Of a stretch of DNA of 64,000 bases, positions 1 through 64,000 are shown piece after piece. The notes beneath the pieces are model-generated. The model was not told the DNA's origin. It did no database searches and saw only the letters and a program-made list of their open reading frames with translations. Source of the stretch: Squalus acanthias (Eukaryota); assembly GCA_030390025.1 (NCBI GenBank), contig CM059452.1, positions 7,936,001 to 8,000,000 on the forward strand, written 5' to 3'. Each line of letters begins with the position of its first letter. Within the stretch, counting starts at the first letter, position 1. The position numbers were made by a program, and so were the translations under genes.

Positions 1-121
1 TTGAAGAATATTGCCGCGAGCTGCTCAGTGCAAAAACTGGATCAGCTTCCCAGCAAAGGAGAGAGTATTGGAAATCAGCTCGACCCGGAGAGGCCCACAG
101 TGGCGGAGATTGTCGGAGACC

Positions 122-625
122 ATGCATTTCAAATTCACCCTTTTGACTACACTCACCTGCCCAGCATTTAGTAAATCTTTAAAGGATGATATAGTACAAA
201 GCTACGTTTAACAAAGTTTGATTGTAAACCCACAATTAACATCCAATCAATACTTTCAGTCTTTCCACCAGATCTGAGTCAGGGAGATTGTGTCTCAGGA
301 TTGGTCGGCTGCAGTCCTGAAAATGGGACAGACTTTCAGGGCGCAATGTAGCTATTCGGCAACAGCAGGCTGGTACGACCTGTACTGATACCGAAAGTAT
401 CCCGATACACCCCCGGAGATGATCGTGTGGAGAAGTTCCGGCAACAGTTGGGGAAAAGCAAAAAATATTGGGAATCGCTTCAATTCTGAATTAAAGACAT
501 GTTCAGAAGTGTCTATTTTAACCGTCACTGATCTCCAGCTGAGAAACACGGCGCTGTACATCTGTGGATTTGCCCCATCGCTCCGACACAGAGATATGAC
601 CTAGTTCTCCTCTCGTACAAAAGCT
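122..625 (+). pseudogene. TCR alpha/delta-type V pseudogene (leader 122-170, V exon 272-586, 23-RSS 587-625)
   Basis: Leader MHFKFTLLTTLTCPAF with GT donor. V exon has an apparent 2-nt deletion in FR1 and TGA at the conserved Trp (LY*YRK). FR3 reads LTVTDLQLRNTALYIC. RSS is CACAGAG-23-ACAAAAGCT. Confidence 0.85.
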
Positions 626-699
626 GCCTGCGGTCTGTTTTGGCGGAGGATGAGTTTCAGTGCGGTCAGAGAGAGCTGCAGCACCGAGTGCAATTCCTG

Positions 700-1145
700 T
701 GGGCTGAATCATTGAATTATACAGCACAGAAGGAGGTCATGGTGTCTGTGCCGGCTCGTTGAAAGAACTGTCCGATTAGTCCAGTTCCCCGATTTTTTAC
801 CCATAGCCCTGCACATTTTTGCTTTTCAAGTATATATCCAATTCTCTTTTGAAAGTTATTATTGATTCTGCTTCCACCACCCTCCCAGACAGTGCGTTAC
901 AGATCATAACGACTGAGTGCCTGAACAAATTTCTCCTCCTCTCCCTTCTGTTGTTTCAGCAAATTATCTTAAATCTGTTTCGTCCAGTTACCGACCCTTG
1001 CGTCAGTGGAAACAATTTCTCCCTAGCTACTCTATCAAAACTCCTTATAATTTTGAACACTTCTATTAAATGTCCTCTCAACTTTCTCTGCTCTATTGAG
1101 AACAAAACCAGTTTCTCTAGTCTCTCCACGTAACTGAAGTCTTTG
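700..1145 (-). mobile_element. CR1-type LINE 3' fragment
   Basis: Reverse complement of a CR1 ORF2 C-terminus/3' UTR; same family as other copies in the window. Confidence 0.7.
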
Positions 1146-1204
1146 CTGCCTACATGGCAAGAGAGCCCCAGGTGGGCAGAGGAAACGCTTCAAGGACACC
1201 CTGT

Positions 1205-1757
1205 ATCCTGCAGTTTCGGTCTCTTTACCTAAGGAAGGATATACTTGCCATAGAGAGAGTCCAACGATGGTTCACCAGACTGATTTATGGGATGGGAAGA
1301 TTGTCCTATGAGGAGAGATTGAGTAGACTAGGCCTATATTCTCTAGATTTTAGAAGAATGAGAGGTGATCTCATTAAAACATACAACATTCTTACAGGGC
1401 TCGACAGGGTAGATGAAGGGAGGATGCTTCTCCTGGCTGGGATGTCTAGCACCAGGGGTCACAGTCTCAGAATAAGGGGTCGGCCATTTAGGACTGAGAT
1501 GTGGGGGACATTTCTTTACCCAGAGGGTTGTGAATCTTTGGAATTCTCTACCCCAGAGGGCTGTGGAGGCTCAGTCGTTGAATATATTTAAGGTGGAGGT
1601 CAATAGATTTTTGGATGTTAAAGGAATCAAGATATATGGGGATAGTGCAGGAAAGTGGAGTTGAGTTGGAGGATCAGTAATGGTTTTATTGAATGGCGGA
1701 GCTGGCTCGTGGAGCCGAATGGTCTACTCCTGCTCCTATTTATTATGTTCTTATGTT
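1205..1757 (+). mobile_element. CR1-type LINE 3' fragment
   Basis: ORF 1154-1591 contains ERVQRWFTRLI...YEERLSRLGLYSL...RMRGDLI; ends in a TTATGTTC repeat tail. Confidence 0.85.
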
Positions 1758-1799
1758 ACCTGAGATAAGGCCTTTTATAATATAAACAAAGTCATGGGC

Positions 1800-2100
1800 T
1801 GTAACAAATAAGGCAGGGCCTAGTGCAATAATTACTGAAACAGCAACTAGTGTAATATAAACTGAGGCAGGGTCTAGTACAGTAATAACGGAGACAGGGT
1901 CTGGTGTAATATAAACTGAAACAGGGCCTAGTGTAATATAAACAGAGACAGGGGCTAGTGCAGTAATAACTGAGACAGGGTCTAGAGTAATATAAACTGA
2001 GACATGGTCTAGTGTAATATAAACAGAGACAGGGTCTACTGTAATATAAACTGCGACATGGTCTAGTGTAATATAAACTGAGACAGGGCCTCGTGTAATG
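1800..2100. repeat. 27-bp minisatellite (short array)
   Basis: Units like GAGACAGGGTCTAGTGTAATATAAACA. Confidence 0.9.
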
Positions 2101-3117
2101 AGAGAAATAATAGTCAGATAATTACAAATTTATGAACCCCATGTCAGGTACAATTTCATTTTTACCATCACTTACACCAATCATCACACTCTCGAGGTGC
2201 ATATCAGGAGATTCTGAGAGATGCTGAGGTGATCACTGGACAATAAAGCGCAGAGACTGGTGGGTAGCTGCTCATTATCCTCGGTGTGATTTAATCCTCT
2301 TTCCAACTGAATACTGCGGACAGTCATGCTTGACTTCGTAACGGAATGGTCAGTGACATCGCTTTCTAAACAAGAGCACTCAAGAGAATCGGTTATTAAT
2401 CAATGTAAAATATATTAAGCAATTTGCAATTACATTCTGAATACAAGAAAATGTTCAAAAATAATTGTGAAGATAATCATTTATCATTGCAGAATGCACT
2501 TGCAAACATCAAAAATGATGTATTTCGTACACTCACATTGACACTCACACATATATCAAACACTTTGTAAGCGCTCTTTTCAGTTGTTCCTCTCAACCAG
2601 ATGGTAAATGATCCGGTGGACATTAGGACCCTGCAGCCGCCCATCGGCGGTGCTGTGAGGTCACGATTCCAGGTGCTGTCACACAATCAGTGGGTGACGT
2701 GAAAGCTAAATAGAAAATACTGCAGGAAAGAAATCCTTAACATTAAAAAGATTGTGAGCAATTGGCGCATTCCAACACAAGTGTGAATTAGTAAACTTTA
2801 ACACAACGGAGTTTGCTACTAAATAGGGCAAAGGGCAGGGCACTATTGCTCACCTTTAGTTCTGCCCCTCAATCGCAGTTCATCTCTGGAAGATTGTTAC
2901 AAGATTCACCCCATCCTTTCAACACAAATATTACCGACAAAATACCAGTTCAATTAGAAATTGCACACTGGTCCTGATACTGATCAACAACAGTAAAGGT
3001 ATGCTTGAAACCATAAATGTTTGCATCCTCCCGCCCACTCACACATATATCTTTATTTACATTAATACCTATCTATCCATCCAGCGGAGATCTGGTCTCG
3101 AACAATGATAGCTGAGA

Positions 3118-4985
3118 AAGGGCCTAGTGTAATATAAACAGAGACAGGGTCTAGTGTAATATAAACAGAGACAGGGTCTAGTGTAATATAAACAGAGACA
3201 GGGCCTAGTGTAATATAAACAAAGACAGGATCTAATGTAATATAAACAGAGACAGGGTCTAGTGTAATATAAACAGAGACAGGGCCTAGAGTAATATAAA
3301 CAGAGACAGGGCCTAGTTTAATATAAACAGAGACATGGTCTAGTGTAATATAAAGAGAGGCAGGGCCTAGTGTAATATAAACAGAGACAAGGTCTCGTGT
3401 AATATAAACAGAGACAGGATCTAGTGTAATATAAACAGAGGCAGGGTCTAGTGTAATATAAACAGAGACAGGGCCTAGTGTAATATAAACAAAGACAGGA
3501 TCTAATGTAATATAAACAGAGAGAGGGTCTAGTGTAATATAAACAGAGACAGGGCCTAGAGTAAGATAAACAGAGACAGGGCCTAGTTTAATATAAACAG
3601 AGACATGGTCTAGTGTAATATAAAGAGAGGCAGGGCCTAGTGTAATATAAACAGAGACAAGGTCTCGTGTAATATAAACAGAGACAGGATCTAGTGTAAT
3701 ATAAACAGAGACATGGTCTAGTGTAATATAAAGAGAGGCAGGGCCTAGTGTAATATAAACAGAGACAAGGTCTTGTGTAATATAAACAGAAACAGGATCT
3801 AGTGTAATATAAACAGAGGCAGGGTCGAGTGTAATATAAACAGAGACAGGGTCTAGTGCAGAAATAACTGAGACAAGGTCTAGTGTAATATAAACAGAGA
3901 CAGGGCCTAGATTAATATAAACAGAGACAGGGTCTAGATTAATATAAACAGAGACAGGGTCTAGTGTAATATAAACAAAGACAGGATCTAGTGTAATATA
4001 AACAGAGACAAGGCCTAGTGTAATATAAACAGAGACAGGGTCTAGTGTAATATAAACAGAGGCAGGGTCGAGTGTAATATAAACAGAGACAGGGTCTAGT
4101 GCAGAAATAACTGAGACAAGGTCTAGTGTAATATAAACAGAGACAGGGCCTAGATTAATATAAACAGAGACAGGGTCTAGTGTAATATAAACAAAGACAG
4201 GATCTAGTGTAATATAGACAGAGACAGGGTCTAGTGTAATATAAACTGAGAGAGGGTCTAGTGTAATATAAATAGGGACAGGGTTCTGTGTAAGATAAAC
4301 AGAGAATGGGTCTAGTGTACTATAAACAGAGACAGGATCTAGTGTAATATAAACAGAGGCAGGGCCTAGTGTAATATAAACAGAGACATGGTCTCGTGTA
4401 ATATAAACAGAGACAGGATCTAGTGTAATATAAACAGAGGCAGGGCCTAGTGTAATATAAACAGAGACAGGGCCTAGTTTAATATAAACAGTGACACGGT
4501 CTAGTGTAATATTAACAGAGACAGGGCCTAGTGTAATATAAACAGAGACAGGGTTTAGTGTTATATAAACAGAGACAGGGTCCAGTGCAGTAATAACTGA
4601 GACAGGGTCTAGTGTAATATAAAGAGTGACAGGGCCTAGTTTAATATAAATAGTGACACGGTCTAGTGTAATATAACCAGAGACAGGGTCTAGTTTAATA
4701 TAAACAGTGACACGGTCTAGTGTAATATAAACAGAGACAGGGTGTAGTGTAATATAAACAGAGACAGGATCTAGTGTAATATAAACAGAGACAGGGTCTA
4801 GTGCAGTAATAACTGAGACAGGGCCTCGTGTAATATAAACAGTGACAGCATCTTTTTCAGTAATAACTGAGACAGGATCTGTTGCAATATAAAGAGTGAC
4901 AGGTTCTAGTGCAGTAATAACTGCGACAGGGTATAGTGTAATCTAAATAGTGACAGGTTCTAGTGCAGCAATAACTTGAGGCAGA
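3118..4985. repeat. 27-bp minisatellite (about 1.9 kb)
   Basis: Tandem AGAGACAGGGTCTAGTGTAATATAAAC with variants. Confidence 0.95.
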
Positions 4986-5764
4986 GCCTGTTTCGTGGAA
5001 GAAAAACAATCGAGCTTTTGCTGCCAATTAGTGGCAAAACTTTGCCATTACTCCTATTGGGAAAATAGCAGGTCAGGCAGCATCTGTAGAAATATTTTCT
5101 GTTTTTCTTTCAGATTTCCAGCATCTGCAGTATTTTCTTTTTGTATTAGGGGAAAATTAAGATGTCAGTTACTGTTTCTGATATTAATGTATCAAGAAAC
5201 ACCTTTCATTCAAGGACCACCTCATCACATTCTACGGGAGTTCCCGAAGGATTTAAAGTGCAACTAATTGCACGTGAACGTGGCCGATTCGCACACAGAA
5301 AGATCAGCAAAAGAGCAAAGTGGCTCGATTCCTGTTATTGTGTTTCTGTTGAACTTGGTTGAAGTGAGGAATTTTGATCCGGATACAGTCTGGGGCCCTG
5401 GGAGCTTTAATGCCCACCTCAACAGACAAGGTGCGGCGAGCGGGGAGACACTATTCCTTCAGGAAAGGTAGTTCCTTTTCAGTGCTGCACCGATTGGACG
5501 CCTAGTTAATGTGCTTAGGTTCTGAAGTTGATGTGAAGTCTACAATCTGCTGATGCTGAAACCAGAATAAAGTCACTTTAGCCAAGCTGTTACTAAAATG
5601 CTTAATGGGTTTAGGTGACATTTGCGCAAAGAAAGTTCAGCAAAACTATTTTAAAATAATACCGGTTAATATTGTTGATATTCAGCGTCCATATACTAAT
5701 ATCACAAATAGTAACTTCAACAATACAATTACAAAACTTTTGATTCGTGCAATTTAAATTCACT

Positions 5765-6280
5765 GAATCATGGGATCTTACAGCACAGAAGGAGGCCATT
5801 CGGCCCATCGTGCCTGTGCCTGTTCCAGCTCTTTGAATGAGCTATCCAATTACTTCCACTCTCTGTTCTGTCTCCAAAGCCTTGCAAATGTTTCCTTTCA
5901 AGTATTTATCCAATTCCCTTTTGAAAGATACTGTTGAATCTGCTTCCGCCACCCTTTCAGGCAGTGCAATCCAGATCATAACAACTCGCTGCAAAAAGAA
6001 TCTCCTCATATCCCCGCTGTTTTTTTGGCAATTATCTTAATTCTGTATCCTCTGGTTACCGACACTCCTGCCAGTGGAAACATGTCTCACTGTCAATTCT
6101 ATCAAACCCTTCATGATTTTGAACACTTCTATTAAATTCCATTTAAACATCTCTGCTCTCTTCTCCCAGCTTCTCCAGCCTCCAGTTTCTCCACATAACT
6201 GAAGTCCCTCATCCCTGGTACAATTCTAGTAAATCTCCTCTGCACCCTATCCAAGACCTTGACATCCTTCCTAATGTGTG
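5765..6280 (-). mobile_element. CR1-type LINE 3' fragment
   Basis: Reverse complement of the CR1 3' end, similar to 700-1145 and 27280-27895. Confidence 0.75.
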
Positions 6281-6649
6281 GATTGAAATAAATGCAATAT
6301 TTATTTCTCCTTCAGATTATGTCTAAGGGTACATGCTCTCTTAAAATTGGACTGAGCAGTAATCTGAGTAGTATCAATATTGATAGCAATGATATTCCTT
6401 GTTCCGACAGTGACTTGTGGGCACAGCAACATCGGCCTCTGCAGGATTCATGTTTCAATAAGATCACTGTCGCCACCTGCTGATGAACAACATCTACTAC
6501 AGGCCCCTGAGTTTATTAAACATGATTCATAATTCCGCATTTACCGAGTTACGTTCACCTAGAGGAGTTTCTCAGGCGAACCAGAAGAGGGGCAATGGAT
6601 CAGGAGGAATTAAAGGCGGAATGGCTAAAATTACTGTTATAAATTCAAC

Positions 6650-6789
6650 TTCACCTCTTCTTTGGCCAAAACCTATCGAGCGGTCAGTTCAAGGGTTCCA
6701 CAGGTGACAGCCGGATATTCCAGGAAACACTTCAGTGTTTTAACACCGCACACGCTGGTGTATTTAGGGCAAGAGCCGACACATAAACT
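6650..6789 (+). pseudogene. 3' relic of a TCR V segment with 23-RSS (paralog of 59400-59745)
   Basis: FR3-like FTSSLAKTYRAVS; CACGCTG(6751)-23-ACATAAACT(6781-6789); downstream flank matches 59760-59890. Confidence 0.7.
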
Positions 6790-8049
6790 GCAGGTGTTAG
6801 GTGGCGGGAGTCTGTGACATGGTCCAATCTCACGGTGTAGTCCGAAGGAGAAGGATAACAATTCTTCCATCCACAATGTTTCCTCAATGTGTCATAAACA
6901 GACAGATAGACAGAGAGTTGTGTCGATCATTGTGTAACCAGAGCATATTGTAATTATTGACTACAAATTGATATAATCCAGAAAGTAGCTGGAAACCCAA
7001 ATCCCTTCACTCCTCCACCAGAGTGGGAGTCAAATATACTTTCTGGCAGAGAATTCCACATTCTCACCTCGCTCTGTGTAAATCATGTTTTCTAACCATA
7101 AAATGTATCTTTTGCCGCGTCATATTTACATAGAATATACAGCACAGAAACAGGCCATTCGAGCCAAGCAGTCGATGCAAAAAAGACAATCTCGATTTTG
7201 TTTATTTCTGTATCCAATATTAATAAAGTAGTAGGAAAATAGGAACACAGGAGAAGGCCCTTCAGCCCCCCGAGACTCTTCCGCCATTCAGTTAGATCAT
7301 GACTGATCTGTATCATAACTCCATCCACCCGCCTTGGTTCCTAACCCTTAATAGCCTTTCCTACAAACATCGACCAATCAATCTCTGGCAACAATCAGAA
7401 ATGAATGCCACTGCCTGTTAACACTTTCCAATTCTTATTAATTCCCGAGATGTGGGCACCGCTGACAAGGCCGGAATTGACTGCCCATCCGCGAGTTGCC
7501 CCTTGAGGAGGTGGTGGGGGGCCTTCTTCTTCAACCACTGCAGTTCTGCTCTTTCCAGCAGTTTCATGCAACTGAGGGGCTCGCGAGGCCACTTCAAAGG
7601 ACAGTTAAGAGTCAACCAGGTTGGTGTATGACGACAGTCGTATATCGGTCAGACCAGATCAGGACGGCAGGGTTCTTTCCTCAAAGGGACATTAGTGACC
7701 CAGTTGGGGTTTCACCACAATCCTATAGTTTCATGATCAGTCTCACTAACACCAGATTATTCATTTCCAGCTTTTAAAAATCTGAATTGAAATGCCATGA
7801 TGAGATTTTAATTGATGAATTATTAGCCCAGGCCTCGGGATTGCTAATCCAGTAACATTACCACTACACTATTGCATCCTTTTATGTTCTCTGCCTCGGC
7901 CATTCTATGTGGCAAAGTATTCCAATGCTCCAACAACCCCCTATACCGATATCTCCTGACCTCTCTCTCTCTTATTGACTATTGTAATTTGATGAAGTTT
8001 TGGTTGCAGACTCCTCAAGCAGAGGCATCAGTCTTTCCATCTTCCCTCC

Positions 8050-11000
8050 TGTGGTAACACAATACAGCTTCCTGTGACTCGAACTTTATTGCATCACTTC
8101 CTGTGATTAGTCCAGGATAAATACTGGACTGAGCAGTTGGATCCTGGAGAGGCATAGAGTAAGACCTCTTTTGTATGTAGCACCTTTTTAGTTGATTAAA
8201 GCTTACTTTAAGTTCACCACGCGTAAGGCTCATTCTTACGACAATTTAATCAACTTTGAAAAACTTCGCACTCAAACTTTTTGGACAAACTCGGAACTAA
8301 GGATCCAGGGAATCACCCATCATGGAAAACATCCTTAAACCATCGCGTCTTGACTTGGACCCAAACACCCCAGCAGCCGGTAAGGTGTGGAATCACTGGT
8401 ATCGCACGTTTGACAATTTTCTCGAATATTGCAAGGCTGATGATGACACAAAGTTGCGGATACTCATCAACTGTGTCACTCCGAATGTATTTCAGTATGT
8501 TGAGGAATGGGGCAGTTACGAGGAGGCAATTCGGACGCTTAAAAGACTATATACTAAGACACCGAATGAGGTCTATGCCAGACATCTACTAGCTACAGCC
8601 CAACAAGGGCCGGCGGAATCCATTGATAAATTCCTCCAAGAGCTTCGCAGACTTAGTATGGACTGTAACTTTCAGGCGGCCTCAGCTGAGCTGTACCGTG
8701 AAGAAATGATCCGTGATGCTTTCATCTGCGGGCTTGCCTCCCCATTTATACGCCAGCGTCTACTGGAAAGTAAGACACTTGAGCTTCAGAGAGCTTATGA
8801 CATGGCTTGCTCTCTAGATCTGGCAAAAAGAAATGCAGACCTTTATACAGTGCCCAGACCTCGGTCTGCTGCCTTAACTACAGTCAGGCAATTTAAGAGG
8901 CCACAGGTGAACTCTATTAGGCAGGACTTTATTCCTGACGATCAATCTGATGACTTCACTGATGAAGAGGATGATGACCCCACTGTGGCAGCCTCTTGGC
9001 AATCTAAGAAATGCTTCTTTTGTGGTGATGAGTTTCACCCTCGGAAATTCTGCCCTGCTCGCAATGCGTTTTGCAGTCATTGCAACAAAAAGGGTCATTT
9101 TGCCAAGGTTTGCCTATCAAGAGCCTCTACGAGGGCTTATCAAGCTAAGTCCTACCGAACTGCCCCGGTAAGGGCCTATCAAGATGTTCCGGCTAAAATC
9201 TATCGTGCTTCCTCTCGGGTTTTCTCTCGAAGAAACACACCTAGAGTTTCAGCCACTCTTTGTGCAACGACACCAATTACAGCTGCTTGTCCTCAGAACC
9301 TATTCCATGCAGCTACAAAAGCATCAATTAATGGACATACTTTAGATGCCTTAATTGACTCAGGTAGCACTGATAGTTTCATTAGGGAACAGATTGTTGC
9401 AGAGTTAAAGCTACATGTTTTCCCATCGGACCAGGCAATTGCGATGGCTCAGTCATCACTTAATACCAGAATTTCTGGCTTTTGTATGGTTGAAATAACA
9501 CTTAATGGTCACAGGTACCCCTCCACCCGGCTTTCGGTGCTTAAGGACTTATGTAGTGATCTTATCTTAGGACTGGATTTTCAAAAGCAGCATAAGAAGC
9601 TCACCATTGAGTTCGGCGGATCCAAACCTGAACTCACTATTTCTAATATACGACCTCGATTACCGTTCTGTGCATTGTCAGCAGCTTCACTGGATGAACC
9701 CTCACTGTTTACCAGTATCCCTCCTCGATGCAAACCGATTATAACAAAGTCACGACGTTTCAGTCAGGAAGACCAGTCTTTTATTGCGGCTGAGATTTCT
9801 CGGCTTTTAGCAGAGGATATCATCGAGCCTTGTTCGTCGCCATGGCGCGCCCAGGTCGTTATTGTTAAGAACCCTCTACAACCTCACAAGAAACGGCTGT
9901 GCATTGACTATTCACAGACCATCAATCAATATACGGACTTGGACGCATACCCATTGCCGCGCATCGATGATATGGTTAATAAACTGGCTGAGTACACGGT
10001 GTTCTCAACATATGATCTGAAAAGTGCCTATCATCAGGTACCCTTGAAGGTCTCAGACAAGCAGTATACGGCCTTTGAAGCCAATGGACGGCTGTATCAA
10101 TTTCGTCGCCTCCCCTTTGGGGTCACTAATGGAGTGGCTGTCTTCCAGCGAGCAATGGATGACCTGGTCAAACAGGAAGACTTGAAGGATACGTTTCCTT
10201 ATCTGGACAATATTACTGTCGCAGGTCGCAATCAGCGGGAACATGACGCCAATCTCCAACGATTTTGGGATGCACTCCAGCACCGTAATTTGACATTAAA
10301 TGCGGCTAAATCCATTGAGTCACAACCAACCATCAACATCCTTGGCTATTGTGTGGGCAATGGCATCATTAAACCTGACCCTGAAAGGCTTCGCCCACTC
10401 CAAGAACTCCCGCCACCTAAGAATCCGGCCTCCTTGCGCCGGGCCCTCGGCCTGTTTGCATACTATGCTAAATGGATTCCTAACTTCTCGGACCGAATCC
10501 AACCTCTACTGAAGGCCAGCACATTCCCACTAGACACAGCGGCTGTTGCAGCCTTTAACCTCCTGAAAAAACAGTTGGAGAAAGCGGCTCTTCACTCCAT
10601 CGATGAGAGTCTTCCTTTTGTTGTTGAGTGTGATGCCTCGGAGGTGGCGATCTCGGCCACTCTGAATCAGGAAGGTCGTCCGGTGGCATTTTTGTCCAGG
10701 ACTTTTCAAGGGGCTGAGCTACATTATCCTCCAGTCGAGAAAGAAGCTACAGCCATCATAGAGGCAGTACGGAAGTGGACTCATCTCCTAGCTCGCCAGC
10801 ACTTTACCTTAATCACGGACCAGCGATCGGTCGCCTCATGCTCGATAATCGAAAACGGACCAAAATTAAAAATAATAAAATCCAGCTTTGGCGGCTGGAA
10901 TTGGCCTCTTTTGGTTACACCATCCACTATCGACCTGGCAAGGAGAATGTGGCTCCAGATACCCTCACACGAGCATTCTGCTCGCCATGGCACCCTCTAC

Positions 11001-12487
11001 GCTCGTAGACATCCATGATGGGTTGTGTCATCCGGGCGTTACTCGCATGCTACACTTCGTGCGGTCCCGAAATCTCCCATTCTCTACCGGGGATGTAAAG
11101 AAGATGTGCTCGGACTGCAGAGTCTGTGCGGAATTGAAACCTCAGTTTTTCCGCCCCTCGGGTGGTATACTCATACATGCGACCCAGCCAATGCAACGGC
11201 TTAGCATCGATTTTAAGGGGCCGTTGCCCTCTTCAACTCGCAACACTTATCTGTTGACCATGGTCGATGAGTATTCCCGTTTTCCGTTTGCCTTTCCCTG
11301 CCCCAATATGCTGACGACCACGGTTATCAGCTGCCTTGAGCAGGTATTTGCTTTCTGTGGCATGGCATCCTATGTTCATTCGGATCGGGGCCCTTCTTTT
11401 ATGTCAGGAGAACTCAAGGCCTATCTCTCGGAACGGGGTATTGCTGCCAGCAGAACGACGCCTTATCATCCGGTCGGGAATGGGCAAGTCGAGCGTTTTA
11501 ACGCTATCATCTGGAATGCGGTACGTCTGGCTTTGAGATCTCGGGGCCTACCCAAGCAGCAATGGGAAGCAGTACTTCCAGACGCATTACACTCCACACG
11601 GTCCCTCCTTTCGACCGCCACAAATACGACGCCTCATGAACGGTTCTTCCGATTTCAGCGTCGCTCATCCTATGGGATATCTCTCCCGTCGTGGCTGACT
11701 GCACCGGGACCAGTGCTACTCCGAAGATATGTCCGGGCGTCTAAGAATGACCCCCTGGTAGATGAGGTTGAGCTCACTGACGTCAACCCTACCTACGCCT
11801 ATAATCGGTATCCTGACGGTCGGGAATCTACCGTGTCATTGCGGGATCTGGCTCCCTGCCCGCCGAAACATAGAGGGACACCAGGGGATGATATTGTACC
11901 AGGCACATCTCTGGGCTCGCCAGGTGCCTCTCATCACGATCTGGATCTGACGCCGGCTGGTACCTTACTCCAGCGTGCCGACCTGGGGCAGACTGACTAT
12001 GAGCCCGTCGGGGCTCGCACGCGCAGCCACGATCCACCACGTACCATACGCTCGGAAACGGATCTGCCACAGCCATGCCCGACACCCGTTCGGGCACCAG
12101 TACACAGTCAGGATCGTCCTGACCCCTCACAGAGTGGGCTGGATCACTCGGACTCTGGTCCGCGGCCCGCGGCGGGTAAACGGGCTAGGGGCCCTCTACC
12201 GCTACGAGAACCCAAACGGGTGCGGCTCTCCCTCGTCCGGCGGCTACGAAATGGAGGGAGCATCCCGGCCTCCTAATCTTTTGGGGGGGAGAATGTGGTA
12301 ACACAATACAGCTTCCTGTGACTCGAACTTTATTGCATCACTTCCTGTGATTAGTCCAGGATAAATACTGGACTGAGCAGTTGGATCCTGGAGAGGCATA
12401 GAGTAAGACCTCTTTTGTATGTAGCACCTTTTTAGTTGATTAAAGCTTACTTTAAGTTCACCACGCGTAAGGCTCATTCTTACGACA
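8050..12487 (+). mobile_element. Full-length Ty3/gypsy LTR retrotransposon
   Basis: 194-bp TG...CA LTRs at 8050-8243 and 12294-12487, identical by eye. TSD CCTCC at 8045-8049 and 12488-12492. Polypurine tract at 12283-12293. Domain order gag-PR-RT-RH-IN. Confidence 0.97.
8322..12276 (+). CDS. gag-pol polyprotein, broken by two apparent 1-nt frameshifts (about 10836 and 10984)
   Basis: Two zinc-knuckle-like motifs (CFFC..H..C, CSHC..H..C), protease LIDSGS, RT LPFG/YLDN, RNase H CDAS...EKEA, integrase HHCC plus IDFKGP/SDRG/GQVER. The linker MLDNRKR...PDTLTR is in a third frame (ORF 10775-11008). Confidence 0.92.
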
Positions 12488-12864
12488 CCTCCAGTAAAAC
12501 TCGATTCGATTCCTTACCCTTTGAAAAACACGATGAAGGCCGACAGTATTGAGCAATATTATTTGTTTAGTAATATGACGGCCCGGGAAGTACCCATTGG
12601 TCCGGAAATCTCTCTCCGTCCATCTGTCGCTATTTCTGTAAGTTGGCACAGACACAGTTTGTTACTCCTGAGTGTGAAGTATTGAGCGGGAATGGGATCT
12701 GTGCACAAACCACATTAATAATCCGTCGATTATGGGAGAGCGCCTCTTATACAAGGGGGAGGGGGTCAATCAGGAACCAATCAACTCGAAGCCATTCGCG
12801 GAAAACCACATCACCAATCTTCTTCTTAGGTAGTCCCTCGGATGACTTGCTTCCACACTAAAAA

Positions 12865-13235
12865 TTAGTTCTCAGGGAGGTGACTGATGAGTCCAATGCT
12901 GGACCTACAGTCTCTGTCACAGGTGGGGCAGACGGTGGTTGAAGGGGCGGGTGGGTGGGGTGTTTGGGTTGACGTGCGCTCCTTCTGCTGTTTGCGCTTG
13001 GCTTCCGCTTGCTCCCGGCGAAGAGACCCGAGGTGTTCGGCGCCTTCCCGGATGCTTCTCCTCCACTTTGTGCGATCTTGGGCCAGGGATTCCCAGGTGT
13101 CGGTGGGGATGTTGCACTTTTTCAAGGAGGCTTTGATGGTGTCCTTGAAGCGTTTCCTCTGCCCACCTGGGGCTATTTTGCCGTGTCGGAGCACCGAGTA
13201 TAGCGCTGTTTTGGGCGTCTCGTATCGGGCATGCG
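12865..13235 (-). mobile_element. RTE-clade LINE 3' fragment
   Basis: GGQRKRFKDTIKASLK...WESLAQDRTKWR...CPTCDRDCRSSIGLISH. Confidence 0.8.
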
Positions 13236-14235
13236 GACATCACCAATAACACTGCAATATTATCAATTCATTTTAACTCACTTTGATGCATTAAGAAACG
13301 GTTTGAAGCTATATATTTAGACCAGAAAATGACGTGGATAAGTAATTTCCAAATATTCTTATAATGGCACCTTATTTCAGTCTTTATATCCCTATACCAG
13401 CTATCCACGAACCTAAACAAGGAGCACAAAAAGTGCAACCTTCTGAGAAATAAGAGTTTGATTTAACCTCATGTCATAGAGAACTGAGCCTATAACCTTG
13501 TCCAAAATTGTCATTCAAATCACCATATTCGGCAACTTCACCGACTCAGCTCTGTCTCCATGATGTACCATGTCCACTCTAACCATATATCTCCATCACG
13601 GTGACCCCATCAACCTGAGCACATCTCAGTGATGTACTGACCTTACCCGCCCAACTGGTGAACAATTCATTCAGTGAATGAATGGGCTGAATGGAAAGGC
13701 TCTGGGGAATGCGGTTAAAGGGGTTAAGGGCATTTCAATTTGCGGCCACAATGTCCAAACCCACAGGACATATTTCACTGTGGCAATGACTTACAATGAC
13801 TATATGGCGGTAAAGAAATTCACACTTCATGCTCCTTTTGTCCGTGTGTTTAGAATGGTGTGACTGCACCAGTCCCACAGAGGAGCAAGGATTTAGGTAG
13901 GGAAGGAGAAAAATTATGTACCCATTGATCTGCTATGTATCCGCATTGATTGAAGTAATTCGGGTGAGGATATATTGAGTGCTTTGCTGTACATGAAAGG
14001 GCCACATGTTCCAAATATTACACTTGTCCCTTCTCAACCCAGACATGAGCTCGCTTTATATTTCTGAGATGAAGATTCCCATCACCACAGAAGGATCATC
14101 AGTATCGCGTGGATAGCTTCAGGCTTCTCTTCATGATGTTCAGCTGGTTAGACATGGACACTGTATGGAGTGAAATGATACAGAAAGTCAGGAAGGACTG
14201 AAGGCGCCACACTGACACAAATGTAAAGGGGCTGC

Positions 14236-14400
14236 NNNNNNNNNNNNNNNNNNNNNNNNNNNNNNNNNNNNNNNNNNNNNNNNNNNNNNNNNNNNNNNNN
14301 NNNNNNNNNNNNNNNNNNNNNNNNNNNNNNNNNNNNNNNNNNNNNNNNNNNNNNNNNNNNNNNNNNNNNNNNNNNNNNNNNNNNNNNNNNNNNNNNNNNN
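14236..14400. other. Assembly gap
   Basis: Run of N. Confidence 1.
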
Positions 14401-15934
14401 GGTGTAATGTGCTGGACAGACCCTCCTGCTGACTGCTGCTACTGACAGGATGTCTCAGACATTGGATATATTTCCTATCCTGAGAGATGGGAACAGTTAC
14501 ACACAGTTACACAACTAAATAATTAAAATTGCCTCCAGTACTGTTGCTAGGCAGATTTGTTTATCAATCGGCCTCACTCACAATGTTAAGTGTTTGAAGT
14601 TGGCTTTCAGCCAAGCGGTCAGCACTGAGGAAACAGACCTTTGATTCACTGCACAGAACCGCCAGATGCTTCCTGTAAATGACATTGGGTGGTCGAGCCT
14701 CCCTGACGGCAGTCGGCTGGGCTGCTGCCAAATACTGTGTGGAGCAGATTGGAGTGAATATGAATTGGGAAACAAGATGGGATTTAACTATTTGAACATT
14801 AAATTATTCAGCAGCGCTCTTACAAGAAAGAAACATTTTACATGGTATAACATCTAAAGAAAGACTTTCGGTAAATTCCTTGCTCACAATATTATAAAAT
14901 AGGTTCAGAAAAATTATAGGATCCATATACTAATTAATTAAAAATTCCAAATAAAGATAATTCAGATAATTCAGTCGGTTTATTCATCACTGCACGAAGT
15001 GCTGGAGAGAGATTTTAATGACCCCACACCCACACTGTAATGAGATCAGTGGGAATCGCAAAGTAAATAAAACAATCGGTGGAATTTCCTCGATCCCGCT
15101 GCACTTCCTTGAATATTCTCAGATTAGTGAGCCTGATTGAAACTAAGGGCTCCCTTATTACTGATTAGCAGCCGCGCACTGGGCCGTTTAATTTTGCTGA
15201 TTTGAATTCCTAAACAACCCCTCTCAGAGCCCGGCTACCAATGGGCAGAGAAATGCCGAGTTTGTGCTCTGTTTCAGCGGGAGATGAAGCATTTATTCTT
15301 GTAATATTCTGTAACCTACCGCTATGTCCTGATATTCTGTGTTCCTGATACCAGTGTATGTTACACAGTCAGGCGCTATTAACGTTTGCTGCAAGGATTT
15401 GGAAGCCGGGGTTTGCTGATCGTATTATCAGTTCAAATTCACCAGCTTCTCTTTACCAAAAGCTGATCTGAAGCGGGCGGGCCCCAAAATTCTTATGTGT
15501 CTCCGTCAACTCACTCCTTAATTATCAGGCAAGCCGACTTATATTCCAACTGATTTTCAAAGGGCTGCCTTAGGGTCACAGACTCAAGGGCAGTTAGAGA
15601 AATGCAATGAGAGACACTTGTATAATGTGAGGGCTTTCTACTCATCTCCGGACCCAAATCCTGCAGCTATAGCCATCCACATTGTAAATAGAATCACATT
15701 ACCCATCTCCCGCATTCAGATACATAGACCTACAGCAATTCATAATATAGGGATACTTTATTGTTACAGAGTGAAGGGATAGAGAGCGGGAGATGGAGTA
15801 ACACATACTGGCAGTCTCTTTAGAACCTGATAATGTAATTTAATCTGAGAGATTCACATGCGCTGTGAAGGAGTGAGGAAATAAAGGGATTTCATTGACA
15901 GTCCAGATATAAGTCCATTCTGTTGGTGATGTGG

Positions 15935-16025
15935 ACGGTATGACGTGGATCCAGCAGCCGCCTCTATCAGGGAATCAATAGGCGGCGCCTGTAACCTCGC
16001 CCCCTTCTACCGGGTATTTAACTGC
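15935..16025 (+). promoter_or_regulatory. IgH V promoter (CRE-like TGACGTGG, CAAT-like, TATTTAA; no octamer seen)
   Basis: TGACGTGG at 15941, ATCAATAGG at about 15974 and GTATTTAA at about 16013, all upstream of ATG 16114. This fits the octamer-less, CRE-type promoters described for shark IgH. Confidence 0.55.
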
Positions 16026-16113
16026 CGGTCACTGGGACCGCAATACAACAGTCCGGGAGCGGGTTTGCTCAGTGAGTTCTTGTCAGAACCATTTCCCACC
16101 CATTGCCAGGAGG

Positions 16114-16159
16114 ATGAGGTCGGCGATTTCTCTCAGTCTGTTGCTGGCTTTCTTAACCG
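16114..16159 (+). CDS. IGHV: IgH V leader exon
   Basis: MRSAISLSLLLAFLT with phase-1 GTGAG donor. Confidence 0.93.
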
Positions 16160-16286
16160 GTGAGTAGTTTTTATTGTCCAAGTCTCTCACTGTTACTGTC
16201 TCAGTGTTAGTCTCTCTCAGGAATGTTACAGAGTCAGGAATCATTTCACCAGGATTAATCCTCGGGGTTTTTGATTGTTTTTACAG

Positions 16287-16611
16287 GTGTCCAGTCGGAT
16301 TTCACGTTGACTCAGCCAAAGGCAGAGACCAGGAGTCCCGGAGGCTCCCTGAGACTGACCTGTAAAACCAGCGGGTTCAACCTTGACCACGCCTGGATGT
16401 ACTGGATCCGATACGTACCCGAACAAGGGTTGGAGGGGCTGGTTTACTACCAGAGTAAATCGAGCAAGAACTACGCCCCAGGGATCCAGAGCCGCTTTAC
16501 TGCGTCCAAAGACTTTTCAAACAACATCTTCGCTTTGGACATGAATAACCTGAGGACCGAAGACACCGCCATCTATTACTGTACATGGGGTACACGTCCT
16601 ATTCTGGGTGG
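16287..16611 (+). CDS. IGHV: IgM-type VH exon pre-joined to D-like sequence (VD/VDD)
   Basis: [11 protein letters not shown]...[10 protein letters not shown]...[16 protein letters not shown]...RFTASKD...EDTAIYYC, then TWGTRPILG. Open frame; no 23-RSS after the Cys. Confidence 0.95.
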
Positions 16612-16639
16612 CACAACAATTACTCTCAATACAAAAACC
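16612..16639 (+). other. 12-bp-spacer RSS (D-type 3' RSS)
   Basis: CACAACA-ATTACTCTCAAT-ACAAAAACC. Confidence 0.9.
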
Positions 16640-16964
16640 CTCAGCACTAATTGAGTGAGTCTGGGTCAGTGCTCGCTTTCACAATCCAACTGTAGATGCA
16701 GTGAAGTCCTATTTGTGCCCAGCACTGTCTACTAGCACAGTTTAATATGGATAAACTGTGATAATTAATTATTGATCAGTTGGTGCTTTCAATAAGTGTT
16801 CATGGGTTACTCTGTGAAATATAAAACATCAGGGAATTTATAAAGAGTGAAAAGTATCCATTAACACATTTATCATTTTATGAAGATCCATTGTGACTTT
16901 ACTTTGCCTCTGGGATGTGAATATTTAAACTAATGTTGGATTTCTCTCTGTTTTACGCAGAGCT

Positions 16965-17003
16965 GGTTATTGTGTGACCCAGCCCGGGGAATGTAACACT
17001 GTG
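16965..17003 (-). other. 23-bp-spacer RSS of JH
   Basis: GGTTATTGT-23 nt-CACTGTG. Confidence 0.93.
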
Positions 17004-17051
17004 ACGGCCTCGACTACTGGGGACAAGGCACCATGGTGACGGTGACTGCAG
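17004..17051 (+). CDS. IGHJ: JH segment
   Basis: GLDYWGQGTMVTVTA with GTAAG donor. Confidence 0.97.
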
Positions 17052-17096
17052 GTAAGATACATTCACTTTTTCAGTAACTGTTGTATGTTTGCCTTT

Positions 17097-18356
17097 ATTT
17101 TATATTTCTGTTTATTTCAATAATTCATTCATTCACTGAAACTTGGGTTCGGTGGACTCTGTACTGAGATTGTTTGCTCTGTTTCATTTGATTTTGCGGC
17201 AAAGGGATAATAGATTTAAACAGTTTCTTCAGAGAAAAATATATTGTTGAGGGATTGAGTCCCTGATTGATGTGATGTGGTGTTTATCTGCTCATGAGAC
17301 TGTGTGCCTGAGTTACTTTAAATACCCAACGGTTGTTGAACTGTTCGGCGTTTCTACAATGTTTAATCTCGGTGACATCTAATGGTTGCTGGTTTTCTGA
17401 TCAAATGCAAACATAATGTTTAAATGTATTTGAAAGAAGATTGTAGGCAGAACACAGAAATCTTTAGAGGTTATAATAAATTTAAGATAATAACGTATTT
17501 TATTTGTGATAATTACAATATCATCTATTGATGAAAAGTTTACGAATGCTCATATTTAATACATTAAATATTTCTGTATTTCAGAACTATATAATTAATA
17601 ACTTTGCAGCCTGGATCAGATTTAAATTAATATAAATTAAATTATTATAATATAGTAATATCACCCAATATTACAACAATATTCTATATCAAAATTAATT
17701 TATTAAACATGATCCGTCTGCTCACAAATCTGCTGTCATTCATTTATATTTATGTTTATTTCAATAATTAATTCGTTCAGTGATAGATGGGTTCGCTGGA
17801 TTCTGTATTGAGATTTTTTGCAATGTTACATTTGATTCTGCTGAAAGGGTTTATAGAATGAAGCTGCTTCTCCACAAAACGTTCTGTTGCGGGATTGAGC
17901 CCCTCAGTGATGTGATTTGCTGTTTATCTGCTGAGGAGAGTGTGTGCCTGGGTTACTTTGAATAACTGTTTGGAGTTTCTGCAATGTTTCATCTCGGTGA
18001 CATCGAACTGCTTCAGGTTTTCTGATCTGTTTAAAACTGTTTGAAACATGATTGTAGGCAGACAACAAATAGGTGTTATAATTCAAAAATCATTTTAAAA
18101 TAATTTAATGCACCTTTTTATTTCAGTGAGAATTACAGATTCAACTATTAATCTATGGTTTCCGGTGATCACATTTAATAGGTGAAATGTTACTTAGATT
18201 TCGAATTATATAATTAACAATTTTCAGGTTGAAGGAGAGTTAAACTAATAGAACTCAAAGGATTATAATGCGGTAATATTGCCCAATATCACTAAATATG
18301 CGGTAGTGTTAATATTAATGTATTAAACATTATTCTCCTTCCACAATTCTGCTGTG
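17097..18356. repeat. Diverged tandem duplication (about 640 bp x2) at the start of the J-C intron
   Basis: About 17097-17737 is colinear with about 17743-18356 (shared TTTATTTCAATAATT, GGGATTGAG.CCCT, TGTTTATCTGCT, TCTCGGTGACATC, TCTGCTGT). Confidence 0.8.
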
Positions 18357-20559
18357 CACTGGTCACAATTAACCTGAGCGGAAAATGTAAGAGGCTGGAG
18401 ACAATTTCTGATTATCTCTGAAATTATTTTATTAACAGTAGATTGATTCCACCGCAGTGTTCAGGTTAATGAGGGTTTGAAATTAATTGTTATCTCCCTG
18501 TTTCACACAGATGAATGACAGATTGTATTTAATTATGCATTATATTCGAGTTGTAGATTGTAGTATATAAATTCTTACTGTGCAGCGGAATCCATGTTAT
18601 TCCTTCAATATTATTTGTTGTTTGATGGCGAGACAATTATCACTAAACTAATCTTAATCAGTTTGTAAGATCATCGGCTGAGCGGTCGCTGGCAGTCAAA
18701 GAATTGTTCTTATGATTCTATTTAAATTCAAGGAAGGTGCAGACTGCGTAAGGCTGGAGACAGACAAGTAATCCATTGACATTCAAGCAGATTAATTGAA
18801 TTACAAAAGATTAATATTAGTTTTGAATTTAATAACAACATCCTGTCTTCTATAGCTGTACTGTATACGGGATAGAATTATAGACAGTGAACAGATTACA
18901 TCTGAGAGTTATGTTTAATTCTCATTAATGTTAAATTGATCAACCAAATCTCTCCTCCATTTGCTCATTAAATTTCAGTGTCGCAGATGGTCTGATTGAT
19001 TTGTTCTCCGCCAGTTTTACACTGATAATTCTGGAACTGATTTTCAATAAATAGCAGAATATATTTAATAATTAATTTACAGGCATTGTGTGAATTACGG
19101 GAGTAAATTATAAAAAGATTGTCTGATTTATTAAATAGCAGAGGCTCTGTTACTGACTGCAAACTGGCCGGTTGTCTTTTAATTCATAAATAATATCTTT
19201 TATACTTAAGATTTGGGACAATGTTTAAACTGCGAGAGCCCTGCTTTAGCAAACACACGGTGTTACAGTCCATCGGTAGTTAGTGAGATGTGACCACGGC
19301 CAGATTTTGAACTATTTAAAATAGATCACTCCTAAATCCATCATGTGAGATCCACTCTGAAAAAGATGGAGTTTATGTTATATCAGAGAGTTCAGAAACA
19401 TGTAGAGTTTACAAGTGTGTAGATAGAGAGCGGGAATATATTAGAAGTTAGTGACCATTTTAACTTAATCAAATGTAATTTGATTTATGTAAAATTAATA
19501 TATTTGTCTAATTATCTATATCTGTTAATATGATTCTTACTATTTTAATGTTGCTAAGTGCCATGTTAATTTACTTTAAGCGCTAATAGTTCATAGGTTA
19601 ACAGGCAGAAACAAGATTAAAATTAATATTAATTAATTTTATTATGATGCAGTATAACATCAGCTAACATCAATATTAACTTAGGGTATAATATATAATA
19701 TCAGTGCGAAATCATTAAACAGAAATGACCTCGCACAAATGCGTTGTATAGTGGACAGGATTAGAGTTACTGCAAAATCTCAAGGATTGGAGAAAATTTT
19801 AAATTATGTCTAACATTAATTTAGAAACAATACATGTCTTACTCAGCTGTGCTCAGCTCGAGAAGGTGTCCCCGCAGATTTTAATGAATTAACTTCCTGT
19901 TGGGCTTCGATCAATTTACAGGGTTTATTTAATTATGAAATTGCATTAACCCAGTGGGTAATCGGTTTTCAGTGTAAATGTCTCCTGGTTTGTTAAATTC
20001 TTGCTCTGTCACGGAGTCCCTGTTATATGCAGCAAATTACCCTGGAATGTGAATTATTTCAGTTTACTTGTTTTCAGGGAAACTAAATCTTACTCGGTTT
20101 GTAAGATTGTAGACAGGGAGGGAGAAATGGTTGAAAATCGAAGAGAGTTTTTCAAATTAATATCAGTTTAATTTAAAAAAACATGCAGACTTGAGGTGGT
20201 CGGAAATTGACAAGAGATCAATTAGAAATCAGCTTCATTGAAATTGACAGATTGAAGAGATCTATCTGCTGAGAGCACGATTGTTGCACCGTTTGTGTCT
20301 GTTCTGTTTCTGTGCGCCTGCTCACTGTGTGAGAATCAGGAGTCCTCCTGACTGGTTGTAAACCTGCTGGTTTGTTCTCTTGTGTTTCATGGAGTACAAT
20401 TCGAATCAGTTATTTCAGAAGCTTGTATCCGTGAGAAATGCGATAGTTTTGCTTTAAGTTTGAGGAGGCGCCTCAGAAATGGACTCAGTAACCCAGTTTG
20501 TGACATTCAGAAGGAGCATTTCAGAAACACTTCTGGCAGACTGTAGAATGAGCTATAAT

Positions 20560-21170
20560 CAGTTTCTAACCCGTGCTATACCTGCCCTGGAATTGTTTGT
20601 TGGTGCAGTGCAGAGTGAGCTTTACTCTGTATCTAACCCGTGCCGTACCTGCACTGGGAGTGTTTGGTGGGACTGTGTAGAGGGAGCTTTACTCTGTATC
20701 TAACCCGTGATGTACCTGCCCTGGGAGTGTTTGGTGGGACAGTGTAGAGGGAGCTTTACTCTGTATCTAACCCGTGCCGTACCTGCACTGGGACTGTTTG
20801 ATGGAACAGTGTAGAGGGAGCTTTACTCTGTATCTAACCCGTGATATACCTGCCCTGGGAGTGTTTAATGGGACAGTGTAGAGGGAGCTTTACTCTGTAC
20901 CTAATCCGTGCTGTATCTGCCCTGGGAGTGTTTGATGGGACAGTGTACAACGAGCTTCAATCAGTTTCTAACCTATGCTGTACCTGCCCTGGTCGTGTTT
21001 TATGGGGCAGTGTACAGGGAGAATTTACTCTGTATTTAACAAGTGCGGCACCTTACCGGGTGTGTTTTACAGTGCCGTGCAGACTTGGCTTTGCTCGGAA
21101 TCAATCCCTTGCTATACCTGACAGTGCAGAGGGAGCTTTACTTTATATTATCTGTACAGTAACAGAGCTG
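20560..21170. repeat. 67-bp minisatellite
   Basis: CTGTATCTAACCCGTG...GTAGAGGGAGCTTTACT with period 67 (20761 to 20828); inverted copies at 35290-35460. Confidence 0.9.
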
Positions 21171-22054
21171 TGAATGCTTTGTCCCGTGTTGCTAAAGGAA
21201 CCCTAATTTGCATCCAACTAATTAAGTGTGAGTTCGCGAGCCAGATATATAAAAATAAAACTTTCCATTGCTCCGATGAAACAACCGCGCATTAAATGAG
21301 TTTAACATTATAGCAAAAAATAACTGCCCAATTTTTAATGAATTGATAAACATTTTGAGTGTCAGATAATGATTGAATGAGATTGGCCTGATCCTGAACT
21401 CACTTTCAGAACAAACAGTTTCAGGAAGTGATTCTAACGCTCCAGAAAGCAGCGCCTGTTCTGATCTGATGGGAGGCTGGAAGTTATTTTGAGAATTTAA
21501 ATGGAGAATGTCGAGACTCCAGCTCCAAATAACCATCATGGGAACCTTATGTTTGACATCATTATTTCGTTCAATTGTTTTTAAAAAGGTACCAGGCCGG
21601 GACAAACTCGGGTGAGGTGCAGCTATTGGACTGGGTCACAGCACAAGGCTCACAGTCACTGAGCCGCACCTCTGTGAAACATTTAAAGAGAAACAGTCAG
21701 CCTGCGATGAGTCGTCATTCACAATAAGCTTTAAGACTCTGTGACGTGATCCAATTTAATCATTTGAGTCCAATTAGTCAGTTCCCTTTATTTTAAATAT
21801 CCTCTTTCATTATAACAAACAATAAAATTAGATCTGATAGAGGTGTTCCACATTATGAAGCGTTTCCTTCCATTAAATCGGGAAGAACTAATTCCGCTGA
21901 GCCGTGTAGAATCATAGAATCTCAGAGCACAGAAGGGGCCATTCGGCCCGTCTTGCCTGTGCTGGCTCCGAAAGAGCTGTCCAATCAAATCCCAGCTTTT
22001 TCCTCCTAACCCTGCAAAAGAGTCCTCTTCAAGAACATGTCCAGTTGCCTTGTG

Positions 22055-22310
22055 CATTGGCGGGGGCAGGTTGGTAGAGGTCCTTTGTCTTACGGATGTT
22101 TAGTGTAAGGCCCATGCTCTCGTACGCTTCGGTGAAGGTGTTGACGATGGTTTGGAGTTCGACCTCCGAGTGTGCGCAGACGCAAGCGTCGTCTCCATAC
22201 TGTAATTCGATGACAGAGGATGGGACGACCTTGGATCTGGACTGGAGGTGACGGAGGTTGAACAGTTGCCCGTTTGTTCTGTAGATTAGCTCCACTCCAG
22301 CGGGGAGCTT
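22055..22310 (-). mobile_element. RTE-clade LINE RT fragment
   Basis: YRTNGQLFNLRHLQ...ELQYGDDAC...GLTLNIRKTK. Confidence 0.75.
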
Positions 22311-22349
22311 ATATGCACAACATCTAATGCAACACCATCATCAACCCTC

Positions 22350-23990
22350 CTTTTTTTAATTCGTTTATGGGATCTGGGCGTCGCTGGCAAGGCCAGCATT
22401 TATTGCCCATCCCTAGTTGCCCTTGAGAAGCTGGTGGTGAGCCGCCTTCTTGGACCGCTGCAGACCGTGTGGTGATGATACTCCCACAGTGCTGTTAGGT
22501 AGGGAGTTCCAGGATTTTTACCCAGCCACGATGAAGGATCGGCGATATGTTTCTAAGTCAGGATGGTGTGTGACTTGGAGGGGAGCTTGGAGGTGGTGGT
22601 GTTCCCATGCGCCTGCTGCCCTTGTCCTTCTAGGTGGAAGAGGTCGCGGGTTTGGGAGGTGCTGCCGAAGAAGCCTTGGCGAGTTGCTGCAGTGCATCTT
22701 GTAGATGGTACACACTGCAGCCACGGTACGCCGGTGGTGTAGGGAGTGAATGTTTAATGTGGTTGATGGGGTGCCAATCAAGCGGGCTGCTTTGTCCTGG
22801 ATGGTGTCGAGCTTCTTGAGTGTTGTTGGAGCTGCACTCATCCAGGCAAGTGGAGAGTATTCCATCACACTCCTTAATTGTGCTTTGTAGATAGTGGAAA
22901 GGCTTTGGGGAGTCAGGAGGTGAGACCCTCGCCGCAGAATACCTAGCCTCTGACCAGCTCTTGTTGCCACAGTATTTATGTGGCTGGTCCAGTTAAGTTT
23001 CTGGTTAATGGTGACCCCCAGGATGTTGATAGTGGGGGATTCGGCGATGGTAATGCCGTTGAATGTCAAGGGGTGGTGGTTAGAATCTCGCTTGTTGGAG
23101 CTAGTCATTGCCTGGCACTTCTGTGGCGCGAATGTTACCTGCCACTTATCAGCCCAAGCCGGAACGTCGTCCAGGTCTTGTTGCATGCGCTGAACACAGC
23201 AGTCATCAGCGAACATCCCCATTTCTGACTTATGTTGGAGGGAATGTCATTGATGAAACAGCTGAAGATGGTTGGGCCTTGGACACTGCCCTGAGGAACT
23301 CCTGCAGCGATGTCCTGGGGCTGTGACGATTGACCTTCAATTACCACAACCATCTTCCTTTGTGCGAGGTATTACTCCAGCCATTGGATTGTTTTCCCCC
23401 TGATTCCCATTGTCTTCAGTTTTACTAGGGCTCCTTGATGCCAGACACCGTCAAATGCGGCCTTGAAGTCAAGGGAAGTTACTCTCACCTCACCTCTGGA
23501 ATTCAGCTCCTTTTTCCACGTTTGGACCCAGGCTGTAATGAGGTCGGGAGCCGAGTGGTCTTGGCGGAACCCAAACAGAGCATCAGTGAGCAGGTTATTG
23601 GGGAGTAAGTGCAGCTTGATAGCTCTGTCGATGACACCTTCCATCACTTTGCTGATGATTGAGTTTAGACTGATGGGGCGGTAATTGGCCGGGTTGGATT
23701 TGTCCTGCTTTTTGTGGACAGGACATACCTGGGCAGATTTCCACATTGTCGGATAGATGCCAGTGTTGTAGCTGTACTGGAACAGCTTGGCTAGAGGCGC
23801 TGCTAGTTCTGGAGCATAAGTCTTCAGCACGATAGCCGGGATGTTGTCGGGGCCCATAGCCTTTGTTTTATCCAGTGCGCTTAGCCGTTTCTTGATACCA
23901 CGTGGAGTGAATCGAATTGGCTGAAGACTGGCTTGTGTAATGGTGGGGACCTCAGGAGTAGGACGATATGGATCATCCACTCTGTTACTT
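22350..23990 (-). mobile_element. Non-LTR retrotransposon (CR1/L2 group) RT fragment
   Basis: KAMGPDNIP, NYRPISL, GFRQDHS, DFKAAFD, GVPQGSVQGP and MFADD spread over ORFs 23372-23980, 23135-23353 and 22518-23222. Confidence 0.9.
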
Positions 23991-25314
23991 CACACTGCAG
24001 ACCGAGCTTTCAGTATCTGACCAACAAACCGCAGGTGTTTGAGTTATCCGCACAAACCAGAAGCCAGAGTTGCCCATATCAGCAGTAAGCACATTAGTTA
24101 TTTATGTCCTTCCTTGCATAGAAACTGCTGATACCCAATCGATTTATAATGTTTAAGGATTGCCAATATTAGATATTTAGTGAAGAAACCTGTCCCGATG
24201 CTTAGATTATTTTCAGTACAAACAGCAACAACAAATGAGTGTAACGATCCCGGAAGCAGCGCCTGTTCTCATTGGTGGGAGTTTGGAAAGTGATTTGGAA
24301 AATGAAATGTAGCATTTAAAGGGCATCGTTCCATATAACCGGCTTTGGGAATCGTATTTAATTCGGATTATTTAATTGAGTGAGTGGGAGGAGGAAAGTC
24401 AGGAGACATCCATTCAGTAGAATGGAATAGAGCACAAGTCACACTGCATCGCTCTCCCTCCAATTCTGAGAAGTCAAGAGAGAGACTGGAATCAATCCCG
24501 ATTCATCTAAAGCTTGAATCTTAGAAACCAGGCTGTGGAAAAGTTCCCTATTCAAATCTGTGCGCTGAATTATTCCGCTCACATTTTAAAGGAGACTTCA
24601 AACATTTATTGTAAACGTCCTTTATTGTCATAGGAGCAAAGAAGATTTAGATGAGGTCTGATGGAGGGGTTTTGGAATTCTGAAGGGTTTCATGAAGGGA
24701 TTCGGGAAACATATTTCCCGGTCGGTGAGTTGGTGAGTAAATAGCACTGATTGAAAACGGGCAGCAACTGAATGAAGGGAGAGGGTATTATTCTACTTTT
24801 CTACACAGGGGGCTGTTGGACATGGGATGTTCTATCAGAAAAAGAGGGCTGGATGCAGAATCGATTGTAGCTCGATAAAATTGAACATTTGAGAAGACGA
24901 TTGGGAATTGGAAGGTCCACGGGATTAGTGGAGAGATATTTCAGAGGAGTGATTGGCAGAATTTTAAAGAATTTAAAGTGAATTTAGTTGTGGAATGAGA
25001 GGAAATGTTCCATAACAGGGGATCAAGGGCTGGAGGAAGTCCACGATACAATATTCCGGCATTCACTCGGTATAAAGCGGCCTCATGGACAGAATGCCCG
25101 TTTCAGACTCCTGACTTTTCTTATGTACAAGACTGGAGTCACATGAAGGCATTTCACGTCGGGTCTCACAACTCACAGAAACTCAAATGCTGATCTAGGT
25201 TTTGATCGGCAAATGATGGAATTGTTCATTCTGTAGTCACATTTAGAGTTGTTTGGTTATGTTATAAGCACGGATTACAGAGTCTAACTTGTTCAATTGG
25301 CCATTCTTTCCCAG

Positions 25315-25614
25315 CGACACAGTCTCCTCCCACCCTCTACGCCCTGCTCTCCTCCTGTGAACAACACAACACCGGCGGCCCCGTCACGTACGGCTGTTTG
25401 GCGATGGACTACTTCCCGGAAATCACCAGCCTTTCCTGGAGTAAAGATAAAGAGCCGATCACCACTGGATTGAAGACCTACCCGTCAGTGTTCAACAAGA
25501 AGGGAACCTACACCCTGAGCAGCCAGTTAACCATCACCGAGTCAGAGGTGGGGAGCAGCACAATCTACTGCCAGGTTCGACAAAGTGGGTCGGATAGGAG
25601 CGTCAAAATGCCAG
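25315..25614 (+). CDS. IGHM: IgM constant exon Cmu1
   Basis: [17 protein letters not shown]...[17 protein letters not shown]...TYPSV...[18 protein letters not shown]; AG/GT, phase 1; open. Confidence 0.95.
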
Positions 25615-25699
25615 GTTAGTGTTGTGGGTTACAGGGGGGAAACTGTGAGAAGCAGATAAGTTATGTTCAACTTCTATACAACTTTGGTTCGACCAGACT

Positions 25700-26340
25700 T
25701 GGAGTACTGTGCACAGGTCTGGTCTCCAGATCACACTTACAGTACTGTTCACAGGTCTGGTCTCCATATCACACTTAGAGCACTGTGCACAGGTCTGGTC
25801 TCCATATCACACTGAGAGTACTGTGCACAGGTCTGGTCTCCATATCACACTTAGAGCACTGTGCACAGGCCTGGTCTCCATATTCACACTGAGAGTGCTG
25901 TGTACAGGTCTGGTCTCCATATCACACTGAGAGTACTGTGTACAGGTCTGGTCTCCATATCACACTGAGAGTACTGTGTACAGGTCTGGTCTCCATATCA
26001 CACTGAGAGTACTGTGCACAGGTCTGGTCTCCATATCACACTGAGAGTGCTGTGTACAGGTCTGGTCTCCATATCACACTGAGAGTACTGTGTACCGGTC
26101 TGGTCTCCATATCACACTGAGAGTACTGTGTACAGGTCTGGTCTCCATATCACACTGAGAGTACTGTGCACAGGTCTGGTCTCCATATCACACTGAGAGT
26201 ACTGTGTACAGGTCTGTTCTCCATATCACACTTAGAGTACTGTGCACAGGTCTGGTCTCCATATCACACTTAGAGCACTGTGCACAGGTCTGGTCTCCAT
26301 ATCACACTTAGAGTACTGTGTACAGGTCTGGTTCCATATT
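25700..26340. repeat. 38-bp minisatellite expanded inside a CR1 fragment
   Basis: Unit GAGTACTGTGCACAGGTCTGGTCTCCATATCACACTGA; CR1 sequence continues on both sides (about 25650-26850). Confidence 0.9.
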
Positions 26341-26918
26341 ATAAGAATGATACAGAGGCACTGGAGAAGTGCAAAACTGATTGACAAGGACGAACACAAA
26401 ACTGAAAAATTGTAACTGTCAAGAATGATTGAACGGGCTTGGGATCTTTTCTCTTGAAAAGAGAAGGCTGAGGGGTGACCGAATAGGGGTCTTTAAAATT
26501 ATGAAGGGGTTGAAAGTTTAGACTTAGAGAAAGTATTTCTGCTTAAGGAGGAGTCCGATACTGGGGGCCATAAATATAAGATAATCACTAATAAATCCAA
26601 TTGGGAATTAAGGAGAAACTTCTTTACCCAGAGAGTGGGTAGAATGTGGAACTCGCTACCACAGGGAATGGTTGAGGTGAACAGCATAGATGCGTTTCAG
26701 GGGAATCTAGATAAGTACACGAGGGAGAAAGGAATAGAAGGTTATGTTGATGAGGGAGATGAAGTAGGGAGAGAGGAGACTCATGTGGAGCATAAACACC
26801 GACCTGTTGGGCCGAGTGGCCTGTTTCTGTGTTGTAGATTCTATGTAAAAACCGCTTTACAGTTCTTAAATTGTTTGGACTGCAACAAATAATCCCAATA
26901 AAATGTATTTTCTTGCAG

Positions 26919-27227
26919 ATCTTGTGGTACATCATCCAACTGTGATCCTCACCCTGAGTTCCAGTGAAGAAATCATCAGCAGCAGGTCTGCAACCGCCGT
27001 GTGTTCAATCATCGATTTCCGTCCAAAGTCACTGACCGTGAATTGGCTGAAGAATGGACAGCCCATGGATTCGGGCTTCGTCACCTCTCCCGTCTTTGAA
27101 GTGAACGGGAACTTCTCGGCGACCAGTCGGCTGACATTCACCGCCGGGGAGTGGTTCGCCGGCTCGGTCTATACCTGCCAGGTCTCTCATAAAGGGTTCA
27201 CCCAAAGCCGAAACATCACCAGATCCG
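26919..27227 (+). CDS. IGHM: IgM constant exon Cmu2
   Basis: [14 protein letters not shown]...[20 protein letters not shown]...FSATSRLT...YTCQVSH; AG/GT, phase 1. Confidence 0.95.
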
Positions 27228-27279
27228 GTAAGAGACACCAGGCAGTTCCAGATCATTCTGAGCGCCGCACTCAGTCAGG

Positions 27280-27895
27280 AGTCATAGAGTCATAATGGCA
27301 CAGAAGGAGGTCATTCGGCTCATCGAGTCCGTGCCGACTCTCTGTTGAGCAATCCAGTCAGTCCCATTCCCCAGCTCTATCTCCGTAGCCCTGCAGGTTT
27401 ATTTCCCTCAAGTGCCTATCCAGTCTCCCCTTGAAAACATTGAGTGTCTCCGTTTCCACCACTTCCGTTGGCAACGAATTCCAGGTTATCATCACTCTCT
27501 GCGTAAAAAAGTTTTACCTCACAACCCCCATGTATCTCTTGCCCAAAACCTTAAATCTGTGTCCCCTAGTCCTTGTGCCATCAACTAGTGGGTACAGCCT
27601 TTCCCCGTGTAGCCTATCCAAACCCGTCATAATCTTGTACACTTCTATCAAATCACCCCTCAACCTCCTTTGCTCTAATGAAGATAAATCCATCTTCTCC
27701 AACCTGTCCTTGTAGCTAAGATCCCCCATCCCCGGAACCATTCTGGTAAATCTCCTCTGCACCCTCTCAAAGGCTTTCACATCCTTCCAAAAGTGTGGTG
27801 ACCGGAACTGGACACAATACTCCAGTTGTGGCCTAACCAGCGCTTTATAAAGGTTCAGCATAACTTCTCTACTTTTGTAATCAATACCTCTATTG
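27280..27895 (-). mobile_element. CR1 LINE 3' fragment
   Basis: ORF 27514-27861: LYKALVRPQLEYCVQF...RRLRGDLIEVYK. Confidence 0.9.
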
Positions 27896-28189
27896 TTTTA
27901 TTGGACTTTTATTGGAATTAGTAAAAAGCACAGATATATTTCTAATTTCCAATCACACAGTTTGTGTTTCCTTCCGATGTCAGTGCTGACTCAGGTTTCC
28001 TCACGGTTCAGGATTCCAGCACTTCGCCAAAGGTTTCCCTCAGCTGTGATGTCAGTCAGTGAGTGAGGTGTCCTTAGTCTCAGGTTTATCCTGAATTGGC
28101 TGATCATATTCGGAGCGACAGTAGGTGTCTGGGACCCTTTTCCCGTAACTGTCTCGGGACCCACTGCTAGAAAGGACATCTACCCTATT

Positions 28190-28740
28190 TAGAGAACTGC
28201 GTTCAATTCTGGGCACCGCCCATCAGGATGGATATATTGGCTTTAGAGGGGATGCAACGCAAATTCACCCGAATCATACCGGGGCTGAAAGGGTTAAATT
28301 ATGAGGACAGGTTGCACAGAATAGGCTTGTATTCCTCTGAGTATAGAAGATTAAGAGTTGATCTGACTGAGGTGTTTAAGTTGATAAATGGAATTGATAG
28401 GGGAGATAGAGAGAAACTATTTCCTCTGGTGCGGGAGTCCAGAACAAGGGGCATAACCTTCAAATTAGAACCGAGCCGTTCAGGGGTGATGTCAGGAAGC
28501 ACTTCTTCACACAAAGGACAGTGGAAATCTGGAACTCTCTCCCCCAAATGCTGTTGAGGCTGGGGGTCAATTGAAAATTTCAAAACTGAGATTGATAGAT
28601 TTTTGTAAGGCAAAGGTATCAAGGGTTACAGAAACAAGGCGGGTAGATGGTGTTGAGGTGTAGATCAGCCATGATCTCATTGAATGGCGGAACAGGCTGG
28701 ATGGGCTGAATGGCCTACTCCTGTTCACATGTTGCTATTA
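28190..28740 (+). mobile_element. CR1 LINE 3' fragment
   Basis: ORF 28228-28557: ALEGMQRKFTRIIPGLKGLNYEDRL. Confidence 0.88.
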
Positions 28741-29432
28741 CTGCCCTGCGGTCATATTTCCTTCTGACTCTCTCACCAGACATGTTAAGTGCTCACTAAT
28801 GACAGAAATGAACAAATTACTTCACATCGGCATTACAAATTATTCACCTCCCAAAGACCCCTTGGAACTCCATTCTCCCGACCTTTCACTTCTCCTCTGA
28901 CGGGGGCTGCAACTGGTTCCTGCACATTTTCATCGCCCCAAAAATCGCAACAAGACAACAGAAAATTAACTTTGTTTCCTGTTGCACCTAAAATCCTGGA
29001 CTTCATTTGACACTCGTTTTCAACTAGTGTAATTTTCGTTTAGAGCTCTTGACCCTGGGGGCGGAGCCATTATAATGAGCGGGAATGCGTTCGGGCACAA
29101 GGATCTAGAGACGGGCCTAAAGGAGCAAGGGTTTTCAGGAAGAGCGCTATTCAGTGCGTAACACAATTGCGCCCGAATTTATTCACTTTTTACGCCGAGT
29201 ATTTGCTTCACAGCCCATTACAGGAGGCTCTGGGAGCAACTACACCGGAAATGTTAAAAAGTCTACCGGAATCGTTGTCAATTCGTTGTCCTTCCAATAA
29301 CGATGGTGTTTAAGCAACAACGAGAGGTTGATATCTCAAAGGTGATTTATTCTCCCTGAGAGATTGAAGGTTGAATACTGGTGTCCTGATTCTGAAGATG
29401 AAGCTTTGCTTGACTTTCATTTCTGTTCACAG

Positions 29433-29741
29433 ATGAGATCCAATGCAACGATCCTGAAATCACTCTTCCGCAACCTTCACTAGAACAGGTTTTACTGGAG
29501 GCGACAGTGACCTTAACCTGCGTCGTGTCTAATGCTCCTTATGGAGTCAACGTGTCCTGGACCCGAGAAAAGGAGACTTTGAAATCAGAGATTGCCGTCC
29601 AACCCGGAGAGGCTCCCAACAGCGTGATCAGCAACTTAAACATCTCGACACAAGCCTGGCTGAGTGGGGATGAGTTCTACTGCGTGGTGAGCCATCAGGA
29701 TATGCCGACTCCTATAAGAGAATCCATCCACAAGGAAAAAG
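29433..29741 (+). CDS. IGHM: IgM constant exon Cmu3
   Basis: [43 protein letters not shown]...[13 protein letters not shown]; AG/GT, phase 1. Confidence 0.95.
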
Positions 29742-30257
29742 GTGAGCGGTGAGATTGTAGCAATAAGTGAGACTCTGTGGCTATTTCCGGTGCTTGTGCA
29801 CGGCCCAATTCGTTCTATTAAGTGTTTGATTGGACTGCTCTGATAATTCAATGGGCAATTCCACTAACTAAACCCTCTAGGACCCGAGATGATGCATTTA
29901 AAGGGAAGCTGGATACGTCAATGAGGGAAAAAGGAATAGAAGGATATGTTATTAGGGTTAGTAAAGAAGGTGGGAGGAGTCTAGTGTGGAGCATAAACAG
30001 CGGCATTGACCAGTTGGGCCGAATGGTCTGTTTCTGTGATGTAAATTCTATATAATTTTCCAGTCCAACTCTTCAAGCTCCCAGAGAGAAGGATTGTATC
30101 TCCCTTTGCTCCGAGCTGGAAAACCGGACAGGACACAGAGGGGAAAAGGGAATACTTTAAAATTCAGCGCAAAGCACATTTCTCTCACATCTAACCGCCG
30201 GTTTCATTGTCTCTGGAATTCTCCAGTTTATTGACCTTTATTGTAATTGTTCTGCAG

Positions 30258-30649
30258 CTAAACATCCGCGGGAACCGTCCGTGTCTGTCCTCCTGCCCCC
30301 GGCAGAAGAAGTCTCCGCTCAGAGGTTCGTCACCCTCACCTGCTTAGTGAGAGGTTTCTCCCCCCGAGAGATCTTCGTCAAGTGGACCCTCAATGACAAG
30401 CCGGTGAATTCCGGCAACTACAAGAACACCGAGGTGATGGCGGAGAACGGCAGCAGTTCCTTCTTCATGTACAGCCTGTTATCCATTGCAGCGGAGGAGT
30501 GGGCCAGCGGCGCTTCTTACTCCTGTGTGGTGGGACATGAAGCGATCCCCTTGAAGATCATCAACAGAACGGTTAATAAATCCAGCGGTAAACCCAGTTT
30601 TGTCAACATTTCCCTTGTTCTGATGGACACCGTCAATTCTTGTCAATGA
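30258..30649 (+). CDS. IGHM: IgM constant exon Cmu4 plus secretory tailpiece
   Basis: [14 protein letters not shown]...[17 protein letters not shown]...YSCVVGHEA; tail [19 protein letters not shown] with N-glycan sequon and penultimate Cys. Internal G|GTAAA donor after 30587 for the membrane form. Confidence 0.96.
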
Positions 30650-30677
30650 GAATCTCTCGATTGCATTTCAGTTCTTG

Positions 30678-30693
30678 AATAAAAACCAATAAA
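30678..30693 (+). terminator. Secretory-form poly(A) signals
   Basis: Two AATAAA hexamers just after the tailpiece stop. Confidence 0.8.
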
Positions 30694-31079
30694 GGCCTTT
30701 TCTTCCAATCGTCAGTTACACACACAGCCGCTCAATTAATTTTGTTTCCCATTTTTGCCAAGGGGAGGGCTGTTTATCTGAAGCAGGATATTGGCCGGTC
30801 TCGGGCCCAAGGCTTGTACAGCCAGCGCTCCCAGCTCAGATACACCACGGGTTAGAGACAGACTGAAGCTCTTTCATGACAGGATTCCTCAAAGTCACTT
30901 CAGCAACTTTCCTCCCGCTGGGGGGAATCAAAAAGTTCCCATTTCCGACAAACAAACGCAGCACATTTAGATCTCGGTGTCCCTGTTTCTCGTGTTGTCC
31001 ATCCTTCAGAATTGGGGCCAATTTTATTTTGCAGCATCGCACCCTCTGGGATCTGAAATAAGGCCACACACGAACACGA

Positions 31080-32478
31080 ACTGTACCCCCACTCCCCCAC
31101 CAGAGAGAGGGGAAAGGGCAATTGTTAACCCACTGTACCCTCCACTCCCCCACCAGAGAGAGGGGAAAGGGCAATTGTTAACCCACTGTACCCCCACTCC
31201 CCCACCAGAGAGAGGGGGAAAGGGCAATTGTTAACCCACTGTACCCCCACTCCCCCACCAGAGAGAGGGGAAAGGGCAATTGTTAACCCACTGTACCCCC
31301 ACTCCCCCACCAGAGAGAGGGGAAAGGGCAATTGTTAACCCACTGTACCCCCCACTCCCCCACCAGAGAGAGGAGAAAGGGCAATTGTTAACCCACTGTA
31401 CCCCCACTCCCCCACCAGAGAGAGGGAGAAAGGGCAATTGTTAACCCACTGTACCTCCCACTCCCCCACCAGAGAGAGGGGAAAGGGCAATTGTTAACCC
31501 ACTGTACACCCCACTCTCCCACCAGAGAGAGGGAAAAGGGCAATTGTTAACACACTGTACCCCCCACTCCCCCACCAGAGAGAGGGGAAAGGGCAATTGT
31601 TAACCCACTGTACCTCCCACTCCCCCACCAGAGAGAGGGGAAAGGGCAATTGTTAACCCACTGTACCCCCACTCCCCCACCAGAGAGAGGGGAAAGGGCA
31701 ATTGTTAACCCACTGTACCCCCACTCCCCCACCAGAGAGAGGGGAAAGGGCAATTGTTAACCCACTGTACCCCCACTCCCCACCAGAGAGAGGGCAAAGG
31801 GCAATTGTTAACCCACTGTACCTCCCACTCCCCCACCAGAGAGAGGGCAAAGGGCAATTGTTAACCCACTGTACCTCCCACTCCCCCACCAGAGAGAGGG
31901 GAAAGGGCAATTGTTAACCCACTGTACCTCCCACTCCCCCACCAGAGAGAGGGGAAAGGGCAATTGTTAACCCACTGTACCTCCCACTCCCCCACCAGAG
32001 AGAGGGGAAAGGGCAATTGTTAACCCACTGTACCCCAACACCCCCACCAGAGAGAGGGGAAAGGGCAATTGTTAACCCACTGTACCCCCACTCCCCCACC
32101 AGAGAGAGGGGAAAGGGCAATTGTTAACCCACTGTACCCCCCACTCCTCCACCAGAGAGAGGGGAAAGGGCAATTGTTAACCCACTGTACCCCCACTCCC
32201 CCACCAGAGAGAGGGGAAAGGGCAATTGTTAACCCACTGTACCCCCACTCCCCGACCAGAGAGAGGGGAAAGGACAATTGTTAACCCACTGTACCCCCAC
32301 TCCCCCACCCGAGAGAGGGAAAAGGACAATTGTTAACCCACTGTACCTCTTAGTCCCCCACCAGAGAGAGGGGAAAGGGCAATTGTTAACCCACTGTACC
32401 TCCCACTCCCCCACCAGCGAGAGGGAAAAGGGCAATTGTTAACCCACTGTACCTCCCACTCCCCCACCAGAGAGAGGG
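31080..32478. repeat. 52-53-bp G/C-skewed minisatellite between Cmu4 and TM1
   Basis: GGGCAATTGTTAACCCACTGTACCCCCACTCCCCCACCAGAGAGAGGGGAAA, roughly 26 copies. Confidence 0.95.
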
Positions 32479-32804
32479 GAGGTGAACCAATCTCTATTAT
32501 ATGAACTTAGTTGCCATCAGTAAAAAGTCAGCTTTAACTCACAGTCTAAAAACGTTAAAGTTGCCGGATGAGAATCATATTGTAAAATAAATATTTATTT
32601 AACAACTTATCTTTAACTAGTGTTTGGATAAATCTGTCCCTGTTATTCATAAACTAACAGATTGAATTTTAATAGTCCAAATTTGAACTGGTGATTGAAT
32701 CCTCTGCGGGTTTCTCACGGTTCTGTCCCTGATGGTTTGAGGCCCATCGGTTGACGTCACATTGCGTCTCACACAGAACACATTTACACAGAGCGGGGAA
32801 GAAT

Positions 32805-33520
32805 GCGTGTAAAGTGAGTGTGTGTGTTTATGTGTCAGTGCGTTTGCAATTTTGTGTAAGTGTGTGTGTTTTGTGTAAGTGCACACTTACACATAAACAC
32901 ACACAGACTTACACATAAACACACGCATTAACATATTGACATAGAATATTACACATACCCAGAATATAATACACACCGTCATTGTCAGACCCAGTTATTG
33001 GTACTCTCTGAAACTTTGAACAGTACCGGAAATACACACGCGCACACCCTTAAACAAAGCACACACAAACACATGCATTAACACACACACACTTACACAC
33101 CCATAAACTCACACTCAACACAAACACACACACACAAACACACACACACTTACATGCAAACACACACATGTACACATAAACACACACACGCTTACACCTG
33201 AACATACACAATCACTTACACATAACCATAAACATACACATAAACACACACATGGACGCACATACACAAAAAACAAACACACAATTAAACATAAACACAA
33301 TTACAAATAAACACACACACTTATACAAAGACTTACACATAAACATACACAAACTGACAAAAATACACGCACACTTACACATAATCACACACTTACACAT
33401 AAATACACATAAATAGAATTATGCAAACACACACACTTACACAGCAACACACACATTAACACACAAACACAGACTAAAACAAAACAAGAGATTGTCAGAC
33501 ACACATACGCAAACACGAAT
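32805..33520. repeat. Degenerate (TG)/(CA) low-complexity tract
   Basis: CA-rich sequence. Confidence 0.85.
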
Positions 33521-34159
33521 GCGCGAAAAAACCTCAGGCTATAGACGAATGTAGAATTAAAACGCACTTTTTGAACGAACACATTTTCCAACGATTGTTC
33601 TGAATGAATAATTCTTGATACCATTTAATCTCACATTTCTCTATTCTGGTCCTACACATACACTGAATCAATGTTCTTGTTGGAATCTGATACAAGTTAA
33701 TTATGTTCGGAGCATTGCTATAACAAATAAATAAACAAGATTATAAATCACATCTGATCTCTTACCCAGCCCCCTTGACAGTCTCCAAATAAGTAGCTAT
33801 CTAATCCTATCGTTAAAATAACCGATATCAATCAGTAAACCTCCCTCGATATTTCATCATATTATTCCCGAATCATCGATTGTATGAAATTGATGCAAAA
33901 TCAATTAGCGTGTGACATTGAAGAAAAAACTGTCGTTTTTTCCAACACTGACTATAGGAGGATCATAAAGAAGAGCGACTGTGGAGTTAGGAACAGAGAT
34001 AGATTGCTGAGCGAGATTAACTTAACACAAGATATACATTGAAAATTCAATTAGAGAACAAACTAATACCTTAAGGAAAAGAAGGGAATATATAATAATA
34101 ATATGATATCTTGGATTAATAAACGATCTGAATATATTTCCGCCTCTACATCCCCGTAG

Positions 34160-34287
34160 ATTCCTCAGACCACATCTTGATTGAAGACTATGAGGAAGAG
34201 AGCGGCAACATCTGGACAACCGCTTCCACATTCATCATCCTGTTCTTCCTGAGCATGTCCTACAGCGCTGCCGTCACTCTAGTGAAG
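34160..34287 (+). CDS. IGHM: IgM transmembrane exon TM1
   Basis: DSSDHILIEDYEEESGNIWTTASTFIILFFLSMSYSAAVTLVK (antigen-receptor TM motif) with GTGAG donor. Confidence 0.95.
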
Positions 34288-34427
34288 GTGAGAAGATTCA
34301 ATCCACTCACACTTCGATCTGACTGAAGCGGTTTGACAAATCTCTAAAAGTTTCATTGATAAATACCCTGAGATAAATGCCCCAAACCACTAAATCTCTG
34401 CTTCATTCTTTTATCCCTCTTTTACAG

Positions 34428-34436
34428 ATCAAGTGA
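34428..34436 (+). CDS. IGHM: IgM exon TM2 (IK*), cytoplasmic tail KIK
   Basis: Polypyrimidine tract-CAG|ATC AAG TGA; AATAAA at about 34500 and 34894. Confidence 0.9.
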   Translation: MK

Positions 34437-37334
34437 ACGGTTGAATTTCGGACGCCGTGGATTTTCCTCATCTGTTTATTAACATCTCTGTGTCATGAAA
34501 ATAAAATATGTCCTCTTGGTGATTCTCAGAGTCAAATGCCTTCAGTTAATAGATCCGAATCTGTAGCTGAGAAAATCATAACCGGGATTTCCGTCTCTCT
34601 GTTTGAAATGTGTGAGATAATCGTGGCTATAATATAAATGTATCTTAGAGTTTCACCGTTGTTTGAATATTTCATGTGTAAATAAGTCACTTTTCTCATT
34701 CGTAATTGACAATTGTTCCCTTCCCTTTATGTTGAGCCCCTGTTTTCTCTCCCTGGTGTCTGTTACAGTTGTACAGATAACTGGCAGCTCAGACCGCCTG
34801 TGTTCTGGTCTCAATGTGACGCTCTGTTGTTATATTCACTTTGTGCTAATTTTGTAAAAACTTCACTGTAAATTGTTCTCTGTGAAATTGTTAATAAATC
34901 TGGAATGACAAATTGACTACTTGGACTTTGCTGAATTCCTTCCGCCAAGGCCCCTCCACACCGCTCCATTTTCCCTATCACACTTTGCTTTATTTCCCTG
35001 ACAGGTATTTTTCACCCGTCCTGTCTGGGTTGTGTTTGAACCCAAGTCCCTTCGGATAAGTAGCTACTGCGCCACCCAGTGTTCCTTCCATCAGAGTAAC
35101 GACACCTTTACCCCTGCCTTTTCATGTCAAGACCCAGAGGCGGAATGACTGCACAACGACCAGGCTCACCTCGCAGTCTCTTCCAATATTATGCTCTGTC
35201 ACAGTCACATGCCAGGTTCTATTAACAAGCAGTGATGTATGCTCTGCTCCATCACAGCCTGATAGAGAACAACATATGGCAGAGTAAAACTCCCTTTAAA
35301 CTGTCCCATCAAACACTTCCAGGGCAGGTACAGCACGGGTTAGATACAGAGTGAAGCTCCCCCTACACTGTCCCATCAAACACTCCCAGGGCAGGTACAG
35401 CACGTGTTAGATACAGAGCAAAGCTCCCTCTACACTGTCCCATCAAACACTCCCACGGCAGCTGCACACTTGTTATATACGCACACAGACACCCAGGGCA
35501 GAGAGGAAAGAAGGAGAGATTGTATTTGAGGGAGAGGGGATGAGGGATCACGCGGTGTCCTCAGGTATATTTGGTCATCGCTGGACACAGGTTGTGTGAC
35601 AGTCGGACAAAATCAAATTCTGATGGAATATCGTTCCAGTTTTGTTCAGGCCAGGTGAGCGAGTGTAGCCCTCCTCTCGGGGAGGGCACTATAGAATGTA
35701 TTTTTTGTTTTGGATTAGCCCCTTTAATGGAGTCCCGAGTCCAAATGGTCCACACAGACCAATAAAAGAGTCGGCCCAGCACTGGGGTAACCACTTCCAA
35801 CCCTTCTCCAATCTGAGCCACACCCATTTACCTTGACCATCTGTCTCCTGTATCCCTGACGACCTTTCTCCCTGCTCTAATCCATTCCCTCTGGTACCAA
35901 CTCCCTGAACTCACTGAACATCACTACTGTGTACCGCCAGTGACCTTCAGATCTCTGATCCCTGTTTCCCTGCAGTTTTGCTCCACGTCCATAACCGGAT
36001 CCTCGGACTCTTTCGATGCCTCCCCGCCCCGGGAACATCTCCAGAGGTTTCTGGCCAGACCCGAGTGTCTTCCGGCATTCTCCTTTTGATGCAGTGCTGC
36101 TTTCCCTCTGAGCTCCTGGAGTCCAGGCGCGAGGTCTCCTGTGGTTGAATATATGATCGGGTTGAGGAACGGAAGAATTAGGCGGCCCTTCTGAAGGGCT
36201 GAGAAGGAAGTTTGGAAATGGTTTGAGTTGCTGTTTAAACTATGTCTCTGCCCCAATCTCTCTCCCTCCCCGCAAAGCGACAAATACCTTCAGCCACCAT
36301 CGCTGTGTCTCCCGGCTCTGTATCCCGTCCCCAGGCTCCGAGAATATCGGGCGGTGCAGGGCCCATTGAAGACTTTCCGAGCTGACCCCCCGGGGTCACA
36401 GCCCTGGGTCAGGGGTCACAGGCTGCACACACGGGGAATCTTTAGCGCTGAGCGGAGCCTGGAGACTTCCCGTGACCTCTGACCCTCAAGAATGTGAAAA
36501 ACAGCCAATCGCGGTGCTGTGACATGCGAAAAGCATTGTGGCGTCATCCAGTGCAGGGCAAAGCCGTGACGGCCATGTTTGTGTGACGTGCGGTGTGACG
36601 TGTGACTTCAATTCCCACAAAAGAAACGGTCTCCCTTTCTTAATAAAAAGGAGAAAATATGCGACAGAGATAAAGATACAGACTGCGATAATTGAAGCGG
36701 TTGGCGAGTTGCGCATGTGCGAACAGTGCTCCCAGGGAGCAGCACGGCCCGTGGTCTACATTGGGCCTATTCTAGCCCGCTGTGCATTGTGGGAAACTCT
36801 GTCCTTCATGGCTGCTTAAATCACTGATAGGGTGTGAGCCAACTGAACCACTGAATGGCAATTTATTACAACCTCCCTCGGGGAAACTGCCACACAGTCA
36901 GAGTTCTCCTTACAGGCCAATAGCACTTGGTCAGATTTATTGCAGGTTAACTGACGCACTGAGGCAGCCAGTGACCGGAACAGCAAGAATAGCGAAAGAG
37001 TTCAGAAATCTCTCTATTTTCTCCACAGATCTCCCGCAACATTCAACTAATTTTCTCTTTCATGTCCTCTCCCATTCGGTTGTGGGTTTCCAACACCTCT
37101 GTTTTCAAGCTTGGAAAGTTGCATCTAAATATAGTGAAACTAAAATAGAGTAATGGGTCGGAGGATTTCCCGAGCACCTCAATACATTAAGTACTTGGTT
37201 TTGAAGGAATACACGAGATGAAATAACACACACAGGCAGAATATGGGAACCAGATCCTGTCCCATTAACGGAGCGACCAGCAGGAGATTCCTGGCGCTGT
37301 CAGCAACCTCTTTCTCGGAGCTGATCTTAACATT

Positions 37335-37742
37335 ATTCACTGACCTGTCTGCAGTACTTGTCTATGGGAAGCTAGTTTAGAGCGGTTCTGAATTAATATG
37401 CCGTGCAGCAGTAAAGGTTTTACATCGTTAAACTAAAGACTGGAAGAAGAAAGTCCATACGATTAGTAAAGAGTGGAGACAAGGGATGAGAAGAGACAGG
37501 CAGGCCCGGAAATTACATCAAAAGACAAAAGGTGAGTTGTGGAACCACAGACATGATCGCTGAAGTTCATTTTTAGTATAAATGCAAGTTGAAATCACAA
37601 ACTAATATAATTCGGCCAGGGGACCTCACCTGTTCTTGTTGAGTGCTGCGTTTTTTTGTACTTTTAAGGAGGTCCGTGTGACTCTCACTGTGGAGACTGA
37701 ATTATTGCTTTTGGTTATCGGTGTGAGAGCGCCCTCTCAGTG
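37335..37742 (-). repeat. Orphan TCR-V 3' flank (paralog of 51860-52253 and of 41480-41570 reversed), V segment missing
   Basis: Shared GAGCGGTTCTGAATTAATATGCCG...GACTCTCACTGTGGAG...GGTGTGAGAGCGCCCTCT. Confidence 0.75.
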
Positions 37743-37889
37743 TGCGTTTTGGTACAGTAGGGACGTTGAATAGTTACAATTAATGCTCATTGAGGTTCCT
37801 TCCAGATATTGGGCTTCTGTTGGCCACTGCTTGAAGGAGTCTCCAGAACTCAGTTCTGCCGAAAACATTCCTGGTTTCCCATGGAAACA

Positions 37890-38447
37890 GAATGAAAGTG
37901 AGAGTGAGTGCCCTTGATATCAAGGCAGCATTTGACCGAGTGTGGCATCAAGGAGCCCTAGTAAAAGGGAAGTCAATGGGAATCAGGGTGAAAACTCTCC
38001 ACTGGCTAGAGTCATACCTAGCACAAAGGAAGATGGTTGTGGTGGTTGAAGGTCAATCATCAAAGCCCCAGGACATCGCTGCAGGAGTTCCTCAGGGCAG
38101 TGTCCAAGGCCCAACCATCTCCAGCTGCTTCATCAATGACCTTCCCTCCAACATAAGGTCAGAAATGGGGATGTTCGCTGATGACTGCACAGTGTTCAGT
38201 GCCATTCGCAACTCCTCAGATAATGAAGCAGTCCATGCCCGCATGCAACAAGACCAGGCAATGACTATCTCCAACAAGCGACAGTCTAACCACCGCCCCT
38301 TGACATTCAATGGCATTACCATCGCCGAATCCCCCACCATCAATATCCTGGGGGGGTGGTGGGGGGTCACCGTTGACCATAAACTGGACCAGCCACATAA
38401 ATACTGTGGCAACAAGAGCAGGTCAGAGGCTGGGTATTCTGTGGCGA
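37890..38447 (+). mobile_element. Non-LTR RT fragment, same family as 22350-23990
   Basis: LDIKAAFDRVWH, GVPQGSVQGP, MFADD. Confidence 0.88.
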
Positions 38448-40955
38448 GTTATCATGAGTGATTTTAATCTACATATAGATTGGGCTAACCAAATTAGTAA
38501 CAATACCGTGGAGGAGGAATTCCTAGAGTGTATACAGGATGGTTTCCTGGACCAATATGTCGAGGAACCAACTAGAGACCAGGCCATCTTAGACTGGGTA
38601 TTATGTAATGAGAAAGGATTTATTTGCAATCTTGTTGTACGAGGTCCCTTGGGGAGGAGCGATCATAATATGATAGAATTCTTCATTAAGATGGAGAGTG
38701 AATTAGTTGACTCAGAGACTAGGGACCTGAATTTAAATAAAGGAAACTACGATGATATGAGGCGCGGGTTGGCTAGGATGGATTGGGGGACGTTACTTAA
38801 AGGGTTGACGGTGGATAGGCAATGGCAAACATTTAAAGATTGCATGGATGAACTACAGAATTTGTTCATCCCTGTTTGGCATAAAAATAAAACAAAAAAG
38901 TTGACTCAACCGTGGCTAACAAGGGAAATTAGGGATAGCATAAAATCCAAAGAGATGACATATAAATTGGCCAGAAAAAGCAGCAAACCTCAGGTTTGGG
39001 AGCAGTTTAGGATTCAGCAAAGGAGGACAAACGGATTTATTAAGAGGGCGAAAATAGAGTATGAGAGTAAGCTTGCAGGGAACATAAAAACTGACTGTAA
39101 AAGCTTCTATATATATGTAAAGAGAAAAAGATTGGTGAAGTCAAGCATAGGTCCCTTGCAGTCAGAATCAGGGGAATTTATAATGGGGAACAAAGAAATG
39201 GCTGACCAATTAAATACATACTTTGGCTCTGTCTTCACAAAGGAGGACACAAATAACCTCCCAGAGATGTCGGGGAAGATAGATTCCAATGAGACGGAGG
39301 AACTGAATGAAATCAGTATTTGTAGGGAAATGGTGTTAGGGAATTAGACGGGATTGAAGGCCGATAAATCCCCAGGGCCTGATAATCTACATCCTAGGGT
39401 ACTTAAGGAAGTGGCCCTAGAAATAGTAGATGCATTGCTGGTCATCTTCCAAAATTCTATAGACTCTGGCACGGTTCCCATGGATTGGAGGGTAGCTAAT
39501 GTAACCCCACTATTTAAAAAAGGTGGTAGAGAGAAAACGGGGAATTATAGACCGGTAAGCCTGACATCGGTAGTGGGGAAAATGCTAGAGTCCATTATAA
39601 AAGATGTAATAGCAGAACACTTGGAAAACAGCAACAGGATCGGACAAAGTCAACATGGATTTACAAAAGGTAAGTCATGCTTGACTAATCTACTGGAATT
39701 TTTTGAGGATGTGACTGGTAGAATAGATAAGGGAGAACCAGTGGATGTGGTGTATTTGGACTTTCAGAAGGTTTTCGATAAGCTCCCGCATAAGAGATTA
39801 GCGTGCAAAGTTAAAGCACATGGGATTGGGGGTAAGGTACTAACTTGGATAGAGAACTGGTTGGCAGACAGGAAGCAAAGAGTTGGAATAAACGGGTCTT
39901 TTTTCCGAGTGGCAGGCATTGACTAGTGGGGTACCGCTGGGATCGGTGCTAGGACCCCAGCTATTCACAATATATATTAATGATCTAGACGAGGGAACTA
40001 GATGTAATATCTCCAAGTTTGCAGACGACACAAAGCTGGGTGGGCGTGTGTGCTGTGAGGAGGATGCAGAGAAACTCCAGTATGATTTGGACAGGTTGGG
40101 TGATTGGGCAGATGCATGGCAGATGCAGTATAATGTGGATAAATGCGAGGTTATCCACTTTGGTGGCAAAAACAGGAAGGCAGATTATTATCTGAACGGC
40201 AATAGATTGGGAAAAGGGGAAGTGCAACGAGACCTGGGTGTCCTTGTGCACCAGTCGCTGAAGGTAAGCATGCAGGTGCAGCAGGCGGTTAAGAAGGCAA
40301 ATGGTATGTTTACCTTCATAGCGAGAGGATTCGAGTACAGGAGCAAGGATGTCTTGCTGCAGTTGTACAGGGCCTTGGTGAGACCACACCTTGAGTATTG
40401 TGTGCAGTTTTGGTCGCCTTATCTGAGGAAGGATGTTCTTGTCATGGAGGGAGTGCAGCGAAGATTCACCAGACTGATACCTGGGATGGCATGAATGATG
40501 TATGAAGGGAGATTGGGTCGATTAGGCTTATATTCGCTCGAGTTTCGAAGAATGAGAGGGGATCTCATTGAAACTTATAAAATTCTAACAGGACTAGACA
40601 GACTAGATGCAGGAAGGATGTTCCCGATGGCGGGGGAGTCCAGAACAAGAGGTCACAGTCTAAGGATAAGGGGTAAGCCATTTAGGACTGAGATGAGGAG
40701 GAATTTCTTCACCCAGAGAGTGGTGAACCTGTGGAATTCTCTACCACAGAAGGCAGTTGAGGCCAATTCATTAAATATATTCAAGAAGGAGATCGATATA
40801 TTTCTTAAGGCTAAAGGGATCAAGGGATATGGGGAGAAAGCAGGGACAGGGTACTGAATTTGGATGATCAGCCATGCTCTCATTAAATGGCGGAGCAGGC
40901 TCGAGGGGCCGAATGGCCTACTCCTGCTCCCATCTTCTATGCTTCTATGCTTCTA
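38448..40955 (+). mobile_element. 5'-truncated CR1 LINE (end of endonuclease, RT, 3' UTR)
   Basis: DFNLHIDW...SDHN, KSPGPD, NYRPVSL, LDFQK, KFADD, RPHLEYC; a few stops and frameshifts; TCTATGCT repeat tail. Confidence 0.93.
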
Positions 40956-40996
40956 AAATGATCTGCTGTTTTCTGTCTAATTCTAAACCAGGCACC

Positions 40997-41467
40997 ATGT
41001 GCTCCCCGTGTTCCATACTGATAATAATGGTCGTGCTGTCCAGTGAGTACATATGTAAATGGTCATTGTGTGTTTCACGGATTATCCTTACTCCCAGACT
41101 TTTGACACATTCTGTGTTTTGTTACAGGAACGAGTGGCAAAAAATCAGTGTCCCAGGATCCGTCTGAATTAATGGTTCAGGAAGGAAAAAGCATAATATT
41201 GAACTGCAGTTACTCGGCAGCTGCTCCAACTCTGTTTGGGTACATCCAGTATCCCGGGAAGCTCCGAGATATTTACTGAGGATATATAGCTCGGGGACGG
41301 TAGACCAGTCTCCAGATTTCCCAGCCCGGTTTTCTGCTGTTTTGCACAGAGACAGCAAAACGGTCCCTTTAAATATCACCGCGGTTCTTGTCACCGACAC
41401 CGCCGTGTATTTCTGTGCCATGAGCCCCACACTGCTGCAGAGATATAGCGGATCCCGTACAAAAACC
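40997..41467 (+). pseudogene. TCR alpha/delta V pseudogene (leader 40997-41042, exon 41128-41427, RSS 41428-41467)
   Basis: LNCSYS...LFGYIQYPG (Trp to Gly) then a -1 frameshift; ends DTAVYFCAMS; RSS CACACTG-24-ACAAAAACC. Confidence 0.88.
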
Positions 41468-41719
41468 CACACTGAGAGTTCCAGTTAGTGATCACCAGAG
41501 GGCGCTCTCACATCGATAACCAGCAGCGATAATTCAGCCTCCACAGTGAGAGTCACAGGTACCTACTTAACAGAGCGACATTTCACAACACTCAACAAGA
41601 ACAGGTCAGGTCCACTTGGGGATCTTTTAGGTGATTTCAACTCGTATTTAGAATAAACATGAACTTTACAAATCATGTTTGTGGCGCCTTAACTCCCCTT
41701 TTGTCCTTTCTCTATTGTG

Positions 41720-42230
41720 TACATTTCTGGGCACCACACGTTAGGATAATGTCAAGGCCCTGGAGAGGGAACAGAGGAGGTTTACCAGGATGATACCAGG
41801 GATGAGGGACTTCAGTTATGTGGAGATATTGGAGAAGCCGGGATTGTTCTCCTAAGAGCAGAGAAGGTTAAGGGGAGACCTAATAGAATTATTCAAAATT
41901 ATGAGGGGTTTTGACAGAGCAAATAGGGAGAAACTATTTCCTCTGGCAAGTGGGTTGATAACCAAAGGGAATAGATTTAAAATAATGGGCAAGAGAACTA
42001 GAGTGGAAATGAGGAGACATTTCTTCACAAAGAGAGTTGTTAAGATCTGAAAGGCAATGCCTGAAAGGGTGGTGGAATCAGATTTCATGGGAACTTTCAA
42101 AAGGCAATTGGACATGTACTTGAAGAGGACTAATTTGCAGGGTTATGGAGAAAAAGCTGGGATATGGGACTAAACAGGCACGACGGGCCGAATACCCCCT
42201 TCTGTGCTGTAAGATTCTATGAATCTATGA
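41720..42230 (+). mobile_element. CR1 LINE 3' fragment
   Basis: ALEREQRRFTRMIPG...RRLRGDLIE type sequence; TCTATGAA tail. Confidence 0.8.
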
Positions 42231-42780
42231 AGCCCCTTCCGTGCCTGCCTGCAATATTGTGCAGCCCTTTACACATCTCCCCTGTCAGAGTCCCGGACCC
42301 ATTGATCGCGGCCTGTACACAGAGTTTATTTGATCAGAGTATGTTGCTGGGTCAGAGACAGTTTATACACAATGAACAGCTTTCACAAGGTAGTGATTGT
42401 GCTCTTTAAAACAGGCCCCAAGCACAGAGTTCCCCCAATGTCCATTGCCCTTCAAAATGTCTCTTTAATGCTGGAATATTTTCCGTCACCATTAACAATC
42501 CCTCAGCTTCCCGGTTCCATTAACCAGACAAGAGTTTCATTCCCACCCCCGGTCTCTAAAAGCGGAACCATTCCCCCAAAAGGACACTGACTGTAGCCCA
42601 GCTCGGGGTGTTTCCATTCACTGGCAGCCAGCTCACCACCTACCGGTCTCACAGCACCACTGGGGACACCAGGAAGTGAGGTGAGAGCATCCTGAGACAC
42701 GACAGCAGATTATTGAGGGCGGGGATTAGAACGGGTGTCTTCAAATATCCAACCCCCCTTTTACAGAGCGGACAGCGACA

Positions 42781-43295
42781 ATGCGGCTACTCAGCATCTG
42801 GGCTGTGTGGGGGACATTTCTGACAGGTAATTGTGGACCAAACACATTTCATCTTTTCTATCATTTCTAAACATGGTTTGACTCTGAATTTTAAACACCC
42901 GCCGGTCTGATCTTTTCCAGTTTGAACATGTTTTTCAGATCTGAGTCTTGGAGATTCTGTCACTCAGCCGCTGTCCTCAGGAGTTAAGACAGAAGGAGAA
43001 GCGGTGACTGTAAACTGTAGCTACGACACAAAATGGAGCACCTTTAATTATTTATATTGGTACCGGAACCACCCAGACACACAGCCCGAGTTTATACTGT
43101 GGAAGGATCATGATGGTGTTGATGGTGTTGAGCATAAAGCAGATTTTGGTAAAACCCGTTTCTCTGCAGAAATCCAGACCTGGACTAAATTCACCAGTTT
43201 AACCATCTCGGGGCTGCAGCTGACCGACACTGCAGTTTATTACTGCGCCCTGAGACCACACTGATGGAAACCAGTTAAACCCTGGTACAGAAACT
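42781..43295 (+). CDS. TCR alpha/delta V, intact (leader 42781-42826, exon 42939-43256, 23-RSS 43257-43295)
   Basis: MRLLSIWAVWGTFLT / DSVTQP...VNCSY...YLYWYRNHP...DTAVYYCALR; CACACTG-23-ACAGAAACT. Confidence 0.93.
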
Positions 43296-44007
43296 CCCGC
43301 CGCTTTGTAGATCAGAGGCTCCGCCTGCTGAAGCCGGATATAAGGCTCACTTTGTGCTGTTTGCGGTTCCGGCCATCCTGAGAACTGTTCCCAAAGTCTC
43401 TCATTTGTCGGTTGGGTTCAGTCTGTGCAGTTTCCGCGTTGTTTTCCCTGTTACTCACTGGGAACTGTCTCTCCTGAATCACTGCCACCTTCATCTTCAG
43501 ACTATTGACTGTTGCTCTTTTGCCTGTTTTCTGGACAGTTTTCTCTGAGTTTGCGCACCAGCTGGGGAATGGGAGTCTCGCGGGGTCAGAGTTCAGCCGA
43601 GACTTCTTTGTTCTGAAGGTGTTTTGACTCCTCAATGGTTTATTACATCGTCACTGAATGTGTTCCCTCCGTTCAGTTCATTTCCTGCCGACTGGAGCGC
43701 CAGGTCTGAGTGCGATTCTGACACTGAATGAGAACTGGTTTATATTTGTTTCACTAAGTTTGAAAGTTGAGGTGCCCATTACATGAACAGGGATTGGAAG
43801 CACCGTCCCATCGAATACCTTATTATCAAATTAGCAACACGATTATTTTTATTAATAATAAACATGATGTTTCCTGTTCTGTACTGTTAGTTGGATAGCG
43901 ATTGATTTATCAGTTTTTACACGGACACTCTCCTGTGAGAAGTACTGACAGTCCCCGTTTCTCCCCACACTGCCCGCTATCCAGTTGTCCTTGTCACATT
44001 CCGGCAG

Positions 44008-44577
44008 TGTGTTTGTACGGGGCTCCCTCTGGTTCCTGTCACTGTGTCTCTCAGCCCGCAGTGATACACCGCGCTGTCAGACAGCCGTAGGCCGCGGATG
44101 GTGAAATTCCCCTCACTTTCTGAAATGTCGTGAAATGCGGAAATTCGAGCCCCCGCGTCCTCTGCTTTGAAAACATCTCCCGAAGAAGGACTGTAGATCA
44201 GCAATGTTGGCCCTTTGTCGCGGTCCTGACGGTACAGTTGTAAGGAATGTGAAGGAGCAGTGGTCGAATAGCTGTAATTACTGGTCACCGAGTCTCCTTC
44301 AAACTGTATCGCTGCAAGCGGCCCCTGTGAGACCGAGTCCGCACAACTAACACCTACAGAAATATAGAAATACACAACTTTAAACTTTTCTTATCATTTT
44401 ATTATAACTGATAGCATCAAGGTGACGGAATATACAGGAAATAGAGGGAAAATACAGTTAAAAGGAAGATTCTCTATGGCAGTGATACGTGCAAGAGGGA
44501 AGATTGTGTAACTTGTAAACTTTACCAGTTAAGAGAGCCGCAGCTGTGACGAATGAATAAAAAGTAACTCCTAACAT
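44008..44577 (-). CDS. TCR alpha/delta-type V, open frame but lacking Cys23 and Trp41 (leader 44577-44526, exon 44353-44047, RSS 44046-44008)
   Basis: MLGVTFYSFVTAAALLT / DSVSQGP...VTSNYSYS...LQLYRQ...DSAVYHCGLR; CACAGTG-23-ACAAACACA. Confidence 0.8.
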
Positions 44578-45219
44578 GTTTGCAGAGAGTTGATGACAGA
44601 TTTGAACAGAACGGGTTAAACCTGAAATATTTTAGTCAAGACTTGGGAAGGTGTTGAATGATATCCGGCGTCTCTGCCGATTGGTTCATTCCTGACAGAG
44701 TCAACAGGTGAGATCCAAGCAGCTCACAGCTCCTTTTTACTCCAATTCTTCCAATCAACTCACAGCTACTTTGTTCTCCAATTCATCCAATCAGCTCATA
44801 GCTCCTTTGTTCGTCACTTCATGACGTCTGTGGTCAAAATGCTCTTGCTTACTGAACAAGCGACTGGGAAGAAATAGAGTGAGTGCGTAATTAAGGGATT
44901 ATACCGCATCAGAAATAATGAGCGGCTTTAATCAGCTATAATCTTGATCTTTGAGAGCCAATAGCTGGCAATCGTGTTTTTATACATGACCAAAAACCTT
45001 AAATCTCCTCAATGACCTCATTCTAAGGCTTAGGTAATACAATGCGCCAGCAGAGGGCGCCAAACTCAAGAATGATAATTAAAAAGTCATGTGATGCAAA
45101 CGCCAAGGCCAACAGCAATCGAAGCCTGAATGAGGTCACAATGGGGACGCCCCCTGCAGTGTGTGGGTGGAACAATGAGCTGAACAGCCCGGGTTACCGC
45201 TCTCCTTCTCAATCTCTGC

Positions 45220-45607
45220 CTCATTGAAGCATACAAAATTATTACAGGGCTTGATAGGGTGGATGCTGGGAGAATGTTTCACTTGGCTGGGGACTCTAGA
45301 ACCACGGGCCACAGCCTCAGGATAAAGGTTAGACCATTCAGGACTGAGATGAGAAGAAATTTTTTCACACAGAGGGTGGTGAATCTTTGGAATTCTCTAC
45401 CCCAGAGGGCTGTGGTGGTTGGAGTCATTGGGTATATTCAAAACAAAGGTCGATAGATTTCTGACTAGTAAGGGCATCAAAGAATATGGCGATAAGGCCG
45501 GTGAATGGAATTGAGGCAGAAGATCAGTCATGATCTCATTGAATGGCGGAGCAGGCTCGAAGGGCCGAATGGCCTACTCCAGCTGCTATTGCTTATGTTC
45601 TTATGTT
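45220..45607 (+). mobile_element. CR1 LINE 3' fragment
   Basis: GHSLRIKVRPFRTEMRRNFFTQRVV; TTATGTTC tail. Confidence 0.85.
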
Positions 45608-45867
45608 CATTCAATTCCAAGTCACTGTGAGAGATTCAGTCAATTTCTAATAATACTGGCGGCTGTGTTGAACAGTAAGTATTGGATTATATTTAAAACA
45701 CAGGTTAGCTGGTTGATGCAAAGAGCGTGTGCAGGGATTTAGTGCAATTACCGATCAGAAATGTCCACATGATGGACAGCTGTGTAGATGGAGGGTTACA
45801 CACTCTCATGCAGATAGACACATGTTTCGATTTAATCTTCTGCTCTTCTGTTCCCCTATCTTCACAG

Positions 45868-46167
45868 GCTGGCTGTGTGCAGATCCAGTAACTCAGTCTC
45901 CGGTGACAATTGCCGTGTCAACAGGGGGTTCGGTGCAGTTAGATTGTGAAAATAAAAGCCCGGATATTGACTACATGCAATGATATCGGCAGAAATCGGC
46001 ACAGCCACCAAGCTGAATAATTAGCAAAGTGGTAGCACTGAAGGGAGACGAAATCTGAGGACAATATCTGGCAGCTGCTAATCCGTCTAGAAAGTACGGT
46101 TACCTCAATATAAGCAGCCTGAGTGTGGAGGACGGAGCGGTCTATTACTGTGCAGTGAGGCACAGCG
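45868..46167 (+). pseudogene. TCR V pseudogene
   Basis: DPVTQSP...VQLDC...MQ*YRQK (TGA at Trp), further stops, ends VYYCAVR; heptamer CACAGCG at 46161, nonamer decayed. Confidence 0.85.
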
Positions 46168-46519
46168 TCAGATACCTGAACACATGAATATCAATAGGTT
46201 GATCCGAAGTGAAGAAAACCATCAGAATCCACCTTGACTCAACACTGAACACTGTTTGGGGAAACTCGACAAACTCCCTCAGTGAATAAAAGCGGATGAG
46301 TTAAGGTGAGATTACAGGCGAATGGCAGACAGACAAGCCCGTCGGTGTCAATGACGGACATAGACAGACACACGAGTCTTAAACCCACATACAGTTTGGA
46401 GTTTTCCCTTCACATCACAAGAGGTGAAGGTGAGGAACTGATCCCGTTAGAAGGTGCTGAAGGTTAATTAAAGGATGTTTATTCAGTCGATCCCAGCGCC
46501 ATCCCGTGAGCAGCCCCTG

Positions 46520-46744
46520 AGCTGTGGGGATATATATTTATGTTCAACTGCCCTGATTTGCTTCACAGGTAAGTGTTGGGGGTGACGGGCTGATTCTGGG
46601 CGGTAAACACAGTGAAGTGACGTTGTTTAATTTAATATCGCTCTGGGCTCTTGCGGGACATGGGCGAGGAGACTCCGGTTCACAGACACCGGCTGCAACC
46701 ACAGTAAATGAAGGAGACGATGTTCAGTTGTATTGTAATTATAC
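46520..46744 (+). pseudogene. TCR V (paralog of 58411-58878), splice acceptor mutated, cut off by gap
   Basis: TTGCGG replaces TTGCAG at 46651-46656; GDSGSQTPAATTVNEGDDVQLYCNY is followed by N. Confidence 0.75.
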
Positions 46745-46928
46745 NNNNNNNNNNNNNNNNNNNNNNNNNNNNNNNNNNNNNNNNNNNNNNNNNNNNNNNN
46801 NNNNNNNNNNNNNNNNNNNNNNNNNNNNNNNNNNNNNNNNNNNNNNNNNNNNNNNNNNNNNNNNNNNNNNNNNNNNNNNNNNNNNNNNNNNNNNNNNNNN
46901 NNNNNNNNNNNNNNNNNNNNNNNNNNNN
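46745..46928. other. Assembly gap
   Basis: Run of N. Confidence 1.
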
Positions 46929-49289
46929 GTGAAAGTCTTTCCTAGAGGTAACCAGGCTGATGACTGAGAGACAGATGGACAGCGGCCTGTCTGGGCCTCG
47001 GTCGCTTGTTCTCCCTGAGCAGGGGACCAGTTTGTATCAGGGTTACCACAGTGCGGAGACACAGAGAAAGGAATCACTGGACACCGGGAAATGCAGGAAG
47101 AAAAATATACTGACTTTCTGGAGCCTGTGCACAAAGGTCACGGGCATCTGGCACCAGTAGAACTGAAAGGAAATGAAAGTCAGTTGTTGTGAATGTGGGT
47201 TGTGAGTTGGTTTTTTTTTCAGATCAGGAAGGGTTAAATCTGCGAGCGCAAGCTGTCAATTTCCGAGCTCGAATTCATCTGATTAATGTTTCTGTCGCTG
47301 CAAGTGTTGATGTAAAAGGCTCTACATTCGCCATCAGCATCACCGCAACACATCTCGCTATAAATGGGCACTGGAAACTGCCCACAGATACAGTGACTGT
47401 CTGTTTTCACCCAGGATCTCAAAAGTGTAAAAGTTCCCATTATATCCGCCAGAGGGCGCCGTGCTCATATGTTTCTCGCTGCTTCCTCCGCACTCAGTCC
47501 CATGTTATTCATGATATATCGAAAACCATCAACATTTCAAACCTGTTTATATTTGTGTTGTGTTCCTGGTGTTCAGTAAAATACCTCCCCTCCCTCTTGT
47601 TCTGTCTTGCTTTCACCGTCACAATCTCTCTCCACCACGCTTATGAATGATTTCCTTATACTGCAAATCTTAAAGCAACTGCTAAGTGACATTTTTGGTA
47701 GTTTTGTAAAGCTGCAGTTTGAAAAAAAATCTCTTATATTTTAAAAATGTAATGGACGACACACTCAGAGGGACAATTTTGTAACCCGAGTGAGGAGTTT
47801 CTCCCGTGTCACTAAACACTGTTGGACAGCCTGGAGAGATTTATGTTGGACATCTTGGGGAGTGACGGGTTAACAGTTTAACTTCTTTGTATCTTGAATT
47901 AACAAGCTTCCAGGCTTTCAAGATATAAACAGGATACTTTGAAGAGTCGTAAAAAGAATGCACTGCTTTGTTTCTGAGATGTAAAGTGCTTGTGTAAGGG
48001 AATAAGTGATAGTAATGACGTCACCCATGAGTGGTTTAGTTTTAGGGTAATAAACATGGTTAGATGGATCCATTAGCTACAGAGAGCAGTTGGTACAGTA
48101 TTTACTTCAAAGATGCTAGCAAATCTTCTGTCAGGAAGTCTTGTTTAAGGGATGTAGTTATGAATTAAACAAACAACAAACTGTTTAGATGAATATTCCG
48201 TTTTCAAAGGGTCTGGGAATAGATACGTCATACAGGCTTATCTATGACATTCTCCTTTGATGTAGTCAAAATATGGTGTATAAAGGATCATGGTTTTCAA
48301 CAGTATCTCAGCGTGTACTCGAAAGATACTGAAACCGAAACAGTCACTCTCTGTATACAGTTAAAGACCGATCACCTTCACTGTGCAGCAATAAGGTCTG
48401 TTCCGTGTACTCCACTACGGAGTCTCGTGCTTACTCGAAGCGTGTTGCTGTGAACCACAGGAGAAAGGAGGTTGACTGCTAACAGCCACCATTTCCCTCC
48501 CCGTGTGATTAATTTCCGCGCCTCCTGTTAGTTTAGCAGACTTTAATCTAACGGGTTCAGCAGATATTTAGGAAGGGGCTCCTATTCCCCTCCAGCTATT
48601 GCCAACACAGTCCGAAGATGGCGGTTAGATATTATCTCGAAATGATAATATATCGGTTTGAATGTAGATGAAGATGTTAAGTTTATTTCACTCACTGTCA
48701 GTAATCAGACTGAGGTGGTTAACGGGGCTCGGGTTTGATTAATCTTCTGATGGGGACACACAAGGGGAAGATTTCCTCTGGTCTCTCTGTGGAATTCTCC
48801 TCTGAAAGTTGTTTTAACGAAATCGCAATCTCATTCTTTTAGAATGCGTTCATTATTTCGTTAGAAATAGCGACCAGAGGAAATCTCAACCACAGTGTCG
48901 ACACCTCGGTGTAAACACGAATGTTACAGGAGAATGAAGTTAATGCTCTCGATGAGTCGTCACACACCAGCATAAAATAAACACTCAGTGTGACCGATTC
49001 GGCCCCGGTGAATATAATCCCACAATTAAGCAATGCTGAAGTTTTCCTCAGACCAAGGAATGCCCTCACTGAGTGACGGCTCCACAGGCCGATACTTTAT
49101 GCTGTGACTGTCAGTATCTCTGATCAAACCCGCTATCAACTGGAAATTATAGAGACAACCTTGCGGTAACACTGCCTGCGGCAGCCCCGCCCACAGCTTC
49201 CGTTCGCTGCTCTCGCTCTGACGCGCCTTGCCAGCCCTGTGTTTTTGGAGAGATTGCTGCAGCTGTTACGGGACTGTAAACAGGAGGGA

Positions 49290-49759
49290 GGTTTTTGTAC
49301 AGTGACTGCCGCGTTTCCTCTCAGTGTGCGGCTCTATCGCACAGTAATACACCGCGGTATCCGCGCTCTCCGTGCTCTCAATGACCAATTGGCCGCGTTT
49401 GTCCGCAGTGGAAAGATCCAATTCAAATCGGTCCCTTCTCTCTTTGCCAGCCGATATTCGCTTTATTACCCACTCCAGTCCCTGACTGGATTTCTGTTTG
49501 TACCAGTGCATGGCGTCAATGCTGGACATGTCATAGCTGCAGTTTATCTGCACCGAATCCCCGCTCCGGACTGTTATCGCAGCGGGAGACTGCAGCACTC
49601 GGTCCGAGAAACATCGACCTGTAAAAACATTCAGATAATAAAACACTGGAGCAACGTGAATAAAACAAACACTGCGGGTTATTGAGCACAGCTCCTGTAC
49701 CTACATGTTAGCAGCACCAGAATAACGAGTGATACATTCACTTGTACCGAGTAATACAT
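49290..49759 (-). CDS. TCR alpha/delta V, intact (leader 49759-49705, exon 49618-49329, 23-RSS 49328-49290)
   Basis: MYYSVQVNVSLVILVLLT / DRVLQSP...INCSY...MHWYKQ...GLEWV...DTAVYYCAIE; CACACTG-23-ACAAAAACC. Confidence 0.92.
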
Positions 49760-50260
49760 CCTTGTAATTACAATGTCAAGAGGAAAGCGGCAGACAGCTC
49801 GCATCAGAAGACCCCGAACCGAGTGAAGACATTGAACAGGCGGCTGATTAAAGTCAGCGCCGCCCAGTTAAAGTCTCAGTCACGTGGGTTTGCTGCTCTT
49901 GGATTGGCTGGAAATAGACATTGTTCACCCGCGGTTCACATCCGGACATGTCAGTGGTCCAATGACCAGCAAGTTCCTCTCCTCCTTGTGGAGGGAAGTG
50001 AGGTGAACCCATCCCTTTGTGATAGTGACTCTCTAAAGGGACATTCCTGGCGCTGGGTGTTTGTAACCAAGTCAAACTCTATATAACCCTTTCCTTACAG
50101 AATGGATGGAGGCTCTGGAACTGTACCTCACAAAGGAGTCAACACATCCAGGACAGTCTGATAAACCCTTTCCTTACAGAATGTATGGAGGCTCTGGAAC
50201 TGTACCCCACAGCAGCAACAGCTGATATCCAGCCTTTCTCTTACAGAGCGGACAGCAGCA

Positions 50261-50306
50261 ATGCAGCTACTCAGCATCTGGATTGTGTGTGAGGCATTTC
50301 TAACAG
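50261..50306 (+). pseudogene. Orphan V leader (paralog of the 42781 leader), donor lost, no V exon
   Basis: MQLLSIWIVCEAFLT, preceded by the same TTACAGAGCGGACAGC 5' UTR. Confidence 0.7.
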
Positions 50307-50429
50307 CCGAGCTGGTCTGCTGTCTGTGTCCTTATAGGAGAATGGTCCCACATTTAGAGTCCAGGCTGGGAATGAAACCCATGTCTAGGTCTTGTAACCG
50401 GGAAGCGCAGGATTATTAATGGGTTTGGT

Positions 50430-50855
50430 TAACATAAGAACATAAGAATTAGGAGCAGGAGTCGGCCATACGGCCCCTCGAGCCTGCTCCACCATTCAAT
50501 AAGATCATGGCTGATCTTCGACCTCAACTCCACTTTCCCGCCCGATCCCCATAACCCGTGATTCCCCTAGAGTCCAAAAATCTATCTATCTCAACCTTGA
50601 ATATGCTCAAAGACTCAACATTCACAGCCCTCTGGGGCAGAGAATTCCAAAGATTCACAACCCTCTGAGTGAAGAAATTCCTCCTCATCTCAGTCTTAAA
50701 TGGCCGACCTCTTATCCTGAGACTATACTTCCCAGTTCTAGACACTCCAGCCGAGGGAAACAACCTCTCAGCATCTACCCTGTCAATCCCCTTTGCAATC
50801 TTATATGTTTCAATCAGATCACCTCTCGTTCTTCTAAACTTCAGAGAGTATAGAT
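50430..50855 (-). mobile_element. CR1 LINE 3' fragment
   Basis: ORF 50524-50763: SLRIRGRPFKTEMRRNFFTQRVV. Confidence 0.87.
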
Positions 50856-52277
50856 TTATTCCAGGGTCAATTCATTCTCTATAATTCCGTTAGTTTTACC
50901 GTCAGGACACTGTTAACCGTGACTCCAGTGACCTTTCCCCTCCCGGGTCAGTTCACTGGTGAAATAACAATGTTGTCGGAATGATTTATAGATCCCTGAT
51001 ATTAGAATGATGACGTCTGCTGTTACTGAACAAACAACTGAACAGATTAAAGAATAAACTCTCCCTGTAATTTAAACAGAGTTTCAAGAACTGTCCCCTT
51101 CTGTGGTTTGTATTAAAATGCTGTTTAAATTCTATCTGTTAAGTTCTGACCTTCTTTCTGCCTGTAATGATTTATTTAAAGATCCATAATCTTCAGATGC
51201 TTGATTACCAATGAGAGAGAATGGAGGGAACAGCCTAGCGGTGCTTTTCAGGAATTTACCGCTCATCTGTATAAAGTGCCCGGGAGCAGAGCGCGGGGAG
51301 CGGGTTCTAAGCCCCCAGGGTGAGGTGCATGCTCTCGTTACCAAGAGCTCAACATCAGCAGGGCATGAAAAACTGTCCTGACAACTATCTCGCATATTAA
51401 CAAATGATGAGGAGCAGAAAAAGAAACACAATACAGGCAGTTTCGATTTGTTTTTCGCCCCTTTAACATCGATTTCCAGCATCAGTACAGTTAATGGCTT
51501 CAGAAATCAGATCTCAGGGTGTGTCTTTCATTCACATTTTACTATTGCTTTCCCCATCTTCCACATCCTTCCACTCTCTTGTCCTGCCCACTGGTTAGTA
51601 TCAAAATTCAATCCTTCGATGTGATGGATGTCTTTTTGTGATGATTATTGCCCGATGTACCGTCCCAGCCCATTGTGGATTTCAAACATTAATCTTCAGT
51701 TCATTCCAAAATATACACAACTGTTGGCGAAACAGCATTTAACTCACTGCCCGGGGTCTGAGCCAAACAAAGGATATTGTGAGCTGACGCCCTCTGGTGG
51801 ATATTCTGAGAAATGTTCAGATGTCGGTGGACAGGGTGTGAGGAATCCTGTGTGTATTCACTGAACTGTCTGCAATTCCTGTTTATGGGAAGCTGGGTTG
51901 GAGCGGTTCTGAATTAATATGCCGAGCAGCAGCAAACGTTTTACATCGTTCAACTACAGATTGGAAGAAGAAAGTTCATACGATTATAGGTAAAGAGTGG
52001 AGACAGGGGATGAGAAAGGACAGGCAGGCACGGAAAGGGCATAGAAAGACAAAAGGTGTGTTCAGGCACTACAGATGGATTTGTGAATTTCATTTTTAGC
52101 ATTTTGAAATCACCAACTAATGTAATTCCGCCAGTGGACTTCACCTTTTCATGTGGAGTGTTGTGTTTTGTCGACATTTAGAAGGTCCCTGTGACTCTCA
52201 CTGTGGAGGCTGAATTATCGCGTGTTTATCGGTGTGAGAGCGCCCTCTGGTGAGCACTAACTGGAACTCTCAGTGTG

Positions 52278-52793
52278 GGTTTTTGTACGGGCTCCGCCAT
52301 ATCTCTGCATCAGTGTGGGGCTCATGGCACAGAAATACACGGCGGTGTCGGAGATCAGGGCATTGCTGATCGTTAGCTCGGTAATCTTGCTGCTTTTATT
52401 AAACGTAGAAGAGAATCGGTCAGTGAATTCAGGGTTCCTGTTTACTATTCCTACATAGATATAAAGCACGTACTGTGGAGGCTGCCCGGGGTGCTGACTG
52501 TACCAGTACACATAAGGGTTAGTAGCGGTTGTTTTCAAGGTGCAGTTTAGTGTGACGTTACTTTCCTCTTCAACCGTTATTTCAGAAACCGGCTGTTCCA
52601 CTGCGTCTTGTTGGCTCCATTCTAATATAAAATAATAGTAATAGTCATCACCATCATCATCATCATTAGGATCCTTTAACCAATTATCATAGCTGAGTTA
52701 CAGCCGTCAGGGGGAGAATGGATTTTAACTGGGGAGGAAATACTTACTGAGAAGTGATATAATGATGAGGAGCGGTGCGAGGCGGTTGTACAT
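52278..52793 (-). CDS. TCR alpha/delta V, intact (leader 52793-52748, exon 52621-52318, RSS 52317-52278, 24-nt spacer)
   Basis: MYNRLAPLLIIISLL / DAVEQP...TLNCT...VYWYSQHPGQPPQYVL...DTAVYFCAMS; CACACTG-24-ACAAAAACC. Confidence 0.92.
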
Positions 52794-53553
52794 GACGCTC
52801 CCTGAGTCTGTAACTCTGCAGTCCTGGAAATCCTCTGTGGGAGCAGAAATACAGATCCCCGCCGCACTGTACCAAATAAGTAAGCTCTCCGATAACAGTA
52901 GGCGGGTTAAAGCGAGAGCAGCAAACGGAAGCTGTGGGCGGGGCTGCCGCGGCGGTGTTACTGCAAGCTTTGTCTCCATCATTTCCAGTTGGTAACGGCC
53001 AGAAACATGTGACCACGGCGACCTCTGGCGGTCACTCTGAGAACTTTACACTGTTAGGATAATAGATTGAGTAAAGTGTGAGTTTATCTATGGCGAACTT
53101 TCCAGCGTCCGGGTTTTGGGAGAGGCGGTTCAGACAATTTAACTGTGAAATAGGTGGAAGGATAATGTGAGTGAGCTTAAAGGGAAGGGAAATTTTACTT
53201 TATTTCTGAATCTCTTTGTTTATGGCTTTCTCTTAACTTTAAGATTTATGTTTCTCACTCGTTGTTTCTCACTTTCTTTCATTTCTTTTTCCCTCCTTTC
53301 CTAATTTGTTGTCCACTACACGTACTATTGCATTGATTTTTCTCTTTCTCTTATTCTTTCTTTAGTGCCTTCGCTTTGTTTTCCTCTGTCTGTGTTTCAA
53401 AATCTCTTCATTTCAGAATTTCTTTAACTCTCTCTCTTCTATATTTCCTATTATTTTTCTGTGCTCAGTCCCTCTGCCCTCCGATTATTATAACCGGGCC
53501 CCTCCCAATCCCGTTACTCCAAACACAGCAGAGCGGCGCTCCCCCTCGGGGCA

Positions 53554-53926
53554 GGTTTCTGTGCGGACTCTCCGCCTGTTTGTTACACTGTGGGCTCACG
53601 GCGCAGAGATAGGTGGCGCTGTCTGTCACTCGCGCGTCTCTCACAGTCAGGGCACTGAGTTTATTGCCTCCCCCGATTGAAGCAGTGATCCTCCCGTGTT
53701 GATCGGTCCCGCTTGTGGCCATCACCAGGTGCTGGGGTGTCTGATCCGGGTGCTGTCTGTACCAGTGCAGGACGCTAAACGCAGCGGTAGCGGAGCAGTT
53801 GATGGACACGATTCCCTCTTCACTAACAACCACCCGCCGAGGGAGCTGCTCCACCTCATCTTCACCGCTCACATCCGTGCAGATCAGAGTGTAAATCAGC
53901 AGGGAAACTCTGTAAATCCGGAGCAT
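53554..53926 (-). CDS. TCR alpha/delta V with leader and V in a single exon (53926-53593), 23-RSS 53592-53554
   Basis: MLRIYRVSLLIYTLICTDVSGEDEVEQ...INCS...LHWYRQHP...DSATYLCAVS; CACAGTG-23-ACAGAAACC. Confidence 0.85.
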
Positions 53927-54104
53927 TATCCGATCAGATGAAGAGGAGGCTGAAAGAATGGTACACAGAGGTCGGGTTAGAACCAGGACACAGATACTAT
54001 ACTCAGGAGAATTAACAAGGAGACAAACTCTCGCTTCTTGTCCAACGCAGAGGTTTCTTCCTGTCGAACTAACGAAACAAGCTATATCTCTGGGTTTACC
54101 CACC

Positions 54105-54493
54105 CCGGGCCGCCCACACTCAGTGTTTCTCACTGACACCAGCTCACACTGTCTCTGAGCTCACACCGGGACGCCCACACTCAGTGTTTCTCACTGACAC
54201 CAGCTCACACTGTCTCTGAGCTCACACCGGGCCGCCCACACTCAGTGTTTCTCACTGACACCAGCTCACACTGTCTCTGAGCTCACACCGGGCCGCCCAC
54301 ACTCAGTGTTTCTCACTGACACCAGCTCACACTGTCTCTGAGCTCACACCGGACCGCTCACACTCAGTGTTTCTCACTGACACCAGCTCACACTGTCTCT
54401 GAGCTCACACCGGGCCGCCCACACTCAGTGTTTCTCACTGACACCAGCTCACACTGTCTCTGAGCTTACACCGGACCACCCACACTCAGTGTT
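54105..54493. repeat. 61-bp minisatellite (continues at 54905-55100 after a CR1 insertion)
   Basis: CGCCCACACTCAGTGTTTCTCACTGACACCAGCTCACACTGTCTCTGAGCTCACACCGGGC, period 61. Confidence 0.92.
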
Positions 54494-54904
54494 GCATAGA
54501 AACATAGAAACATAGAAGATAGGAGCAGGAGTAGGCCATTCAGCCCCTCGAGCCTGCTCCGCCATTCAATTAGATCATGGCTGATCATCCAAATTCAGTA
54601 CCCTGTCCCTGCCTTCTCTCCATATCCCTTGATCCCTTTAGTTTTAAGAAATATATCTAACTCCTTCTTGAATATATTTAATGAATTGGCCTCTACTGCC
54701 TTCCATGGTAGAGAATTCCACAGGTTCACCACTCTCTCGGTGAAGAAATTCCTCCTCATCTCAGTCCTAAATGGCTTACCCCTTATCCTTAGACTGTGAC
54801 CCCTGGTTCTGGACTCCCCGGCCATCGGGAACATCCTTCCCGCATCTAGTCTGTCTAGTCCTGTTAGAATTTTATAAGTTTCAATGAGATCCCCTCTCAT
54901 TCTT
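54494..54904 (-). mobile_element. Young 5'-truncated CR1 inserted into the minisatellite
   Basis: Nearly identical to the 3' end of the 38448-40955 element; flanked by CCACACTCAGTGTT on both sides (possible TSD). Confidence 0.9.
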
Positions 54905-56388
54905 CCACACTCAGTGTTTCTCATTGTTTCACCCTGTCCTCTGGTGGCGAGCACTGTTAATTGCGAGGTGCAATTATTAACGCCAATTACCGATAATCAC
55001 CGGCCGCTCACACTCAGTGTTTCTCACTGACACCAGCTCACACTGTCTCTGAGCTCACACCGGACCGCTCACACTTAGTGTTTCTCACTGTTTCACTCTG
55101 TCATCTGGTGGCGAGTACTGTTAATTGCGAGGTGCAATTATTGACGCCAATTCCCGATATTTTTGCATTACACAAGATAGTTATAAGAGCGAACGGCTAC
55201 TCGCTCCTGCAAGGGATGACTCCGTCATTCAGAGAGATCCTAACTCTCGACTTCCATTGTAGCATCCAACGATTCCAGTGCATTTTCCTCCTCCACTCTA
55301 ACTGAAAGTTTATTCCACACATTGATCACTCTCTGTGTGTGAAGCGGGATTTCCTGATACCAGTCCTAGAATTTTAACCCGTGTTCTTTCCCAGAAGGAT
55401 GGAGTGGGAATTTTAAATGCTAATATTTAGAACATAACAATAGTAATTATAACATTGATAAATCACAATGAAAATTGATAATAAGCCATATAAACACTGA
55501 TATTAATTTCAAAATAATGCCTCTATTTCCGAATCTGCTTCTTTAATCCCTTCAATAAAGTTACTGAACAATGTTCTCAGGCTGTAACTCGCCTCGATAC
55601 TGAAACCAGCACAGTGAACACATCCTCGCACTGCCCTCTGGTGGCGACTGCCTGTAACTACAAGGTACAAGTCCTGTCCTGTTCCAGTTCACAAGATCAT
55701 TCTGAATGAGGGAAGCCATTCGGCCCGTATTGTCCCATCCATCCAGAGAGATACTATCTCCTAGCCGCACTGTGGCCTCAAACTTTTCCTTAAAAGTTTC
55801 CAGGATCTGTTCCTCCACCACTGTATTCGGAAACTTATTCCATACATTCACCACTTCCTGAGTGTGAAGAAGATATTGTCCTATATTTACATTTTATACT
55901 TTGAACCCGTGCTTCCCTCTTCTACTTCAAACAGTTCAATTTAAAGTAATATTGCTGGAATATGTTTTTAATACATCAACTGTGTGATACTTCTCTAGAT
56001 GTCATTGCAGTCAGGCACTGGGATACGGTGCTGATTAAAACTCTCGCACATCCGCGAGCAGCAGGTCACAAGCGCTGGGTTTGTCACCTTGGAATTGATT
56101 ATTCCAAAGAAAGAAGGCAGGGATCATTGTGAGAGAAAGTGAGGACAGCGCGACAATTCCTCACAGGTGGATCCTAGGTGTGACATCACTTCCCGCGGCA
56201 GCCCCGCCCACAGCTTCCGTTTGCTGCTCTCGCTCTGACCCGCCTTGCCTGCCCTGTGTTATTGGAGAGATTGCTGCCGCTGTTCCCTGTTTGGCATTGG
56301 TTGGATCAGCAGTGCAGTGGGGCGGGGATCTGTATTTCTGCTCCGACAGAGGATTTCCCGGACTGCAGAGTTACAGACTCGGAGCATC

Positions 56389-56974
56389 ATGCGGAACCGT
56401 CTCGCACCGCTCCTCATCATTATATCACTTCTCAGTAAGTATTTCCTCCCCAGTAAACATCCATTCTCCCCCTGACTGCTGTAACCCAGGTGTTATTATT
56501 GGTGAAATGGTGATAATGATGGTGAATTAGACACATTTCATCTCTACTCTCATTTCCATTATGTTTTAATCTGAATTTGAAACACCCGCCGGTCTGATCT
56601 TTTCCTGTTTGAACATGTTTTTCAGATCTGAGTCTTGGAGATTCTGTCACTCAGCCGCTGTCCTCAGGAGTTAAGACAGAAGGAGAAGCGGTGACTTTAA
56701 ACTGTACCTATGAGACTACACAGGGCGGCAGCTATAATTTGTACTGGTACCGGCAACACCCAGACACACAGCCCGAGTTTATTCTAATGAAATACGCGAG
56801 CGGTTCTGAAGATAAAGCACATTTTGCCCAAACCCGTTTTTCAGCACAACTCGACAGCTCCACTAAATTCACCAGTTTAACCATCTCGGGGCTGCAGCTG
56901 ACCGACACTGCAGTTTATTACTGTGCCCTGGGACTCACAGTGATGGAAACCAGTTAAACCCTCGTACAGAAACT
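56389..56974 (+). CDS. TCR alpha/delta V, intact (leader 56389-56434, exon 56626-56935, 23-RSS 56936-56974)
   Basis: MRNRLAPLLIIISLL / DSVTQP...TLNCTY...LYWYRQHP...DTAVYYCALG; CACAGTG-23-ACAGAAACT. Confidence 0.93.
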
Positions 56975-57925
56975 CCCTCCGCTTTGTAGATCAGAGGCTC
57001 CGCCTGCTGAAGCCGGATATAACGACGGGCAGATGTGAAGAGCGATACAAAATAATTATTTAGCAAATCTGCCATTTCCTTATTTTCTATGACAGTATCA
57101 CCCGAGTGTGTCTTTAAGCGGCCCGCATTACCCTGAGCCCCGCTTTCTCTTCTTACTTTGAAAACGTTTCCCTATAATCGCCATCAGAGGGAAGTTCGTT
57201 GTTGGGTTGAGTGTCGGGGCGAGTTACAGACTAAGAACATTGTTCATCTTATGTAACTAAAGAATTAGAGAAACACATTTTTAAATGCAGGCATTAAGTT
57301 CAAAAGCAAGTCTGTGTTCCAAATGGTTAACTATTAAGTTATTGTGAATGTGGTTATTGTTAACGTGAATACGTTGTAAATATTTGTAATGAGCGGCTCA
57401 CCCCAGAATCAGTAAAACTATCTGTTGTCTGCACCCTCCCATTCTGCTCAAACCTGTCAGTCACTCCCCAATTCATTCATATAAAAGGTCGCGTTTGTCT
57501 AATTTACCGCATCGTTGTTTTCAAATCCTCAGGATCTACTGGCCGTCTCTACCTCCCTTTATATCGGCTGTGGGTAGTTCTAATGGTCAGTGAGCAGCTC
57601 TTTTAATGGGAGCCTCCGGCACTGCTGCCAGAACAATATTAACAAATTCCTTTCACTGGCCCCACCTCACAGACTGAAACTGTTAAAGGGCCAACATTGG
57701 GTTTAATCCCCGTCCAGTTCTCTGTTGTGAGGAGAACACGTGAGCTGTGAGCTGATTGGATAAATTGGAGAACAAAGGACTAGTGAGCTGATTGGATATC
57801 TCCTGCTGACTCTGTCAGGAATGAACCAATCGGCAGAGAGGCCGGATATGAGTCAACATCTTCCCAGCTCTTGACTAAAACAAATTCAGGTTCAACCCGT
57901 CATCCGACATCAACTCCCTGCAAAC

Positions 57926-57977
57926 ATGTTGGCTGTTACATTTTATTTATTCGTCACAGCTGCAGCTCTCCTAATTG
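57926..57977 (+). pseudogene. Orphan V promoter and leader (paralog of the 44577 leader), V exon missing
   Basis: MLAVTFYLFVTAAALLI with GTAAG donor; upstream 57740-57925 is the inverse of 44580-44790. Confidence 0.75.
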
Positions 57978-58410
57978 GTAAGTTCAAAAGTTACACAACA
58001 CTGTATTTCACATCTGCATCATACATTATATTTAATCGATCAGTTCCCGGAACACAAGATTATCAATATGTTGATCCAAAGTGAAGAAAACCATCCGGAT
58101 CCACATTGACTCAACACTGAACACTGTTTGGGGAAAATCGACAAACTCCCCCAGTGAATGAAAGCGGAAGAGTTGAGGTGAGATTACAGGCGAATGGCAG
58201 ACAGACCCGCTCCGCCCCGCCGGGGTCAATGACGGACTTTGACAGATACACGAGTCTTAAACCTACAGACCGTTTGGAGTTTTCCCTTCACATCACAAGA
58301 GGTGAAGGTGAGGAACTGATCCCGTTGGAAGGTGCTGAATGTTCATTAAAGAAAGTTTTATTCAGTCGATCTCAGCATCATCCCGTGAGCAGCCCCTGAG
58401 CTGTGGGGAA

Positions 58411-58878
58411 ATGTATTTCTGTTTAACTGCCCTGATTTACTTCTCAGGTAAGTGTTGGGGGTGACGGGCTGATTCTGGGGGATAGACACAGTGAAGTGAC
58501 ATTGTTTAATTTAATATCGCTCTGGGCTCTTGCAGGACATTGTCGAGGAGATTCCGTTTCACAGACACCGGCTGCAACCACAGTCAGTGAAGGAGACGAT
58601 GTTCAGTTGCATTGTAATTATACAGCTACAAGCACCAACCATTACCTATTCTGGTACCGTCAGCATCCCAGCGGATCCATGGAGTTTCTGCTGCAGAGAA
58701 ACAAATACAGCGAGAACGAAGGGAGATTTTCAGGGGACCGTTTTTCAGCGAAGCTCAATGATTCGAGCCGAACCGTCCCGCTGAATGTGTCTGAAACACA
58801 ACTGACAGACTCCGCGGTGTATTACTGCGCACTGAGCCCCACAGAGACACGGAGCTGGGCTGGACCTGTACAAAAACT
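58411..58878 (+). CDS. TCR alpha/delta V, intact (leader 58411-58447, exon 58536-58839, 23-RSS 58840-58878)
   Basis: MYFCLTALIYFS / GDSVSQTP...LHCNY...YLFWYRQHP...DSAVYYCALS; CACAGAG-23-ACAAAAACT. Confidence 0.9.
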
Positions 58879-59399
58879 GTCAGAGCGTCGCTCAACATAT
58901 CAGCGCGTCAGAGGAACATTGTGATCAGCGGCGAGTCTCAGCTGGTCCCTGTATTTGTGATTAGACATTGTGCTGTTAATTCTAATATAAAGGTATCTTT
59001 ATTCCTGCAATTTGTCTCTTTTTAAGTATTTATCCAATTCCCCTTTGAAAGTCATTATTGAATTTGCTTCCACCGCCCTTTCAGGCAGTGAATTCCAGAT
59101 CACAACAACTCGCTGAGTAAACAATCAAATCTCCTCATCTCCTCTCTGGTTCTTTTGCCCAGTATCTTCAATGTGTTTGTCCTCTGGGTACCGACCCTCC
59201 TGCCAGTGGAAACAGTTTCTCCTTATTTACTTTATCACAACTCTTCATATATTTCTGTTTGGATACAGTCACTCTGAGAACTCCTATTCTGAAATGCTAT
59301 CCCGCTTTTGTTGTGTGAGCGACAATCTCACCGCCTGTTGGGATTTATTACTCACAGTTATTGGAACTTTATCTAAACGTTTCCCTCTCTGTCCTTTAG

Positions 59400-59745
59400 A
59401 CAGCGTCCTTGGATGGATCGCTCATTGGCCAATGGAAGAGGTGACCGCTCAGGAGGGAGAGATCGCGACAATAACCAGCTCCTATACAGAGGTGACGAGA
59501 GTTTGCCTGTCCAAGTACCGGGAGGGTCGGTCCGTGGGCCCGGAGAATATCCTCATCCGCTGCACCGACCGGTTCAGTGACGATGCGAACTTTGCAAGAC
59601 GGCGCTTCACCTCATCTTTGGCCAAAACTTACAGAGCAGTCAGTTTAAGGGTTTCACAGCTAACAGCTGCGGATTCCAGGAAATACTTCTGGGTCATAAC
59701 ACCGCACACGCTGCTGTATTTAGAGCAAGAGCCGACAATAAACTA
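59400..59745 (+). pseudogene. Degenerate TCR V (open frame; both Cys and Trp lost; decayed RSS)
   Basis: VTAQEGEIATITSSY...LSKYRE...RFTSSL...VSLRVSQLTAADSRKYFW; CACGCTG at 59707. Confidence 0.7.
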
Positions 59746-60034
59746 CAGGTGCTCCGGCGCGGCCGACTGTGACAGTAAACTCTCTGGTTTATTGTATCTC
59801 ATGGTCCAATGTCACTGTGTAGTCTGACGGAGAAGGACAACAATTCTTCCATCCAAAATGTATCCTCAACTTGTCATAAACAGACAGACCGTTGTGTGGG
59901 CGGATGATGTTGTTATTGTTGACCACAGATTGATCTGGCAAGTCCCTGGAATCCCAAATCCCTTTGGCCCTCCACAGGAATCTGAGCCAACAACACTTTC
60001 TCCAGAACATTCCACATTCTCGCTTCCCTTTGAA

Positions 60035-60488
60035 AGAAAGAAAGATTTGCATTTCTACAGCGCATTTCACAACCAGCGGACGTCCCAAAGCGCTTTACAG
60101 CCAATGAAGTACTTTTTGAAGTGTAGTCACTGTTGTAATGTAGGAAACGCGGCAGCCAATTTGCACACAGCAAGCTCCCTCAAACAGCAACATGATAATG
60201 ACCACATAATCTGTTTACTAATGTTGCTTGAGGGATAAATATTGACCAAGATAACTCCTCTGCTCTTTTTCGAAATATTGGGATTCATTACGTCCTCCTG
60301 AGTGGTCAGACAGGGCCTCGGTTTAACATCTCATCCGAAAGACGACACCTCCGACAGTGCAGCACTCCCTCAGTACTGACATCGGGAGGGTGCGCCTAGA
60401 CTTTGTGCTCAGGTCTCTGGAGTGTGACTTGAACCCACAATGTCCTGACTCAGAGGCGAGAGTGCTACCAACTGAGCCAAGGCTGACC
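60035..60488 (-). mobile_element. tRNA-derived SINE (Deu-SINE-like)
   Basis: Minus strand has A box TGGCTCAGTTGG and B box GGTTCAAGTC, then GTACTGAGGGAGTGCTGCACTGTCGGAGG...TAAACCGAGGCCC core and a TTTC tail. A decayed relative lies at about 5200-5590. Confidence 0.75.
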
Positions 60489-62252
60489 CCCGAGTACTTG
60501 TAGATTAGACCTTATTCTGTTCATTATAATGCATATTTACCTTTATTAATAATAAATGTATAATATTTATATACAAATGTAGCTGGATGAGCGAAATGCC
60601 TTTATTGAGGTAACCAGGCTGATGACTGACAGATAGATGGACAGCGGCCTCTCTGCGCCTCGCTCACTTGTTCTCCCTCAGCAGGGGCGGGGGGCAGCTT
60701 GTATCAGGGTTTCCCCAGTGCAGACACAGAACAATGATCACGGGCATCCGGCACCAGTTGAACTGAAAGGAAATGAAAGTCAGTTGTTATGAATGCGGAT
60801 TGCGGGTTGTTGTTGTTTATTGTGCGGATCAGAAAGGGTCAAATCTCCCAGCGGAAACTGTGAATTTCCAAGCTCCACTTCATCTAATTAATGTTTTTGT
60901 CCCTGTAAGTGTTGATGTACAAGGCTCGACATTCGCCATCAGCATCACCGCAACAGACCTTCCCATAAATGGACACTGGGAACTGCCCCATACACACACT
61001 TATTGTCTGTTTTCACCCAATATCCGAACAATGTAAAAGGTCTCGTCGTATCCGCCAGAGGGCGCCGTGGTCGCAAGGTTCTCGCTGCTCCCTCGGGACT
61101 CGAACCATTGTTCTTCCTGATTTGTGTAAACGCATCATAATTTCAAAGCCTACTGCGTTTGTGTTCGTGCGTTTGTGTTCGTGCGATTCAGCAAAGTTTC
61201 CCCCCTCTCTTTTAATTGTCAGCTATTCACCGTCACAATCTCTACCACGCTTATGAAGTATTTCCTTATACTGCAAATCTTAATGCGACTGCGAGAGACA
61301 TCTTTGGTAGCTGCAGTTTGAAAAAAACCCTTACATATTAAAATCTGGAATGAATGACACTCTCAGAGAGACGGGACTGTAACCCGGGTGAAGAGTTTCT
61401 CCCGTGTCAATAAGCACCATTTCCCTTCCCATGTGATTAATTTCAGCACAGTGGAATGGCGCCTCCTGTGAGTTTCAGGCAGACATTAATCTAACGGGTT
61501 CAGCAGATATTTGGGGAAGGGGCTCATATTCCCCTCCGAGCAATTACCAACACAGTCGGTTGATGGCGGTAAGATATTATCTCGAAGTGACAATGTATCG
61601 GTTTGAAAGTAGATGAAGTTGTTGTTTATTTCAATCACTGCCACTAATCAGACTGCGGTGGTTGATGGGGAGTCGGGTTTGATTAACCTGCTGGGGACCC
61701 ATAGTGGGAAGGTTTCCTCCGGTCTCTCTCTGGAAATCTCATCCACAAGTTGTTTTAACGAAATCGTAAGCTGATTATTTTAGAATGTGTTCACTATTTC
61801 GTTAGAAATAGCGACCAGACTAAATCTCCCGCACAGAGCGGATAGTTCAGTATAAACAAAATTGTTAGAGGAGAAGGACGTTAATGCTCTCGGTGAGCCG
61901 TCACACACCGACATAAAATAAACAAACACTCAGTGTGACCAATTCGGGCCCATTAAATACATCCCCAAACCTCAGCAAAACTGAAACTTTCTTCACACCA
62001 CAGGCAGCGCTCACTGAGTGATTGGCTTCACCTTCTGATACGTTATACCGTGGTTCAAAGGGTTTCAACTGAGCCATGAGCCTCACTTGAATCTCATTTC
62101 AATATATGGCGGGTGTATTGTAGAGGGTGTCATTGGAGGGGAACAATGAGAGCAGGAAGTGACGTTGGACCAAAAGGCACCTCTGACGAGGTCGATTCTG
62201 GTCCGGAATTTGGCTTTTAAACAGACCGACAGGTTCGGGCTCGGCAGCGGCC

Positions 62253-62746
62253 ATGCGGATATTCAGCGCCTGGGTTGTGTTTGGGGTGTTTATTGTCGGT
62301 AAGGATCAATCCAATTGTGTCGTGTTCAAACTAAAGTGTTAATATTATTTCAGCTTTTAATACTCGGTCTTATCTTGTTACTGAACACATGTTACAGATC
62401 AGAGTGATGGAGATTCTGTTACTCAGTCCCAGAGTTCAGTCAGCAGGAGAGAAGGTGAAGCGGTGACTATAAGATGTACCTACAGTACCACAGCCAACGA
62501 CTATTATTTATATTGGTACCGGGAACAACCAGAGAAGGAGCCCCAGTTTGTAATCAGGAGACGGTCTTGGGACACACAGGAACGGAGAGGAAAAGGTTTC
62601 GGAATCCGGTTTTCTGCTCAGCTCCAGACCGCGACTAAATTCACCAGTTTAACCATCTCCGGGCTGCAGCTGACTGACGCTGCCGTGTATTACTGCACCC
62701 TGGGACTCACAGTGATGGAAAGCAGTCTCACTCCCGTACAAAAATT
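62253..62746 (+). CDS. TCR alpha/delta V, intact (leader 62253-62298, exon 62398-62707, 23-RSS 62708-62746)
   Basis: MRIFSAWVVFGVFIV / DSVTQS...IRCTY...YLYWYRE...DAAVYYCTLG; CACAGTG-23-ACAAAAATT; ETS-CRE motif AGGAAGTGACGT at about 62154. Confidence 0.93.
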
Positions 62747-64000
62747 GCCATTGGACGGTACGGCGGAGCTCCTGTCTGTTGGGGTTGTGTAGAATCGCGG
62801 GCAGATGCAGCCACAATGAGCAGCGCGCTGTCAGGCGCTCAAACACACACCGAGAGGAAACCAAATTAACCTCGGATCAAACTGTCACCCAACTGTTTCC
62901 AGGAGCGGCCGAGAAAACAAACTGCAGAATCCAATCGGCCCAAATGATCGATCAGAGAATGAACCGACCGGTTAAACTGTCCTTTCTGCTTCTAATCAGC
63001 TGTTTTCCCTTTAAAATCATGGATCGATGTTCAGATTTGTTCCGAGAAAGTGGTCGCTTACACTCAAACGTCACTCAAATATCGCCGAAACAAGTCACCC
63101 AAACATGGCCGAAGGCACGTCACTCAAACATGGCCGACGGCACATCACTTCAACATGTCCGACAGCACGTCACACAAACATGGCCGACGTGCGTCACACA
63201 AACTGCAGACTGACGTCACGCAAACACAAAGCGGGAGAGTCTAACGCTGACTGAAGCTCAATGTTACATTACATATTCTTCAAGATTACAGAATAGAAAT
63301 GGGAGAAATGATTAATTGTACTTCAGTCATCTTTAATGTTTTGACGCCGATGATCCCTTCTGGCTGTACACGTTAATAAGTACCGTCTACAGCAAGTGCA
63401 GATTGACGTCACAGAGACTGCAGACTGACGTCACAGCGACTGCAGACTAACGTCACAGAGACTGCAGACTGACGCCATACAGACTGCAGCCTGCACGATG
63501 TCACCAGGGGACATGGGAATAGGAAAATCTGTGGTTTGTGAAGGGAATGGAGGTGATGGGGAGAAATGAGCGAGAGGATAAGCAGAAAAGATGGGGATAA
63601 ATAGACGGAAAAAGCAGACGGGGAACGGAAAAACAAACAGTAGGTTCAAATTCTGAACTGGAACAATAGAAGTGATTGATTGAAAGGAATATCTGATCAA
63701 TGTACTCGTGCAGGTGAGTGAGCAACCCCTCGATGGATCAGCCCCACCCATGTCTGCTTGCCATCTTTAAGTATCTGAGCATTGTACATATACAAGTGAA
63801 TGAGGCCCCTCACTGTGGACCAGCTCAGTGTCTGTCTGCTCTCAATGGTTAAAGATTTGAGCAATGTAGCTGTGCAGGTGAATGAAGCCACCTCCATAGA
63901 TCAGCTCTTTGCCAGTCTGTACACTTTGAGAGGGAGATAGATAAAGGTGAGAATGAGTACAGTGAGACAGAGAGACACCAACAGAGGGAGATTGAGTCAG

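Follow-up and report, generated by a model that had tools for sequence, protein, structure and literature searches.

An IgM heavy-chain cluster of Squalus acanthias is intact in all its exons and carries a V segment that is joined to D2 in the assembled DNA, likely with a piece of D1 in between. The fusion is best explained as the work of RAG and TdT in the germ cells of an ancestor, which would leave a B cell with the D2-J step alone; we regard this account as probable. The cluster lies in a window of 64,000 nt, the whole stretch of DNA that was analysed. All coordinates given are positions in this window, and the genome searched for relatives comprises 3.7 Gb.

The cluster is a full set of IgM heavy-chain elements on the forward strand of the window. 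The leader exon (16114-16159), with an ATG and a GT donor, is followed by the VH exon, which is open up to the second Cys codon (16287-16582), the fused joint, the D2 12-RSS (16612-16639), the D2-J spacer (16640-16964), the JH 23-RSS on the reverse strand (16965-17003, the same as the family majority) and JH itself (17004-17051, GLDYWGQGTMVTVTA) with its GT donor. Intact exons encode C-mu 1 (25315-25614), C-mu 2 (26919-27227) and C-mu 3 (29433-29741); then come C-mu 4 with the secretory tailpiece (30258-30649, with a TM splice donor after 30587 and poly(A) signals at 30678 and 30688), TM1 (34160-34287) and TM2 (34428-34436, an IK followed by the stop), with a poly(A) signal at 34500. All exon frames are open, and GT/AG splice sites and phases agree. 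With a single V and J, D segments, four C domains, a secretory tailpiece and TM exons, the locus has the make-up of an elasmobranch IgM heavy-chain cluster. In a PDB search, residues 6-128 of C-mu 4 plus tail are aligned, with IgM chains among the best matches. A search of shorter proteins gave seven matches to the V (best 69%), none of them named as this gene; the closest named ones are shark VH domains at 64-69%.

The sequence-only reading had noted that the VH runs on after YYC with no 23-RSS, and indeed none is found after the second Cys codon (16580-16582). Instead, a joint of 29 nt (16583-16611), in frame, without a stop and translated TWGTRPILG, leads into the 12-RSS. The distance to the JH 23-RSS, measured from nonamer to nonamer, is the 325 bp that had been claimed. 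The 848 nt that separate V from D2 in the unjoined cluster L014 are missing from the entire window (blastn returns only 28- and 38-nt matches elsewhere), as expected from deletional joining. The V 23-RSS, the D1 RSSs, the D2 5' RSS and the spacers have all been removed, as befits a VDD-J cluster.

Two genome searches and 20 stretches yielded at least 50 loci of the family, at least 44 of them with a located V. As 40 of 83 candidates were scored in one search and 40 of 51 in the other, these numbers are minimum values; some of the loci on small contigs could be allelic to others. The 44 exclude L041-L045, in which J lies behind a satellite and V outside the stretch, and L050, which was not parsed. 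At least 32 of the 44 clusters are joined, and all seven possible joined states occur: beside 12 unjoined clusters there are 8 VDD-J, 13 VDDJ, 4 VD-DJ, 3 V-DDJ, 2 V-D-DJ, 1 VD-D-J and 1 V-DD-J (lower bounds throughout). The VDD-J layout of the present cluster is ordinary within its own genome. Unrelated joints number at least six among the VDD-J clusters and at least seven among the VDDJ clusters. Of these seven VDDJ joints, six keep the reading frame where one third would be expected to (binomial p 0.007). This hints that productive germline VDDJ joins were selected, although the V segments of two of the six are now interrupted by stops.

Three further features were seen in the family. A second VH family (L031-L036, L040, L046, L047), with SASVSKKPGESHKLSC in FR1, has its D, J and spacers in common with the first and is often joined too. 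In the unjoined clusters L008 and L009, the last 7 nt of the V form a G-rich tail similar to the 3' end of D1, and a normal 23-RSS follows; the tail may stem from an open-and-shut joint or have been copied from a VD-joined cluster by gene conversion. The five JH of L041-L045 have a tandem satellite directly upstream in place of the 23-RSS and appear to represent a duplicated, disabled cluster type.

Among 34 clusters compared, the one described here has the most divergent V, at 11.2% from the nearest paralogue (rank 1 of 34). Its FR2 is unique among the 34 in having Tyr for Gln and, in GLEW, Gly for Trp; three other clusters have Phe at the Trp position. We take the two changed positions to be Kabat 39 and 47, presumably light-chain contacts. 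Gly at the Trp position (Kabat 47) is a hallmark of camelid VHH domains. FR2 reads WYRQVPRQRLEFVA in two other clusters (L026 and L028, with L019 listed as well), and the changes in L026 and L028 fall at several positions that we likewise assume to contact the light chain. Against the family majority, the CDRs of the cluster carry 14 nonsynonymous (N) changes and one synonymous (S) change, with a dN of 0.29 versus a dS of 0.08. The frameworks have an N:S of 14:5, which is no different from that of pooled paralogues (p 0.46). Relaxed constraint on the V was considered on the strength of this near-neutral framework ratio and rejected, since the ratio does not differ from that of the paralogues.

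A 182-nt contig of the public run X2 is identical to 16352-16533, a stretch that includes both FR2 changes; the second-best match within the assembly reaches 84%. X2 was called RNA by a tool's guess, and it behaves as RNA in that its contigs pass from leader directly into V and from J directly into C-mu 1. The match suggests that the V is expressed, probably at a low level: the contig has a depth of 180, set against a sum of about one million for IgM FR1, contig depth being a poor measure. X2 lacks the letters private to the cluster at 16156 and 16304, and may come from an allele other than the assembled one.

The sequence-only reading had inferred a semi-invariant, innate-like IgM. These features bear on whether the cluster is a candidate for a selected IgM of that kind, its fixed CDR3 start and unusual V providing a predetermined early-life specificity. 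The wholly intact gene, the first rank of its V in distance to the nearest paralogue, the unique FR2 and the excess of dN over dS in the CDRs would all suit such a role, for which IgM1gj and the joined NS4 light chains of nurse shark pups are published precedents. The idea is nevertheless doubtful, given that the CDR replacement excess is also found in unjoined paralogues such as L008, that framework N:S follows the pooled paralogues, that six unrelated VDD joints are spread over at least eight clusters, one of them on a frameshifted V, that no transcript with this CDR3 turned up in the contigs compared, that the expression of joined H genes is reported as undetected in horned shark (PMC2193156), and that the X2 contig is so shallow beside the IgM total, as far as contig depth can tell. 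It is distinctly unlikely that the cluster became specialised after germ-cell joining, its V changing these two conserved FR2 residues alongside a hydrophobic, fixed start of CDR3, to give a semi-invariant IgM that pairs with light chains in an altered or restricted way and is tuned at the D-J joint alone.

The remaining step depends on a 12/23 pair of RSSs between D2 and J, with spacers of 12 and 23, a perfect nonamer and a heptamer that fits CACNRYR. The D2 12-RSS consists of the heptamer CACAACA (16612-16618), a 12-nt spacer and the perfect nonamer (16631-16639). A strict RSS motif scan misses it because of three private changes in its 28 positions, relative to a version that is exactly shared by 19 of 22 clusters. 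CACNRYR is the heptamer pattern preferred by RAG according to PMC9723617. In the SARP-seq supplement of that paper, the mean frequency for the heptamer plus 2 is 0.119% for the sequence found here, compared with 0.079% in the case of the family version and 1.14% in that of the consensus; the cluster's heptamer is above average in activity in an assay that is mammalian and plasmid-based, with heptamer values that may not carry over to shark. The pair should be usable in shark cells, and the cluster is likely completed by a single D-J step. A blunt D-J join would measure 43 nt and break the reading frame; a product would therefore require a somatic join. The arithmetic behind the claim that most of CDR3 is hard-wired is correct: 29 of the 43 nt in a blunt join, or 9 of about 14 codons, are already fixed. 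Trimming of D2, N addition and hypermutation would erode this share.

The three RSS changes could also mean that the join is recent or polymorphic, or that the cluster rarely completes D-J joining, in which case the V seen in X2 would belong to an unjoined allele. The contrast with the 19 identical versions has a binomial p of 0.02-0.05, calculated post hoc, and no second haplotype of the cluster occurs in the assembly among the matches listed. This is unlikely, since the altered RSS still has its CAC, a perfect nonamer and a heptamer that follows RYR, and scores no lower in the assay, and since joined NS4 genes are common to different nurse sharks (PMC2193156).

The composition of the joint can be read by alignment to V ends, D1 and D2 taken from 12 unjoined clusters, as the sequence-only reading had proposed. 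The alignment gives a trimmed V, the 3' end of D1 with two P nucleotides, about six N nucleotides and D2. The CAR end of the V is indeed trimmed, with 6-9 of its final 9 nt missing. The end of the V and the 3' end of D1 together occupy 16583-16591, either as an 8/9 match to the D1 of L005 or as 3 nt of V followed by 6 nt that match the D1 of L022 and L037. Next come two likely P nucleotides (16592-16593), palindromic to the untrimmed D1 end, and six likely N nucleotides (16594-16599); we infer these P and N assignments from the alignment. D2 (16600-16611) is trimmed by 1 nt at its 5' end and intact at its 3' end. It matches the D2 of L005 at 11 of 12 nt, a score equalled by 24 of 5000 shuffles. 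The identity of D2 is certain: to the sequence match are added its own RSS and a conserved D2-J spacer, which is 93-96% identical to 18 paralogues and 84-88% to three others. The earlier claim of two D-like cores separated by N-like bases stands firmly for D2 and with moderate support for D1, with six likely N bases between them.

It is likely that a piece of D1 lies within the joint, in the order V-D1-D2. The 12/23 rule also permits V to join D2 directly, skipping D1, with the middle of the joint representing a long N region. The choice turns on the P nucleotides. When they are left out, the score of the D1 core is equalled by 286-456 of 5000 shuffles (0.06-0.09), and the 5' end of a D2, matching over 6 nt, does equally well; when two are allowed, only 19-53 of 5000 shuffles do as well (p 0.004-0.01), and these bases adjoin an untrimmed D1 end, as the hairpin mechanism predicts. 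The direct V-D2 join is quite improbable on this evidence.

That the joint is a germline one had also been claimed, with one step left; the family pattern and the V support this well, the joint itself having no duplicate in the assembly among the matches listed. Pairs of duplicated clusters that share a contig carry identical or near-identical joints (L003/L004, L011/L012, L023/L024 and L035/L036). In by-eye comparisons, the VDDJ joint of L029 is present letter for letter in the public DNA run X4, the D1-D2 joint of L028 is present in the DNA run X3, and the joint of L011/L012 is matched at 28 of 29 letters in the RNA-type run X2. The public runs compared (X1, X2, X3, X4, X9, X10 and X18) are all contigs, filtered and with rare variants dropped. 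The joint of the present cluster was found in no contig of four runs compared over a narrow stretch, which is evidence neither way given the dropped variants. X18 contains a 428-nt contig of VDD-J type, about 90% alike, with another joint, and the depth of 31.9 in X2 over the joint stretch is a sum of 1-3 nt overlaps from other clones. No RNA run is recorded as containing the sequence, and no run has more than 0.26 of its words; the paralogues in the assembly by themselves share 0.39 of them.

The private changes of the cluster amount to 2.7% in V. In the J-C intron, three blocks situated 2-8 kb away have 2.1-3.2% and a further four have 0.7-1.7%, a range within which the V falls; the three C exons tested, C-mu 2 being excluded, have 0-1%. 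Tandem changes account for 12 of 34, versus 36% in paralogues, and hotspot changes for 3 of 19, versus 28%. The cluster has no hypermutation footprint in the form of a promoter-proximal excess or of tandem and hotspot bias. Inherited hypermutation had suggested itself from the 0-2% divergence to L021 upstream and the 11% peak in V; it was rejected, as intron divergence shows no decay over 8 kb and there is no tandem or hotspot excess over paralogues.

All of this makes a germline origin of the joint very likely. It is extremely improbable that the assembly caught a somatic two-step intermediate of a lymphocyte, since one clone seldom wins an assembly consensus, the V sequence recurs unchanged in X2, the hypermutation footprint is absent, the majority of clusters are joined and public runs contain three of the other joints. 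In favour of such an intermediate are the single-copy state of the joint and the somatic VDD-J molecules that PMC2435157 describes as common in nurse shark thymocytes and present, often hypermutated, in spleen cDNA. RAG and TdT in an ancestor's germ cells would have joined V, a piece of D1 and D2. For expression, a B cell would need to cut only from D2 to J; about one third of the D-J joints would be in frame and productive, with as many as nine residues at the start of CDR3 common to all products. The join would be one of many independent accidental germ-cell joins that persist in a multigene family.

The precedents that had been invoked, joined clusters in sharks and skates attributed to RAG in germ cells, are in print (PMC2193153, PMC2193156). 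A commentary of 2000 (PMC2193153) names three types of cluster, V DD-J//C, VDJ//C and V D1-D2J//C, in horned shark and little skate and dates their first description to 1988. Their V DD-J//C clusters have the same V-D1-D2 fusion, with the D2 12-RSS and JH 23-RSS left (PMC2193153, PMC2193156), and are likewise mixed with unjoined and fully joined clusters (PMC2193153). In contrast with those examples, the present cluster has close unjoined paralogues that permit its joint to be parsed, and its V is found in an RNA-type run. Lee et al. 2000 (PMC2193156) inferred RAG-type joining in germ cells from trimming and P bases, and reviews restate these results (PMC5192425, PMC4279169, PMC4622739). The nurse shark NS4 light chains of that study resemble this cluster in their trimming, their P/N bases, the clean loss of the RSS and several independent events; they differ in being light chains with a fully joined VJ, for which germline status and expression in pups were experimentally shown. 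Nurse shark IgM1gj (PMC5192425, PMC4279169) is also a germline-joined IgM V region, and is the model for a neonatal fixed specificity, but it is fully VDJ-joined and lacks C-mu 2. The dogfish cluster has four C exons and was rejected as a member of this three-domain subclass, its D2-J interval being open and its C-mu 2 (26919-27227) intact. Type III IgNAR of the nurse shark (PMC4622739), expressed in neonates, shares the principle of a partial germline fusion that lowers CDR3 diversity, but in another isotype, with D1 and D2 fused and three somatic steps left. The somatic VDD-J intermediates of nurse shark IgM (PMC2435157) have the identical configuration, but are cell-specific and not inherited. 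No published description of this particular cluster was found in a search that left subscription journals largely outside and excluded the supplements of shark papers. The VDD-J layout has been known in sharks since 1988, and the cluster adds one further example.

Other observations concern the surroundings of the cluster. Tandem arrays of 27 bp occupy 1700-5000, and a satellite lies at 25700-26320 in the intron between C-mu 1 and C-mu 2. The C-mu 4 region (30100-30800) is 95-99% identical across 39 other copies (paralogues L052-L080); it is more uniform than the introns, as homogenised constant exons would be. Near the promoter, 12600-16000 is 0-2% from L021, and V and the intron are closest to other clusters, which points to patchwork exchange between clusters. 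An LTR retrotransposon at 8200-12400, whose two open frames encode protease, RT, RNase H and integrase, is about 99% identical to a copy (L098) in the J-C intron of cluster L011; its family is apparently young and inserts into the Ig region. The IgM cluster is flanked on both strands by some nine V segments that are not IgH (326-587 and 41200-62750), most with a 23-RSS and some with stops. From their motif we take them to be of TCR alpha/delta type; a PDB search of one of them gave no classification. Their presence is in line with PMC12227049, which reports that IgH clusters are linked to TCR alpha/delta and have V exons of TCR type lying between them.

The proposal that joined clusters supply predetermined neonatal specificities is already published (PMC2193153), and an innate-like role for this cluster would be a hypothesis within it. 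The available literature leaves open if shark IgH clusters that are partly joined complete their rearrangement and contribute to the repertoire; with its unique V and unique CDR3 tag, easy to follow in reads, the cluster is a test case. The whole family, with 32 of 44 clusters joined, seven joined states and close unjoined relatives, is a better resource for the study of RAG in germ cells than this locus alone.
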